The notes under the pieces: generated by a model | What the model saw: only the letters and a program-made list of their open reading frames with translations | The model's database searches: none | Told to the model about the DNA's origin: nothing | Shown here: in pieces, positions 1 through 64,000 of the stretch | How positions within the stretch are numbered: the first letter of the stretch is position 1 | Layout: each line of letters begins with the position of its first letter | Source: a candidate division WOR-3 bacterium | GTDB taxonomy: Bacteria > Hydrothermota > Hydrothermia > JBDRYB01 | DNA length: 64,000 nt | Direction of reading: 5' to 3' | Assembly (NCBI GenBank): GCA_039803205.1 | Contig: JBDRYB010000001.1 | Span: 267,413-331,412 of the forward strand | Translations under genes and position numbers: made by a program

Positions 1-4614
<4,614 letters not shown>

Positions 4615-4684
4615 GCTATCACCACCTAAGCTTGTTCCGGGCAGGGCCCTATGAGCCCGCCTCAGGAAGCGTGAACCCTTGAGA

Positions 4685-5086
4685 TCACTTGATCTCCACG
4701 GTGGCTCCGGCTGCCGTGAGCTGCTCCTTTATCTTTTCGGCTTCGTCCTTGGAAACTCCCTCCTTCAGCGGCTTTGGCAGGGTATCAATCAGCTCCTTGG
4801 CCTCCTTAAGTCCAAGGCCAGTTATGGACCTGACCTCCTTCAGGACTGGGATCCTGTTGTCGCCTACGCTCACGAGAATGACATCAAAGGTGTCCTTTTC
4901 CTCTGTCTCGGGCTGTGCCGCCGCAACTCCGGCTACTACCCCAGGGGCCGCGGCTACCGCGACGGGCGCGGCCGCTGTTACGCCGAACTTCTCCTCCATA
5001 GCCTTCACCAGCTCGGCGAGCTCCAAGACCGTGAGGTTACCAACAGCATCCAGTATCTCTTCAACGCCAAGTTTCTTATCAGGCAT
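4685..5086 (-). CDS. rplL: 50S ribosomal protein L7/L12
   Basis: [23 protein letters not shown], Ala-rich hinge, [10 protein letters not shown]; operon position. Confidence 0.98.
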
Positions 5087-5672
5087 CTAAGGCCTCCTTT
5101 TTCTCTCCTTTCTCCTTTAGCTCCCTGATAGCGTTCAGGGCATAAACGAGCTTCAAAAGAAGCGCTTTCATCACATATACAGGCCCAGCGAGCTGGGCTT
5201 GAAGTATCCCCACAACCCTCGCCCTCAACTCCTGGGGGGACGGGAGCCTGGAAATTGCCTCTATTTCATCCTTGCCGATAACCCGTCCAGCGAGAAAGCC
5301 AAGCTTGAGAACGCCAACGCCATGCTCTTTCGCGAAATCATAGAATATGCGGACCGGAGCGATCTCATCTCCCTTTGCGTATATCACAGCGTTCTGACCA
5401 TCAATCCCGGACGCCATCTCATCCATGTTCATCTGAGCCAATGCCCTCCTCAGGAGGTTGTTCTTGACCACCCGGACGCCGGAGTTGACATCCCTCAATT
5501 GCCTCCTCAGGCGGGTAAAACTCCCAACATCTATTCCCCTGAAATCAGCGAGATAGAAAGCGGAGGCGGTCTCGAGGGACTCTCGCAATTCCTCAACTGC
5601 CTTGACCTTCTCCGGCCTTGGTTCACGGACCAAAGGCTCTCTCGCGGCACGCTTTAGCTTGCTCTTTGTCAT
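5079..5672 (-). CDS. rplJ: 50S ribosomal protein L10
   Basis: DFRGIDV...LRRQLR...VVKNNL, LPSPQEL; lies between rplA and rplL. Confidence 0.95.
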
Positions 5673-6397
5673 ATTCTTACCCCCCTTTCTCTGAGGGCTG
5701 AGGCCAGCTCCGATACGGATACCTTCACAGACGGGCCCATAGCGGGCGAAAGGTGAGCTGAGCGTATGTATGTCCCCTTGACAGTATGGGGCCTTGCCTT
5801 CACGAGCTCCTCCGCGAGGGCAAGAAGATTCTCAAAGAGTTTCTCTGGGCCGAACGCGGTCTTGCCTATGGGCACATGTATGTTAGCGCCCTTGTCAGTC
5901 TTGAACTCCACCCTGCCGGCCTTGAGCTCACGGACCGTTATTCCCACCTCCTTGGTCACCGTTCCGGCCTTAGGGCTGGGCATGAGCCCCCTGGAGCCGA
6001 GGATCTTTCCGAGCTTGCCAACCTCAGGCATGGCCTCCGGGCTAGCGACTATAACATCAAAATCAAGCCATCCAGCCTTTATCTTCTCTATGAACTCCGC
6101 GAAACCGACCATGTCAGCGCCGGCCTCTTTTGCCTCTGCCTCAAGCGAAGGCTCCTTTGTGAGAACGAGAACCCTAACCTGCTTTCCGGTTCCGTTCGGC
6201 AGGACAACCGTCCCCCTAACTGACTGATCGGTTTTCTTTGGGTCTATTCCCAAACGAAACGATGCCAGAACAGTCTCCGGGAACCTCGCTGAGGCGAGAT
6301 GCTCTGAGACTATCCGACACGCCTCGGCTGGCGAGTATTCGGCCTTGGGATCGTATTTCTCAAGGAGAGAGCGGTATCTCTTGCCACGCTTTGCCAT
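5669..6397 (-). CDS. rplA: 50S ribosomal protein L1
   Basis: LGIDPKKTDQSVRGTVVLPNGTGK, LGSRGLMPSPKAGTVT, MGPSVKV. Confidence 0.98.
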   Translation of the reverse strand: MAKRGKRYRSLLEKYDPKAEYSPAEACRIVSEHLASARFPETVLASFRLGIDPKKTDQSVRGTVVLPNGTGKQVRVLVLTKEPSLEAEAKEAGADMVGFAEFIEKIKAGWLDFDVIVASPEAMPEVGKLGKILGSRGLMPSPKAGTVTKEVGITVRELKAGRVEFKTDKGANIHVPIGKTAFGPEKLFENLLALAEELVKARPHTVKGTYIRSAHLSPAMGPSVKVSVSELASALRERGVRI

Positions 6398-6398
6398 G

Positions 6399-6842
6399 TC
6401 AGTCCTCCACGACCCTTATTCCCATTGAACGGGCAGTCCCTTCTATTATCCTCACCGCGGCCTCAAGGTCATTGGCGTTCAGGTCATTCATCTTCTCTTT
6501 TGCTATCTCAACGACCTTTGAGCGGGTTACCTGGGCAACGATGTTCTTGCCGGGCTCTCCAGAACCCTTCTCAATCTTGGCCGCTTTCGCCAAGAGCACT
6601 GAAGCGGGCGGGGTCTTCAAAGTGAAGCTGAAGCTCCTGTCCTTGTATATCTCAACGACAACAGGGATTATTAGGCCGGGCTCCTTGCCCCTCGTGGCCT
6701 CGTTGAATGCCTTTATGAAACCGCCTATATCAGCGCCATGCTGACCAAGAGCTGGCCCGACAGGGGGCGCTGGGGTAGCCTGGCCAGCAGGGAGCTGAAG
6801 CTTTACTACTGCTATCAACTCCTTTTTCTTCTTCGGTGGCAT
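6399..6842 (-). CDS. rplK: 50S ribosomal protein L11
   Basis: [33 protein letters not shown]. Confidence 0.99.
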
Positions 6843-6854
6843 ATCTAAACCTCT

Positions 6855-7433
6855 CTATCTTCCTCCCGCCCTCTCCACCTGGATGAAGTCAAGGACAACC
6901 GATGTTACGCGGCCGAAGAAGGTTATCTCCACCTTCATCTTCCCCCTCTCGGGGAATATCTCCTTTATCTCGCCCTCCATGCCCGCGAATGGGCCCTCAA
7001 CAACCTTAATCATCTCTCCTGCCAGGAACGGGACCTCCTGCTCCTTCTTCTCCCTCTCCCTTTCCTGGGTCTCAAGTATCTCAGAGACCTCTTGGTCAGT
7101 GAGGGTGAGGAATGTGTATTTTATCTCCTTTCTGTCCTTCTCCTTGGCCAGTATTGGCCTCGCGAGCCCCGTTGAGGAAAGGAGTTCCAGGATCTCTCCC
7201 ACGGCCGGGTCCTCATCTGATTCCTGCTCTATTTCAACCAGAACATAACCCTTGAAAAGGGGCTTCTCCTCAAGCAGTCTCTTGCCCTTTTTGACCCGAG
7301 GTATGGTCTGGGTGGGGACCAGAACCCTGACTATCTTGTGCTCAAGAGCGTTTTCAACTCTCAGCCGCTCAAACAGCTCCTTCACCGTGCTCTCACGGCC
7401 AGCCTGGGTTCTAAAAGCATACCACTTGCGCAT
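6855..7433 (-). CDS. nusG: Transcription termination/antitermination factor NusG
   Basis: KWYAFRTQAGRE, LFKGYVLVE, KOW motif VEGPFAGMEG, FFGRVT; lies between secE and rplK. Confidence 0.95.
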   Translation of the reverse strand: MRKWYAFRTQAGRESTVKELFERLRVENALEHKIVRVLVPTQTIPRVKKGKRLLEEKPLFKGYVLVEIEQESDEDPAVGEILELLSSTGLARPILAKEKDRKEIKYTFLTLTDQEVSEILETQEREREKKEQEVPFLAGEMIKVVEGPFAGMEGEIKEIFPERGKMKVEITFFGRVTSVVLDFIQVERAGGR

Positions 7434-7436
7434 TTC

Positions 7437-7634
7437 TCACCTCAGAACAAAGGCAAGGAGCCGGGAGAATATGAGGTCAAGAACCCATATGTAAAGGGTC
7501 ACGAAACCTGAAACCAGGAACACGGCCGCGGTCCCGCCCAGGATGGAGTGCCTCGTGGGCCAGGTTATCCTCCTCATCTCCGCGGCAACATCCCGCAGAA
7601 ACTCAATTCCCCTTGCGGGGTTTAACTGGCTCAT
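7437..7634 (-). CDS. secE: Preprotein translocase subunit SecE (65 aa)
   Basis: FLRDVAAEMRRITWPT plus one TM helix. Start re-assigned to ATG 7634 because the ORF-track extension overlaps rpmG. Confidence 0.93.
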   Translation of the reverse strand: MSQLNPARGIEFLRDVAAEMRRITWPTRHSILGGTAAVFLVSGFVTLYIWVLDLIFSRLLAFVLR

Positions 7635-7636
7635 CT

Positions 7637-7786
7637 TCAAAGCTTTGCCTCCTTGTGTAGGGTGTGGCGCTTGTCCCACTTGCAGTATTTCCTGATCTCT
7701 ATTTTCTGCTTCTTGTCCCTGTGCCGCGTCGCGATATAGTTCCTGCGCTTGCACTCCTGACAAACCAGCACAACCTTAACTCTCAT
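7637..7786 (-). CDS. rpmG: 50S ribosomal protein L33 (49 aa, absent from the ORF track)
   Basis: Manual translation: MRVKVVLVCQECKRRNYIATRHRDKKQKIEIRKYCKWDKRHTLHKEAKL. Confidence 0.96.
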   Translation of the reverse strand: MRVKVVLVCQECKRRNYIATRHRDKKQKIEIRKYCKWDKRHTLHKEAKL

Positions 7787-7804
7787 GCCTTCTCCATATC
7801 AAAA

Positions 7805-7878
7805 CAGGGCTGGAGGGAGTTGAACCCCCAACCGCCGGATTTGGAATCCGGTGCTCTGGCCAGTTGAGCTACAGCCCT
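7805..7878 (-). tRNA. tRNA-Trp (CCA)
   Basis: AGGGCTGTAGCTCAACTGGCCAGAGCACCGGATTCCAAATCCGGCGGTTGGGGGTTCAACTCCCTCCAGCCCTG folds as a cloverleaf with anticodon CCA; 3' CCA not encoded. Confidence 0.96.
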
Positions 7879-7905
7879 TTGGCTCATATCAAACCTCTCC
7901 TCAAG

Positions 7906-7979
7906 CACCCCCGACAGGATTCGAACCTGTGTCCTACGGTTTAGGAAACCGTCGCTCTATCCTTCTGAGCTACGGGGGC
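7906..7979 (-). tRNA. tRNA-Arg (CCT)
   Basis: GCCCCCGTAGCTCAGAAGGATAGAGCGACGGTTTCCTAAACCGTAGGACACAGGTTCGAATCCTGTCGGGGGTG; anticodon CCT; 3' CCA not encoded. Confidence 0.96.
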
Positions 7980-8254
7980 TATCCATATCTTATCTCAAAG
8001 TCCAGGAACTCGCTCCCCTGGTCCGGGAGTTCCCGAACATCCATCCTATCAACCCGTGCCGCGGGTGGGCCTTCCTTGGCCCACTCCAGGAACTTCTGCA
8101 AAGCCTCATCCGGACCCTGGACTACCGCGTGGACCCGGCCATCGGGGAGGTTCCTCACAAAGCCATAAAGCCCCAAGCTCCTCGCTACCCTCTGCGCGTG
8201 GTATCTGAAGTTGACGCCCTGCACCAAACCTTCAAAATAGATCTCCACCTTCAT
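7979..8254 (-). CDS. acyP: Acylphosphatase
   Basis: GLVQGVNFR, GFVRNLPDGRV, GPPAARV. Confidence 0.95.
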   Translation of the reverse strand: MKVEIYFEGLVQGVNFRYHAQRVARSLGLYGFVRNLPDGRVHAVVQGPDEALQKFLEWAKEGPPAARVDRMDVRELPDQGSEFLDFEIRYG

Positions 8255-8274
8255 GACCCGGCCGCGAGGTTCAT

Positions 8275-8328
8275 ATTATAAAGCAAAAGGGCCTGGAGTT
8301 GCAAGCGCGCGGGCCAGGGCGCGATAAT
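8275..8328. promoter_or_regulatory. Divergent sigma70-type promoter pair sharing a palindromic -35 (TTGCAA, 8299-8304)
   Basis: Minus strand: TTGCAA-N18-TATAAT (8280-8275). Plus strand: TTGCAA-N18-GATAAT (8323-8328), 6 nt before GTG 8335. Confidence 0.6.
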
Positions 8329-8334
8329 TACTCA

Positions 8335-9888
8335 GTGATACCAAGGGGCTCAGAAAGGCAATACCTGCTCCTCACCGCCTCCACAATTCTGGTATGGTTC
8401 ACTGTCTCACTCGTTTCCCTCCTTCACTTCCCTCCGTGGGATGCCACGGGCGACGAATCCCTGTTTTCGGCTCTCGCTCTCTCAATCTTCCGAGGAAGAA
8501 TGGGCGTTGACTATGCTTTTGGTTCCTATCTCTCAAAAACTGGCTTTGGTATGCTCTCTCCATGGCTCTGGGGCGTGATAATGGGGATCCCGCTGAGGCT
8601 CTTCGGAGAGACTCTCTGGGCCGCGAGGTTCATTTCTACGCTCCTGGCTACGGGGGCCATGGTATTGGTCTTTCTGACAGCAAAAGAGATAGCTGGTCCT
8701 AAAGCCGGTTTTCTGGCGACCATACTGACCGGGCTCGCCCACACATTCTGCAGGTGGGGAGCCCACTCAGCGAGGGCGGAAGGAGCGATCGCCCTCTTCC
8801 TGATGCTCTCGCTCTGGCTCGTTGTTCTCAGCATGATGAGAAAAAAGGCCTGGCTCTCCGCGATAGGGGGGTTCACAGCCACAATTTCCTTACTCGTAAG
8901 GCCTACAGCGCTTTTCATTCTTCCAACGCTGCTCATATTTCTCTTGGTTCAAAAGAGATTCAAGGAATCCGGATTCCTGATCATAGGCGCAATTCTCGCT
9001 GGAATAATAATGCTGTTCACGAACATCCTCCCATACCACGATATGCCCACAGCCGAGGACATAGACAGGATCAATAAGGAGAGGTTTTTCCCGCTGGGAG
9101 TAATAAAAAACCCAAGGAGACTCACGGAGCTCCCCTCTAGATTATGGCAATGCTGTATCTTTCTAACCGGGTATCCTGATAAGGATACCTCTCCCGGACT
9201 ATTGGGCATCCTGAGCCTCTCAGGGGCATTCTTCAAGGAAAGGAGAGCAGGACTCTGGCTCACAGTCTCCCTGGCCCTTTCCCTCGCTGTTTTCATTCCC
9301 TATCTTGCGTTTTTCTACCTATGCTTCGTCGTGCCTCCTCTGGCTGTATTCGCGGCTGGAACCCTTTCAGGTCTGAAAAACAGGCACATAAAATGGCTCC
9401 TGGGGATCATAATCCCGATTCTGCTCATACCATGGGCTAAGTGGCCCAGGGATTTTCTGTGGAACAGGGAAAAGGCAAGGGCATGGCAAGAGGTTGAGAG
9501 GGCAATTCCCCCAGGTGCACGAGTGGTTACAGGGGTCTGGGGATTGTGGTGGCCCCTGCATAAAAAGGCTGTTTTCATCTGGCCCTACGATACCCTCTAC
9601 GCTGAGGGGAGAAAGTCTCCACAGGATCTCGTAAGGGAGACCCACGGAACGCACCTGATCGTGCCAATAGCAGAAAGGCCAGCCCTGCCCCCTCGGGGTT
9701 TTCGCAAAAACGATGACCCTATCCTGAGACTATGGAATATGTATTACGATTACCCTGAGTACGTGAAGGCTCTGTCTGCAGCCGCGGTCGTCAGGGAAGG
9801 ATTCATCCTCGCCAGGATAGTAAGCGGACCGTGGAGGGTTGATTCCCTTTTGATCCTGGAGATCCCAGAAGAAGACCGAGGGCGATGA
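8335..9888 (+). CDS. GT-C membrane glycosyltransferase (ArnT/PMT_2, family 39-like)
   Basis: Multi-TM protein with DE motif after the first helix (TGDESLF) and 'LFGETLWAARF'. Start moved to GTG 8335, downstream of the -10 box. Directly upstream of lpxK. Confidence 0.75.
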   Translation: MIPRGSERQYLLLTASTILVWFTVSLVSLLHFPPWDATGDESLFSALALSIFRGRMGVDYAFGSYLSKTGFGMLSPWLWGVIMGIPLRLFGETLWAARFISTLLATGAMVLVFLTAKEIAGPKAGFLATILTGLAHTFCRWGAHSARAEGAIALFLMLSLWLVVLSMMRKKAWLSAIGGFTATISLLVRPTALFILPTLLIFLLVQKRFKESGFLIIGAILAGIIMLFTNILPYHDMPTAEDIDRINKERFFPLGVIKNPRRLTELPSRLWQCCIFLTGYPDKDTSPGLLGILSLSGAFFKERRAGLWLTVSLALSLAVFIPYLAFFYLCFVVPPLAVFAAGTLSGLKNRHIKWLLGIIIPILLIPWAKWPRDFLWNREKARAWQEVERAIPPGARVVTGVWGLWWPLHKKAVFIWPYDTLYAEGRKSPQDLVRETHGTHLIVPIAERPALPPRGFRKNDDPILRLWNMYYDYPEYVKALSAAAVVREGFILARIVSGPWRVDSLLILEIPEEDRGR

Positions 9889-10775
9889 TCTGGACCCCTG
9901 GGAGGCTCATTTATTATTTGATATTTGAAACAATAAGAAGAACAGCGAAGCCAGTAAAACTCCCCGTGCCGGTTATATCCGTAGGAAACCTGAGCCTCGG
10001 GGGAACGGGAAAAACTCCCCTCGTAATGCACCTAGCGAGGAGCATTCCAGGAGCCGCTGTCCTCTCAAGGGGATACGGGAGCAAAGGCAAGGGCACGAGG
10101 GAAGTTTTCCCGGATTCTGATCCCCGTGATGTTGGGGATGAGCCCCTGCTCATAAAGAGAAAGACGGACTGCCCTGTTTTCGTCGGCAAGGACAGGGCCG
10201 AATCCGGACGGGTGGCCTCCGGGCGCGGGGCCAAGGCTCTCATACTTGATGATGGGTTCCAATACTGGGGAATCTTGAAAGATGCCGAGATAGTGATCCT
10301 ATCAGCGAGAGATCTCTCAGCCGGGGTTCACCTCCTGCCGTGGGGGAAATGGAGAGAACCCTTATCAGCACTGAAAAGGGCAAGTATCGTCATCCTGAAT
10401 TACAAGCTGGAGCCCATACCGGATGATCTGCCTGAGCTTGGGATGAAAACAGCGGCCATGCGCTACAGGCCAGCGATTGACTTAACGGGGAAGAGGGTCT
10501 TTGGCTTCTGTGGGCTCGGGGATAACGGATCTTTCAGGCAAACCCTCTCAGCCGCTGGCGCAGAAGTGGCGGGTTTCATTGGGTTTCCTGACCACCACTT
10601 CTACACCCGAAAAGAAGCCGAGCGCATTCTCAGGCTAGCCCGGGAACGGGATGCTATACCCGCCACATCCTCAAAGGACATGGTCAGGGTTCCTCCGGAG
10701 TTTGCCGGGGAAATGCTTGAGGTAGAAATAAAAGTTGAACTTCAGCCCCCATCCAGTTTATCATTTTCCCTATGA
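9885..10775 (+). CDS. lpxK: Tetraacyldisaccharide 4'-kinase
   Basis: VISVGNLSLGGTGKTP, LSRGYG, GDEP, ILDDGFQ, FPDHH. Confidence 0.96.
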   Translation: MIWTPGRLIYYLIFETIRRTAKPVKLPVPVISVGNLSLGGTGKTPLVMHLARSIPGAAVLSRGYGSKGKGTREVFPDSDPRDVGDEPLLIKRKTDCPVFVGKDRAESGRVASGRGAKALILDDGFQYWGILKDAEIVILSARDLSAGVHLLPWGKWREPLSALKRASIVILNYKLEPIPDDLPELGMKTAAMRYRPAIDLTGKRVFGFCGLGDNGSFRQTLSAAGAEVAGFIGFPDHHFYTRKEAERILRLARERDAIPATSSKDMVRVPPEFAGEMLEVEIKVELQPPSSLSFSL

Positions 10776-12328
10776 TTGGGTTGATATTTTTTATGCTCTC
10801 GCAGACCGACACCAGGGACATATACAACAAGGCCATGGACCTATACAACCAAGGGGACTACGAGGCCGCGATCCGAGAGCTCAAGAGGGCCATAGCTGAG
10901 TCCCCGGATTCTTCTTATCTTCACGAGGCCTTGGGCGATATTTACTATGATATGGAGGACTATGAGGAATCCCTATCGGAATACCTGAGGGCACTTGAGC
11001 TTGATCCGGAGAACTCTGACGCGGCCTTCGGTGCGGCCTACATTTACCAGCAGTGGGAGATGTATGACTCAGCCAGGTATTATTACAGGCTCTCCATTAG
11101 GATAGAACCATCTGACCCAGGCGCCCATCTGAACCTGGGAAATGTGCTGTGGGACATGGGGGATATGAGGGGCGCTGAGGCAGAATACCGGGAGGCGCTG
11201 AGGCTTGAACCAACATACCAGAAGGCCCATTACAATCTCGCCCTTCTATACGAAAACCTCAGAAGGTATAGCCTCGCTGAAATCCATTACCTCGCCGCTA
11301 TTGATTCTGATCCAGAGGATTACGATAGCAGGTGGAACCTGACTGTTCTCTACGAGAAACAGGAGAGGTATCTGGAGGCCGAGGAACAGCTGGAAACCCT
11401 CCTGGAATATTATCCGGATAACCTGAACGTTCTCTACAAGCTCGGAACCGTCAAGGAGAAACTGGGCAATAAAGAGGGAGCAAAAGAGATTTACATGAAG
11501 ATAATATCAGATGATCCCTCGTATGGTGAAGCATATTACAGGATGGCGGTTCTGCTCGGCGCGGCAGGGGAATCCGACGAGTGGTCAGGGGAGGAGCTGG
11601 GGGTCTTCCAGGGTAGCAAAGAGCTCCCTCCATTCTGGGGCATAGGCGGCACATACGATTCGCGCTATTACCAGAGGTATGATTACAAGGATACCATAAT
11701 AAAAACCGACATCCCAGCCGCGCAGGCCTACGCTTGGTGGGGAAAATACATAGGCACGAACATGGCCACCTACATAGATGTGGGGGCAAACTACCCGACG
11801 AAGTTCCGCGGGGCTGAGGGTTATGGGGACCTGGACAACTACGAGCTCTCGTGGGAGCTGCTCAGATACTTTGAGGGTTGGACATTTGACTTCGGCCTCC
11901 GGAGCAGGTATTACCCGAAGCTCCTCTCAAACCTCTGGGAGAAATCCCTATACACGAGGCTCGTTGGTGGTGCCTATATATTCTTCCCGTGGGTTGAGCT
12001 GGACATATTCTCTGTTTGGAACCCTCAACGGCGCTACCTGCGCGAGGCCTTCTGGTGGGAAACGAGCCTCTCGGAGGACATGAAGCACGGGGAATTCAAG
12101 AGCGACCTCTCCTTCTGGCAAAGGTGGGACACCGAGAACGACCACAACGGCAAGGCAACATTTGAACTGGACGGAATGTCGGTCTCATACAAGTTCAGCT
12201 ACAATAAATGGGGGTTCTCAGCGGGCATAGGCGTTGGGTATTATTGGTATCGTCCGCTTTCAAAGCCCGTCCACAGCGACCCCTCGCCAGGGCCGTTTTA
12301 CTTCTTCACCGCGAGCTACTCCAAATAA
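10772..12328 (+). CDS. TPR-repeat protein with an aromatic-rich, beta-strand-like C-terminal domain
   Basis: About 7 TPR-like repeats (e.g. AHLNLGNVLWDMGDMRGAEAEYREALRLEP) followed by a region ending FYFFTASYSK. Confidence 0.75.
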   Translation: MIGLIFFMLSQTDTRDIYNKAMDLYNQGDYEAAIRELKRAIAESPDSSYLHEALGDIYYDMEDYEESLSEYLRALELDPENSDAAFGAAYIYQQWEMYDSARYYYRLSIRIEPSDPGAHLNLGNVLWDMGDMRGAEAEYREALRLEPTYQKAHYNLALLYENLRRYSLAEIHYLAAIDSDPEDYDSRWNLTVLYEKQERYLEAEEQLETLLEYYPDNLNVLYKLGTVKEKLGNKEGAKEIYMKIISDDPSYGEAYYRMAVLLGAAGESDEWSGEELGVFQGSKELPPFWGIGGTYDSRYYQRYDYKDTIIKTDIPAAQAYAWWGKYIGTNMATYIDVGANYPTKFRGAEGYGDLDNYELSWELLRYFEGWTFDFGLRSRYYPKLLSNLWEKSLYTRLVGGAYIFFPWVELDIFSVWNPQRRYLREAFWWETSLSEDMKHGEFKSDLSFWQRWDTENDHNGKATFELDGMSVSYKFSYNKWGFSAGIGVGYYWYRPLSKPVHSDPSPGPFYFFTASYSK

Positions 12329-12331
12329 GGT

Positions 12332-13084
12332 TTGAGGAGATACGAATACAGGGTTCCCGATTCCCATCTCAATCTTCACTACACCCTTTTTTCCGGCCAG
12401 TGTTTTGGCTGGGACGCGGATAAGGATGGTTTTCGGGGATTTTTCAGGTGGAAAGGGGCAACGCGCGGGGCAAGCCTCAGAAGAAAAGGGGAGATGATCC
12501 TCAGCGAGACCGACGCCCCGGAGGATTGGTTCTGGGAGTATTTCAACCTCAGCATAAACATAAACGATGTCTACGCCAGCTTCCCAAACGATCCGAAGCT
12601 AAATGAGGCAGTAAAGAGGTTCAGGGGCATGAGGGTTCTCAGACAAGACCCCTGGGAGGTCACGGTCTCGTTCGTGATATCCCAGAACAACAACATAAAG
12701 CGCATAAGGCTCATCCTGAGACGAATGATCAGCGAGTTCGGAAGGTTCCCGGAGCCTGAGGACCTCGCATCCGAGGATGCCCTTTTGAGGCTGGGGCTCG
12801 GATACAGGGCAAGGTATCTCGTGAGAATATCAGAGAAGGTCCTCAGAGGGGAGTTTAACCCTGAGACGCACCAGAGCAAGGCGAGTCTTCTCTGTCTTCC
12901 CGGGGTCGGCGAGAAGGTCGCCCGTTGCATTCTTCTTTACGGATATGGAGAAAACTCCGCCTTCCCGATTGACAGGTGGATAAAGAGGTTTGGGGGCCCT
13001 AAAATTGATTACGGGCCTTACGCTGGCTGGGCACAACTCTATCTCTATGTAATGGCAAGAGAGGGGGTCAGAGAGCCGGGTTAG
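12332..13084 (+). CDS. 8-oxoguanine DNA glycosylase (OGG1-like, HhH-GPD)
   Basis: TLFSGQCF, RVLRQDPWE...SQNNNIKRI, LGYRARY, LPGVGEKVA, FPIDRW, YAGWAQLYL. Confidence 0.88.
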   Translation: MRRYEYRVPDSHLNLHYTLFSGQCFGWDADKDGFRGFFRWKGATRGASLRRKGEMILSETDAPEDWFWEYFNLSININDVYASFPNDPKLNEAVKRFRGMRVLRQDPWEVTVSFVISQNNNIKRIRLILRRMISEFGRFPEPEDLASEDALLRLGLGYRARYLVRISEKVLRGEFNPETHQSKASLLCLPGVGEKVARCILLYGYGENSAFPIDRWIKRFGGPKIDYGPYAGWAQLYLYVMAREGVREPG

Positions 13085-13085
13085 C

Positions 13086-13418
13086 TTACCTGGATAACCT
13101 CACTCCCCACCATCCCCCCTCCCACTCAGGCTCCCCTTTCCTCCTGTAGGCCCCCGAAATGGACCTCCCGTCCTCTGAGAGAACGAAAAAACCATCTCCT
13201 TCCCCATCAGGGTCCTCCCAGGTGAAATACAGGGTGTCTCTTCTGATCCTGCCCTCAAGCGAACCCAGCTCTGAGCGATATGTTCCCCTAACCCGATCGC
13301 GCTCCTGAACCAAGTGCATGTAGCCAAAAGGGGTATCCCACATGCCTGAGAAATCCCGGTGTTTCTGGGGCGCTTCTTGACACGAAATAAGGAATGCCAA
13401 GAGGAAGATCTTCCGCAA
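13086..13418 (-). CDS. Hypothetical small beta-rich lipoprotein
   Basis: TTG start at 13418 gives MRKIFLLAFLISC, a lipobox-like N-terminus, followed by FSGMWDTPFGYMHL. TATAAT lies 7 nt upstream. Confidence 0.6.
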   Translation of the reverse strand: MRKIFLLAFLISCQEAPQKHRDFSGMWDTPFGYMHLVQERDRVRGTYRSELGSLEGRIRRDTLYFTWEDPDGEGDGFFVLSEDGRSISGAYRRKGEPEWEGGWWGVRLSR

Positions 13419-13518
13419 CCCTGATATTATAAGGCATTTCACGCGCGCGAGACCTCGTTCCGCGCCAGAGGGGAGCCTTGTGGCTAGCGCGCGAATTGAG
13501 TTATAATTTCTTAAGGAT

Positions 13519-14448
13519 ATGAAAATCGGCATAGTTGGCGCTGGAAAGGTGGGGCTCAGCCTCGCGGGCGCGCTCTCAGAAAGGGGTCAGGATGTAATCC
13601 TGCTCTCAGAGCACTACGGGGGGACACTCCCGTTTCTCAGGCGAAGGGACGCGAGGGGGTTCCTCGAGAGGTGCGATGGGGTTATAATCTCGGTGAGGGA
13701 CAGGGATATAGGAAGCACATCTGAGTATCTGGCATCAGCCGGGGCAGATGTAAAGGGCAAGGCCTTCCTCCACACCGCTGGAGCGCTGGACCCTTCGGTT
13801 CTCAGCCCCCTCAAAGCCAAAGGCTCAGCAGTCGGAGTCATGCACCCTATCCAGAGCTTTCCCAGGCCTGATCCTGGTCTCATAGCCGGAATATACATGG
13901 GGATCTCAGGAGACGACGAGGCAATATCCCTCGCTGGGCAAGTGGCCAGCACCCTGGGGTGCAAAACGATACGGGTAAAAGACCACGCGCTTTATCACGC
14001 GGCTTGCGTTATGTCAGCTGGCTTCATAGGGACCCTCATCAAGCTGGCGGCCAGGGTCATATCTGAGGCCTCGGATGGGGATTGGCGCGCTGTAATTCCG
14101 ATGGCCGAAAGAACCCTTAAAAACATTGAGGAAATGGGACCGGAGAGGGCATTAACCGGCCCTCAGATAAGGGGAGATTGGGAAACGGTTTCCGCGCACA
14201 TGCGGAAACTGCGCGCGTTTGATCCGGGCCTCGCCCTGCTTTATAATCTGCTCTCCGCGGAAATGACCGAAAAAGAGAAAGGCGGGCTTGATCCCGTGCT
14301 CCTCAGCGTCCTCGCTTGCCCGAAGTGCAAAGGAGAGCTGGAATACAGAAAAGATGATTCTGCCCTCATATGCCACAATTGCAGGCTCAGGTTCAGGATA
14401 GAGGACGGGATACCGATAATGCTAATAAGCGAGGCAGAGAGCTTCTGA
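13519..14448 (+). CDS. Rossmann-like/DUF2520 oxidoreductase fused to a C-terminal Trm112/YcaR-like domain
   Basis: IGIVGAGKVG, HTAGA, HPIQSF, LYHAAC, ALTGPQIRGD, then LDPVLLSVLACPKCKGEL...CHNCRLRFRIEDGIPIMLISEA. Confidence 0.85.
   Translation: MKIGIVGAGKVGLSLAGALSERGQDVILLSEHYGGTLPFLRRRDARGFLERCDGVIISVRDRDIGSTSEYLASAGADVKGKAFLHTAGALDPSVLSPLKAKGSAVGVMHPIQSFPRPDPGLIAGIYMGISGDDEAISLAGQVASTLGCKTIRVKDHALYHAACVMSAGFIGTLIKLAARVISEASDGDWRAVIPMAERTLKNIEEMGPERALTGPQIRGDWETVSAHMRKLRAFDPGLALLYNLLSAEMTEKEKGGLDPVLLSVLACPKCKGELEYRKDDSALICHNCRLRFRIEDGIPIMLISEAESF
14219..14247 (+). promoter_or_regulatory. Putative internal promoter upstream of the Trm112-like domain and porU
   Basis: TTGATC-N17-TATAAT, 15 nt before in-frame ATG 14263. 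Confidence 0.4.
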
Positions 14449-17400
14449 TGAGCTGGGTGTGGACCTTTATCCTCGCTCATGGCATAAGCCCCCTGATCCC
14501 CGATCAACCTAGCAAGAGAGCATCCCAGACGATCCCTTCGCGAACCACCGGAGATTCTGCCGAGATAACAATACTATCCTCGGATGAGAACAAATTGGTC
14601 TTCGCGGTTGATTTCCCTCCCGCGCAATACCAGGCCGAAACCCTGAACGGAAAACCCTATCTGAGATTCAAGGATGGGGGTTGGGGCGAGGCTGGCGAAC
14701 CCGACCTTCCGGCTCGCCTGGTGAGCTTCGCGGTCCCGAGGGGAAAATCCCCAAAGATAAGGGCAATAGCAACGGATCAGACGAGCTTCCAGGGCCCCCC
14801 TCCCCTCCCCTGCCCCAGGTATATCCACGACGGCCTTACGCCAGTATACGAGGCCAAGGATTACAAAACCCCTTGGCCAGCAAAGCCGTGGAGGATCTTA
14901 GCTCAGGGCCTCATGCGCCACCTTAAATACACGAGCATCCTCCTTTATCCGTGCTCATATAACGGGGGATCATACACATACGCGAGGAGGATGAGGGTTG
15001 AGGTTGAGTTCATCCCGGAGGATGATGGCCTCGTGCCGTTCTCAGGCTACGATCCCTTTGACGAGATATACGGCCTCAGGTTCATCAACTGGAAGGACCA
15101 GGCCTCCTGGAAGGCCGCTCTACCAACCAAAAAAGACATCCAGGACCCGTTCTCATCAGCACAAGCCTGGATCAAGGTCTCAGTTACGGAGCCTGGGGTC
15201 TACGAGGTGAGATACGAGGACATGATCGGCCTCGGGCTTTCCCCAGCGCTCTTATCCGATCCCAACAAGCTGGCTGTTTTTTCTCTGGGTAACGACACCA
15301 TGCGCTCCGACACGGGGCACATGGAGGTGGTCTTCTCAGAGGTGGCGGCGAGGGTTGACGACGCTGGGGACGGGGTCTTCGGCCCAGGGGACAGGGTTCT
15401 CTTCTACGCGCAGGGTATCCCTGACAGGAGATACAATGCCGTAGACAGGTATTTTGAATACTGGAACCATCCCTACACGGACACGGTTGTCTACTGGATA
15501 GCGGTTGGATACACGGGAATTCCGAAAAGGGCTCCGTCAAAGGACGCGAGGCCTATTGGGGCCCTAACATGCTCAACTAATACGGGTTACCTTCACCACG
15601 AGAGGAACAAACTGAACCTCGGGCAAAAGGGGATAATCTGGGTTGATGACTCTGTGCTCTCGCTACCCCAGAGCTCATCTTTCGCGGATTACCCCTTTGA
15701 GATGGAGTGCTTGGGGGTGAACGATGGGACCGGAAGCGTGTTTTTGGCGCTTGTCGGAAAGGATAACCAGGAGCTCGGAGCGGCCACATATCAGGTATGG
15801 GTTAACGGCCAGATGGTAGGCCAGTCCTCCACTGCGGCTGGAATGAGGAGGTTTTACAGGGTATCCGTGAGCAACCTGAGGGAAGGCCAAAACACCATAA
15901 CGATCCGCCTGATAAGAACGGACAGCTACGCTAAGGAGGTCTACCTTGACTTCATTGACCTCCAGTATTCCAAAAAGAACGAATACGGGAGCCAGGGCAA
16001 TCTCTTCTTCCCGGATAACGGATTCAACGGCAATTACAAGCTAAAAGCCAGTGGGCCGAGGCCTGTGTTCCTCTGGGATGTGAGCGATCCCTTTAACCCA
16101 GTGGTCCTCAGAAACTTCGCTTGGAACGACGGCCATCTTGAGTTTTCGGACTCCCTATTCCCGGGAAAGAGGTTATGGCTCTCCTGTTCAGCAAAAAGGC
16201 CCGTGAAACTATCCCTCCTTGACCTATCCGTGAACCTATGGGACAGAGGGAATCGGGCAGACTACATAATCTGCGGTCCAGACGCGCTCATGGAGCCCTG
16301 CCGTGCCCTCGTTGATTGGCGCGGGGAGCACCTATGGCTCTGGGCTGACAACCTCTGGAAAATGGGATCCGGGGCCGTCAAATATGTGAGGCTTGAGGAT
16401 GTCTATGACCAATTCGGGTTCGGAATGAGGGATCCCGTCGCTATAAGGAATTTTTACTGGTATGCTTATGCTTACTGGCAGGCCCCTCAGATAACATACT
16501 TCGTGAACATGGGCGATGGCAGTTATGATTACAAGGGCTACAGGACAACCGAGGGGAACATGTTTCCTCCTTGGAACCCGCGGGAGTCATACAGCCTGAA
16601 CTCCGGCCCCTGGACCCACGAGGACTTCTACTTTGATTTTGACGGGGACAACTTCCAGGATGTCCTTTATGGCCGCGTCACGGCCAGGAACGCCAAGGAG
16701 GCGTGGGACTATGTTGTCAAGATGAAGCGCTACGAGCGCGGGGAGGCGAACGGGCCCTGGAGGAACAGGGTGCTTTTGGTTCCGGACGACGAGTATTACG
16801 ATGGGCAACAGGATGGGATCTCGGACCACTGGACTAACGCTGATGACATTCAGAGAAACCACACGCCCCGTAGCCTTGAGGTGAGGCACTGCTACGGGAT
16901 TGAGTATCCCATGAGGGGAGGCATGAAGCCTGAGTGGACGGATGACTTCATAAGGTATTTCAACGAGGGCAACCTGCTGATAACCATGTTCGTTCACGGC
17001 TCCCCCACCCAGATCACGCACGAAAGGCTTTATCTCCTCGCAACGGACAGGGAGAGGATAAACGCTGGCCCACGAAACGCTCTGATCATGGTTCTCTCCT
17101 GCAAGGTCGGCATATTTGAACGCATTGATCCCCCCCACTGCATAGGAGAGGAGTGGGCCATAAGGCCGGACGGGGCCATAGGGGTGATCTCAACCCTGGC
17201 AGAGGCAACCAGCGGGGCCAACAGGATGTATGCCAGGGGGATGTATGATCTCCTCTCGGATTACAGCCCTCACCCAGCGGGCGAGGTTGAGCTGGCTGGC
17301 AAAAACGACCCCTCCTATTATTTGGCGGGGGAGCCCTGCGTCCCCATCCGTTTCCCCCCGCCAGAGCTCGCTCTAATTGCCCCCGATACCCTGACCCCGG

Positions 17401-18350
17401 GAACCAGGGCCGAGTTCTCCGGCTCAGGGGCAGGATGGCCCTTGGTTTATCCCCTTGGCCTGGATACGAGGTATCTCAAGGAGGGGTATACGGCTTTCGG
17501 TCAGTATTACTCCCTAGAATCAGAGGATTGGCCGCAGTTCCGTGGGGCAATAAGCGCCTCAGGCAGTTTCTCCGGCTCATACACGGTGCCAACCGATGCC
17601 AGGAGGGATACGGTGGGAGCGAGAATAGTGGTATATGACCCATCGCCCCCCTTCGGGAGGGTCGGCATCGCTGACAGCATCTACACATCGCAACCAGCCA
17701 GTTCCTCTGATATAACCGGTCCCACAATAAGGTTCTACTATGAGGGCAAAGAGCTCTCCGAGGGAGAAAGGGTTCCCCAGAAGGGATGTATTGAGTTCAG
17801 GGTCTCCGATCCATCCGGGATATACATAAGGCCAAGGGAAAAACCCATGGATGGCCCATCAATCCTTTTCATCCTTGATAACGAGAACTACGATGTTACC
17901 ACCTCATTCCAGTATGACAAAAACTCTGACACATCCGGGTTTGGGTTCTACGAATACGATCTCACGGGCGAGGCTGAGGCAACCCACACATTCGGCTTGA
18001 GGGCATACGATAACATAATGAACCTGAGCACAAGGATAATTCCTCTCGTTGTAGGGGAGACGGAGCTATCGCTCACTGACGCCCTGCCCGTCCCCAATCC
18101 CTTCACCGGAGGGAGGCTCTATTTCTCTTTCAGGGTCAACACCCAGGCAAGGGTAAGGGTAAAGCTTTTGACCATAACCGGAAAAGAGGTCTGGAACTCA
18201 GGGGAGAAGGTGGTGCCACAGGGCTTAAACCACTTCCTTTACACTGGTCCCGATGTTGCTAACGGGCTTTATTTCGTGGTTTTTGAGGCGAGGATCCCGA
18301 ACGACACGAAGAAGCAGAAAATAGTTGAGAAGCTCCTCATAACGAAATAG
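14448..18350 (+). CDS. porU: PorU-like C25 (gingipain-family) cysteine peptidase, candidate T9SS sortase
   Basis: C25 motifs EDVYDQFGFGMRDPVAIRNF, MGDGSYDYK, YGRV, catalytic-type VHGS and LSC; C-terminal PVPNPF...VANGLYF. ATG overlaps the upstream TGA (TGATG). Confidence 0.8.
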   Translation: MSWVWTFILAHGISPLIPDQPSKRASQTIPSRTTGDSAEITILSSDENKLVFAVDFPPAQYQAETLNGKPYLRFKDGGWGEAGEPDLPARLVSFAVPRGKSPKIRAIATDQTSFQGPPPLPCPRYIHDGLTPVYEAKDYKTPWPAKPWRILAQGLMRHLKYTSILLYPCSYNGGSYTYARRMRVEVEFIPEDDGLVPFSGYDPFDEIYGLRFINWKDQASWKAALPTKKDIQDPFSSAQAWIKVSVTEPGVYEVRYEDMIGLGLSPALLSDPNKLAVFSLGNDTMRSDTGHMEVVFSEVAARVDDAGDGVFGPGDRVLFYAQGIPDRRYNAVDRYFEYWNHPYTDTVVYWIAVGYTGIPKRAPSKDARPIGALTCSTNTGYLHHERNKLNLGQKGIIWVDDSVLSLPQSSSFADYPFEMECLGVNDGTGSVFLALVGKDNQELGAATYQVWVNGQMVGQSSTAAGMRRFYRVSVSNLREGQNTITIRLIRTDSYAKEVYLDFIDLQYSKKNEYGSQGNLFFPDNGFNGNYKLKASGPRPVFLWDVSDPFNPVVLRNFAWNDGHLEFSDSLFPGKRLWLSCSAKRPVKLSLLDLSVNLWDRGNRADYIICGPDALMEPCRALVDWRGEHLWLWADNLWKMGSGAVKYVRLEDVYDQFGFGMRDPVAIRNFYWYAYAYWQAPQITYFVNMGDGSYDYKGYRTTEGNMFPPWNPRESYSLNSGPWTHEDFYFDFDGDNFQDVLYGRVTARNAKEAWDYVVKMKRYERGEANGPWRNRVLLVPDDEYYDGQQDGISDHWTNADDIQRNHTPRSLEVRHCYGIEYPMRGGMKPEWTDDFIRYFNEGNLLITMFVHGSPTQITHERLYLLATDRERINAGPRNALIMVLSCKVGIFERIDPPHCIGEEWAIRPDGAIGVISTLAEATSGANRMYARGMYDLLSDYSPHPAGEVELAGKNDPSYYLAGEPCVPIRFPPPELALIAPDTLTPGTRAEFSGSGAGWPLVYPLGLDTRYLKEGYTAFGQYYSLESEDWPQFRGAISASGSFSGSYTVPTDARRDTVGARIVVYDPSPPFGRVGIADSIYTSQPASSSDITGPTIRFYYEGKELSEGERVPQKGCIEFRVSDPSGIYIRPREKPMDGPSILFILDNENYDVTTSFQYDKNSDTSGFGFYEYDLTGEAEATHTFGLRAYDNIMNLSTRIIPLVVGETELSLTDALPVPNPFTGGRLYFSFRVNTQARVRVKLLTITGKEVWNSGEKVVPQGLNHFLYTGPDVANGLYFVVFEARIPNDTKKQKIVEKLLITK

Positions 18351-18362
18351 CGACTAGAAACC

Positions 18363-19937
18363 TTACCTCGTGAAGGCCCCGGCGCTCTCCTGGCCCTCCT
18401 TTGTCCTCAGGACAACCCTGTAGTAGCCCTTTGCCAGGCCGGAGAGATCAACCCTGAAACGGCCAGATACCTCCCTGCTCACAGCGAGCCTTCCCGTCGC
18501 GTCGTAGACCAAGAGCGTTCCCTCTGAGACCTCTCCAAGAGCGAGCTGGCCCCCGATGACCATCAGGCTCGGCTCACGGACGACAGGGCCTTCCTCGGTC
18601 TCAGAGAATGTCGTATCCGTGCCGAAGTAGATCTTCTGGTGGCCCTCCCTCGTGTCTGTCCAGACGAGGTATGGCTTCCCGTTGTGGCCAGCAAGGCCTA
18701 TGTATTCCCCGATTAGCCCAGCCTTCTCAACCGGAGCCGATGACTCGGATGTCACCCTTCGGTTCGGAGCCCATGTAACCCCTCCGTCCGTGCTCTTCGT
18801 GTAATAAAGGTTGAAATAGTAGTTTGAAGGGTCATCTCGCCTATCGTAGAAGGCAACATGAATGACTCCGGTGTTGTCAACGAAAAGCCAAGGGTGAAAC
18901 TGGTCCCTTCCGTTGCCCGTAGGGTCATCGTTTATCCGGAGGGGTGTTGACCAGCTTATTCCGCCGTTCGTCGATCTAATGAAGTATATGTCCAGGCCGG
19001 AAGAGCCGTTGGAGCCAGCATAGGCAATGTAGAGGTTTCCGTCATACGGCCCTCCGCTCACATCAGCGTCCATAGCGGGGAACGAGAAGGTCATTATCCC
19101 TCCGTTGATCTCGCCCATTCCGAAGTTCGTGTTGACTATTGGGTTATCCGTGCCAAAGGATGCCCCGCCGTTTGTTGATTTGTCCAGGTATATGTAGTAA
19201 TCCCCGAGATCAACCCAGGCAACATAAAGGGTTCCATCGGAACCAACGCATGGAACCGACCACTGGGTGTAGTTGGACGATGAGACCCGGACAGGGCTGT
19301 TCCATGTCTGGCCTCGGTCTGTCGATCTTATGCAACAGATGTAGCACTCAGAGAGGTAATTGGCGAAACGCGTCCAGGATATATACATGTAGCCGTCCCT
19401 GGAGCCTCCGGACCTGTCGCATGTGGTCATCTCCTTGTCCTCAAAGTAGTAGTCTCCGGGGGTGTAGAGCGCGGTAAAAGGCCCATCCCAGCTCATCCCG
19501 CCGTTCGTTGACCTGTAGACCTGGAAGCCGGAGTTCTCGTATCCCGAGGAGGAGAAGTTCAGGGCTGTGGCGTAGAATGTGCCATCAGAAGCAACAGTGA
19601 GGCAGGGATCGGAATCCCAGGCCTCTATCCCGGGAACGAGAAGGCTATCAGACCATGTTTTTCCCTCGTCCGTTGAGACCCCTATGCCTATCCGCCTGTA
19701 TCCGAGCCTGAAATCCCGCCAAACAGCAACTATGTTCTGCGGGTTATTGGGGTTCATCCAGACCTGTTCCTCGTTGTGGATGTTTGTGCTCGCGTCAGAG
19801 TTGACCCTTATGTTTGAGAAATCGGTCGTGACCTTATCCCCAAGGATACGGATGCCCTCGGTGTTCGTCTGGGTTTCCCAGACATCCTTAAGGTTCATCG
19901 GGCCCTCAGTGCAAAGAAGCAAAACGAAAAGGTTCAT
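18363..19937 (-). CDS. BNR/Asp-box (sialidase-like) beta-propeller protein with T9SS-type CTD
   Basis: Repeated S-T-D/N-x-G-x-(T/S)-W boxes (STDEGKTW, STNGGMSW, STDRGQTW, STNGGISW, STDGGVTW); CTD VYDATGR...LSGLAKGYY. Confidence 0.85.
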   Translation of the reverse strand: MNLFVLLLCTEGPMNLKDVWETQTNTEGIRILGDKVTTDFSNIRVNSDASTNIHNEEQVWMNPNNPQNIVAVWRDFRLGYRRIGIGVSTDEGKTWSDSLLVPGIEAWDSDPCLTVASDGTFYATALNFSSSGYENSGFQVYRSTNGGMSWDGPFTALYTPGDYYFEDKEMTTCDRSGGSRDGYMYISWTRFANYLSECYICCIRSTDRGQTWNSPVRVSSSNYTQWSVPCVGSDGTLYVAWVDLGDYYIYLDKSTNGGASFGTDNPIVNTNFGMGEINGGIMTFSFPAMDADVSGGPYDGNLYIAYAGSNGSSGLDIYFIRSTNGGISWSTPLRINDDPTGNGRDQFHPWLFVDNTGVIHVAFYDRRDDPSNYYFNLYYTKSTDGGVTWAPNRRVTSESSAPVEKAGLIGEYIGLAGHNGKPYLVWTDTREGHQKIYFGTDTTFSETEEGPVVREPSLMVIGGQLALGEVSEGTLLVYDATGRLAVSREVSGRFRVDLSGLAKGYYRVVLRTKEGQESAGAFTR

Positions 19938-20030
19938 AGCTCACAAATTATAAGGCCGCCCCAGGTCCCGTTCAAAACAGCCCGTAAGACAAATAAGGTC
20001 AAGAAATCAGGCCCCGCGCCTGCCAATTTT

Positions 20031-21242
20031 CTACAGCCAGTCCATCCTCATGGCCTTCCTGACCAATGCCATGGTTTTCCCGGCTTCATCCCGCGCCCTC
20101 TTGGAACCCTCCCTGAGGACATCTATCAGGTAATCATCTTTGAAAGAGGCCCTGCGCTCCCTGAGAGGCTCCAGAAACTCGTTCAGGCCAGCTGCCGCGC
20201 GCTTCTTGCACTCAACGCAACCCAGTTCCCCGCGCTCGCAGGCTATCTTGACCTCATCTGCCCTCTCAGGCAGAAACGCCTTTATCAGGAGGAAGACCGG
20301 GCAATCCTCCGGGTGGCCCGGGTCGCTCTTTCTTATCTTTGATGGGTCAGTAAAAAAGCCCATGAGCTTGCGCTCAAGGAGATCAGGGGCATCAGCGAGA
20401 TATATCCCGTTATCGTAGCGCTTGCTCATCTTTCTCCCGTCAGAACCCAGAATCCTGGGCACTGGCGTGAGAAGCGCCTCCGGCTCAGGGAAAACCTGGG
20501 CGTAGAGGGAGTTGAAACGGCGAACGATGTCCCTGGCGAACTCAATGTGGGGAACCTGATCCTCACCAACAGGAACCACATGAGCCCTGTATATTGCGAT
20601 GTCAGCCGCTTGAAGTATTGGGTATTCAAGGAAACCGCAGGATATCGCCTCAAAGCCTGGGACATCCGAGAAATCAACGCCAGCCACAGCGCCAGCCAGG
20701 ACCTCCGAGGCCCTATCAGTCAGTAAGGAAAGCTCTGATGAGAGCTTTTGTTTGGCGGTCTCGGGATCCGGCTTGCCGGAGACGAACTCCGCCAGCCGAT
20801 CCACGACCTCAGCCCTCATCCTCCTGAGGACATCCGAGACATCCCCTGTTTCGGTCCGCAGTTTGTCCTTCATGGTCTCAGCCCTTATGTCCTCAAGGTG
20901 CTCCTTGAATGTGGGGACCCGGAGGGCCTTTGAGAGGGAGACCAGCATTGAGAAAAGCAGGTGGAGTTCAGCGTGCTCAGGGACGGCTGATTGGAGAAAC
21001 AGCACGGATCTCTCCGGCGAGAGCCCAACAGCGAGCCAATCCCTGACCATCTCAAGGGTGTTTTGCCTCAGGGCCCCGGTCTCAGCGTAGTCAGTCGTCA
21101 AAGAGTGCCAGTCAACGACGCAGTAGAATGTCTCGTATTCTCCAGAGTCCTGGATCCTGACCCAGTTGAAGAAAGCGCCAGCGAGGTTCCCCAGATGGGC
21201 CTTTCCCGTTGGCCTCGTCCCGGAGAGAACGCGTCTCTTCAC
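20031..21242 (-). CDS. trpS: Tryptophan--tRNA ligase
   Basis: SGTRPTGKAHLGN, YPILQAADI, VPVGEDQVPH, KMSKR. Start at GTG 21242, 6 nt after a -10 box. Confidence 0.96.
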   Translation of the reverse strand: MKRRVLSGTRPTGKAHLGNLAGAFFNWVRIQDSGEYETFYCVVDWHSLTTDYAETGALRQNTLEMVRDWLAVGLSPERSVLFLQSAVPEHAELHLLFSMLVSLSKALRVPTFKEHLEDIRAETMKDKLRTETGDVSDVLRRMRAEVVDRLAEFVSGKPDPETAKQKLSSELSLLTDRASEVLAGAVAGVDFSDVPGFEAISCGFLEYPILQAADIAIYRAHVVPVGEDQVPHIEFARDIVRRFNSLYAQVFPEPEALLTPVPRILGSDGRKMSKRYDNGIYLADAPDLLERKLMGFFTDPSKIRKSDPGHPEDCPVFLLIKAFLPERADEVKIACERGELGCVECKKRAAAGLNEFLEPLRERRASFKDDYLIDVLREGSKRARDEAGKTMALVRKAMRMDWL

Positions 21243-21248
21243 ATTCAA

Positions 21249-21278
21249 ATTATCGCTGATCCTACCGAACCGGTTCAA
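21249..21278 (-). promoter_or_regulatory. Putative leaderless promoter of trpS, overlapping the 3' end of the tnaA remnant
   Basis: TTGAAC (21278-21273)-N18-GATAAT (21254-21249)-N6-GTG. Confidence 0.55.
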
Positions 21279-21829
21279 GCTCGCAAAGGAAATGTCTTAG
21301 AGCCTTCGGTTCCCACACGATTCTGTATCCCCGAATGTCTTTTCTTTTATCGTAGACCCTTTTCGCGGCCTCAGCGACCCAATCAAGGTGAGCTTTGGTA
21401 TAGACACGCCTTGGTATGGCCAGGCGAACGAACTCGTGCTTGGCCTCAGGGTGGTGTCAAAGAGGGTGTTTGAAATGACTATATCCCCCTGCCTCAGGAG
21501 AACCGAGGCGATTATCCTCTCGCCCCCCTGCCCTGGTGGACCGGTATCACATGGGGCATGCCCATGAACTCCTGGACAGCGCGCTCAAACCTATACCATG
21601 ACTTGGCTGAGGCGTAGGACTCGTCCCCCAGCATGAGGGCTGACCACTGCTCCTGGCTCATTGCTCCGGTTCCGGAATCGGTCAAAAGGTCAACGAAAAC
21701 CTTCTCCGCTGGTATCTTGAAAAGGTTGTAGTGGGCCTCCTTCAGGAGCCTATCCCTTTCCTCAGGGCCAGGGATCTCTATGTGCTCAACGCTCTTTATC
21801 CTAAAGGGTTCTATGGGGTATTCTGGCAT
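21262..21829 (-). pseudogene. tnaA: Tryptophanase / tyrosine phenol-lyase family pseudogene (frameshift plus large internal deletion)
   Basis: N-terminus EPFRIKSVE...[12 protein letters not shown]...GDESYA...HQGRGA; a 1-nt frameshift near 21520 continues [24 protein letters not shown]; near 21450 it jumps to the family C-terminus EFVRLAIPRRVYTKAHLDWV...ALRHFLCELEPVR*. The PLP-lysine region is missing. Confidence 0.9.
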
Positions 21830-21944
21830 TAGGAAAGCGTTCCTTTCGCGCTCAGGACCACTTGCCTGCCCCTGTAATGAAGCCGAGATGCCCATGTGAA
21901 GGGGTCAGGAAGATAGAGGGCGATCAGGATGCGACGCCAGCGGC

Positions 21945-22499
21945 TTATTCCCCCTCCCAGAGCTCCCTGATGTCAACTGGAAAGCCCAGGGCAAAAAGAA
22001 CCCTCTTGACCACGAAATCAACGAGCTCTGTTATTGATTCTGGGTTGTGATAAAATCCGGGACACGCTGGCATGACCGTTGCGCCACCTAGAGAAACCTT
22101 TAGCATCGCCTCAATGATAACCGGCGAAAGGGGCGTCTCCCTTATCAAAAGAACGAGGGGCCTTCTTTCTTTAAGCGCGACCTGCGCGGCTCTGGTAACC
22201 AAGTTGTCCCCTATGCCTGAGGCTATCTTGCCCAGGGTTGAGACAGAACAAGGGACGACCCCAAAAGCGGAAAACCCAGCTGTTCCTGAGGCAGGGCCCC
22301 TCGCAATATCATCCGCTTCATAGACCTCTGTCGCGAGGCCCTTTATCTCATCCAGGGAAAATCCCTCGGCCTCAAGGACATGATTGCCCCACCGGGTTAT
22401 GGCGACATGGGCCTCGGCTCCGAGGTCTCTCATCTCCTCAAGGAGCCTCACCGCGTAAGCCGCGCCTGAGGCGCCTGTTATTCCCAGAAAGACCCTCAT
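21945..22499 (-). CDS. ubiX: Flavin prenyltransferase UbiX
   Basis: LGITGASGA, PASGT, PCSVSTL, DNLVTRAA, LKERRPLVL, RETPL, PGFYHNP. Confidence 0.95.
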   Translation of the reverse strand: MRVFLGITGASGAAYAVRLLEEMRDLGAEAHVAITRWGNHVLEAEGFSLDEIKGLATEVYEADDIARGPASGTAGFSAFGVVPCSVSTLGKIASGIGDNLVTRAAQVALKERRPLVLLIRETPLSPVIIEAMLKVSLGGATVMPACPGFYHNPESITELVDFVVKRVLFALGFPVDIRELWEGE

Positions 22500-23041
22500 C
22501 TGACCAGGAATATGTTCTCGGGCAGGGTCAGCTTCTCCTCAGGGATGGCGGAGCTCGTGTCCAGCCTCATCAAGGAGCACTCGTAGACCTCCTTCCCAAC
22601 ATTAAACCTGTAGTAGAGGGTCAGGCCCCCCCAACGCAGGAGCTTTCCCTCGTTTGAGGTGTCATCGCCCGTCAGCTTGTAGGCAACGCAGGTATAGCCC
22701 ATGTATTCCTCGGTTCCTATCTTCTCTCCCTTCATCCCTTCGTGGCCGAGCACAATCCCCTTTGAGACCGGGTCTCCAGTGCACCAGAAGTTCACGAGGT
22801 CCTCAGGGGTCTTGAAATATCCCTCCTGCGCTGAGAACTCCATGAGGCTCATGTCAACCTTCCAGCCCTTCTTGTCAAGAACCAGGCCCCTCTCGGAGAG
22901 CTCTCCGCCTCGGTATATGAACATCCCTACCCGTTTCCCGTAATCCGCTATGTAAGCGACCGAGCTGTCCTCACCCACCCTCCAAGCAACTATTGCCTTC
23001 TGGAAGGAGAAGGGCCCGGCCATTAGCGTTAATAAAAGCAT
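22496..23041 (-). CDS. Hypothetical exported protein (possibly DUF4412-like)
   Basis: SD GGAGGTG before ATG 23041; short hydrophobic N-terminus; GTEEYMGYTCVAY and IPEEKLTLP segments. Confidence 0.55.
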   Translation of the reverse strand: MLLLTLMAGPFSFQKAIVAWRVGEDSSVAYIADYGKRVGMFIYRGGELSERGLVLDKKGWKVDMSLMEFSAQEGYFKTPEDLVNFWCTGDPVSKGIVLGHEGMKGEKIGTEEYMGYTCVAYKLTGDDTSNEGKLLRWGGLTLYYRFNVGKEVYECSLMRLDTSSAIPEEKLTLPENIFLVR

Positions 23042-23046
23042 GTATC

Positions 23047-24228
23047 TCACCTCCTTTTTTCCGTTACCTTTATCTCCTCCGCGCACATGGGCAAAGGGCC
23101 ATCTATGCCGAAGAGGGCTCTCAGGGCCTCCTCGGCCGGATAAGAGCCCTTGAGCCTCGTGCTCTTCCTCGTCGTGTTGACAACAAGGGAGCTCACGGCA
23201 ACCGCTTGGATCCCATCATCAGCGAACCCAGCGAACCAATCGCACCTGCCGTATGGGTCTTGACCGGTGAGGGTCCCTGTCTTTCCACCGACCTTCACGC
23301 TCCCGAGGACAGCAGACCCATCTGAGGCGTAAAACGCCCTGTATGAGGTTCCTGAACTCACCGTTGCAAGCATGAGCTCCCTCATCTCCGAGGCCTCTCC
23401 AGGGCTCATGGCCACCCAAAGGGTCTCCGGCCTCGCGCGCCAAACCAGCTCGCCGTTCTTGCTCTTGACGCTGTCTATCAGGGATGGCCTCATCACAGCC
23501 CCTCCGTTTGCGACCCCGGAGCATATGAGCAGGGCGTGCATGGGGCTTATCGTGGAATTGACGAAGCCCGCTCCCATGAGCATGAGGCTATCAGTGTTCC
23601 TCGGTTTCTCAGCCTCCCCAAAACCAAGCTCCTCAGGCAGGCTGAACCTCGCCCCGTCAACCCTGAAGCCCAGGTCCCGCGCGGCCTCCAGGAGTGCCTC
23701 CCGGCCGACTTCCTTTGCAAGGACGCCGAAAGCAGGGTTGCAGGAGGCTCCAAAGGCCTCCGCGAATGTGGCTTTTGCCACATACTTGCTCTTTAGCCAG
23801 ACGCGAGGGCTCCTTGAGTGGGGCTTGCCCCTGTATGTGAGCGAATCATCCGGGCTGAGGCCCTTCTTTCTCATGGCCGCGAGGGCCGTGGCCATCTTGA
23901 AGAGGCTCGCGGCTGGGAATGTGTTTCTCAGCACGAGGTTCTTGTTCCACTGACTGGTTGGCTCAGACCTGCTGTAGGCCTGAAGCCCGAGGATCCTCCC
24001 CGTTGATGCCTCCATGAGGAGGATTACCGCGTAGCCGGGCCGCCAGTTATCGTATATCTCAAATGTCCTTGTCTGGACGCTTGGTTTCACGGAAAAATAA
24101 GCAACATCGCCGTTCTGAAGGGTATAGGTGTAGACCGAATCCCGGAGGGACGAGTTCTTGAAGAGCCAAAGCTGGGTTCTGAACGAGGAATAATCGGTTC
24201 CGGAGAGGAGAAACAGGGTTAAAACCAT
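23047..24228 (-). CDS. Penicillin-binding protein, transpeptidase domain
   Basis: SxxK (ASLFK), SxN (SCN), KTG (GGKTGT), WFAGFA. Confidence 0.9.
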   Translation of the reverse strand: MVLTLFLLSGTDYSSFRTQLWLFKNSSLRDSVYTYTLQNGDVAYFSVKPSVQTRTFEIYDNWRPGYAVILLMEASTGRILGLQAYSRSEPTSQWNKNLVLRNTFPAASLFKMATALAAMRKKGLSPDDSLTYRGKPHSRSPRVWLKSKYVAKATFAEAFGASCNPAFGVLAKEVGREALLEAARDLGFRVDGARFSLPEELGFGEAEKPRNTDSLMLMGAGFVNSTISPMHALLICSGVANGGAVMRPSLIDSVKSKNGELVWRARPETLWVAMSPGEASEMRELMLATVSSGTSYRAFYASDGSAVLGSVKVGGKTGTLTGQDPYGRCDWFAGFADDGIQAVAVSSLVVNTTRKSTRLKGSYPAEEALRALFGIDGPLPMCAEEIKVTEKRR

Positions 24229-24236
24229 GGCCGAAT

Positions 24237-24297
24237 ATCTTAAACCAGCGAGACCTGCGATTTCAATTTGAATGAGGCCCCCGGAGGGGTTTATAAT
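24237..24297. promoter_or_regulatory. Back-to-back divergent promoters
   Basis: Minus: TTGAAA (24266-24261)-N18-TAAGAT-N8-ATG 24228. Plus: TTGAAT (24268-24273)-N18-TATAAT (24292-24297). Confidence 0.6.
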
Positions 24298-24322
24298 TGA
24301 ACCTTAGCCATGGAGGTTTATT

Positions 24323-24601
24323 TTGAAAAACTGTCCAAGCTGCGGCGCTGAGAACCCTGATGAGTCAAGGTATTGCGTGAAGTGCGGAGCGCTTCTATCT
24401 AGCCCTGGAGAGACAAGCGGCCCGACCGGCGTCTCTGGCCCATACTCAGGTGAGGTGATAACCGGCGGGCCGCCGCCCGAGAAGAAGAGCAAGTGGTGGA
24501 TATGGCTGATAATAGGCATAGCCGCTTTCCTAATCATAGTAATAGGAATATGCTGTATAGTTGGCGGCGGATGCGCTATGCTCGGTTCTCTGGGGCAATA
24601 A
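24323..24601 (+). CDS. Zinc-ribbon domain membrane protein
   Basis: CPSCGAEN...CVKCG, Pro/Gly linker, C-terminal TM helix; SD GGAGG. Confidence 0.8.
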   Translation: MKNCPSCGAENPDESRYCVKCGALLSSPGETSGPTGVSGPYSGEVITGGPPPEKKSKWWIWLIIGIAAFLIIVIGICCIVGGGCAMLGSLGQ

Positions 24602-24620
24602 CACCTAACAAGGTAACAGC

Positions 24621-25683
24621 ATGGAGGAGCTGAGGAGAAGACTCTCTGAGCTGAGGGGGTTCCTTTGATACGGAGGCCCTCTCTGCTCGCGCTCGGGAGA
24701 TAGAGGCCCGGGCTGGCGAGCCGGGATTCTGGTCGGATCAAAAGGAGGCGAGGTCCCTGATGGCCGAGCTCTCTGGAATAAAGGAGAAGCTGGAGCTATT
24801 TAGCCGCCTTGAATCCGAGATAGAAACCATAGAGGAACTGTTGAGGGAGGACCCCTCCGGGGCCGATGAGCTCGCGGGCGAGATAGCGAGCATCCAAAAA
24901 AGCCTTGATGAGCTTGAGCTAAGGCTCGTTCTCTCGGATCCGGATGACATGAAGAACGCCATACTCACCATTCATCCAGGCGCTGGTGGCACAGAATCCC
25001 ACGACTGGGCGAAGATGCTCCTCAGGATGTATCTCATGTGGGCTGAGAGGGAGGGCTACGGGGTCAAAACGCTTGACTATCAGCCAGGTGAAGAGGCTGG
25101 CATAAAGGACGCCACCATACTGGTTGAGGGGCAATATGCCTACGGCTACCTGAAGGCTGAGCGGGGGGTTCATCGCCTCGTGAGGATAAGCCCTTTTGAT
25201 GCCTCGCACAGGCGCCATACCTCTTTCGCTTCCGTATTCGTTTATCCGGAAGCGGAGGAGATTGAGCTTGAGCTGAACATGAACGAGATAAGGATAGAGA
25301 CTTTCAGGGCATCCGGGCCAGGGGGCCAACACATGCAGAAGAACGATACTGCTGTCCGCGTTATACATGAGCCCAGTGGAATAGTGGTTTCATGCCAATC
25401 AGAGCGCTCCCAGCACCAGAACAAGCTGAACGCTCTCCGCATCCTCCGCGCCAAGCTATACGAGCGCGAGCGCGAGGCGAGGGAGGAGGCTCTCAGAGCC
25501 AAGACCGGAGAAAAACACGAGATAGGTTGGGGACACCAGATAAGGAGCTACATCCTGCATCCTTATCGCATGGTCAAGGACCACAGGACCGGCTACGAGA
25601 CAGGGAACGCGGACGCGGTGCTTGACGGAGATATAACCGAATTCATGAGGAAATACCTGCTTTCTACCGGGAGAAAGGGATGA
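24621..25683 (+). CDS. prfB: Peptide chain release factor 2 (programmed +1 frameshift)
   Basis: ATG 24621 MEELRRRLSELRGFL, then CTT TGA; the +1 frame continues DTEAL...PGFWSD into the 24760 ORF with SPF and GGQ motifs. Confidence 0.97.
24654..24669 (+). promoter_or_regulatory. RF2 autoregulatory frameshift cassette AGGGGG-TTC-CTT-TGA-T
   Basis: Internal SD 3 nt upstream of CTT TGA, the canonical prfB geometry. Confidence 0.95.
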
Positions 25684-26057
25684 AACTTCGGGTTATCTTT
25701 TTGGGGTTGGCCCTGGCGGGCTGTGAGCTTATCCCCTGGGGAAAGAGGGACATAAACCTCACCCCATCCGCGAGACAGACCCCTGGGTATCAGGAGGTCA
25801 CGGATTTCCTGAGGTATCTCAAGAAGGGAAAGGCCGAGAGGGCCGCGGAGCTCCTCTCAGAAGAAGCAAGGGGCCAGTGGAACATCAGGCTCGCGCTCAT
25901 TCCGGAAAGGGAAAGAAAGGAGTTCCTTCGGAGCATGAGAACCGATACATTCTCGGTTGATGAGGACATAAACCGTTTTATCGTAAAGGGTAAAAGTATA
26001 CCCCCGGCCAGGATAAAGGTTGTCAGGGAGCGGGGAAAGAGGAGGCTTGAGTTTTGA
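25680..26057 (+). CDS. Hypothetical lipoprotein
   Basis: MKLRVIFLGLALAGC lipobox; ATGA overlap with prfB. Confidence 0.7.
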   Translation: MKLRVIFLGLALAGCELIPWGKRDINLTPSARQTPGYQEVTDFLRYLKKGKAERAAELLSEEARGQWNIRLALIPERERKEFLRSMRTDTFSVDEDINRFIVKGKSIPPARIKVVRERGKRRLEF

Positions 26058-26866
26058 CCGCGATAGCCCTTTTTTCAGCCGTGAGGATCATCACTCTCAG
26101 CTACGGGCTTGACCTTCGCCCTGATGCCCTAGCTGAGGAAGGGGATAGGAGATTCTGGCTCTCAGAACAGAGTCCGCATGATAACGATTCGCTTTTCGGA
26201 AGGCTTTCAAAGAGGGACAGGGAGAGATTGCTCAATCACATCAGGTTTCCCGGCGACCGGGAGGCGCTCTTCGGAAAAGAGGCTCTAGTCGGGCTCGCCA
26301 TTGCTGATCACGAGCTCACCAACTGGTCAGGCCTGAAAAGCCTCAGGGAAAACCTTCCCCCAGGAGCCGAAGCCATCCTCTCAGCGCCCCAGAAGGACCA
26401 AGAGGCCGAAAACGCGAGAAAGGCCTGCCTCGTGTGGGCGTATTCCGCGGCCTTGGCGGACTACCTCGCAAAGAGGCTCCCGGAGGCCAAAATGGGGGAT
26501 GAGGCCGCGAGCTTCCTCTCGGATGTCATCCTATCAGGCCCCCTGTCCCTCAAACCGGATGACGCTTTCTCGGTCATAGAAACGATCATCAAGGAATCCC
26601 CGGGGAACAAGCCGCTGAAGTCAGCCCTGAGCGTATACAGGAAGACCTGCTCCCTCAGATTTCAAGCCTCCCTCAGAGACTACTACGCTCTCGTTGAGAA
26701 AACCACCGGAAGGGTTCGGGAGCTTTACCTCAAAGGGGTTGAGGCCTACGCGAACGAGGACTACAGGACAGCGCTTTTCTACTGGAGGGAGGTCCTTAAG
26801 CTTGACCCGGATCACGAGGAGGCAAAGAGGGGCGCTGAGAAAGCGGAGAGGATGCTGGGCAAGTAG
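26054..26866 (+). CDS. Hypothetical protein with C-terminal TPR
   Basis: LYLKGVEAYANEDYRTALFYWREVLKLDPDHEEA; TTGA overlap with the upstream gene. Confidence 0.7.
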   Translation: MTAIALFSAVRIITLSYGLDLRPDALAEEGDRRFWLSEQSPHDNDSLFGRLSKRDRERLLNHIRFPGDREALFGKEALVGLAIADHELTNWSGLKSLRENLPPGAEAILSAPQKDQEAENARKACLVWAYSAALADYLAKRLPEAKMGDEAASFLSDVILSGPLSLKPDDAFSVIETIIKESPGNKPLKSALSVYRKTCSLRFQASLRDYYALVEKTTGRVRELYLKGVEAYANEDYRTALFYWREVLKLDPDHEEAKRGAEKAERMLGK

Positions 26867-26888
26867 GCTCTCGTCTCGCCCTTGAAGA

Positions 26889-27533
26889 CTATTCCTCTCT
26901 CTCCTCCAGGGCCTCAGCGAGCTTCAGGCGCCACTGGGTAAGGGCCCTAACCCGAGCGAACGGGGATAGCCTATCTATTATTAGAACGCCGTTGAGGTGA
27001 TCTATCTCGTGGCAGAGCGCCCTCGCGAAGAGGCCCTTTGCCTCTATCTCCACGGGCAAAGTCCTGTCGCGGATCAGGCGCTGAGCCGATACCACAACCC
27101 TCTCCGGCCTGGTCAGATTAACATATAGCCCAGGAAAGGAAAGGCACCCTTCCTCATCGGTTATCTCGCCCTCCTCCTCCGCGATCTCGGGGTTGATAAG
27201 AACGAGGGTTTTCCCATCAGCGAGCAATCCCTCATCCTTCTCCTCAAAACCCTCAAGGTTAAGGACAGCAATGGCCAAGGCCTCCCCCACCTGCTGAGCC
27301 GCCAGCCCAAGTCCATCAGCCTCGGCGAGGATCCTCTCCATGTCCTCCACGAGAGAGAGAAGCGAAGGGTTCAGCTCCGAGACCTTTTTCGCTGGCGTCT
27401 TCAGAATTGGGTCGCCGTAGTATCTGATCCTCCGATGAGGCTTGGTTTCAGGAGAGCGTTTTGTCCCTGCCCCCTTCTCTTCCTTTGGGTCAGAACCTAT
27501 TGCTGTTCGCCGTGAAGCCTTGACACGGCCCAT
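26889..27533 (-). CDS. def: Peptide deformylase (start uncertain)
   Basis: GLGLAAQQVG, EGCLSFPG, HEIDHLNG. Confidence 0.95.
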   Translation of the reverse strand: MGRVKASRRTAIGSDPKEEKGAGTKRSPETKPHRRIRYYGDPILKTPAKKVSELNPSLLSLVEDMERILAEADGLGLAAQQVGEALAIAVLNLEGFEEKDEGLLADGKTLVLINPEIAEEEGEITDEEGCLSFPGLYVNLTRPERVVVSAQRLIRDRTLPVEIEAKGLFARALCHEIDHLNGVLIIDRLSPFARVRALTQWRLKLAEALEEREE

Positions 27534-27820
27534 TTCTCTATCCTCAGGGTCGTCCCCTCAGAGACCTTTAGGGTCACCACATCGCCGTCTATCTTCTTTA
27601 TCACGCCTATAAGGCCTCCTGCTGTTGTTATGGTGTCCCCTTCTTTCAAGGAATCAAGCATCTTCTGACGCTTCTTCTTTTCCTTTGACTGCGGGAGTAT
27701 GATGAAGAAGTAGAAGACTGCTAAGAGGATTATGAAGGGCAGTATGAGGGAGAGGAGGCCGCCCGCGCCGCCCCCGGTCGGCTGTTGCTGTTGGGCTAAA
27801 AGGATTTCTGTGAGGTTCAT
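27497..27820 (-). CDS. yajC: Preprotein translocase subunit YajC
   Basis: FYFFIILPQ...LKEGDTITTAGGLIG. Confidence 0.95.
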   Translation of the reverse strand: MNLTEILLAQQQQPTGGGAGGLLSLILPFIILLAVFYFFIILPQSKEKKKRQKMLDSLKEGDTITTAGGLIGVIKKIDGDVVTLKVSEGTTLRIEKWAVSRLHGEQQ

Positions 27821-29307
27821 CTTTTGTCTCCTGTGTGATGGGCCACGCTGAGCTTCTCAATCTGGGTGAGGCTGGCCCTCAGCGTGGAGAGATAAGACTG
27901 GGTTCCGGTCACCAAGAACCCTATAGCGTAAAGGCCCACGAATGGAAGGAGTATGATCTGCGCGCTAACCATGCAGTATATATATGTCGCGAGCATGTAT
28001 ATCCCAAGAAGCATCTCCACGATAGCCTGGCCCTTGCGCTCAGCGAGCCTGTAGATGCTGGCCGCATTGGTCCCCCATTTTGGCGTCCTGGCGAAAACGC
28101 CCCCGTTCCTGAAAAGCCCGTCTATGGCCGCTCGGGCATTGTTGAGGGAGATGCCCATGGCCACTGACATGAGAAACGGGATGAGCCAAGCCCTCCTAGT
28201 CCAGTCAGGATAGGTGTCACGAAGCGCGTTGAGATACAGGACCGGGAATCCGAAGGCACCGATTATGAAGAACCCCGCTATGGCAAAATACCAGCTGTAT
28301 GCGGAGGATGTGGTCTTTATTATGAGCATGGGAAGGGTCAGGACAGCGAGGGTAAGCATGGCAGGATAAGCGAGGTTCCCCGCGAGATGGAAAAAAGCCT
28401 CTGTCTTGACCTTGAGGGGAAGCCCAGCGGAAAGCACCCTCGGAAGTATCTTGCGCATGGTCTGAACGCCGCCCTTTGTCCATCTCCTCTGCTGGGATTT
28501 GAACGCGTTAACATCCAGAGGCAATTCTGATGGGCAAACCACATCTGGGAGGTAAAGTATTCTGTAGCCGGCCAACTGGGCCCTGTATGAAAGGTCAGCG
28601 TCCTCAGTGATGGTATCCGATTCCCATCCTCCTGCTTTCCTTATGGCTTCAGCCCTCCAAACGCCCCCTGTTCCGTTGAATATCATGAAAAGTCCCTCCC
28701 TGCTCCTCACGAACTGCTCAACAACGAAGTGGCCATCCAGGATGACGGCCTGGAGCATGGCAAAGGGAGAGGAGGTGTCGTTTATGTAGCCCCAGCGGGT
28801 CTGAACAGCGCCTATCTCTGGGTCCTGAAAGTGCGGGATGGTCTTCTTGAGAAACTCTTTTGGCGGTATGAAGTCAGCGTCAAATACCGCGAAAAACTCA
28901 GCGTTCGAGAGGGAAAACCCGTGTCTCAAGGCACCAGCCTTGTATCCCTCCCTCGATCCCCTCCGGATGTGCTTTATGTTTATGCCCTCTGCCGCCAGCT
29001 CCGAGACAACGCTAGCAACGAGTTCAGAGGTCTCATCGTCCGAATCGTCAAGAACCTGTATCTCCAACCTATCGGCTGGGTAATCAAGAGCGGCCGCGGC
29101 CCTGATAACCCGCTCGGCCACCGAATACTCGTTATACATGGGCAATTGAACGCAAACAAGAGGCCACTCTCCCAGCTGGGGAGGGGTCTTCGTGCGCCAG
29201 GTGCCCCTGTGCTTCCTGTAGAGATAATAGAGCCAGAAGGCTCTCAGTGAAAACGCCAACAGAAAGCTCAGAACAACTATGTAGACAAACAGGACAACCT
29301 CGCTCAC
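27817..29307 (-). CDS. Processive-type GT2 glycosyltransferase (cellulose synthase-like)
   Basis: VQLPMYNE, LDDS, GYKAGAL, FDADF, TED, QQRRW; several TM helices. Confidence 0.9.
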   Translation of the reverse strand: MSEVVLFVYIVVLSFLLAFSLRAFWLYYLYRKHRGTWRTKTPPQLGEWPLVCVQLPMYNEYSVAERVIRAAAALDYPADRLEIQVLDDSDDETSELVASVVSELAAEGINIKHIRRGSREGYKAGALRHGFSLSNAEFFAVFDADFIPPKEFLKKTIPHFQDPEIGAVQTRWGYINDTSSPFAMLQAVILDGHFVVEQFVRSREGLFMIFNGTGGVWRAEAIRKAGGWESDTITEDADLSYRAQLAGYRILYLPDVVCPSELPLDVNAFKSQQRRWTKGGVQTMRKILPRVLSAGLPLKVKTEAFFHLAGNLAYPAMLTLAVLTLPMLIIKTTSSAYSWYFAIAGFFIIGAFGFPVLYLNALRDTYPDWTRRAWLIPFLMSVAMGISLNNARAAIDGLFRNGGVFARTPKWGTNAASIYRLAERKGQAIVEMLLGIYMLATYIYCMVSAQIILLPFVGLYAIGFLVTGTQSYLSTLRASLTQIEKLSVAHHTGDKR

Positions 29308-29376
29308 GACGCGTTCCTTCTAGCTCAGAGCCAAATTATAAGGCTCAGGCATGGCCTTGTGCCACATGATCTCGGT

Positions 29377-30690
29377 CTACCTCGCCGCCTCCTTTGTCGG
29401 TGCTGGCATGGTGAAAAGCGAGAGGCTCAGCGAGCCGGAGTGAGGCGCTGGATAGACCCCATCAGTTATGATTATCTCCTCAACGGTCCCAACCCCAAAG
29501 AAAGGAGCGGCCAGATGTTTCCGAAGGAGCTCGTTCTCCTTCGCGTATCCCTCGGCCAGAAGCCCTATCCTGATCACGCTCTCGTTGACCATAGCCCCCA
29601 TCACCTTCGCTCCCCTGGTTCTTATCAGGGCCTCCTTTACCCCACGGTCAACGGATTCCAGCATTTCCTCCTCAGAGGCCTCCATGAACCAAACCGTTGA
29701 GCCCTCCTCAACTATGGCGTTTGTTCTCAGGCCGCCCTTCTCAAGGGAAAGGGGAAGGAAGGCTCGGAACTTCCCAGGGAACTCAGGGTGAGCGATGGCG
29801 AGCTGATACCGGGGCAGAACCTCATCCGCGTATGTTGGGTTTGAGAGCTCGGAGACATTTATCCCCCTCTTTCCAAGGACCTCTCTGAGAGCCCAATCAA
29901 CGGGTTGATCGTCCAGCTCCTTTATCAAGTTGCCCTTGGCTAGGGTCACCTTGAGGGGGCATATCGGGTGGAAGCCGTGGCCCATGCCCATGGACAGAGG
30001 GGTCTTTGAGAATACCGCTATCGCTATAAGGTGATCCGAATAAGTATCGCCCTCCCAGAAGACCGAGACAAACCCCGGCTCATTGACCTTGCCCAGGATA
30101 CCAGCGGATATGACCTCAAATGTGTCAGATAGCCTAGAGAGCTCTGAGAAGAGTGCCTCGCCAACGAGAGGATATGAATTTGGGGCTATGATGTAGAGGC
30201 CAGCGTGCTCGTATCCATCAGCCCTGGCCTGAGCCTCGGCCTCGGATATCTTCCCGAGGGCCCCTGAAAGGGCCTTATCGGTTGACGAGACAAAACCTCC
30301 CCCGATGCCGAGCGCGAACCTGTTCTCCTCAAAAGAGAATGCCGCGACAAGAACCCCGCGCCCAGCAACCACATCCTCGTTGAAAAGACCTCCGGGGGCC
30401 TCCGCACCCACTATGGGCGCTGGCATGACCTGGGCAACGCCTGAAAGCACGGTCTTATAATCGTATGCCCCTCCGATAAAACACAGGATGAGGCTTGGAT
30501 TTTTCCCGCCTATCTTTTCCTGGGCCTCTCGCGCGGCCTCAACGCCAGCGAGAAAGGGCTTTTCCGCGGCTGAATAGCCTGTCCCGAGCCACCTCTCAAG
30601 TCCGGCCTCGGTCTCCGCCTTAATCCTGCGCTCCCTTGCCTCAGCAGGGCCTCTTTCTAGCTTCTTCCAAAAACTGTCACTGAGAAAAAT
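29377..30690 (-). CDS. FIST signal-transduction domain protein (probable ATT start)
   Basis: The frame is open from 30711 with no ATG/GTG/TTG until 30450. The FIST_N start LGTGYS...AGVEAAREA...PSLILCF lies upstream of 30450. HGFHP, VTLAKGNLIKELDD, FFGVGTVEE. SD AAAGGAGGTGA precedes ATC/ATT. Confidence 0.8.
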   Translation of the reverse strand: MFLSDSFWKKLERGPAEARERRIKAETEAGLERWLGTGYSAAEKPFLAGVEAAREAQEKIGGKNPSLILCFIGGAYDYKTVLSGVAQVMPAPIVGAEAPGGLFNEDVVAGRGVLVAAFSFEENRFALGIGGGFVSSTDKALSGALGKISEAEAQARADGYEHAGLYIIAPNSYPLVGEALFSELSRLSDTFEVISAGILGKVNEPGFVSVFWEGDTYSDHLIAIAVFSKTPLSMGMGHGFHPICPLKVTLAKGNLIKELDDQPVDWALREVLGKRGINVSELSNPTYADEVLPRYQLAIAHPEFPGKFRAFLPLSLEKGGLRTNAIVEEGSTVWFMEASEEEMLESVDRGVKEALIRTRGAKVMGAMVNESVIRIGLLAEGYAKENELLRKHLAAPFFGVGTVEEIIITDGVYPAPHSGSLSLSLFTMPAPTKEAAR

Positions 30691-30786
30691 GATCTCACCT
30701 CCTTTCGGGCCTCAAATGATAAACCTTTCGTGGGGCCCCGCGCAAATAGAACCTCTTTCTGGCATCGGCCGATCAGCATTAGAAAC

Positions 30787-31446
30787 TCATACGAGCGGCG
30801 GATAACCCGGAAGGTCATGGAGAGGGCAATCCTCACAAAGGGGCCCCCTTCTCCTGCACCTGGTTTTTCCGAGGCGAACAAATAGCGCGTGAAACTCGTT
30901 GAAGATCTGCGGTTCGCGGGGCAGGTTGTCGTGAAATAGGGACTGGACCGCTTCATAATCAGCATCCGGCCCAACTATATCGTGCCTGGCGAGAACCCTC
31001 ATAGTGTAGGCATCCACAACGAAAACGGGCCGGCCCAGGGCATATAACAGTATGCTGTCCGCGGTCTCAGGCCCTATTCCGCGAACCGAAAGCAAGGACT
31101 CCCTGAGAGCACTGGTTTCCACTTGCTCCATTCCCTCAAATCCGCCTATCTCCTTGAACCAAATGAGGAAATCCCTTATTTTTCGTGCCTTCTGATTGAA
31201 ATAGCCGGCTGGCCTCACCAGGGCGGCCAGGTCCTCGTGATCCATTTCAAGAAGCGAATCCGGGTCAAAAACACCTCTTTTTTTCAGGTTTTCTATCGCC
31301 CTTTCAACATTCGCCCAGGAGGTATTCTGGGTGAGTATCGCGCCTATGCATACCTCAAACGGCGTATCGCCCGGCCACCAATGCTGGGGACCATACGCGG
31401 AGAAAAGCCTCTGGAAGATCTGGGTCAAAACCTCACTCGTGCTCAT
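30787..31446 (-). CDS. Endonuclease III-related HhH-GPD protein
   Basis: YGPQHWWP, GAILTQNTSW, GIGPETADSILLYA, VVDAYT, Cys cluster at the C-terminus. Confidence 0.9.
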   Translation of the reverse strand: MSTSEVLTQIFQRLFSAYGPQHWWPGDTPFEVCIGAILTQNTSWANVERAIENLKKRGVFDPDSLLEMDHEDLAALVRPAGYFNQKARKIRDFLIWFKEIGGFEGMEQVETSALRESLLSVRGIGPETADSILLYALGRPVFVVDAYTMRVLARHDIVGPDADYEAVQSLFHDNLPREPQIFNEFHALFVRLGKTRCRRRGPLCEDCPLHDLPGYPPLV

Positions 31447-32809
31447 GCCCTCTCATCCTTCCGACAACCCAAAGGAGCTTTTCCTTGCTCGTGAGCGCCG
31501 CTACCCAAAGGAAAGCGAGGACCTCCCTCGGAACAACCCTCGCTGACGCCCTCTTCGGCTCAGCGAAGCGTGGCATGAAAGCGAGAACAAAAAGCCTCAT
31601 GATGCCCGTTGCCACGAATAGAGCGGTGAAGTTGTTTATCAGGACGCCGTATCCCTGAAAATGTAGCCCGGCAAGGACTACCGTCAGCCACGACCCCAGA
31701 AGGCTCGTCAGGAAAGCGGCGAGGCCAGTCGCAAATGAATAAATGGCAACAGCGGAATCCCCGGATTCGCCCCTGTTCTCCATGAGGAGATAAAGAGCGG
31801 CAAGGTTGACGCCCGGCCAAAAACCGCCCGATAGGGCCGCGTCAATCCAGATGGGTATGAGGTTTGTTCGGGAGGCAAAGGGCCATAGGAGTGGGGTTAT
31901 CACAACCCCGAGGGAGCAGAACTTGAGAACCGCCCTCGCTCCAACCCTGTCAATGATCCAGCCCCAGAGGAAATGGGAGAAAAACACGCAGACTCCTGCT
32001 ATTGATGAATATAGGGCAACCTGGGTGTATGTCATTCCCAGGTTTTTGAACATGTGAGCGCCCCAGAAGGGCGAGGAAAGCCCGTTCACGAAGCCCCATA
32101 TGACGAAGTAAAGGAGAAAAACCCTGTAATCCTTGTTGGCAAAGGGCCTGAGGAGGGCCGAGGACGCGCGGCCGAACCCCTTCGCGGTCGGCCTCTTTCC
32201 CTCGTAGTGAAAGAAGAAGAGCACCAGCGAAACCAAGGCCAATGCGAACGCGAGCACGAAAAGTATGGCGTATCCCTGATACTCTGAGTTCGCTCTCCGG
32301 TAGTGGTCCAAGAAGAGGCCAGCACCCAAAGAACCAGCCAAACCAACAGCCGAGAGAAGCCCGGATCGCTTCCCGAAATATCTCCCCCTTATCTCGGCCG
32401 GAACCAGGTCAGTGAACCAAGCGAGCCACGCGTTACCGCTCATAGAGCCCGCGGCCAGCGATATTCCAACCAGGAAAACGAATAACCAAGCCTTATCAGA
32501 CGAACCCACGGCTATCATGGGAATAGCTGGCGCTAGAACCCAGATTGACCTTGAGATAAAGCCCGTCCAAACGGTCGTCCACTTGCGCTGGCCAGTTGCC
32601 TCAACCAGGTAGGCTGAGAGGAAACCAAAAAGGGTTGCCAGAAACGAGAAGGCCCCGAGTATCCCTATCTGGAAATCAGAAGCCCCCAACATCAACGCGA
32701 ATGCGATGGGATAAAGCCCTATGGTATATGAGTTGTGAACCGCGACCGCGGCGCCCTCAAAATAGGAGAGGAGTAGGGTTCTCTTAACAGGACGGGAGAT
32801 CTCTGTCAA
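31433..32809 (-). CDS. MFS transporter
   Basis: About 12 TM helices, DLVPAEIRGRYFG, WGWIIDRVGAR. Confidence 0.88.
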   Translation of the reverse strand: MTEISRPVKRTLLLSYFEGAAVAVHNSYTIGLYPIAFALMLGASDFQIGILGAFSFLATLFGFLSAYLVEATGQRKWTTVWTGFISRSIWVLAPAIPMIAVGSSDKAWLFVFLVGISLAAGSMSGNAWLAWFTDLVPAEIRGRYFGKRSGLLSAVGLAGSLGAGLFLDHYRRANSEYQGYAILFVLAFALALVSLVLFFFHYEGKRPTAKGFGRASSALLRPFANKDYRVFLLYFVIWGFVNGLSSPFWGAHMFKNLGMTYTQVALYSSIAGVCVFFSHFLWGWIIDRVGARAVLKFCSLGVVITPLLWPFASRTNLIPIWIDAALSGGFWPGVNLAALYLLMENRGESGDSAVAIYSFATGLAAFLTSLLGSWLTVVLAGLHFQGYGVLINNFTALFVATGIMRLFVLAFMPRFAEPKRASARVVPREVLAFLWVAALTSKEKLLWVVGRMRGHEHE

Positions 32810-32948
32810 GGCTGAAAATTATAACGAAGGGGTGGCTCGCGGTTCCTCAAATGGCCCCTAATGTGCCCGGAAATCCGGACGGATCTGAGCGAACGCGCGG
32901 CCTTGAAACTTCTCCATAATTTGCATTATCCTTTTGGCCGGAGGTAAG

Positions 32949-34208
32949 ATGGATCTTTTGCTTCTTTTTGGCGCATACATGCCCTACACCGTGGCCGCGG
33001 GCCTCAACTATCCTCACGGGGTAGGGGTGGGAGACATCAACGGGGACGGGCTACCGGATGTCCTGGTCTCGGATACATATGGTTCTCAGGTCTATTGGTA
33101 TGAGAACAACGGCAACTGGGGTTTCACCCGGCACTTCGTTGGCTCGAGCAGTTACCCGCTCTATGTTGACGCTGGGGACATTGACTCAGATGGTGATGTG
33201 GACATCGTTACAGGCGATTACCTGGGCTCCAACATTTATGTATTCTATAACTCAGGCAACGGTTCATCCTTCACATCCCGTGTCCTACCGACATCTGGCG
33301 AGGCCTGGGAGGTTGATCTTGGGGATGTGGACGCGGATGGTGACCTTGACATAGCCACAAGCACAGGCGGAGGGGTTCTCCTGTTCAGAAACGATGCGGG
33401 GCTCTTCACCCAGGTATATGTTGGTTCGCTGAGCTGGCCTCACGGGTGCAGGTTCTTTGACATGGAGGGAGATGGGCATCTGGAGATAGCCTCAACCCAT
33501 CCCTTTCAAGTATTCAAGAACGACGGAGCGGAGAACTTTAGCCTCTATTACCAGGATGCGAGCCTTCAGGAGGGGTGGGGCGTTGGCCCTGCTGACATAA
33601 ACGGCGATGGCTACATGGATGTAGCAGTGAACGATTATTATGGCGGAGCCACATATGTCTATTGGGGAAGCGCCTCTGGCTTCACGAAACAGCCAATAGG
33701 GCTTGCTGGTGAGTCGGAAGGCATGGACATGGGAGAGATAAACGCGCAGACCGGGGTGGACATCGCGGTTGGAGCGGCCTCAAGCTGGGTCATATGCTAT
33801 TACTACAACCCACCCGGCTTCACGGTAGAGATAGTGGATAACCTTTACGACGCCGACTTAGTCGTGATATGCGATCTGAACGGGGATATGTGTCCTGACC
33901 TGGTTGCTTCTGGCCCAATGGGCGGCGCGGTCTTGGCCTACGAGAACAGGAACTGCCCATTTGAGGTCAGTGAGGGGGACGGGAAGGGAGAGCCACAGCT
34001 CAGGATACTTTATGCCGAGCAGGGCCCTCTCGCGTTCCTCGCGGAGTGCTCTGGTGAGCTTGAGATATACGACGCGACCGGGAGGTTGGCCAGGGCATAT
34101 CCCATAGGGGGCTCTAATCAGAGAATAAGCCTTTCCGGCCTTGAACCAGGTGTCTACGCGGCGCGGGTCAAAGGGGTTGGGGCACAGGTTTTCGTTGTCG
34201 GAAAGTGA
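32949..34208 (+). CDS. FG-GAP/VCBS repeat beta-propeller protein with T9SS-type CTD
   Basis: Repeats GDINGDGLPDV, GDIDSDGDVDI, GDVDADGDLDI, ADINGDGYMDV, CDLNGDMCPDL; CTD IYDATGR...LSGLEPGVY; SD GGAGGT before ATG 32949. Confidence 0.88.
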   Translation: MDLLLLFGAYMPYTVAAGLNYPHGVGVGDINGDGLPDVLVSDTYGSQVYWYENNGNWGFTRHFVGSSSYPLYVDAGDIDSDGDVDIVTGDYLGSNIYVFYNSGNGSSFTSRVLPTSGEAWEVDLGDVDADGDLDIATSTGGGVLLFRNDAGLFTQVYVGSLSWPHGCRFFDMEGDGHLEIASTHPFQVFKNDGAENFSLYYQDASLQEGWGVGPADINGDGYMDVAVNDYYGGATYVYWGSASGFTKQPIGLAGESEGMDMGEINAQTGVDIAVGAASSWVICYYYNPPGFTVEIVDNLYDADLVVICDLNGDMCPDLVASGPMGGAVLAYENRNCPFEVSEGDGKGEPQLRILYAEQGPLAFLAECSGELEIYDATGRLARAYPIGGSNQRISLSGLEPGVYAARVKGVGAQVFVVGK

Positions 34209-34278
34209 GGGAAATTCAATTCGGGTAGTCCGGCTATCCGGTGCGAAGGCCGCGCCTAATCCGATATAATTTTAGTCC

Positions 34279-36948
34279 TTGATCCAGCAAAGGTTCGGCA
34301 AGTTTGAGATTCTCTCCTGGATAGGAGGGGGACAGTTTGCTGATGTTTTTCTCGCTCTGGATACCATAATCCAGAAGGAGTTCGCGATAAAGGTCTCGAG
34401 GGCAAAGCAGCGCGAGGCAGAGGCCATGATGGCGGAGGCACGCGTCCTCGCAAGCCTGGATCATCCGAACATCGTCCGTTTTTACTCGGCTGACCTCATA
34501 GAGGAGAGGCTGGTTCTTGTCATGGAATACATACCCGGCCGCAGCCTCCGGAGCCTGCTGGATGAGGGCCCCCTTTCCCTGCCGAGGACCATGAGGATAG
34601 CATCGGGCATCCTTTCCGGGCTCCAATACGCGCACGAGAGGGGGATAATCCACAGGGACATAAAGCCTGAAAATGTGCTTCTGGCGGAGGGCGAAAAGGT
34701 AAAGCTCACGGACTTCGGCCTCGCGGCAATGATATCCAAAGAGAGCTTCTCGGCCTCCATGGCAGGAACCCCCTTATACATGGCGCCCGAGGTCTGGGAG
34801 GGCCACGCCTGCATTCAATCTGACCTTTGGAGCGCGGCCGCGGTTATTTACGAGTGTTTGGCTGGACATCCGCCCTTCTGGGACGAGAGCTACGAGGGCC
34901 TGAGAAAGAAGATGATCTCATCCAAGCCAAAGCCTATCCAGAGGCTGAGCTCCCAGGCCAATCGCTTCCTGTCTAGAGCCCTCGATCCCTCTCCCGAAAA
35001 AAGGCCTCCCTCAGCAAAGGCCATGCTTGATGAGCTTGCAGAATCCCTCTCTGCCCAAACCGAGGCTGTTATAATAACAGGGCCCATAGAGGAACCGAAG
35101 CCAAGGTCGCCAATCCTGGAGGGGCTTTCGGATGAACAGGCTGAGGCTGTCCAGCACGAAGGCCATCTTCTCATTCTCGGTGGTGCTGGCACGGGAAAGA
35201 CCACATGCCTCGCGGCGAGGGCCTCCTGGTTCATCTGCGAGCGCGGCTTTGAGCCAGAATCCGTCTTTCTCTCGACATTCACGGGTCGGGGCTCAGGCGA
35301 GCTCCGCGAGAAGCTCCTGCCCTTTCTCTCTGAGAGCGAGATAAGGAGAATGTGGGTTGGAACCCTGCATTACCTTGCCTCCCGGATATTCTCCGCTGTT
35401 GCGGAACGGGAGGGTTTCCCTGAGGATTTTCTCATAGTTGACCAGGAGAGCTCCCTTAAAATGATGAGGGAAATCGTTGGATCAGAGCGCCAGGCAGGGG
35501 CCGTGCTCAGGGAGATATCCCGGGCAAAGTCAAACCTAGTGGGACCAAAGGCATACAGGGAGGCGGCGAAAACTCCGTGGCAGAACAGGGTTGCTGGTTT
35601 TTACGAGCGCTATCAGGAGGCGCTTACAGCCATGGGAGCCCTGGATTATGACGATGTGATAATTAAGGCCGAAAAAGCTCTCAGGGAGAATCCTGACCTC
35701 AAAGAGGACCTCACCAGAACCTTTCGCCTCATCCTCGTTGATGAGTTTCAGGACCTCAACCTCGCTCAGTTCAGGCTCATACTCGGGCTCACCGGCGGTT
35801 CTGCTTGGTTCACCGCGACGGGCGATCCCCTCCAGGCCATATATGGGTTCCGTGGGGCATCCCCGAGGTTCATAAACGCTTTTGCGGAACGCTTCAATCC
35901 CTATAGGGTCCACCTGAACAGGAGCTACAGAAGCTACGAGGAGATACTCTCGCTCGGCAGAAACCTCATATCCCACAATCCAGACCCTCCCTCTCCGGTC
36001 TTCGCTGTGAGGAGGGCAGAGAAAGAGGTTGTTCACCTCGTTGCTTTGGATGATCCGGAGTCTGAGGCAGGTTTCGTCGCTGACACGGTTGAGAGAATGC
36101 TGGATGAGGGGAGGAATCCGGAGGATTTCGGGGTCCTCTTCAGGACAAACGCGCAGGCTCGTGCATTTGAGGACGCTTTTTCAAGGCGGAGGATTCCCTT
36201 CAACATGGAAGGCGCCTCCAGCTTCTACAGGAGGCCGGAAATAAGGGCATCGCTCGGTTTCCTTCGCTTCATATCAGGGCAAAAGGACAAGGAGGACTTC
36301 GTCCTAATGCTGAGGCACTTTCTCGGGTTCAGGGGCGAGGAGGTAAAGTTGGCTACGCAGGGTTTCAGCCAAAAGTCCAGGCCCACAATGAGCAAGAAGC
36401 TCCCAGAGGATAAGCTATCTGCGCTGGAGGCATTCTGGAAATACATAACGGGTATCGGCCCAGAGGAATACGAGAACCTTACGCCCCAGGAGATCCTGAG
36501 AAGGTTCTATGATTTTACGGGCTATTCAAGGATATTCTCCGAAGCGCATACCCCTGGGAGGATAATGGAAAAAGATAATATTGAGGAGCTTCTCTCCCTG
36601 GCAGGGGGCTTTGGCAGGGGAGGGACCAGGCGGCTCCTCTCCCACATCTCCTTGACGCAGGAGCTTTCCGCTAAGGTAAGGGGTGCTGGAGGGGTGAGGC
36701 TCATAACCCTTCACGGCGCGAAAGGGCTGGAGTTCCCAGTGGTATTTCTCACCGGAATGGCGGACGGGCTTTTCCCATCGGGCTCCGCCATCACAAAGCC
36801 TTCGGAAATGGCCGAGGAGAGGAGGCTTTGCTATGTGGCAATAACGAGGGCGCTTGAGGAGCTTTTCATAACATATCCGAAACACAGCAGGGGGCGGTAT
36901 TTTGAGCCATCCAGGTTCATCTACGAAATGTATGTTGTGGAAAGATAG
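34279..36948 (+). CDS. Ser/Thr protein kinase - UvrD/PcrA (SF1A) helicase fusion
   Basis: Kinase: [36 protein letters not shown]. Helicase: [67 protein letters not shown]. Confidence 0.93.
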
Positions 36949-36956
36949 GACGGAAA

Positions 36957-38318
36957 TCACATCTCCTTCAACCGCGCCTTGTAATCAAACCTCTCAAGGA
37001 ATCCCGTGTCAAAATCCCCCCTTCTGAATTCCTCCGATGAGATAACGACATGGTGAAACGGTATGGTTGTCGGAACGCCCTCTATTACGAATTCTTCCAG
37101 GGCCCGCAGCATCCTCGCTATTGCCTCCTCCCTGTCAGAACCGTGTGCTATGAGCTTCGCAAGGAGCGAATCGTAATGTGGTGGAACCCTGTATTCCTGG
37201 TAAATGTGGGAATCAACCCTGATACCCGGCCCGCCTGGCTTGTGCAGGATCCTTATGGTTCCCGGCGAGGGCGTGAAGTCCCTCTCCGGGTCCTCCGCGT
37301 TTATCCTGGCTTCTATGGCGTGACCTCGCATGATGATGTCCTCTTGCTTCATCCTCAATTTTTCGCCTCCGGCTATCCTTATTTGCTCCTTGATTATGTC
37401 AATCCCCGTAACCATCTCCGTTACAGGGTGCTCAACTTGGACTCGCGTGTTCATCTCTATGAAGTAGAAATTTCCGTCCTGATCCATGATGAACTCAACC
37501 GTTCCAGCAGAAACATAGCCAATTGTGGATGCTCCACGCACAGCGGATTCGCCCAGGTGCTTCCTGGTCTCAGGGGATACCACAGGAGAGGGCGATTCCT
37601 CTATGAGCTTTTGGTGCCTGCGCTGGATACTGCATTCCCTCTCTCCAAGATAAACGACATTCCCGTAGGAATCCGCGAGGATCTGGACCTCTATGTGCCT
37701 CGGCCTAAGGATGAGCTTTTCAAGATACAGCCTTCCATCACCAAACGCTGAGGCGGCCTCTGCTCCGGCTGACTGGAACTGCTTCTCAAGCTCTGCCGGC
37801 TCCCTGACTACTCTCATTCCCCTTCCGCCGCCTCCCGCAACAGCCTTCAACAAGACAGGATAACCCGCCCTTTCCGCTACCTCCATCGCCTCATCAAGGT
37901 CGGAGAGGGGCCCATCCGAACCAGGGACAACCGGAACCCCGGCCTTCTTCATTGTCTCTTTTGCCTTTGCCTTGTCTCCCATATCCTCTATCGCCTCAGG
38001 GGAGGGGCCTATGAAGGTAATCCCGTGATCCCTAACCAGCCTTGCGAACTCCGGGTTCTCAGCCAGAAACCCGTATCCAGGATGAATCGCCTCTGCGCCC
38101 GAGACCTCCGCGGCCGCTATTATCCTGTGGTAATGCAGATAGCTCTCCCTTGGCGGGGGAGGGCCTATCTTCACCGAGTAATCCGCGAGCTGGACATGGA
38201 GGGCATTTTCATCCGCGTCCGAATACACCGCGACGGATTCTATGCCCATCTCCCGGAGGGCATATATAATCCTGACCGCTATCTCACCCCTGTTAGCGAC
38301 GAGGACCTTCTTGAACAT
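36957..38318 (-). CDS. accC: Acetyl-CoA carboxylase, biotin carboxylase subunit
   Basis: [49 protein letters not shown]. Confidence 0.97.
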
Positions 38319-38359
38319 GGCTTAATTATGGGGCAAGGGCGTGCGCTGGGACAATTCTT

Positions 38360-40117
38360 CTATTGCTTAAGCTCAGCCTCTCTCGCCTTCTCCTCGTATT
38401 CTTTGGCCTTATCTTCCATGCCTATAGCCCTGTAGATCTGTGCGGCGTGGCCGTATATCTCAGGGTCTGGTTTCTCAAGAACCGAGAGGGCCCTTTCTAT
38501 GTAAGCCCTCGCTTTTTCTTTGTCCCCCATTTTGAAGTATATCCACGCGTGTGTATCCAGATAAACCGGATTATCCGGGGATAGCTCCTGGGCCCTCTGG
38601 GAGAGCTTCTTTGCCTTCTCCAGGTCGCCGCCCCTTTCAGCAAGGGTATACGCCCAGTTGTTCAGGACGCCTGCCAGGAAGTTCACTGTGTTCTGATCCT
38701 CTGTCCAAGCAGTGTCAGAGAGGATCAGAGACTCAGTCTGGGAGAAGGCATAATCGGAGACAGCTAGGTCTCCGTATTCGGAATGCCACATCGCAAGCTC
38801 ATACCATGCATAGGGGTCACGAGGGGCTATCTCGGTCTGCCTCCTGAGCAAAGGCTCTATCTCTTTCTCCTTGCCCCTGGATCTGAGAAAGCTCATGAGC
38901 CTCTGAGCCTTTCCCCTGTCCCCTGGCGCGGCCTCTGCGGCCTTCCTGTAATACTTCTCAGCGAGACGGTTCTTCCCTTTGATCTCCATGGCGGTGCCAA
39001 GCAGGGAAAAAGCATCCGGAGAACCCTGATCCGCCACTGCCAAAAGGGTTCTTGAACCCTCGTCCATGTATCCGGTGTATATTTGCAAGAATCCCTTATA
39101 AACCAGGTTCGTTGGAGAGGGGTTCAGCCTTACCGCTATGTCTATCTCCCTCATGGCCTCGGCGGGCTTTTTGAGCTCAAAGAGGCATCGGGCCATGTAG
39201 TAATGGATCTGATCGTCATCGGGGTTGAGCACGGAAGCGCCGCCGAGATACGCCAAGCTGCTCTGGTAATCCTCGTTCTGATAAAGGGCAAGGCCCATCA
39301 CCTTCATGAGGCCCGGGTCAGCCTCGTTCCGGAGCATGGCGGATTCCAGCACCGCTATGGCGCTATCCGGTTTTCCCTCCTTGAGGTAAATCTCAGCAAG
39401 CTTCAGGGACACAACCTTGTCCCCTTCCTTTTCTCCCAGCGCCAAGCCATAGTGATGCTTAGCGTCCTCGTATCCGTTCAACTTGTCGTGCGCCAAGCCC
39501 CATACGAGTTGCAAACGGTAGGATGTCTCTGCGATGTTCAGAAGCCCAGAAATCCCCTCCCCCTCTATTGAAAGGGATTCTGCCCTTTCCACGAGCATCT
39601 CAGCCCTTGGACAGAGCTCCAGCGCCTCGCGTGGCCTATCATACCTTACGAGGAAGGATACATAATCAACGAGGATGCCGGGCGAATCCGGAGCCATCTC
39701 CTCAGCCTTCAGGTAGGCCTTTTCCGCATCATCCTTCAACCCCAAGTTATCAAAGACCATCGCCGCGAGGTGGAGTGCCCCCGGATCCTCCGGGAACCTC
39801 CTCACGATCTTCTCAGCCAAAGAGCGCGTCTTTCGCTCTGAGCCATAGTGGAAAGAGAGCCTCAGGGCGTGCTGGTAGAACAAAGAGGTATCTGGATGCC
39901 TTCTCATGCCCTCTTCTGCTTTCTGCATCGCCTTCTTGCAGAACCCCTGATTCACCATGTAGTCTATTTCCTGGCTGAGATACTTTGGGTCTTTTGTCTC
40001 GGCATAGAGACTATCTAGAACCCTTATGATCCCCTCATAATCCCCGGACCTCATGTGCTCCTCAAGGATCGCTTCCGGGGTCTGAGCCAAGAGCAAAAAC
40101 AAGCGAAGTCCGTTCAT
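38360..40117 (-). CDS. TPR-repeat protein
   Basis: Multiple TPRs ending LNNWAYTLAE...PDNPVYLDTHAWIYFKMG; ATGA overlap with holA at 40117. Confidence 0.85.
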   Translation of the reverse strand: MNGLRLFLLLAQTPEAILEEHMRSGDYEGIIRVLDSLYAETKDPKYLSQEIDYMVNQGFCKKAMQKAEEGMRRHPDTSLFYQHALRLSFHYGSERKTRSLAEKIVRRFPEDPGALHLAAMVFDNLGLKDDAEKAYLKAEEMAPDSPGILVDYVSFLVRYDRPREALELCPRAEMLVERAESLSIEGEGISGLLNIAETSYRLQLVWGLAHDKLNGYEDAKHHYGLALGEKEGDKVVSLKLAEIYLKEGKPDSAIAVLESAMLRNEADPGLMKVMGLALYQNEDYQSSLAYLGGASVLNPDDDQIHYYMARCLFELKKPAEAMREIDIAVRLNPSPTNLVYKGFLQIYTGYMDEGSRTLLAVADQGSPDAFSLLGTAMEIKGKNRLAEKYYRKAAEAAPGDRGKAQRLMSFLRSRGKEKEIEPLLRRQTEIAPRDPYAWYELAMWHSEYGDLAVSDYAFSQTESLILSDTAWTEDQNTVNFLAGVLNNWAYTLAERGGDLEKAKKLSQRAQELSPDNPVYLDTHAWIYFKMGDKEKARAYIERALSVLEKPDPEIYGHAAQIYRAIGMEDKAKEYEEKAREAELKQ

Positions 40118-41073
40118 TTTCTCAGTTCCAAAAGGAGCGAGAGAAGGCAAAGCCTGGGATCAAGCCTTCGCCTGGGCCCCATTTCCATGTAAAGCTCCTT
40201 GTCCAACAGGACAAAAACATCCCGCTCCGTCAACCCTCTCGCCATGTCCTCGTATTTCTTTACTTTCCATGATAGCCTGACCATGTTTTTTTGGCCGAGC
40301 TTGGCCCAGGCCATCGCCGAGAGCGCCCTTCCAAGAGCAGGGAGCAGGTCCTCCGGTTTCATTCCAACTGCCTGCCATTTATCCACTTCTTCCATCGCCT
40401 CGCTTGCTCTGCCTGCGAGCGCGTTGTCGGTTATCCGGTATTCCGCTGTCTCGGGCTCCTCGCAGAGCAGGTTCCTGATCTCATTGAGGCTATGCAATTC
40501 ATCCTTGTTCAGATATGTCGCCAACTTCACTATTTCAGCCCTTGCCCTTCTCAGATCTCTCGGCAAGGCATCCAGAAGCTCCTTGAAAGCCCCTGAAGAT
40601 ATTCTAACCCCGAGAGACTTGAGCTGGCGGCCAACCCAGGCCGTAAATGTCGGCTCATCAAGGGGCGGCAGCTCCACAAGATAAGCCTTTTGATTCAAGG
40701 TTCCCCAGAGCCGAGCGTTTCTTGAGAGGAACTTGAACGGGTCCTCCTTTTTCTTTATCTCCTTTTCAAAGAGGAGGGCGAGGGGCCTTCGCGGGGTGAA
40801 GCCCGCTGAAAGGAGCATCTCCCAGCCCTTCATCTTCTCGGCTGACCTCACAAAAGCCACGAATGATTCCCCGAAAAGCCCCGTGAATGACCCCCTCATC
40901 ACATCACCGGGCCCTTGCTCATCTCCGTAAAAACGCTTAATCCCCTGCGCGCCTGTTCTCTCGGCGAGCATTTCAAGGAATCTGTCCAGGGGAAGTGTCT
41001 CTTGGCCAACGAAGATGTAAAAAGGCCTCAGCTCCATATTGGGGAAGTCCCTCAGAAACTCAATATGTCTCAC
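40114..41073 (-). CDS. holA: DNA polymerase III delta subunit
   Basis: PFYIFVGQE, TGLFG, AEIVKL; typical size. Start is GTG 41073 (6 nt after TTGTCC-N18-TAAAAT) or ATG 41079. Confidence 0.7.
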   Translation of the reverse strand: MRHIEFLRDFPNMELRPFYIFVGQETLPLDRFLEMLAERTGAQGIKRFYGDEQGPGDVMRGSFTGLFGESFVAFVRSAEKMKGWEMLLSAGFTPRRPLALLFEKEIKKKEDPFKFLSRNARLWGTLNQKAYLVELPPLDEPTFTAWVGRQLKSLGVRISSGAFKELLDALPRDLRRARAEIVKLATYLNKDELHSLNEIRNLLCEEPETAEYRITDNALAGRASEAMEEVDKWQAVGMKPEDLLPALGRALSAMAWAKLGQKNMVRLSWKVKKYEDMARGLTERDVFVLLDKELYMEMGPRRRLDPRLCLLSLLLELRK

Positions 41074-41200
41074 ATCCATATTTTATCGCAAGGGGCTGGA
41101 ATGGGACAAGTTTGCGCGCCAGCTCATATTAATTATATCTACCAAACATGGCCCCTCCCCCAGTGGAAAGAGGAAACTCGGAGCCGATATAATCTTCAGG

Positions 41201-42085
41201 ATGCACGCCCTTGTTGCAGAGAACTTAACCAAGCGCTTTGGTGGGTTCACTGCTGTGGAGGGGGTCTCTTTCCGTGTATCAGATGGGGAGATATACGCTC
41301 TCCTTGGCCCAAACGGCGCCGGGAAGAGCACGACCATAAGGATGCTAACCGGGGTTCTCAAGCCAACCTCAGGGAAGGCCCTCGTTGCTGGGTTTGATGT
41401 GGCAAAGGAACCTTACAGGGCAAGGGAAAGGATGGGATACATGTCCCAGATGTTTTCTCTTTACAGGGACCTGAGCGTTGAGGAAAACCTCATGTTTTTC
41501 TGCGGTGTCTATGGTTCGGGGAGAGAGGCTGTTGCCAGGGCAGTTGAGAGAATGGGCCTTGCTCCTTATCTCAAGACCGTGGTCAGGGACCTCCCTTTGG
41601 GCTTCAAACAGCGCCTGGCTCTGGCCGCGGCAACAACCCACGATCCCAAGGTCCTTTTCCTTGACGAACCAACCTCAGGGGTTGATCCCGAGGCGAGGAG
41701 CGAGTTTTGGGACCTGGTTTATTCCTTGAGGGAAAAAGGGACTGCGGTGCTCATAACAACCCACTACATGGAGGAGGCTCACCTCGCTGATAGGATAGGA
41801 ATGATAAGCTCGGGGCGGCTCGTCGCGGAAGGGAGACCGGATGAGCTTTTGGCGCAAGGGCTTGGAAAGAGGTTCTGGCAAATGAGGGCTGAGCCCCTGA
41901 ACAAGGCCCTCGCGCTCCTGAACGAAAAGGGAATTCCAGCCTACTCGTCCGGGGGCCTCGTATTCCTTGAGGCTACGGATCCTGAGGAGCCCCGCTCCGT
42001 TCTGGCGGCAGGAGGAATAGAAATAACTGAGATAGCCGAGAGAAAACCCTCTTTGGAGGATGTATTCGTGGGACTCACAAAATGA
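41201..42085 (+). CDS. ABC transporter ATP-binding protein (YbhF-like)
   Basis: GPNGAGKST, LPLGFKQR, LFLDEPTSGVDP, TTHYMEEA. Start ATG 41201. Confidence 0.93.
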   Translation: MHALVAENLTKRFGGFTAVEGVSFRVSDGEIYALLGPNGAGKSTTIRMLTGVLKPTSGKALVAGFDVAKEPYRARERMGYMSQMFSLYRDLSVEENLMFFCGVYGSGREAVARAVERMGLAPYLKTVVRDLPLGFKQRLALAAATTHDPKVLFLDEPTSGVDPEARSEFWDLVYSLREKGTAVLITTHYMEEAHLADRIGMISSGRLVAEGRPDELLAQGLGKRFWQMRAEPLNKALALLNEKGIPAYSSGGLVFLEATDPEEPRSVLAAGGIEITEIAERKPSLEDVFVGLTK

Positions 42086-43182
42086 GAGCCGTTATCCTAA
42101 AGGAGATAAGGCACATCCTCAGGGACCCGATATCCTTAACCGTGATCCTGGTTATGCCAATAGCCTATCTTTTCATCTTTCTCTATTCAATAACATTTGA
42201 CATAAAGAGGGTTCCTCTGGGGGTAGTGGATTACCAGAATTCATCCCTCTCCAGGGATTTTCTGAACAACCTCACTGCTCACGGATGTTTTGAACTCAAG
42301 GCTTATTATCCGGATGAGGCCTCTCTAATGCGTGATGTCTCTCTTGGAAAGATCAAGCTGGGCCTCGTTATCCCCCAAGACTTTGACGAGAGGCTCTCCG
42401 CCGGAAGCCTGAGTTATGCTGGGTGGTTTGAAGGGGTCGAGGGAAACTCAACCAACATAGCCAGGGGATACCTCTTCTCCGGGGCCGCGGGGTTCCTCCT
42501 CGGCCAGGCCGAGAAGATGGGCCTCGCGCCTCCCCTGGATGTGAGGCCCCGCTACCTCTATAACCCGATGCTCAGAAGCAGATGGTTCCTTGCCCCTGGC
42601 TTTTCCGCGATAATCCTCATGCTCGTGGCCACCGCGCTTACTGCGCTCTCCCTTGTAAGGGAGAGGGAGGAGGGGAAGGTGGAGGTCCTGAGAACATTGC
42701 CCGTGAATCCATATGCATTCGTGGCGGCAAAGGCGCTGCCGTATGTAGTGATAGGCCTCGTGGACTTCTTCATAACAATAGGAATGGTGAGCCTCATATA
42801 TCGCGTCCCGGTGAAAGGAGGCATCCTTTCCCTCACTGGGTTCACCCTTCTTTTCCTCTTTCCTGCTTTGAGTCTTGGTTTGGTCATATCATCCATAGCA
42901 AGGGCTCAGCGCGAGGCTTGGTTCCTCGCGCTCGCCACAACCCTATTGCCATCAATAATACTGTCTGGATTCATTTTCCCGGTTGAGAGCATGCCGATGT
43001 GGCTCAGGATAATAGCTGAGGCTATGCCAGTGAGGCATTACCTGATTATCCTCCGGAGCGTCATGATAAAAGGAGTGGGCCTGGCCGAGCTTTGGCCCCA
43101 CGCGCTTGTTCTTGGCCTCTATGGAATAGCGCTCTTGGCAATAGCCGGCAGGAGGATGAGGGCATGGCTTTCTCCAGGTTGA
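42082..43182 (+). CDS. ABC-2 transporter permease (YbhS-like)
   Basis: KEIRHILRDP, YNPML, LVREREEG, LSGFIFPVESMP. Confidence 0.92.
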   Translation: MRAVILKEIRHILRDPISLTVILVMPIAYLFIFLYSITFDIKRVPLGVVDYQNSSLSRDFLNNLTAHGCFELKAYYPDEASLMRDVSLGKIKLGLVIPQDFDERLSAGSLSYAGWFEGVEGNSTNIARGYLFSGAAGFLLGQAEKMGLAPPLDVRPRYLYNPMLRSRWFLAPGFSAIILMLVATALTALSLVREREEGKVEVLRTLPVNPYAFVAAKALPYVVIGLVDFFITIGMVSLIYRVPVKGGILSLTGFTLLFLFPALSLGLVISSIARAQREAWFLALATTLLPSIILSGFIFPVESMPMWLRIIAEAMPVRHYLIILRSVMIKGVGLAELWPHALVLGLYGIALLAIAGRRMRAWLSPG

Positions 43183-44237
43183 CTTCCGCGATAAAAAAGG
43201 AGTTCGCCCTCCTCCTCAGGGACAGGCGCCTCCTGGCCCCTATTTTCGTTATCCCTGTCCTTCAGGTCGTGATCCTTAGCTACGGCGCAACCCTCGAGAT
43301 AAAGAGGATTGGGGTTGGGGTATGCGATATGGACATGAGCTCCGGGTCCAGAAGGCTCATCTCAGCGATGGAGGGGACGGGCTATTTCAGGGTGAAGATG
43401 GTTTCTGACCCCAAGCAGATCACGCTGATGCTTGACAGGCGAGAGGCGGTCATTGGGATAGTTATTCCGCACGGTTTCGCTTCCGGAAGAAACAGAGAGG
43501 TTCAAGTCCTCGTTGATGGTTCAAACACCTCGTTGGGTCAGATCGCGCTTTATTATTTCACGGGAGTTATAATGAGCGCCACTGCGAACAGCCTACCCTT
43601 GGACGACAGGGTCCGCGTAATATACAATCCCATGATGAAGAGCTCCTGGTTCATGGTTCCGGGCGTCGTGGGGCTCGTTCTCTTGGTCTTCACCATGCTC
43701 CTTACTGCGATAGCGGTTGTCAAGGAGAAGGAGCACGGGACCCTTGAGCAAGTGATAGTTTCTCCCATGAGGCCATGGGAGTTCGTTTTCTCAAAGACCC
43801 TTCCCTTTGTTCTGGTTGGGATGGTTCAGGTCTCCCTCGTGCTCACCATCGCTGTTTTGTGGTTCAGGATACCGTTCAAGGGCTCCCTCTTTACCCTGGC
43901 GGTATTCGGCCTTCTCATGCTTATGTCAACCCTCTCCCTTGGGCTTTTCATATCCGTGATAACCAGGACCCAGAAGCAGGCCATGATGACCGCCTACTTC
44001 ATAGCTCCTGTCCTCGTCATCCTCTCAGGCTTCATGATTCCGGTAGAGAACATGCCGAGGCCTTCCCAGATAGTTGCTTGGCTAAACCCGATAACATATT
44101 TCCTTCAGGCGATGAGGGGGATATTTTTGAAGGGCTGGGGTTTCCGGGAGCTTTGGCCCCAGGCTATTGTCCTATTCATCTACGGAACAGTCCTTCTTTC
44201 AATTTCAACTTGGCTCGTCAGAAAGAGGGTTTTGTGA
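43164..44237 (+). CDS. ABC-2 transporter permease (YbhR-like)
   Basis: KKEFALLLRD, VKEKEHGTLEQ, LSGFMIPVENMP. Confidence 0.92.
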   Translation: MAFSRLTSAIKKEFALLLRDRRLLAPIFVIPVLQVVILSYGATLEIKRIGVGVCDMDMSSGSRRLISAMEGTGYFRVKMVSDPKQITLMLDRREAVIGIVIPHGFASGRNREVQVLVDGSNTSLGQIALYYFTGVIMSATANSLPLDDRVRVIYNPMMKSSWFMVPGVVGLVLLVFTMLLTAIAVVKEKEHGTLEQVIVSPMRPWEFVFSKTLPFVLVGMVQVSLVLTIAVLWFRIPFKGSLFTLAVFGLLMLMSTLSLGLFISVITRTQKQAMMTAYFIAPVLVILSGFMIPVENMPRPSQIVAWLNPITYFLQAMRGIFLKGWGFRELWPQAIVLFIYGTVLLSISTWLVRKRVL

Positions 44238-45945
44238 AGAGGCTCCTCTCCAGCCTGGTCTTCAGGGTCCATCCGATGTAAACCGGCAGGAGATCCGGAG
44301 GCACATCCTTCATTCTGACCATTTTGCCTCCCTTTATCGCCCTTTTCAGCTCAAATACATAAACCCCATCCGGAACAGGGCATATTTCCCTCTTACCCTT
44401 CTTGGCTGAGAAAACAGCTTTAGCCAGGGGGTCAAGGGCTTTCGGGTAGATCGTCGTGTCCGAGGGCAGCTCCCTGAGCTCTTTTGCCCTCTTTTTCACC
44501 TCATCTGGGTTATCCCCTTCATACGGCAGAAACGCGAAAGAGATCTCCCTGCCTGGTGGTTCGATCAGCTCGTCCCCCACAGGGAAAACCGCCATCTCAA
44601 TGGCCCTGAATGCCCCCACATCATCGCTGACCTTGCGCGAGAATTCTTCTCGGCTCATGCCCATCCTCGCCAGGTCCCGCGATGGGTTCAAGGAAAGAGA
44701 TAATAGCCAATCAGCGAAAGCCACATCCTCTCCCGGAACGATGAGGTTCTTCCCTTTTGTCGTGAGACCCTGTCCCGCGGCATCCGAGAAGGAGCCTTTG
44801 ATAGAACCTCCTCTGTCTTTGGCCTTTTTGGGGGCGCCAGCAGCCTCATATCCCCTCAGCTTCCCCCTGTTCACCTCGTTTCTGAGCCTGGTGTAGTCAA
44901 AATACGATATGCCTCTGGCTCCACGGGAGCGCGCCTCTGCTTCCTCCCAAGCCGCCTCTGCCTCCATCCCTGGCCAAAGGAACCCGATTCCAAAAACAGC
45001 GTCAGGCCTTTTGGATAAGCCGAAACTCAGGTAATCCGAGAAAAGCCCTGTGTCGTTGGTATATGACATCAGAACGAGATAATCCACGATCTCCTCCCAC
45101 CTCCACCAAGACTGCGCCACCCTGAAACCTGCCGCACCAGGATTTGCCCAAACAGCCGCGCTGAGAGTGAGACCCCTTCCCCACCTGTATCCCGAGAGCG
45201 CATCGCTTACGCCTTTTAGAGCTTGATAAACCGCGAGCTCGCGCTCCTCGTTCAGACGCCAGAAACACCATGTGAGATAGCGTTCCTCAAGCGAGAGCCT
45301 CGGATAGCGGACGAGCTCCATCCAGCGAAGCCCCTCGGCTTCCGGAATGCGGAACAGCACGGTTTCATCCCGATCCGGAAGCCCCCACCATGTCCCAGGA
45401 AACCTTATGAAATCAAGGTGAATTCCATCAACGGGATAATCCCTGGCTATCTCACCGCATACCCCGGAGAGCCAAGCCCTCACCTCGGGATTGGCTGGAT
45501 CCATGAAGATCCCGTCCAGGCCGTAAGATCTCCATGTCTCTGGCGAATACTGGAACATAGGCCTTCCGAGGACATCTCTGAGAGACCAGTCCGGATGGCT
45601 ATAGATTATGTGAGAGGTGGATTCGGGAGGCTCGTCCCCAGACCAGACGAGCAAGGAGTTGACCCAAGCGTGGACCCGGATCCCCTTCTGGTGAGCCGCT
45701 TTTATCAGAGAATCGAGGGGATCGTAATCCGGGCCTGAAACCCTTGAGAGGTATTGGCTCCTGGGCAGGATGGAGGACTTGTAGTAAGCGTATCCCCCGA
45801 CAACGGCCTGGTAATAGATGTCAGTTATGCCCATCTCCTCCGCCAGGGAGATTATTCCGGATATTGAGTCGGGCGAGGCGGCTGAGGATGCCCTAACCCA
45901 CATCCCCTTTTGAAACCCGAAAAGAGCCACTGTAAGGATTATCAC
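44218..45945 (-). CDS. Glycosyl hydrolase-like family 10 (GHL10/DUF187) protein with C-terminal extension
   Basis: YDPL...AHQKGIRVHAW, HPDW, DPANPEVR, YPVDGIHLDFIRFP. Confidence 0.85.
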   Translation of the reverse strand: MIILTVALFGFQKGMWVRASSAASPDSISGIISLAEEMGITDIYYQAVVGGYAYYKSSILPRSQYLSRVSGPDYDPLDSLIKAAHQKGIRVHAWVNSLLVWSGDEPPESTSHIIYSHPDWSLRDVLGRPMFQYSPETWRSYGLDGIFMDPANPEVRAWLSGVCGEIARDYPVDGIHLDFIRFPGTWWGLPDRDETVLFRIPEAEGLRWMELVRYPRLSLEERYLTWCFWRLNEERELAVYQALKGVSDALSGYRWGRGLTLSAAVWANPGAAGFRVAQSWWRWEEIVDYLVLMSYTNDTGLFSDYLSFGLSKRPDAVFGIGFLWPGMEAEAAWEEAEARSRGARGISYFDYTRLRNEVNRGKLRGYEAAGAPKKAKDRGGSIKGSFSDAAGQGLTTKGKNLIVPGEDVAFADWLLSLSLNPSRDLARMGMSREEFSRKVSDDVGAFRAIEMAVFPVGDELIEPPGREISFAFLPYEGDNPDEVKKRAKELRELPSDTTIYPKALDPLAKAVFSAKKGKREICPVPDGVYVFELKRAIKGGKMVRMKDVPPDLLPVYIGWTLKTRLERSLFTKPSF

Positions 45946-47060
45946 CTCCCCTTCTCCACATATCTCTCGTAGAGCCTCGCTATGAGGCCGGGGTAAAGCC
46001 TATCCTTTGCGAGGATAACCCTCGCAACTGAGAGATTGAGCCGCTCCTCTCTACGCTTATCGTTTCTGCACATATCTGATATGGTTGCGATCATCTCCGG
46101 CACACGCTTGTCATCAAGGATAAGGAGCATGTCGTTTCCGGCGTCAAAAGCGGCCCTGGTTATCTTGGCGAAATCCTCCTTCGTGAATTCTGTCTGGTAG
46201 TCCTTGCGGACGAACTCTCTCAGGGCAGGAGCCCAGAGATCATCGGTCATCACTATGCCCCAAGGAAGTATGGCGTGGGCATATCCCACTATCCTGGGCG
46301 AGAGGCAGGCTGGGACAGAATCGTAGTCAGGATAAACCAGGCTTGACATCATGACCCCATCAAGCCATGGCGCAACGCGCGCGAAAACCATGAGATCATC
46401 TGCAAAACGTTTCGCGCTGACCCTGTATCTGACCAGAGAGACATCCGAGTTCCATCTTTCCTCGCCGTATCCCGGAAAATGCTTCGCGATAACCAGAACC
46501 CCTCCCTCCTGACACCCCCTCGCGAACTCAGCCCCCTTTTCCGCGACGGTGTCGGGATCCCCAGAGAAGACCCTGAGCATCTTGCGCTGGAGGGCGTTCT
46601 CGCTCCCAGAAACATCAAGGCAGGGAGCCAGGTTCGTGTTCAGGCCGAGCTCCCTCATGTCCCTTCCCAGCTTAAGGGTATACTTATAGACGGAGTCCTT
46701 CGGCCAACTGCCCATCTCAACTGGCGAGGGAGTTGTCTCGTAGCCAGGGATGTTTCTCAGCCGGTTGACCTTTCCGCATTCCTGATCGCAGGAAAGCAGA
46801 GGCGGGATCTCCATGGCGCTCATGAAATCAGAGCAGAGCTTCTGAGTGTATTCAACCGACTTTATGTGGTGCTTGTTGTTCATCACAACGCCGCCAATAT
46901 GGTATTTTGCCGCATATGTGGGGTGCGGCGGAAACGAGAGGAGTATCTGGCCTGCCCTCATCTCCAAGGGGATGGATCGGGCAATCGTCAGAGCGGAATC
47001 AATCTGCGCCTGACTTGGTTGGGGGCCGAGGAGAGCAAGCGCTGTTATTGGCCCGAGCAT
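45942..47060 (-). CDS. Glycoside hydrolase family 3 N-terminal domain protein (NagZ-like)
   Basis: DQECGKVNRL, NLAPCLDV, KHFPGYG, VMTDDL, AGNDMLL. Start ATG 47060 lies 7 nt after TTGCGC-N18-TATTCT; alternative start 47087. Confidence 0.88.
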   Translation of the reverse strand: MLGPITALALLGPQPSQAQIDSALTIARSIPLEMRAGQILLSFPPHPTYAAKYHIGGVVMNNKHHIKSVEYTQKLCSDFMSAMEIPPLLSCDQECGKVNRLRNIPGYETTPSPVEMGSWPKDSVYKYTLKLGRDMRELGLNTNLAPCLDVSGSENALQRKMLRVFSGDPDTVAEKGAEFARGCQEGGVLVIAKHFPGYGEERWNSDVSLVRYRVSAKRFADDLMVFARVAPWLDGVMMSSLVYPDYDSVPACLSPRIVGYAHAILPWGIVMTDDLWAPALREFVRKDYQTEFTKEDFAKITRAAFDAGNDMLLILDDKRVPEMIATISDMCRNDKRREERLNLSVARVILAKDRLYPGLIARLYERYVEKGR

Positions 47061-47143
47061 GGCCAAAAGAATAAGGAAAAAGCTCATCCTGGCGCAATCG
47101 CAGTTGCCCAATTCGCCCAATGAGATCAAAGAGAATGAGGCCT

Positions 47144-47551
47144 CTAGAACCTCTCCAGATAAACCCTCGCCTCCCCTTTCTTTATCTCAATCCGGCTTAT
47201 TCTCGTGTTCCACCGCATCTCAGCGGGGAGCTTGTCCCAGAACTGCGTTATATCAACCCAGAGCAGGTCTCTATCTATCCTTACCCCTTTTCTTATGAAC
47301 CTGACAGCGGTTTTAACGAGGGACAGGGAGCCTTCTTCTTCAAACCTGAAGGAGAGTTCCTTTACATCCCCCCAACAAACCCCCTCTGGGACGAGCCTGG
47401 CTCTCAGCTCCCCTGGCACCAGGGGTGCCTTGACCGAGAGCAAAATGAACCCCTCCTCCAATTCAAGCCGGGCCTCTCTCACGGGGAGCCGGCCCCTGTA
47501 GACATCAAGAAGGAGCCCGATGAATCCCTGGCTCAGGGAAAAATAGTTCAT
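47144..47551 (-). CDS. Hypothetical protein
   Basis: ATGA overlap with the upstream gene at 47551; fills the gap between flanking genes. Confidence 0.55.
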   Translation of the reverse strand: MNYFSLSQGFIGLLLDVYRGRLPVREARLELEEGFILLSVKAPLVPGELRARLVPEGVCWGDVKELSFRFEEEGSLSLVKTAVRFIRKGVRIDRDLLWVDITQFWDKLPAEMRWNTRISRIEIKKGEARVYLERF

Positions 47552-48522
47552 CTTTTCAGGATAACCCTTTTCGTCGTTCCCTCGCATGAGACGGCCATGA
47601 GGATATATGCCCCTGGTCTCAGATCCTCGGTTTCAAGGTTAACAAAGCCCTCAGAGACCACCGAAATTGCCATTCTGCCCCCCGCATCCCACAGGGAAAT
47701 CTCCGCACCGGGAGGGGCTATTATGTGTAGGGATTCGGAGAAGGGGTTTGGGTAGACTTTCACTGGGGGGCCGGGTTTCGGCTCCCGTTCATCCAGGTTG
47801 AGGCCTCCGCATCCGAGCACATACCATATCTCATCTATGTAGATCTCAGTGCCATCCTCAAGGCCATCGTGGTCGTCATCCCCTCCGGCCTCCTGGAGTA
47901 TGAAGGAGTTCAGAAGGGTTCTGGGCCGGTCCTCACACGGCTTGGTGACAACGCTAGCATTTGGATAGTCCTCAAGATACTGGTATCCCCACCCTGCAGC
48001 GGCGATGTATCCGGAGGCTATCGCGAGGCTGTCCCCTTCGTCCTGGTAATCGTTGGAAAAACTGACCTGATGAGGAGGCTGTTCAGGATAAACGAGAACC
48101 CCGTCCCAGATACTCAGAGTTGGTAGATCGTCTATGTTCCCTGATGCCACAGCGCCCATCGCGGACCAAAGGGTTGTCCATCCCGTGTGGGAGCCATCAG
48201 TATCGTAGGTTGAAACTATGAGAGCGCCTCCCCTCTGAACCCAAGCCTCAAGATCATCCCAATATGCGCCGATGCCGGGCATGGAAGCGTGATCCACGAT
48301 GACAAGGTCCCAGCCACCCTCTCCTAGGGCATTTCCGAATCCGACCGGATCCTTGAAATACAGGCTCCATGTCAGGCTTGTCATTCCGGTGAGATAGCTC
48401 AGTGCCTTGACCACCATGAGGTCTGAGGGGTTTCCTACATACTGCGCGTCCGCGTAAACAAGGATATCAACATACTGTCTATGTGGCCACAGGCCCGTTA
48501 TCGCGAAAAGCAACAAGTTCAT
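47548..48522 (-). CDS. Hypothetical secreted protein with T9SS-type CTD
   Basis: CTD VKVYPNPF...LWDAGGR...LRPGAYIL...KRVILKR. Confidence 0.8.
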   Translation of the reverse strand: MNLLLFAITGLWPHRQYVDILVYADAQYVGNPSDLMVVKALSYLTGMTSLTWSLYFKDPVGFGNALGEGGWDLVIVDHASMPGIGAYWDDLEAWVQRGGALIVSTYDTDGSHTGWTTLWSAMGAVASGNIDDLPTLSIWDGVLVYPEQPPHQVSFSNDYQDEGDSLAIASGYIAAAGWGYQYLEDYPNASVVTKPCEDRPRTLLNSFILQEAGGDDDHDGLEDGTEIYIDEIWYVLGCGGLNLDEREPKPGPPVKVYPNPFSESLHIIAPPGAEISLWDAGGRMAISVVSEGFVNLETEDLRPGAYILMAVSCEGTTKRVILKR

Positions 48523-48579
48523 GGTGATATTTTAATACTCAGCGAAGAGGATGTGCAAACGCGTCTCTGGAGCTTTGGC

Positions 48580-49890
48580 CTATATCTTTATCACCCTTGC
48601 CTTACCCTTTAAGCCGCCGGTTGCGTTTCTGGTGTCTATAACCAACCTGGAGTTCCCGAGGATCATCTTCCAGTCTATTCCGGAGTGATCCGTTGTTATG
48701 ACCACCGCATCAGCTGAGGCAAGCACAGAAGGGGTCAAGTCAATGGAGGCCATATCCATTCCCTCCCCCCTGAGATCCGGGACCAAAGGATCGTGGTATG
48801 AAACCTCCGCGCCCTTTTCCAAAAGCATTTTTATCACATCAAGAGCGGGGGATTCCCTCGTGTCCCCGATATCCGGTTTATAAGCCACCCCTATCACTAT
48901 GATCTTTGATCCGTTCAGGGGTTTCCTCTCATCGTTCAGAGCGTTAGCGGTTAGCTCAACCACATGCCTTGGCATTGATGTGTTTATCTCTGAGGCGACC
49001 TCTATCATCCTGGCGTTATAGTTGAGGCTCTTCATCTTCCAAGAGAGATAAAGGGGGTCTATGGGGATGCAGTGGCCGCCTATTCCTGGGCCAGGGAGGA
49101 ACTTCATGAAGCCGAAACCCTTTGTCTCAGCGCCCTCTATAACCTCCCAGACATCTATTCCCAGCAGTTCGCACATTATTGCCAGCTCATTAACCAAGGC
49201 TATGTTCACTGCCCTGAAGGTGTTTTCCAGCAACTTCACCATCTCAGCGGCCTTGGCCGATGACATGGGAACCGCCTTCTTGACCACCTTGTTGTATATG
49301 GCGCAGACTATCTCGGTTGATACGGGATCAATGCCCCCAACGACCTTGGGCGTGTTCTTCGGCCTGTGAACAGGATCCCCCGGATTTATGCGCTCGGGGC
49401 TAAATGTAAGGAAGAAGTCCTTCCCAGCAACGAGGCCCGTCTTCTCCAGCTCGGGTTTTATAACCTCATCCGTTGTGCCAGGATACACGGTTGATTCTAG
49501 GGAAACCACATGCCCCCTTCTCAGGTGAGGGGCAAACGAGCTGACCGCGTTCATCACGAATCCCATGTCGGGGTCCCTCGTTTTTGAGAGGGGTGTTGGA
49601 ACCGCTATGAAAACGAAGTCCGCCTCTCTTAGAACCCCGTAATCAACCGAAGCAGTTATCATGCCCCTTTCCACGAAACCCTTGAGCGTTTCCGTGGGCG
49701 TATCAGAGATGTAGGATACTCCTTTGTTCACCATCTCCACTTTGGCCTGGTCAATGTCAACCCCAATAACCCGGTAGCCCTCCTCAGCGAAATCAACGGC
49801 CAGAGGAAGGCCGACATAGCCAAGGCCAACAACGCCAACGACGGCTGTTCTGTCCTCAACCTTCTTGAGTATCTCCTCGCGCAAGCTCAT
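48580..49890 (-). CDS. Nucleotide-sugar dehydrogenase (UDP-GlcNAc/ManNAc 6-dehydrogenase, WbpA/WecC family)
   Basis: VGLGYVGLPLA, ESTVYPGTT, SPERINPG, KLLENTFR, GGHCIPIDP, RESPA. Confidence 0.93.
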   Translation of the reverse strand: MSLREEILKKVEDRTAVVGVVGLGYVGLPLAVDFAEEGYRVIGVDIDQAKVEMVNKGVSYISDTPTETLKGFVERGMITASVDYGVLREADFVFIAVPTPLSKTRDPDMGFVMNAVSSFAPHLRRGHVVSLESTVYPGTTDEVIKPELEKTGLVAGKDFFLTFSPERINPGDPVHRPKNTPKVVGGIDPVSTEIVCAIYNKVVKKAVPMSSAKAAEMVKLLENTFRAVNIALVNELAIMCELLGIDVWEVIEGAETKGFGFMKFLPGPGIGGHCIPIDPLYLSWKMKSLNYNARMIEVASEINTSMPRHVVELTANALNDERKPLNGSKIIVIGVAYKPDIGDTRESPALDVIKMLLEKGAEVSYHDPLVPDLRGEGMDMASIDLTPSVLASADAVVITTDHSGIDWKMILGNSRLVIDTRNATGGLKGKARVIKI

Positions 49891-50578
49891 GTTTGTATGC
49901 TCCTTCCACCTCCGGCTCGAACAAGGCCGGAGAAATTCCCTGCCTGAGCAGTTTTCTTATCATCTCGCCATGCCTCTTATAATCGCCAGGACTATGGGCA
50001 TCTGATGCCAAAGCATAAATGAGCCCTTCCCTGAGAAAGGCTTCTGCCCTCCTCTTCACCTCACGCCCGTGTGTCCCCAAAAGGCTCCCCGAGTTCATTA
50101 TGGCAAGAACGCCCCTTTCGGTCAAGCGTCTGAGCTTCTCAACCCCCATGTAATAATAGCGCTCAGGATGCGCCAGGAGGGGCAAGAGTCCTCCCTTAAC
50201 CAGATCAGAGAGGTAATCTCCGGCCGCCAGGATCTCATTGACCAGAGGGAGCTCCACGAGGATGGCTTTCGTGCCACCAAGGGTGAGCCCTTCTGGATTC
50301 ACTCCTTCCACAAGAGCGAGCATGTGAACCTCATACCCGATTGCTATACGGATTCCGGTTTTGCCAGCTATAAGGCTGGCTAGCTCCTCAAGTGTTTCCC
50401 TTTTTGGTATATCTGAGGCGTGAAACACATGGGGCGTGGCGAAGACCATATCACAGCCATCCTCCTGGGCCTCCTCTGCCATGCGGAGACTGTCAGCTAT
50501 ATCGCGAGGGCCATCATCAACCCCTGGAAGGAGGTGAGAATGAAGGTCAATCCAGCTCAGATTGAAATTATAATGCAT
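49856..50578 (-). CDS. PHP-family protein-tyrosine phosphatase (CpsB/CapC/YwqE-like); start uncertain
   Basis: IDLHSHLLPGVDDG, ATPH, LAHPERY, ASDAH. Confidence 0.9.
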   Translation of the reverse strand: MHYNFNLSWIDLHSHLLPGVDDGPRDIADSLRMAEEAQEDGCDMVFATPHVFHASDIPKRETLEELASLIAGKTGIRIAIGYEVHMLALVEGVNPEGLTLGGTKAILVELPLVNEILAAGDYLSDLVKGGLLPLLAHPERYYYMGVEKLRRLTERGVLAIMNSGSLLGTHGREVKRRAEAFLREGLIYALASDAHSPGDYKRHGEMIRKLLRQGISPALFEPEVEGAYKHELARGDTQEG

Positions 50579-50630
50579 TTGCTCGCCTGCTTTCCCCGGA
50601 TGTATAATTTGTCAAGATTAGGAGGCAATC

Positions 50631-51098
50631 ATGAAGGCTAAAGAAATGGGAAAATGGCTGCTCGGGGACCTGCTCTGGGGAACGGGGTTCTATCTTTTTT
50701 CCATAGGGGGGATATACCTCGCTGTGGAGTGGGGAAGAAGCCCATTGTTCGCGAGGCGCGCGACGGTGCTCGGATATGTGCTATACATGCTCATCACCAT
50801 AATCATCGTCCTTCTCGTAGGGATGGGGGCGGCCGGGAAAGAAAGAAAACCACCCGGAAGGAGCCTCGCCACAAAGACCCTCATCTGGGCCGGAATAACC
50901 ATCCCCGTCTCATCGGCGGCATTCGCTCTGTCCGCTCTCTGCCTCTATGCGGCCGGACTGATTCTCGGGGCGAAGATGCCCACCCTCGGTTTCGGTAACT
51001 GGCTGGGCGCGTGGGCCATCATGCTGGCCCTTTCTCTGCTGAAGGTGATGTTTACCATATGGATGAGCGGTATTCCCTCTCAGGAACGACCAGGATGA
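50631..51098 (+). CDS. Hypothetical membrane protein (about 4 TM)
   Basis: SD AGGAGG; four hydrophobic segments. Confidence 0.7.
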   Translation: MKAKEMGKWLLGDLLWGTGFYLFSIGGIYLAVEWGRSPLFARRATVLGYVLYMLITIIIVLLVGMGAAGKERKPPGRSLATKTLIWAGITIPVSSAAFALSALCLYAAGLILGAKMPTLGFGNWLGAWAIMLALSLLKVMFTIWMSGIPSQERPG

Positions 51099-51132
51099 AC
51101 GGGTTGGTGGTGCTGGTTTATACTATTGACCT

Positions 51133-51723
51133 ATGAGGTTCTTTCTCCTTTTGGCCTTTGCAGTTTCGGCTCTCCCGGCTTTCCGTGAACCGCTTCCTGC
51201 AGGATGCACACGCGGCATCTGGACAGAGGGCTTCTTGGGAATGAATTTCACCGGTGGAACAAGGCAGGATGTCTCCCTTTCTGGCTGGGGATTGAATGGG
51301 GGAGCGGGCCTCGGATGGTGGGTCCACCATCACTTTGGGATTCGTGGCCAGTTCCGCTACATGGACTATAACTTCAGGTCCGGAAAGGATGTCTCCCCGC
51401 CCCTCACATATTCTTATATGGGATATGGTTTCTGGGGAGGTATGGTTTTGCGTTTTGCTGGCGAAAACTCCCTAATTATGCCCTACATCGGCGGCGAAGG
51501 CGGTTATCTCAAGCCCTTCCACGGACTCGTCAAGGAGGGAGGAAGCATCCGGAAGATACCTCCTGATTCCCTCGGATCAGAGACCCTTTACGGCGGCCTT
51601 GTGGGCATGTTCTTCAGGCTTCCCAAAAATTCCCTCTGGAAGCTGGAGGCTGGCTACAACCGGATGGGAGATGACTACCTCCTGAACATAAATACGGGGT
51701 TCACATTCAAGGTCTGGTGGTGA
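51133..51723 (+). CDS. Small outer-membrane beta-barrel protein
   Basis: Signal MRFFLLLAFAVSA; alternating Gly/aromatic strands, MPYIGGEGG, aromatic C-terminus GFTFKVWW. Confidence 0.72.
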   Translation: MRFFLLLAFAVSALPAFREPLPAGCTRGIWTEGFLGMNFTGGTRQDVSLSGWGLNGGAGLGWWVHHHFGIRGQFRYMDYNFRSGKDVSPPLTYSYMGYGFWGGMVLRFAGENSLIMPYIGGEGGYLKPFHGLVKEGGSIRKIPPDSLGSETLYGGLVGMFFRLPKNSLWKLEAGYNRMGDDYLLNINTGFTFKVWW

Positions 51724-52322
51724 GAAAGCTCAGGTTTCTTCTGTATGTGATACTTGGCCTTGTCCTATTCTCCGGTCTATCCGTTTGCTGTCTGAACGCT
51801 CTAATGCCCCTCGTTGTTGGCAGGGGGAAGGTTGAGGTTCCGGCTCTCATAGGTATGGATCAAGAGGAGGCCCGGACGGTCCTCAGGAGGATTGGCCTCA
51901 GGATGAGGACGGATACCTCGCTTCCCTCAAGGGATTATCCCGAAGGCACGGTGATGGCCCAGAACCCACCCCCAGGGACGCATGTGAAAAAGGGGAGGAG
52001 GGTCTCGGTCACTCTGAGCGCTGGGGTCAAGAAGGTGGTCATTCCAGATCTTGAGGGCGAGGAAGGGGAGCACGGTAGGGCGATTCTCAGGAAACTGGGG
52101 CTTGGGGTCAGAATCGTGACCATCCAGACAACGGATATGGAGGCTGGCTACATCATTGGGACGAGGCCGAGGTCCGGAACCCAAGTAGATTACGGGGACA
52201 CTGTAACCCTGATAATATCAGCAGGCCTTCCCCAATTCATCCCGGATACCATAATCGCGGAGATAGAGAGCCTTGAAGCTGGTGCGGATTCCGGGAAAAC
52301 GAAGCCGCGAGAGCACCAATAG
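51717..52322 (+). CDS. PASTA domain protein (N-terminal TM plus 2 PASTA repeats)
   Basis: VEVPALIGM...GTVMAQNPPPG...VTLSAG; VIPDLEG...GYIIGTRP...LIISAG. Confidence 0.88.
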   Translation: MVRKLRFLLYVILGLVLFSGLSVCCLNALMPLVVGRGKVEVPALIGMDQEEARTVLRRIGLRMRTDTSLPSRDYPEGTVMAQNPPPGTHVKKGRRVSVTLSAGVKKVVIPDLEGEEGEHGRAILRKLGLGVRIVTIQTTDMEAGYIIGTRPRSGTQVDYGDTVTLIISAGLPQFIPDTIIAEIESLEAGADSGKTKPREHQ

Positions 52323-52395
52323 GTTAGAGGGGATAGCCGAATATACGCAGGGATTATCCAGACTTTTGGCGGACTGAGGTGGGTCCCTATAACCC

Positions 52396-52869
52396 CTACT
52401 TTCTCTTCCTGGCCTCCTCAAGCAGGGGCGCCAGTGCCCTCTCGGCCGCTGTGTTGAAGTCAGGCCCCATGCCTTGGCCCATGTAGAGGACCTCGCCCGT
52501 CTCCGAATCCGTCAGCTTGACGAGAACCGTCCCCCCTGAGAAGGACACAAAGCCCACGATGTCCGCGCCAGTGAGACTCCCTATGCGCCCCGCAGAGGAG
52601 GGGTCAACCGCGCCTGAGACCCCGAATTCCTGTTCCGAGAGCACGCCCTCAACCCGCTTTCGCTCCAGCACGATGAGGTTGCCGACCTTGAGGAGCTGGA
52701 GGGAAACCTGGTTATACGCCGCTTCGTCAAGGAAACCGCCCTCAGAAACGAGAGCGACCCGGTATGTCCTTCCGAAATCATAAGAGGGGGATATAGCCCA
52801 ATCGGAGGGCTTTGTTGTGGCTATACAGCCCACAACCGCCAGCAGTGCTGAGAGTATTGATCTTTTCAT
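52396..52869 (-). CDS. CsgG/HfaB-like lipoprotein
   Basis: MKRSILSALLAVVGC lipobox; VLERKRVEGVLSEQ...SGAVD...IGSLTGAD, DSETGEV. Confidence 0.75.
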   Translation of the reverse strand: MKRSILSALLAVVGCIATTKPSDWAISPSYDFGRTYRVALVSEGGFLDEAAYNQVSLQLLKVGNLIVLERKRVEGVLSEQEFGVSGAVDPSSAGRIGSLTGADIVGFVSFSGGTVLVKLTDSETGEVLYMGQGMGPDFNTAAERALAPLLEEARKRK

Positions 52870-52911
52870 AGCGCTTTTTTGACCCCCCAAGGAACTCATT
52901 TGTTCCTGCCC

Positions 52912-53325
52912 TTAGCCCCCGAAGGCGTCCTTCGCATCATCTATTATCTCCTCAATGTCCACAGCACCCTTGAGCCTCTCCTTGATCTTATCAAAAAGGC
53001 CCCGTTTGGATGAGGCTTCTGTTTCGGTGGATGTCTCCTCAGTGGCGTCCGGCACATCCTTGGTCAAGAGGGCCTCGCCATCCGCGCCTGAAGTCTCAGA
53101 ATCCGATGAGCCTGATCCGAGTTCTGGCTTCAGGTTTTCCGCCTCATCAAGAAGAGCCTGACAGCGTTTCATAAGATCTGCTAGCTCACCATCCTCATCC
53201 CCTAGAGAGGCCGATACAGAAGTTGTCTTGACGGAAACGCTTATCTTAGCACCACAAGAAGGGCATGTTCCGGTTCCCTGGAACTCAAAGCTTGTTTTGC
53301 AGAAAGGGCACTTGATCTTTGGCAT
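52912..53325 (-). CDS. Hypothetical protein with N-terminal zinc ribbon and acidic linker
   Basis: CPFC...CPSCG; SD GGAGGT. Confidence 0.7.
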   Translation of the reverse strand: MPKIKCPFCKTSFEFQGTGTCPSCGAKISVSVKTTSVSASLGDEDGELADLMKRCQALLDEAENLKPELGSGSSDSETSGADGEALLTKDVPDATEETSTETEASSKRGLFDKIKERLKGAVDIEEIIDDAKDAFGG

Positions 53326-53336
53326 CCTGATACCTC

Positions 53337-54875
53337 CTATTTAATGATGAACTTTCCCCCGATCCCTGGCGCCCTCAGAAAATAAACGCCTGGGCCCAGG
53401 CCAAAGATTGAAAACCTGTTCTCGCCCTCGGTTATCTCGCGAGAGATAACGGTTCTGCCGGCCACATCATAGACCGATAGCCTGCCGGGCTCACTCGCTT
53501 TGATGATAAGCATATACTCCTTGATCCGGAAACCAGCTAGAGGCGAGCCCTCCGAACCCTCCCCAACCGCGGCTTCTATGGCGGCCCTCAGGTTGGGAAC
53601 CCCCCATCCTATGTCGTTGTTCGGGTTCCCCGCGTTTGACGCTGTTTCCATGAGCAATTGCCTTATCTCCATGTTTGTGAGACTTGGCTTTGCCTGGATG
53701 AGTAGGGCCGCGGCCCCTGCTATGAGGGGCGTCGCAAGCGATGTCCCTCCGTAATAATCGTAGGAGCTGAGGCTGTAAGGATCCACAGAATAGGTGGTGT
53801 TGCCCTGCGCGGCAAGCTCAGGCTTTATCCTGCCATCATAGGTTGGGCCCCGGGACGAGAAGTCCGTGACGACCGAGTCAGAATCAACGGCGGCAACGGA
53901 TATGCAGCTGTCCGCGTCCGCGGGGGCGATGAGGGTTCCGGGCATGGGGCCCGAGTTCCCCATGGCCGTAACGCAGAGCAAGCCTCGCTCCGCGGCAGAA
54001 TCCACAGCTACGGTTGTCACCGCATGATCCCCATCAAGGTCAGAGTAATCATACCAATCTATGTAGCCCAGCGAAGAGGAGGTCAGGTCGCAGCCGAGGC
54101 CCTCAAGCCACTCCAGGCCCTGCACATACCAGAGCTCCTCTATGGGCTGTTCGTCTCCCGTGTCCTCTGTCTTCGCGAGAGCGAACTGTGCCCTTGGCGC
54201 TATTCCTATGAACTCCCCTGGCCAGTATCCGCCGACGGTCGCTGAGCAGATTGACCCGTGAAAATCCTGACCCCAGGGGTCTCCCGCTTGATCCCAGACC
54301 ACGGTGTCCCCGTTTATGAAGTCCCAGTGAGCAATAACCCGCATGCTGTCAAACGCGTGGTGTCGGTCTCCTGGCTTGATGTGGAACCCCGTGTCAAGAA
54401 AGCCTATGAGGACGCCAGTGCCGTCATAACCATGCTCGTGCGCCCAGGGAACCTGCATCATAGCGGCTTGATCAAACGAGAGGCCGTATTCCGTTGTATC
54501 CCACTCTGGAGAACGGCCCCCTATCACCTTTACATCAGGGTGAGCCATCTTGGCCACGGGCCTCGTTTCCCTGACAAAAGGTAGTTCCCCTATCTTCTCT
54601 ATGTTCTCGTCGTCAACCCGAAAAACCGCACCGTTCAACCACTTTGAGGAACCGATGAAAATAGGCCCCAATTCCTCTATTCGGGAGATGTAGGGTTGGT
54701 AAACCGGGAGGTCGCCGAACCCGACCGTGAAGTTGTGCTTCAGGCGCCTTGCCTGTGCCCTATCAGAAAGGGAAGCCCAGGCCTTGTCGTAATCAGCGGG
54801 GCCACAGGGGCCTTTGTCCGTGAAGAAAACCCAATAAAAACCACCAAAAAGGACAAGAGAAAAAGAAACGATCAT
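53337..54875 (-). CDS. S8 (subtilisin-like) serine peptidase with T9SS-type CTD
   Basis: Triad LDTGF / FHGS / GTSLATP, FSSRGPT; CTD VYDVAGR...LGPGVYFL. Confidence 0.93.
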   Translation of the reverse strand: MIVSFSLVLFGGFYWVFFTDKGPCGPADYDKAWASLSDRAQARRLKHNFTVGFGDLPVYQPYISRIEELGPIFIGSSKWLNGAVFRVDDENIEKIGELPFVRETRPVAKMAHPDVKVIGGRSPEWDTTEYGLSFDQAAMMQVPWAHEHGYDGTGVLIGFLDTGFHIKPGDRHHAFDSMRVIAHWDFINGDTVVWDQAGDPWGQDFHGSICSATVGGYWPGEFIGIAPRAQFALAKTEDTGDEQPIEELWYVQGLEWLEGLGCDLTSSSLGYIDWYDYSDLDGDHAVTTVAVDSAAERGLLCVTAMGNSGPMPGTLIAPADADSCISVAAVDSDSVVTDFSSRGPTYDGRIKPELAAQGNTTYSVDPYSLSSYDYYGGTSLATPLIAGAAALLIQAKPSLTNMEIRQLLMETASNAGNPNNDIGWGVPNLRAAIEAAVGEGSEGSPLAGFRIKEYMLIIKASEPGRLSVYDVAGRTVISREITEGENRFSIFGLGPGVYFLRAPGIGGKFIIK

Positions 54876-54929
54876 GTAGAAAGCTTAAAGCTTGAGTGGG
54901 GCCGTTTCCAAATTGTTGAGCGCGGAGCT

Positions 54930-55703
54930 CTATTTCTTCGGTTTCAAAAGGCCCGAATGTTTCTTTGCTGGCTTCGCCTCGTATGTCACATAGACATATA
55001 TCTTGCCCTTTAGGCCGCCGGTTGGTGCGGCTTCAGCCCCACCCATTGCCTTTTCTTCTCTCGGAGCCATAGCGCTGTAGAGGCTCTGCGCGTAGTAGTT
55101 GTAATAATAGTAGCTGTAATCCTGTTCCCCCGGGTTCACGACATACTCGTTTACGCTAATGGGAAGCCCCAGCTCCAGGCCAGATGCCTCAGCGAGGTCG
55201 CTCGCCTTTCCCCTAGCCATTTCAAGGGCCTTGATCCTCGCCTCTTGGATGAAGACCTCAGGGCTATCAACGATGAAGGAGATGTTCTCCAGGCGGACGC
55301 CCTTCATGCTCGTCGCGCTGTCAATGAACTCGCCAAGTCTCTCAAAGTCAGGGGTCTTGAATGACATGGTCTGGTGAACTGTGTATCCCTTGAACTTTCC
55401 CTCCTCATACCAATACCAGTAGCTATACTGGTATCTCTGCTCTGACCAGAACGAGCGCGTGGTTATGTTCTCCTCCTTGACCCCGAGCCTCACGAGCATC
55501 GCTTTGAGTTCCCTGGATCTGTCCTCAACCTTCTTGTATGCCGCGGAGGCGTTTTTGGCGCTATCCTCAACACCCAGCTCAACTTGCGCTACCTGGGGCT
55601 CAGCGGTTATCGTGGCTTCTGCCATCACATAAACGGTTCTCTTTGGCCCTTTCTCACAGGAGAAGCACATTATAAACAGAACAAAAGGAATTAAATGTTT
55701 CAT
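54930..55703 (-). CDS. SIMPL (DUF541) domain lipoprotein
   Basis: AEATITAEPQVAQVELGV, ARIKALEMARGKASDLAEASGLELG; lipobox-like CFSC. Confidence 0.85.
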   Translation of the reverse strand: MKHLIPFVLFIMCFSCEKGPKRTVYVMAEATITAEPQVAQVELGVEDSAKNASAAYKKVEDRSRELKAMLVRLGVKEENITTRSFWSEQRYQYSYWYWYEEGKFKGYTVHQTMSFKTPDFERLGEFIDSATSMKGVRLENISFIVDSPEVFIQEARIKALEMARGKASDLAEASGLELGLPISVNEYVVNPGEQDYSYYYYNYYAQSLYSAMAPREEKAMGGAEAAPTGGLKGKIYVYVTYEAKPAKKHSGLLKPKK

Positions 55704-55778
55704 GGCGGTAAATTATAATGCCCCAGGCAGATACAGCCTAAAGGAAAAAGCGAGGGGCCCGGATTTATAATTTGAGCC

Positions 55779-56831
55779 TTGAGAAAAGAGGTTAAGGTTA
55801 AGGATATAGGCATTGGCGCTGGGAACCCGGTCCGGGTCCAGTCCATGACATCCACGAGGACAGAGGATGTTGGAGCGACAGTTGCCCAGATAAACGCGCT
55901 ATACGAGGCAGGCGCGGAGATCGTCCGGGTCGCGGTCCAATCCGTTTCCGCGGTGAAATACTTCAAGGAGATAAGGAAGGAGACCGATGTCCCTTTGGTT
56001 GCGGATGTGCACTTTGACCACAGGATAGCGATAATGTGCGCTGAGGCCGGCGCTGACAAAATAAGGATAAACCCCGGGAACATACGCGGGCCCAAGAAGG
56101 TAGAGGAGGTGATTAGGGCGCTCAAAGCAAACCGTGTTCCAGCGAGAATAGGAGTCAATTCCGGTTCCCTTGAGGACGATCTGATAGAGAAGCACGGCGG
56201 CGTTACCCCTGAGGCCCTTGCCGAAAGCGCCCTGAGGTGGGCTGATTTTTTTCTTGAGAGGGATTTTGAGGATTTCGTCTTATCCGTTAAGTCAAGCAGG
56301 GTTCCCGAGACCATTAAGGCATACAGGCTCCTGGCCAGCAAAACCGATCAGCCACTTCATGTTGGGCTCACGGAGGCTGGGCCACTTTGGCCTGGAGCCA
56401 TAAGGAGCTCTGTCGCGCTCGGAATACTCCTTGAGGAAGGGATAGGGGATACCATAAGGGTTTCTTTGACTGGGGATCCGGTTGATGAGGTCCGCGTGAC
56501 TTGGGAGATTCTGAAATCCCTTGAAAAAAGGGCGAGAGGCCCGATGATAATTTCCTGTCCAACCTGCGGGAGGATGAGGGTTGATATACTCCCAATAGTC
56601 CAGGAGATCACGGAAGCCCTCAAGGACCTAAAGGACCCCATTCGCGTAGCTGTGATGGGCTGTGAGGTTAACGGTCCTGGTGAGGCAAGGGAGGCTGATT
56701 TCGGAGTTGCGTCAGGACAGGGTTTTGGGTTAATATTTAGGAAGGGTCGGGTAGTGAAGAGGGTTAAAGCCGAGGACATAACGAAGGCGCTTCTTGATGA
56801 GATAGCCTCATCGCTGGGGCAAGAAGAATGA
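55779..56831 (+). CDS. ispG: (E)-4-hydroxy-3-methylbut-2-enyl-diphosphate synthase
   Basis: VQSMT, PLVADVHF, RINPGN, RIGVNSGSL, GDTIRVSLT, SCPTCGR, MGCEVNGPGE. Confidence 0.98.
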   Translation: MRKEVKVKDIGIGAGNPVRVQSMTSTRTEDVGATVAQINALYEAGAEIVRVAVQSVSAVKYFKEIRKETDVPLVADVHFDHRIAIMCAEAGADKIRINPGNIRGPKKVEEVIRALKANRVPARIGVNSGSLEDDLIEKHGGVTPEALAESALRWADFFLERDFEDFVLSVKSSRVPETIKAYRLLASKTDQPLHVGLTEAGPLWPGAIRSSVALGILLEEGIGDTIRVSLTGDPVDEVRVTWEILKSLEKRARGPMIISCPTCGRMRVDILPIVQEITEALKDLKDPIRVAVMGCEVNGPGEAREADFGVASGQGFGLIFRKGRVVKRVKAEDITKALLDEIASSLGQEE

Positions 56832-58054
56832 CATACCTGATGATAGCGGTTCTCATCGGTGCCAAAGGGCCATCAAAGTGGGATGCGCTCCTGAGGCCCT
56901 ATCCGGAGACCCAGGTTGACCCGGATGAATACAGGCTCGGCCCCGGAGATAGCCTGAGAATAACCATTTCCGGCTCCGTGTTCTACACTGCGGATATGAG
57001 CCTTGATGTATCTGGGTGGGTTTCGCTCTACGGGCCAGGAATATCCCTGTCCGCGGCCCAGGCAGGCCTGGAAAGCGAGATAAGCACAGGGCTTCAATCT
57101 CGTCCTTTGGGCACTTTCCTCGGCAAGAAATACCTCTCAGGTATGAGCATATCCGAGGCAACGGACAGCTTGAACAGGTTTTATAAACGGTATTACAAGA
57201 ACATCAATGTGGGGATAAGCCTTCTCTATCCGAGGCCCGTTACCGTAGTGATTACTGGTCAGGTTCTCAACCAGGGAGCAATAACATGCTCAGCCGTTGA
57301 ACGGCTTACTGATGTGATAACAAAGGCTGGGGGCGCCTTGGGCGAGGCCGATCTCACGGCTGTTAGGGTTGAGACGAGCGATGGAACAAAGACATACAAC
57401 CTTTACAAGTATTATCTGGATGGCGACAGGTCCCAGAATCCGCTTCTCTGCAACGACATGAGGATCTTCGTGCCCCAGGCGACCAAGACCGTCTTGGTGA
57501 CCGGCGCGGTTGAGCTCCTGGTAATATACTTCAACGATTCTGTGGAAACGGATGCAGTGAGAAGCCTTGAGGGGGCACGTGTGGTTCGTGTGGCCTGGGA
57601 AGATGGAGACAATGTGAGGAGGGCGATAGATAAGGCGGGTGGGCTTTCACTCAAGGCATCCAGGGAAGGTATAAGCATACTGAGAGGGGGGATAAGGATG
57701 TCTGCGAGCCTTGAAACAAGGGTTGAGCCAGGCGATAGGATTGAGGTCTCAAAGATCCCATCAGAGGTATATGTGTTCGGGGAGGTCCGCTCTCCAGGAG
57801 CTTATCGCTATTCCCCTGGGCTCACATGCATGGATTATGTGAGCATGGCAGGCCCAAACGAAAGGGGATACACGAAGAGGTTCACCATCGTGAGGCCTGA
57901 TGGGTCAAGGGTTTCTGTCAGCCCAAAGGATGTGCCGGAGCCAGGGGATAGGATACTAGTTGAAAGGGTAGCTTTCCTCTGGTATGAGGATTATCTGAGG
58001 GTTCTCGCTACCGTGACCACAATAATAGTCACATGGCTCACCCTGAGAAGGTGA
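56828..58054 (+). CDS. Polysaccharide export (Wza/KpsD-like) SLBB-domain protein
   Basis: DEYRLGPGDSLRI; SLBB repeats (VITGQV, VTGAV, VYVFGEVRSPG...PGDRI). Confidence 0.85.
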   Translation: MTYLMIAVLIGAKGPSKWDALLRPYPETQVDPDEYRLGPGDSLRITISGSVFYTADMSLDVSGWVSLYGPGISLSAAQAGLESEISTGLQSRPLGTFLGKKYLSGMSISEATDSLNRFYKRYYKNINVGISLLYPRPVTVVITGQVLNQGAITCSAVERLTDVITKAGGALGEADLTAVRVETSDGTKTYNLYKYYLDGDRSQNPLLCNDMRIFVPQATKTVLVTGAVELLVIYFNDSVETDAVRSLEGARVVRVAWEDGDNVRRAIDKAGGLSLKASREGISILRGGIRMSASLETRVEPGDRIEVSKIPSEVYVFGEVRSPGAYRYSPGLTCMDYVSMAGPNERGYTKRFTIVRPDGSRVSVSPKDVPEPGDRILVERVAFLWYEDYLRVLATVTTIIVTWLTLRR

Positions 58055-58060
58055 ACGATA

Positions 58061-59782
58061 ATGCTTCTGGTCCTACTCGCTTTTTTGTCCTGGGATTACA
58101 GGACCCTTTTCTACGACATAAGGCTCATCGTGAGGCCGCAGGACCAGAGCATAGAGGGGGATGTTGCCTTGACGCTTGCCTTGGAGCCCGGGACAGATAC
58201 CATCCCCTTTCACCTAACAGCGAACTACACGATTGATTCGGTTCTGGTGAATGGCGCGCGTTGCGTGTTTTTCCGCGACTCGGACACGGTCTTCGTCCCC
58301 CTTTCCACAGCGGCCGATACCTGCACTCTGAGGGTTTTCTATGCCGGACCAACCCTTGACCGAGGCATTCACTTTAGGGATTCCTCATTCTTCAGCTTTG
58401 GCCAGTTCTACGATACGAAGGCCTGGTTACCCTGCAACGATACCCCTTCCGCGAAGGCGCCGGCCCGCTTGGCGCTTACCGGGCCCTCTGGATATTTCAT
58501 CGCGTCAAACGGCGTTCTTGACAGCGTTCGCGATTCTGTGTACTTCTGGAGGGAGAATCATCCTGTTTCGCCTTATCTCCTCCTCGTTGCGGGGGGCCCA
58601 TATGTCAGACTTGACACATCTTTTGCTGGAATCCCCATTTATTACTATGTCTTTCCCGATGATACTGCCAAGGCCAAAGTTTCCTTTAAGCACATCCCGG
58701 ACATGATGAAGTTTTACTCCGATGGCTTTGGGGAGTATCCCTTTCCGGATGAGAAAACCGCATTCGTTGAAACAGAGGATCCCATAGGGATGGAGACCCA
58801 GACCTGCATCATGGTAGGCTCCCACACGATAACGGGCGATCTTTCCAGGGAGTATGTTTTCGCGCATGAGCTCGCGCACCAGTGGTGGGGAGACGCCTTG
58901 ACCCCGCGCTCTTGGGGAGAGATATGGCTCTCGGAGGGCCTCGCTGTGTGGTCAGATTTCTCGTTTACTGAGCACATGTATGGCAGGGACAGCGCGCTGG
59001 CGAGGTGGTTCTGGGCAAGGGACCTGTATTTCCTTGAGGACAGCATCAGGCCCCCTTATCCCCTTCGTGATCCGGATTATTTTACTGGAGCGACCGTGTA
59101 TTACAAGGGTGCATGGGTCATAAGGATGCTCAGATGGGTGATGGGAGACAGCCTGTTTCACGAGGGGCTCAGGTTCTACTACGCGAGCCACCGGGACAGC
59201 CTTGTTGACACGGACGATTTCAGGGGAGCTATGGAGTATATCATGGGCAACTGCCTTCTTTGGTTCTTCGGTGAGTGGTGCGAGGATGTCGGTTATCCTA
59301 GGATCAAATACGAGTGGTGGCAGAAAGGGGATACCCTCACCCTGGTGTTCAACCAGGTTCAGAACCACGGGCCCGTGTTCAGGATGCCGGTTGAGATAAT
59401 GATAACCAGCGCTTCCGATACCGTTCGCGATACTGTTTTTATGGTATACCCATCTGATACATTCAAACTGATCCCCGGGTTTCTCGCGGAGGGCCTCCTC
59501 GTTGATCCGGATTCCTGGGTTCTCATGCGCTCGGAGCTTAGTCTTGAGAGCGAGGAGACCAGCGCTTCTTCCGCTATTGCCTTTCAAACAATTGGAAATG
59601 GGGCTTTGCGCCTGAGAAACCCCCTTGACTATTCCGTTGAGATAAGGGTTTACGATGCCACGGGGCGTCTCGTAAGGCTTCACCGGGCTGAACCGGGAAC
59701 GAGCACCATTACTCTGCCGGGGCCCGGCTTCTACAGGCTCATATGGGAAGGGGGTGCCGCTAGCGCGGTATCCCTCAGATGA
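58061..59782 (+). CDS. M1 family aminopeptidase with T9SS-type CTD
   Basis: WLPCNDTP, GME, HELAHQWWG...WLSEG, YYKGAW; CTD VYDATGR...PGFY. Confidence 0.92.
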   Translation: MLLVLLAFLSWDYRTLFYDIRLIVRPQDQSIEGDVALTLALEPGTDTIPFHLTANYTIDSVLVNGARCVFFRDSDTVFVPLSTAADTCTLRVFYAGPTLDRGIHFRDSSFFSFGQFYDTKAWLPCNDTPSAKAPARLALTGPSGYFIASNGVLDSVRDSVYFWRENHPVSPYLLLVAGGPYVRLDTSFAGIPIYYYVFPDDTAKAKVSFKHIPDMMKFYSDGFGEYPFPDEKTAFVETEDPIGMETQTCIMVGSHTITGDLSREYVFAHELAHQWWGDALTPRSWGEIWLSEGLAVWSDFSFTEHMYGRDSALARWFWARDLYFLEDSIRPPYPLRDPDYFTGATVYYKGAWVIRMLRWVMGDSLFHEGLRFYYASHRDSLVDTDDFRGAMEYIMGNCLLWFFGEWCEDVGYPRIKYEWWQKGDTLTLVFNQVQNHGPVFRMPVEIMITSASDTVRDTVFMVYPSDTFKLIPGFLAEGLLVDPDSWVLMRSELSLESEETSASSAIAFQTIGNGALRLRNPLDYSVEIRVYDATGRLVRLHRAEPGTSTITLPGPGFYRLIWEGGAASAVSLR

Positions 59783-60651
59783 AATACAGGCTCTCTTTGG
59801 GGTTGGCTGTGTTCCTCTGGAGCACCTCTTTCCCCTTTATAAAGCAAGCCCTATCGTTCACCAGCCCAGGCCCTCTTCTGGCAACCCGTTTTATCGTTGC
59901 AGGCTTCGGAGCAATAGCCCTTTTCGCTGTTATTAAAAGGCCTATACCCTGGAACATTCTCGGGAGGAAGGAGATGTGGATAATGGCCCTCTCAAACGCT
60001 CTCGGATTTGCCCTCCAGTTCTTCGGCCAGGACCTGACGAGCGCCTCAAAGGCCGCGCTCTTCATAAACACCTATGTGATATTCGTTGCAATAGCCGCGC
60101 CCATTTTTCTCAAGGAGAGGGTTTCGCTCAGGGTTGGCTTCGGTGTGGTTCTGGGATTCATTGGGGCAGGAATAGCCTCAACTGGCCTTAGCCCCTCGTT
60201 CACCTCAACCGGGAGTTTTTGGGGTGACCTGATGTGCGTGGGCGCGGCCCTTGTTTACACGGTTTACATCGTTCTGTCAAAGAGGCTCGTTGATTCCGGA
60301 TGGGATGTTCTGGCCGTAGCCTTTGGGACCATGGTCCTCACAGCGCCCCTGACACTTCCCTTTTCCTTAATTGGGTTTAGGTCGTTCGGGTTAGCCACGC
60401 TTAGCGCGGGGGCATACCTCGGGTTCTTCTGCTCGCTTTTCCCTTTCATATTTTACATATACAGCCTCAAGGGCATATCAGTGACGGTCTCCTCGGTCAT
60501 GCTTCTCGGAGAGGTGGTCCTCGCTATGGCGTGGAGTTTCATTTTCCTGGACGAGAGGTTTGGCCCGGCCGAGTGGCTCGGAACCGGGCTGGTGCTATCC
60601 GCGATATTGCTGGTGGGAACAAGGAGAACGAAAGAGGTCGTGGCCTCTTGA
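59779..60651 (+). CDS. DMT/EamA family transporter
   Basis: LWSTSFPFIK...RF, two EamA repeats, LKER and LDER motifs. Confidence 0.9.
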   Translation: MKYRLSLGLAVFLWSTSFPFIKQALSFTSPGPLLATRFIVAGFGAIALFAVIKRPIPWNILGRKEMWIMALSNALGFALQFFGQDLTSASKAALFINTYVIFVAIAAPIFLKERVSLRVGFGVVLGFIGAGIASTGLSPSFTSTGSFWGDLMCVGAALVYTVYIVLSKRLVDSGWDVLAVAFGTMVLTAPLTLPFSLIGFRSFGLATLSAGAYLGFFCSLFPFIFYIYSLKGISVTVSSVMLLGEVVLAMAWSFIFLDERFGPAEWLGTGLVLSAILLVGTRRTKEVVAS

Positions 60652-60703
60652 ACCCCGAGCGAGAAACCCTCTGAGGCCAAGGACCTATTTCGTTGCGCCG
60701 AGA

Positions 60704-62257
60704 TCACTTGATAAGGAAGGCTATCCGCCAACCCATGGTCCTCGGCCTAAAGATCAGCCTTTTTGTTGCGGTCTTCTCCCCGTAACGCGGGCAGTAGAAC
60801 GCGTCCAGAACAGACCATTCCCCTCCCCCCTCTTCAAGCATCAGGGCATACCCTCCATTTTTTCCGCGCAGGGTAAAACCCTCATCTTTTTGCTCCGGAA
60901 GGACATCAGGCGCCAGCGTGAACCCAGCACACCACGGCCCAGGCTCCGAGATGGAATCCTCAAGGATGAGTCCGTTCTCGGTCAACACGAACCTTCTCTC
61001 TACGGTAGGGCCGAAGAGGTCGTGCCTGAGAACAAAGGCACCGCTTTCCCACCCCGAGAAAAGGGCCCTTTTTCTCCCCTCAAGGGTAAATGGCCTTTGG
61101 GGGTCGCGGATGTGCATGGGTCTCCCCTCAAGCCAGACGAGGTTGTGCGCGGTTTCGGATCTCAGAGCCTCTCTCATGGAATCCGGGCCTGTGTAAAGAT
61201 ATACGCCGGGATCAACGATCAAGGGTTCTCCCATCCAAAGGGCAAACGAACCCAGATCTGAGTGGGTGTGGCCCCCTGGACGGTCAGGGTCATCATCAAC
61301 CCTTGCGACGAGGTGAAGTAACCCCTCTCGCATGACCAAAAAGCCGCCTTCCTGATAATGTGTCGTGCCCCTGGGTTCAGGGACCTCAATACCAAGAGAG
61401 CTCGCGAGCTCAGATAGATATGCGAGGTAATCGGACTCGCGCGGCCTCAGAACCCCACCATCGTCAAAATCGCCGAAGATTGGGAGACTGCCGTCGGGAT
61501 GGCTGATGTCCGCCAGGAAACCGAGGGCTTTCTGGATTACTTCAGGGATCTTTTGACAATTAACCCTCCATTCCCTGGCCAGGGCAAGGTATATAAGCCC
61601 CATTTCAAGAACAAAAGCGCCGTAACCGGGCGAAACCTCCTCATATGTGCCATCGGAAAGAAAAGCATTGGGAAACCTCGCGCTGAATTCTTTTCGGCCC
61701 AGTTCAAACCACCTCTTTGCTTCGTCAAGCTCCCTGAGATACCCCCCGAGGAGAAAAAGCCCCAGAGCCCTCCCGAGAGCGTGATTTGTAGGATCGGGTT
61801 CGGGATTTTTTAGTAGGTGCCTTCCGTGGGCAACGAGCCAGCGGAGGAGCTCGGTTCTCATTTTTGAGCCCAAAGGCCAGCGCGCCCCTTCAAGCAGAAA
61901 ACCCAAATTTATCGCCCTTACCGAAACCTCAAGTGAAGATGCCCAATTGGGGCCGAGCCCAACCGGATTGGCTCTCATCCAGGAAGCAAAGCCTTCTGCA
62001 AGATCCTCCGGCCTCGCCCACCTGAAGCGGGACGGCTCCCATATCGTTCGCAGATCTGAAGGGGCTTTCCTATATTTTATGTATTTGTGATGGATCATGG
62101 GCCAGAGGTGGAGGGGAACCTCTCGCGCTCGGCCTGGCCTATTCCCCAGCGGAAGCTCGGGCAGGCCTGATGCATTAAAGCCCCTTGGCAGACACGGGGG
62201 CCGAGAAAAGAGCCTTTGACTTATGGTCCTTAGGAATGCGGATATGCTCTTTTTCAA
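60704..62257 (-). CDS. Heparinase II/III family protein (true start may be 62301 across a frameshift)
   Basis: WEPSRF, NPVGLGPNW...EVSVRAIN, TNH, GDFDDG, GHTHSD, VDPGVYLY, RSETAHN. Confidence 0.85.
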   Translation of the reverse strand: MKKSISAFLRTISQRLFSRPPCLPRGFNASGLPELPLGNRPGRAREVPLHLWPMIHHKYIKYRKAPSDLRTIWEPSRFRWARPEDLAEGFASWMRANPVGLGPNWASSLEVSVRAINLGFLLEGARWPLGSKMRTELLRWLVAHGRHLLKNPEPDPTNHALGRALGLFLLGGYLRELDEAKRWFELGRKEFSARFPNAFLSDGTYEEVSPGYGAFVLEMGLIYLALAREWRVNCQKIPEVIQKALGFLADISHPDGSLPIFGDFDDGGVLRPRESDYLAYLSELASSLGIEVPEPRGTTHYQEGGFLVMREGLLHLVARVDDDPDRPGGHTHSDLGSFALWMGEPLIVDPGVYLYTGPDSMREALRSETAHNLVWLEGRPMHIRDPQRPFTLEGRKRALFSGWESGAFVLRHDLFGPTVERRFVLTENGLILEDSISEPGPWCAGFTLAPDVLPEQKDEGFTLRGKNGGYALMLEEGGGEWSVLDAFYCPRYGEKTATKRLIFRPRTMGWRIAFLIK

Positions 62258-62297
62258 AGGGGGAGCCTGGAGGCTTCTTCAAAACGCGAAATACGGT

Positions 62298-64000
62298 TCA
62301 TCCTTCCCTTATCTCCTCCAGGATGTAGAACTCAAGGATGTCCCCCTCCTTGAACTTGTCAAAACCAGAAAGCCGAACCCCGCACTCCTCGCCTTCCCTG
62401 AGCTCCTTCACATCATCCTGGAAATGCTTCAATGAAGCCACCCCTCCATCCCATATCCTCTCCCCATCCCTTATTACCCTTACCTTTGCGCTTCTCGCTA
62501 TTGTGCCAGATTCCACAAAACAGCCAGCAACATAACCTCCGGATACCCGGAATGTCTTGAGAACCCTCGCGGAGCCAATAATCCTTTCGGCGAGCTGCGG
62601 CTCCCTCATGCCCTTGATCACAACGGAGAGATCGTCAAGGAGTTCGTAGATGACATTGTATGTCCTTATGGGAACCCTCGTTTCCTTTGCCTTTGCCCTC
62701 GCAGCCGCGTCAACGGATGTGCAAAAGGCAACGACCATACCTCCCACGGTATCAGCGAGAGCCACATCTGCTTCCGTCACGACCCCAACCCCAGCATATA
62801 CAACCTCAACCTCCACATCCTCAACCGATATGCTTGGGATGGCGTTGGAAACGGCCTCAAGAGAACCCTGGGCATCTGCCTTTACGATCAGGCGCAATTT
62901 GGGTTTTTCCTCCTCTGTCTCACCTTTTATTCTTTGGAGAAGAAGGCTCATCTCGCCCTTTACAAGCGCGTGACGCTTGGCAACAGCCCTCTTCTCCGCA
63001 ATGGATCTCGCCTCCTTCTCATCCGATACAACCTGAAGGATATCTCCGGCCTTTGGAAGCTCTGAAAGACCTTGCAGAACAACGGGTTCAGATGGCCCAG
63101 CCTTCTTGACCCTCTTGCCCCATTCGTTGTAAAGGGCCCTTACCTTTCCGTGAACAGTGCCAACAACGACTGGGTCGCCCAACCTCAGGGTGCCCTTATT
63201 GACGAGAACAGTAGCCACAGGGCCCAGGCCTCTTTCCATTTTTGACTCAAGAACAACAGCCTCCGCGGGACCCTGACTCGTCGTTCTAAGCCTCATCTCC
63301 TCTGCCTTAACGAGTATGCTGTCCAGAAGGGTATCAATTCCTTGGCCTGTTTTCCCCGAAACCGGAACCATTATCGTGTTCCCTCCCCAATCCTCAGGTA
63401 TGAGGTTTTCCTTGCTCAGCTCGCGCTTCACGCGCTCCGGGTCAGCGTTCGGAAGGTCAATCTTGGTTATAGCGACGATTATCGGACAACCGGAAAGCCT
63501 GGCGTGCGCCAGAGCCTCCCTTGTCTGTGCCTGGACGCCCTCGTTGGCCGCAACAACCAGAACCACTATATCTGCGCCCTGAGCGCCTCTTGCTCTTATT
63601 GTCGTGAATGCCGCGTGGCCGGGGGTATCAAGAAATGTTATCCTGTAGCCGCCGTGCTCCACAACATAAGCGCCTATGTGCTGAGTTATGCCTCCAGCCT
63701 CAGCCGCGGCTATGGAGGTCTTTCTTATGCAATCAAGAAGGGTAGTCTTGCCGTGGTCAACATGTCCGAGAACAGCGACAACCGGGGGCTTTGGTTCCGT
63801 CATCTCAGCGGGCGCGCTCATTTCTCTCTCAGGAGCTTTTGGTTCAACGAACTCCACCCTTATTCCGAACTCAGCCGCTACGGCCTCTATGGTCTCAGGG
63901 TCAAGAGTTTGATTGACTGTAGCGAGAACGCCCATGGACATGAGCTTCAGGATTACCTCACCCGATGGTTGTCCCATCATGGAGGACAGCTCACCGACGG
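62298..64000 (-). CDS. infB: Translation initiation factor IF-2 (5' end lies outside the window)
   Basis: GHVDHGKTTLLD, GGITQHIGA, DTPGHAAF, KADAQGSLEA, SLKHFQDDVKE...ECG. Confidence 0.98.
   Translation of the reverse strand, partial: VGELSSMMGQPSGEVILKLMSMGVLATVNQTLDPETIEAVAAEFGIRVEFVEPKAPEREMSAPAEMTEPKPPVVAVLGHVDHGKTTLLDCIRKTSIAAAEAGGITQHIGAYVVEHGGYRITFLDTPGHAAFTTIRARGAQGADIVVLVVAANEGVQAQTREALAHARLSGCPIIVAITKIDLPNADPERVKRELSKENLIPEDWGGNTIMVPVSGKTGQGIDTLLDSILVKAEEMRLRTTSQGPAEAVVLESKMERGLGPVATVLVNKGTLRLGDPVVVGTVHGKVRALYNEWGKRVKKAGPSEPVVLQGLSELPKAGDILQVVSDEKEARSIAEKRAVAKRHALVKGEMSLLLQRIKGETEEEKPKLRLIVKADAQGSLEAVSNAIPSISVEDVEVEVVYAGVGVVTEADVALADTVGGMVVAFCTSVDAAARAKAKETRVPIRTYNVIYELLDDLSVVIKGMREPQLAERIIGSARVLKTFRVSGGYVAGCFVESGTIARSAKVRVIRDGERIWDGGVASLKHFQDDVKELREGEECGVRLSGFDKFKEGDILEFYILEEIREG

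Follow-up and report, generated by a model that had tools for sequence, protein, structure and literature searches.

Can a single bacterial reading frame that carries both a Ser/Thr protein kinase and a DNA helicase be taken at face value, and if so, what would such a protein do? The question is raised by a 64,000-nucleotide stretch of DNA (the window) from a candidate division WOR-3 bacterium, in which a preliminary description made from the sequence alone had noticed a Hanks-type kinase fused to a UvrD/PcrA-like helicase. It had proposed a DNA-sensing kinase acting in damage signaling or defense. Based on our comparative analysis, we read the fusion and a protein called ARPP-1 as a two-protein module passed on by vertical descent, with engagement of DNA by the motor likely gating the kinase.

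A single intact gene encodes the kinase-helicase fusion

The fusion protein (P0001) and its parts occupy the following positions in the window.

34265..34270, + strand: TATAAT hexamer (seen in the sequence), 9 nt before the P0001 start codon, without a matching -35 box
34279..36948, + strand: whole ORF of the kinase-helicase fusion (P0001), 889 aa, TTG start, TGA stop codon included
34306..35022, + strand: Hanks-type Ser/Thr protein kinase domain, aa 10-248 (Pfam PF00069)
35023..35124, + strand: linker, aa 249-282, comprising the end of the kinase C-lobe helix and then a Pro/Glu-rich disordered stretch
35125..35895, + strand: N-terminal part of the UvrD/REP helicase (domains 1A/1B), aa 283-539 (Pfam PF00580)
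35908..36879, + strand: UvrD-like C-terminal part (domains 2A/2B), aa 544-867 (Pfam PF13361)

The ORF listing gives P0001 as 889 aa, and its translation is free of internal stops. Its TTG codon is the earliest possible start in frame and aligns with residue 1 of the orthologues, which share the N-terminal consensus MIxxxLGKYxI. The next methionine is residue 50, and starting there would cost the P-loop and K38. The single 889-residue ORF with a TTG start called in the preliminary description is thereby confirmed. Two genes joined by misassembly can be ruled out based on metagenome contigs that run across the junction and on junction-spanning matches in 79 genomes. The P0001 stretch is covered by contigs of four out of four metagenome runs, all from one study and two of them (X1 and X2) possibly representing the source sample, with no indels in any of them. 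The kinase/helicase junction itself is crossed by X1 record 1, X3 record 5 (34100-35814) and X4 record 8 (34100-35576). Strain variation inside the ORF amounts to 16 substitutions, 11 of them synonymous and 5 conservative replacements, with no indels.

The preliminary description had further assigned P0001 its own TATAAT element and treated it as a single-gene unit. The hexamer is present, but a promoter role is not supported. No -35 box accompanies the hexamer, a two-hexamer promoter scan upstream of the start returned no site and a same-strand gene encoding an FG-GAP protein ends only 70 nt upstream, leaving both an own promoter and a single-gene unit unsupported. No RNA runs containing the P0001 stretch were listed. 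An HhH-GPD glycosylase gene is located three genes upstream of P0001, and a second genome (G001) also has one at a distance of two genes from its fusion.

Both halves of the fusion possess complete catalytic centers

The N-terminal half matches the Pkinase model over aa 10-248 with an E-value of 2.5e-55 and a score of 188.2 bits, exceeding the cut-off of 31.7. P-loop Gly, VAIK Lys, alpha-C Glu, HRD Asp, catalytic-loop Asn, DFG Asp, APE Glu and subdomain XI Arg are all found in P0001, and its catalytic residues (G16, G18, K38, E53, H125, D127, K129, N132, D145-F146-G147, T164, E171, D182 and R242) are invariant across 45 aligned fusions. The HRD arginine (R126) is replaced by glycine in one family, resulting in an HGD motif. 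The solved kinases nearest in sequence are StkP and PknB, with approximately 250 residues of catalytic domain including all catalytic motifs being alignable (StkP, E = 1.8e-36; PknB, E of about 6e-32). In contrast to these kinases, P0001 possesses neither a transmembrane segment nor PASTA or other extracellular sensor domains, its only other domain being the DNA motor, and the NCBIfam PknB_PASTA_kin model scores it at 204 bits against a cut-off of 450. The highest Kyte-Doolittle mean of any 19-residue window is 1.22. A membrane receptor kinase was ruled out on account of this lack of a hydrophobic segment. The source genome encodes a phospho-signaling set of three Hanks kinases, one PP2C phosphatase and two FHA proteins.

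The C-terminal half consists of a UvrD-helicase match (aa 283-539, E = 1.3e-59, 202.6 bits) containing the Q-motif residue Q287, Walker A (G301-K307), DEFQD (488-492) and motif III (Q519/R525), followed by a UvrD_C match (aa 544-867, E = 9.6e-44, 150.7 bits) in which R551, R622, G816/E818 and R857 are invariant across the 45 fusions. Overall, helicase motifs Q, I, II, III, IV and VI are invariant in the fusions (Q287, G301-K307, D488/Q491/D492, Q519/R525, R551 and R857, respectively). Residues 279-883 align to residues 8-640 of the 724 residues of PcrA (1pjr, E = 7.8e-79) and P0001 likewise aligns to residues 5-636 of UvrD. The entire 1A/1B/2A/2B core of PcrA, UvrD and Rep (1pjr, 2is1, 9dci) is alignable and all motor motifs are found in the fusion family. 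The fusion differs from these helicases in carrying an N-terminal kinase, in lacking the C-terminal extension, in forming a separate clade and in scoring far under the NCBIfam equivalog cut-offs for pcrA (371.7 vs 911.2), uvrD (316.9 vs 1144) and rep (327.7 vs 951). P0001 stops 22 residues past the PF13361 match, without the C-terminal extension of PcrA/UvrD, and is matched by the pcrA model over positions 2-631 of 725. PF21196, the RNA-polymerase-binding Tudor-like domain of this extension, is present in most canonical helicases among the matches listed, but has no match in P0001 and is likewise absent from the fusions among those matches. The PcrA/UvrD C-terminus is reported to bind RNA polymerase (PMC3797733), and its loss suggests that the fusion is likely without transcription-coupled roles. 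The preliminary description had raised the question of a separate canonical pcrA. Such a PcrA/UvrD-like gene exists in the source genome as a 710-aa ORF scoring 735 bits to the pcrA model compared with 372 for P0001, which rules out P0001 as a replacement of the canonical helicase.

The AF2 model of P0001 has a mean pLDDT of 86.2 and a pTM of 0.55, with pLDDT values below 50 in the linker (aa 261-274) and the activation loop. The low pTM and linker pLDDT indicate that the two halves are not confidently docked, and the model suggests that a flexible tether joins kinase and helicase. The linker is poorly conserved in the consensus of the 45 aligned members and no conserved linker Ser/Thr beyond the catalytic motifs was identified in this consensus. 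Taken together, what the preliminary description had read from the letters with regard to architecture stands: full sets of kinase and SF1A helicase motifs, a short Pro/Glu linker between them, no transmembrane segment and no C-terminal Tudor-like domain.

The fusion represents a conserved and vertically inherited family

Fusion matches spanning the kinase/helicase junction are present in 79 of 201 genomes of the phylum (counted by hand), and the relatives carrying them are labeled WOR-3 or Hydrothermota. Twenty families have the fusion, and 78 of their 81 genomes encode it, as a single-copy gene. Of the best 120 clusters at 90% identity, about 95 are Pkinase+UvrD fusions of 815-924 aa, and 32 full-length and 2 fragmentary fusion representatives at 50% identity score far above canonical helicases. 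Names of cluster members include a Synergistota MAG, Thermosulfidibacteraceae and 'bacterium JZ-2024 1'.

The fused helicase domains (n = 21) form one clade (UFboot/SH-aLRT 100/100) that excludes 16 canonical helicases from these genomes. Fused and canonical helicases show correlated pairwise identities across 16 genomes (Mantel r = 0.88, not reached in any of 5000 permutations), with mean pairwise identities of 40% and 49%, respectively, indicating that the fused helicase evolves faster. These sequence comparisons show that the fused helicase arose once and is a paralogue of the PcrA-like canonical helicase kept by the same genomes. They further indicate that the fusion is a conserved family whose vertical descent tracks that of the canonical helicase, as opposed to an oddity confined to a single genome. 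The members used for the conservation alignment (45 fusions) are 30-83% identical to P0001, and both catalytic centers are under purifying selection. Literature searches found no paper on the Pkinase-UvrD architecture or on its pairing with ARPP-1, and nothing relevant on DUF6569, in agreement with the earlier remark that no characterized protein of this architecture is known.

ARPP-1 is the sole recurrent neighbor of the fusion

The only gene found repeatedly next to the fusion encodes ARPP-1, a cytoplasmic, short and signal-peptide-free PF20208/DUF6569 protein (221 bits vs a cut-off of 27, E = 2.1e-65). Among 19 loci examined, 8 have it directly next to the fusion in the same orientation, as do 30 of the 79 fusion genomes judged by coordinates (28 upstream, 2 downstream). 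Using a profile of the short type, ARPP-1 was detected in 74 of 201 genomes. Fusion and ARPP-1 occur together in 73 genomes, the fusion alone in 6 and ARPP-1 alone in 1, while 121 genomes have neither. Two of the six fusion genomes without ARPP-1 have copies cut by contig ends, and in the sole ARPP-1-only genome (G155) the ARPP-1 gene sits at a contig end. Several fusion and ARPP-1 clusters also share the same longest contig size (63019, 58358, 38203, 10569 and 130551). In the source genome, the ARPP-1 gene is found 63 kb from P0001. It thus falls outside the window and was missed by the preliminary description, whose stand-alone unit turns out to have a tightly co-occurring partner. ARPP-1 never adjoins the fusion in the window's own class, where varied housekeeping genes surround ARPP-1 in 10 loci examined, and the apparent link in this class is one of co-occurrence among related genomes, which are non-independent samples.

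Invariant residues of ARPP-1 are C112, Q90, E83, E114, R92, R117, R135, S174 and T176 as well as Q156 (18 sequences). The protein thereby resembles the ARPP of the neighborhoods reported by Iyer, Burroughs, Anantharaman and Aravind in 2022 with their described invariant Cys and Gln (PMC9503650). Its describers proposed that ARPP acts on sugar moieties such as ADP-ribose and nucleotides (PMC9503650). The systems set out in the sections of that paper considered here are ARG-centered or consist of three pairs (with HIRAN, WYL and a PF01522 deacetylase), and a kinase-UvrD partner is not mentioned in these sections. The ARPP-HIRAN pair is similar to the present one in that the fusion, as the partner of ARPP-1, is a DNA-binding protein that would bind to 3' single-stranded DNA. 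A scan of three genes on each side of 8 adjacent pairs and 10 unlinked ARPP-1 genes detected neither an ARG nor a rhodanese-phosphatase gene. Structural searches gave nothing convincing with Foldseek against the PDB (best E = 0.018, TM < 0.2) and a best Z of 4.5 over 45 residues with VIA-align wide. As no fold match among solved structures was obtained, the chemistry of ARPP-1 is a guess. Four longer ARPP-1 fusions were found, none with a kinase or helicase. Complex prediction of ARPP-1 with the helicase half (aa 276-889), carried out without controls, yielded a score of 0.00, which speaks neither for nor against a complex. The pairing with the fusion provides the first concrete functional handle on ARPP-1/DUF6569, a family without a known fold or activity. 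The fusion partner and the published HIRAN pairing point to DNA ends or DNA sugars as a potential ARPP-1 substrate.

DNA engagement may gate the kinase

The explanation we favor, tentatively and at slightly less than even confidence, is that a soluble 889-residue protein made up of a Hanks kinase, a flexible linker and an SF1A core works with cytoplasmic ARPP-1 as a kinase gated by DNA engagement. A DNA-sensing kinase, as suggested in the preliminary description, is a plausible candidate role for P0001. The motor would load on single-stranded or gapped DNA like UvrD-family enzymes (3'-5' translocation, with monomers translocating and dimers unwinding). PknB-type kinases are activated by dimerization. 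Loading or dimerization on DNA could pair two tethered kinase domains, which would then phosphorylate each other's disordered activation loop (aa 148-162) in trans, and UvrD/Rep helicase activity has been reported to require dimerization (bioRxiv 10.1101/2024.02.20.581227). The active kinase would then phosphorylate ARPP-1 and/or other proteins, and the one PP2C phosphatase and two FHA proteins of the genome could reverse and read the resulting phospho-marks. ARPP-1, a predicted enzyme based on its invariant Cys, Gln and several Arg residues, would be the half of the module that acts as effector or deals with lesions. Control could run in either direction, from DNA to kinase or from kinase to helicase. 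Most of the known bacterial Hanks kinases have an extracellular sensor or one for small molecules. If our explanation is true, a kinase whose only other domain is a complete DNA motor, with intact active sites preserved across a phylum, would link transactions on DNA directly to protein phosphorylation.

It is conceivable, if rather doubtful, that fusion and cytoplasmic ARPP-1 constitute a previously unrecognized bacterial DNA-lesion checkpoint. The motor would gate Ser/Thr phosphorylation at a sugar-level lesion (an abasic, 3'-blocked or ADP-ribosylated DNA end) captured or processed via the invariant cysteine of ARPP-1. The logic of such a system would make it a bacterial counterpart of eukaryotic DNA-activated kinases, and it would be one among several kinase-helicase fusions that arose independently on this principle.

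The reverse arrangement, in which the helicase is the output and the kinase its regulator, appears unlikely to us. P0001 would serve in repair or recombination as a helicase carrying its own phospho-switch. Unwinding would be toggled when the protein autophosphorylates its linker or 2B domain, or when it is phosphorylated by the genome's two other kinases, and ARPP-1 would be no more than a co-inherited repair factor. The conserved full helicase motor and the HhH-GPD glycosylase genes near the fusion are consistent with this arrangement, and the flexible tether could allow phosphorylation in cis. UvrD-family helicases are, moreover, reported to be auto-inhibited and activated via partners or 2B rearrangement (PMC13646824; bioRxiv 10.1101/2024.02.20.581227). 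However, the poorly conserved linker offers no conserved Ser/Thr outside the catalytic motifs as a switch site, the genome keeps its canonical PcrA-like helicase for ordinary repair and the fused helicase itself represents the sole candidate sensor domain of the kinase, which leaves a phospho-switch without an upstream signal.

The gene neighborhood does not indicate a defense system

The defense role considered in the preliminary description receives no support from genomic context. The neighbors of the fusion are housekeeping genes, both in the window and in 19 other loci, with no defense island around the fusion in any of them. The PADLOC check proposed at the time yielded domain-level matches only (GajB, 251 bits; mad6, 247 bits; PD-T4-6, about 220 bits). 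Gabija GajB, which is not known to contain a kinase, is the best PADLOC match to the helicase half and matches end to end (aa 280-888). Unlike in Gabija, no GajA/OLD nuclease gene adjoins the fusion here or in the 19 other loci, and a MADS gene set is equally missing at these loci. PD-T4-6 and the MADS kinase MAD6 are similar to the kinase half but their matches span the kinase domain only, no methylation-associated gene set is found nearby and the NCBIfam scores of P0001 stay far below cut-off for both MAD6 (192 vs 460 bits) and BREX PglW (96 vs 990). Known defense systems are usually patchy among close relatives, whereas the fusion is near-uniformly present within families and its divergence parallels that of a core helicase. 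ARPP-1 likewise has no meaningful PADLOC match, with zero families for two of three proteins and an E-value of 0.008 for the third.

We therefore consider it improbable that the pair is an anti-phage or anti-plasmid module, in which the helicase would sense foreign or replicating DNA or phage interference, the kinase would phosphorylate host or phage proteins to cause abortive infection and ARPP-1 would act as effector. Defense kinases and UvrD-like GajB do provide precedents, the faster evolution of the fused helicase would be in line with such a function and VWA and PARG-like PF10021 domains occur in one longer ARPP-1 protein. ARPP-1 was, in addition, first described in ADP-ribose-centered conflict systems, to whose neighborhoods helicases may be linked according to parts of that report (PMC9503650), which keeps some room for a defense role of the module.

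Least probable by some distance is a translocase stripping proteins from DNA or marking them there, its motor running along single-stranded DNA while the tethered kinase phosphorylates proteins it meets (e.g. RecA, SSB or parts of a stalled replisome) and unwinding and lesion sensing are beside the point; a disordered linker of approximately 15-30 residues could let the kinase reach proteins ahead of the motor and UvrD translocation is reported to actively remove RecA filaments (PMC4417151), but the tight coupling to ARPP-1 would be left unexplained.

Kinase-helicase fusions recur outside the family

An N-terminal Pkinase followed by a P-loop helicase is a design that recurs in the ESM Atlas. 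Pkinase+UvrD clusters of 965 and 669 aa are found there, with Acidobacteriota as the commonest phylum, and further designs comprise Pkinase+Viral_helicase1, Pkinase+AAA_11/AAA_12 and Pkinase+DEAD/Helicase_C_2, all of these being feature-based leads and not alignments. The Atlas matches suggest several origins of kinase-helicase fusions and the design may thus be general and not peculiar to one hot-spring lineage. Among distant Pkinase+UvrD proteins, the one tested (P0183, 963 aa) forms a long branch outside the clade of fused helicases studied here and probably represents an independent fusion.

A single gene encodes a predicted soluble kinase-helicase

The kinase-helicase reading frame at 34279..36948 on the forward strand (P0001, 889 aa) translates without an internal stop, as the preliminary description had claimed, and carries three Pfam domains far over their curated cut-offs:

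aa 10-248, Pkinase (E 2.5e-55)
aa 283-539, UvrD-helicase (E 1.3e-59)
aa 544-867, UvrD_C (E 9.6e-44)

Because the NCBIfam pcrA model covers the helicase half at positions 2-631 of 725 (372 bits, cut-off 911) and sequence alignment places this half against PcrA residues 8-640 and UvrD residues 5-636, the 1A/1B/2A/2B core is complete and the C-terminal extension missing, in agreement with the earlier reading. The highest mean hydropathy over 19 residues is 1.22, so the fusion has no membrane segment, also as described. The proposed TTG is the earliest possible start and matches residue 1 of the orthologues in the alignment; starting at the next Met instead would remove the P-loop and the catalytic lysine. 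A TATAAT is indeed present at 34265-34270, but the idea of an own promoter and single-gene unit finds no support, since a two-hexamer scan returned no promoter at this site and an FG-GAP/T9SS-tail gene on the same strand stops 70 nt before the fusion. The convergent accC gene lies 8 nt downstream.

Three metagenome records span the kinase/helicase junction without insertions or deletions, confirming one gene rather than two. The whole stretch is covered by contigs of four metagenome runs, which belong to one study and two of which may be the source sample; these contigs carry 16 substitutions within the fusion frame, 11 synonymous and 5 conservative. The stretch is present in hot-spring metagenome runs from two studies, with only 6% of its sampled words found in the run of the second. 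In the AF2 model of the fusion (mean pLDDT 86.2, pTM 0.55), pLDDT falls below 50 at residues 148-162 (activation loop) and 261-274 (linker). The model is consistent with two well-folded halves whose relative orientation is not fixed. Domain matches and model together show a predicted soluble protein with two putatively intact catalytic centers on a tether.

The fusion is conserved within the phylum and has a single ancestry

By superfamily, the fusion is both a Hanks kinase and an SF1A helicase. It did not classify as a PcrA, UvrD or Rep orthologue, as Gabija GajB or as a MADS or BREX kinase. Pkinase+UvrD fusions of 815-924 aa with 31-99% identity to the query account for about 95 of the top 120 clusters from a 5.8-billion-protein collection; where named, these fusions are labeled as candidate division WOR-3, Hydrothermota/Hydrothermia, Synergistota MAG, Thermosulfidibacteraceae or unclassified bacterium. 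With a profile, 32 full-length and 2 fragmentary members were recovered from 1.84 billion 50%-identity representatives, all clearly over the canonical-helicase plateau at ~597 bits. Among 201 genomes sampled from the phylum, a junction-spanning match was counted by hand in 79; the fusion is carried by 78 of the 81 genomes in the 20 families that have it and is absent from 20 other families. One match (G076:C3:149708-151435) lies inside a 1039-aa open frame, aligns only to query residues 1-573 and may represent a longer or rearranged variant.

In a 45-member alignment the kinase residues G16, G18, K38, E53, H125, D127, K129, N132, DFG 145-147, T164, E171, D182 and R242 are invariant, as are helicase residues Q287, G301-K307, D488/Q491/D492, Q519, R525, R551, R622, G816/E818 and R857. 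Family f2 (L027:7949-10603 in genome G020) has HGD for HRD (a non-RD kinase) and a Walker A of GSGKT and retains the remaining catalytic residues.

The check for a separate canonical pcrA found a second UvrD-family gene: a 710-aa frame at C1:404887-406761 of the same genome reaches 735 bits with the pcrA model and aligns with the UvrD model over its whole length, and many fusion-bearing genomes likewise have a separate helicase match of ~690 aa. A maximum-likelihood tree was computed from 43 rows comprising 21 fused helicase domains, 16 same-genome canonical helicases and 6 outgroup PcrA proteins. On these sequences the pattern is that of one presumably ancient fusion, inherited vertically, because the fused domains form one clade (UFboot/SH-aLRT 100/100, 100% of 200 bootstrap trees), its sub-groupings parallel those of the canonical clade, and fused and canonical pairwise identities are correlated across 16 genomes (Mantel r 0.88, matched by 0 of 5000 permutations). 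The fused helicase appears to have evolved somewhat faster than the core helicase, with mean pairwise identities in these genomes of 40% and 49%, respectively. The kinase-helicase design itself seems to have arisen repeatedly, since P0183, a 963-aa protein with the same three Pfam domains, places its helicase on a long branch outside the fused clade, and ESM Atlas matches to P0001 include Pkinase+UvrD in Acidobacteriota as well as Pkinase+Viral_helicase1, Pkinase+AAA_11/AAA_12 and Pkinase+DEAD/Helicase_C_2 clusters, which are leads rather than alignments.

The fusion co-occurs with a short ARPP-1 protein

In 8 of 19 other fusion loci, a co-directional PF20208 (ARPP-1) gene of about 290-305 aa directly adjoins the fusion; it is the sole exception to otherwise varied housekeeping flanks. 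The PF20208 profile detected ARPP-1 in 94 of the 201 phylum genomes and in none of 14 control genomes. By coordinates, 30 of 79 fusion genomes have ARPP-1 immediately next to the fusion in the same orientation (28 upstream, 2 downstream), often spaced by a few bases only, and all 30 pairs belong to classes other than that of the window. In the 5.8-billion-protein collection, the length of the longest contig is identical for several fusion clusters and ARPP-1 clusters.

Two types can be distinguished: a short type of ~300 aa without signal peptide (at least 278 bits to the short-type profile) and a long type of 317-393 aa that begins with a signal peptide (150-205 bits). With the short type called at E <= 1e-60 across the 201 genomes, 74 were positive, 73 of which also carry the fusion, 121 had neither and 6 had the fusion without a short match; because related genomes are not independent, these counts are given without a P-value. 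At family level, short ARPP-1 occurs in 20 of 20 fusion families and 1 of 20 families without the fusion. Two of the six fusion genomes lacking a match (G184, G177) have ARPP-1 copies cut by contig ends, and the other four (G178, G148, G192, G115) are 75-94% complete. In G155, the genome with short ARPP-1 and no detected fusion, the gene sits at the extreme contig end behind a PmbA/TldD pair, an arrangement shared with the G189 locus; the fusion may therefore be located beyond the contig.

Fusion and ARPP-1 are not linked in the class to which the window belongs. The copy in the own genome is:

G000:C1:238360-239229 (locus L039:7349-8278), minus strand, short ARPP-1 (P0145, 309 aa), 63 kb from the fusion and outside the window

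Two co-oriented downstream genes, one small and dTDP-sugar-isomerase-like and the other Methyltransf_4, complete a trio that recurs in the same-genus genome G032. Neighbors of unlinked ARPP-1 in 10 own-class genomes are varied (an adjacent CdaA-type DAC in 2, a nearby NUDIX gene in 2, RelA/SpoT in 1).

The sole paper found on ARPP describes it as unrelated to characterized domains, with absolutely conserved residues including Cys and Gln, and as a predicted enzyme on sugar moieties, possibly forming SRAP-like covalent links (PMC9503650). The same paper places ARPP in ADP-ribosylglycohydrolase-centered conflict systems and in two-gene pairs with HIRAN, a WYL regulator or a PF01522 deacetylase, and its passages on these points make no mention of a kinase-UvrD partner (PMC9503650). 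The fusion and ARPP-1 did not classify as part of an ARG-centered ARPP system. Invariant in 18 short ARPP-1 proteins are N26, P31, G82, E83, Q90, R92, P109, V110, C112, E114, R117, W118, R135, Q156, W160, S174, T176 and G204. AF2 gave a confident ARPP-1 model (pLDDT 89.1, pTM 0.91); comparison with solved structures gave no convincing match, PADLOC models no meaningful match and NCBIfam no matching model. Literature searches returned no paper on the kinase-UvrD architecture or on its pairing with ARPP-1; the substantive novelty is the two-protein module, its components being of known kinds.

Long ARPP-1 occurs in many phylum genomes independently of the fusion (loci L227-L246, e.g. L227:418-1455 and L235:3062-4015), directly beside a TonB_C gene in 3 of 17 long-type loci (18 ARPP-1 loci examined). 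VWA and PARG-like PF10021 domains are present in one of four longer ARPP-1 proteins; kinase and helicase domains are absent from all four. At L029:10588-12140 (G052), the order is fusion, short ARPP-1, then a PF01522 polysaccharide deacetylase gene, the last from a family reported as a partner of exported ARPP (PMC9503650).

A DNA-templated kinase switch is tentatively favored

PknB-type kinases are activated by dimerization. UvrD-family enzymes are reported to load on single-stranded DNA and to require dimerization or a partner for unwinding. Since the helicase would be the only candidate sensor for the fused kinase, these properties lead us to favor, tentatively and at somewhat under even odds, a switch in which DNA-templated loading or dimerization of the helicase would turn the kinase on, with ARPP-1 as its possible substrate and/or a lesion-handling effector. 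The earlier suggestion of defense is unlikely. ARPP being known from conflict systems speaks for it, but in PADLOC the fusion matches at domain level only (GajB, mad6, PD-T4-6), its window neighbors (FIST protein, HhH-GPD glycosylase, MFS transporter, FG-GAP/T9SS protein, accC, TPR protein, holA) giving nothing meaningful. Equally improbable is a helicase with a phospho-switch. A translocase that strips or marks proteins is least probable of all.

An HhH-GPD DNA glycosylase gene (30787-31446, minus strand) is found three genes upstream of the fusion, and G001 has a further one (L034:6032-6652) at a distance of two genes from its fusion; this nearness, in 2 of 20 loci, may be due to chance. No LexA exceeded the NCBIfam cut-off in the own genome, the best match (65.8 against 110.95 bits; a 214-aa frame, C3:87871-88239) covering the peptidase part of the model only.

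For the favored kinase switch, the own genome has candidate signaling parts. Its only two other Hanks kinases are encoded in tandem (G000:C3:129782-133581), clustered with the genome's single PP2C phosphatase and one of its two FHA proteins. Kinase-phosphatase-FHA is a classic cluster type, and PP2C could reverse, and the FHA proteins read, phospho-marks placed by the fusion.
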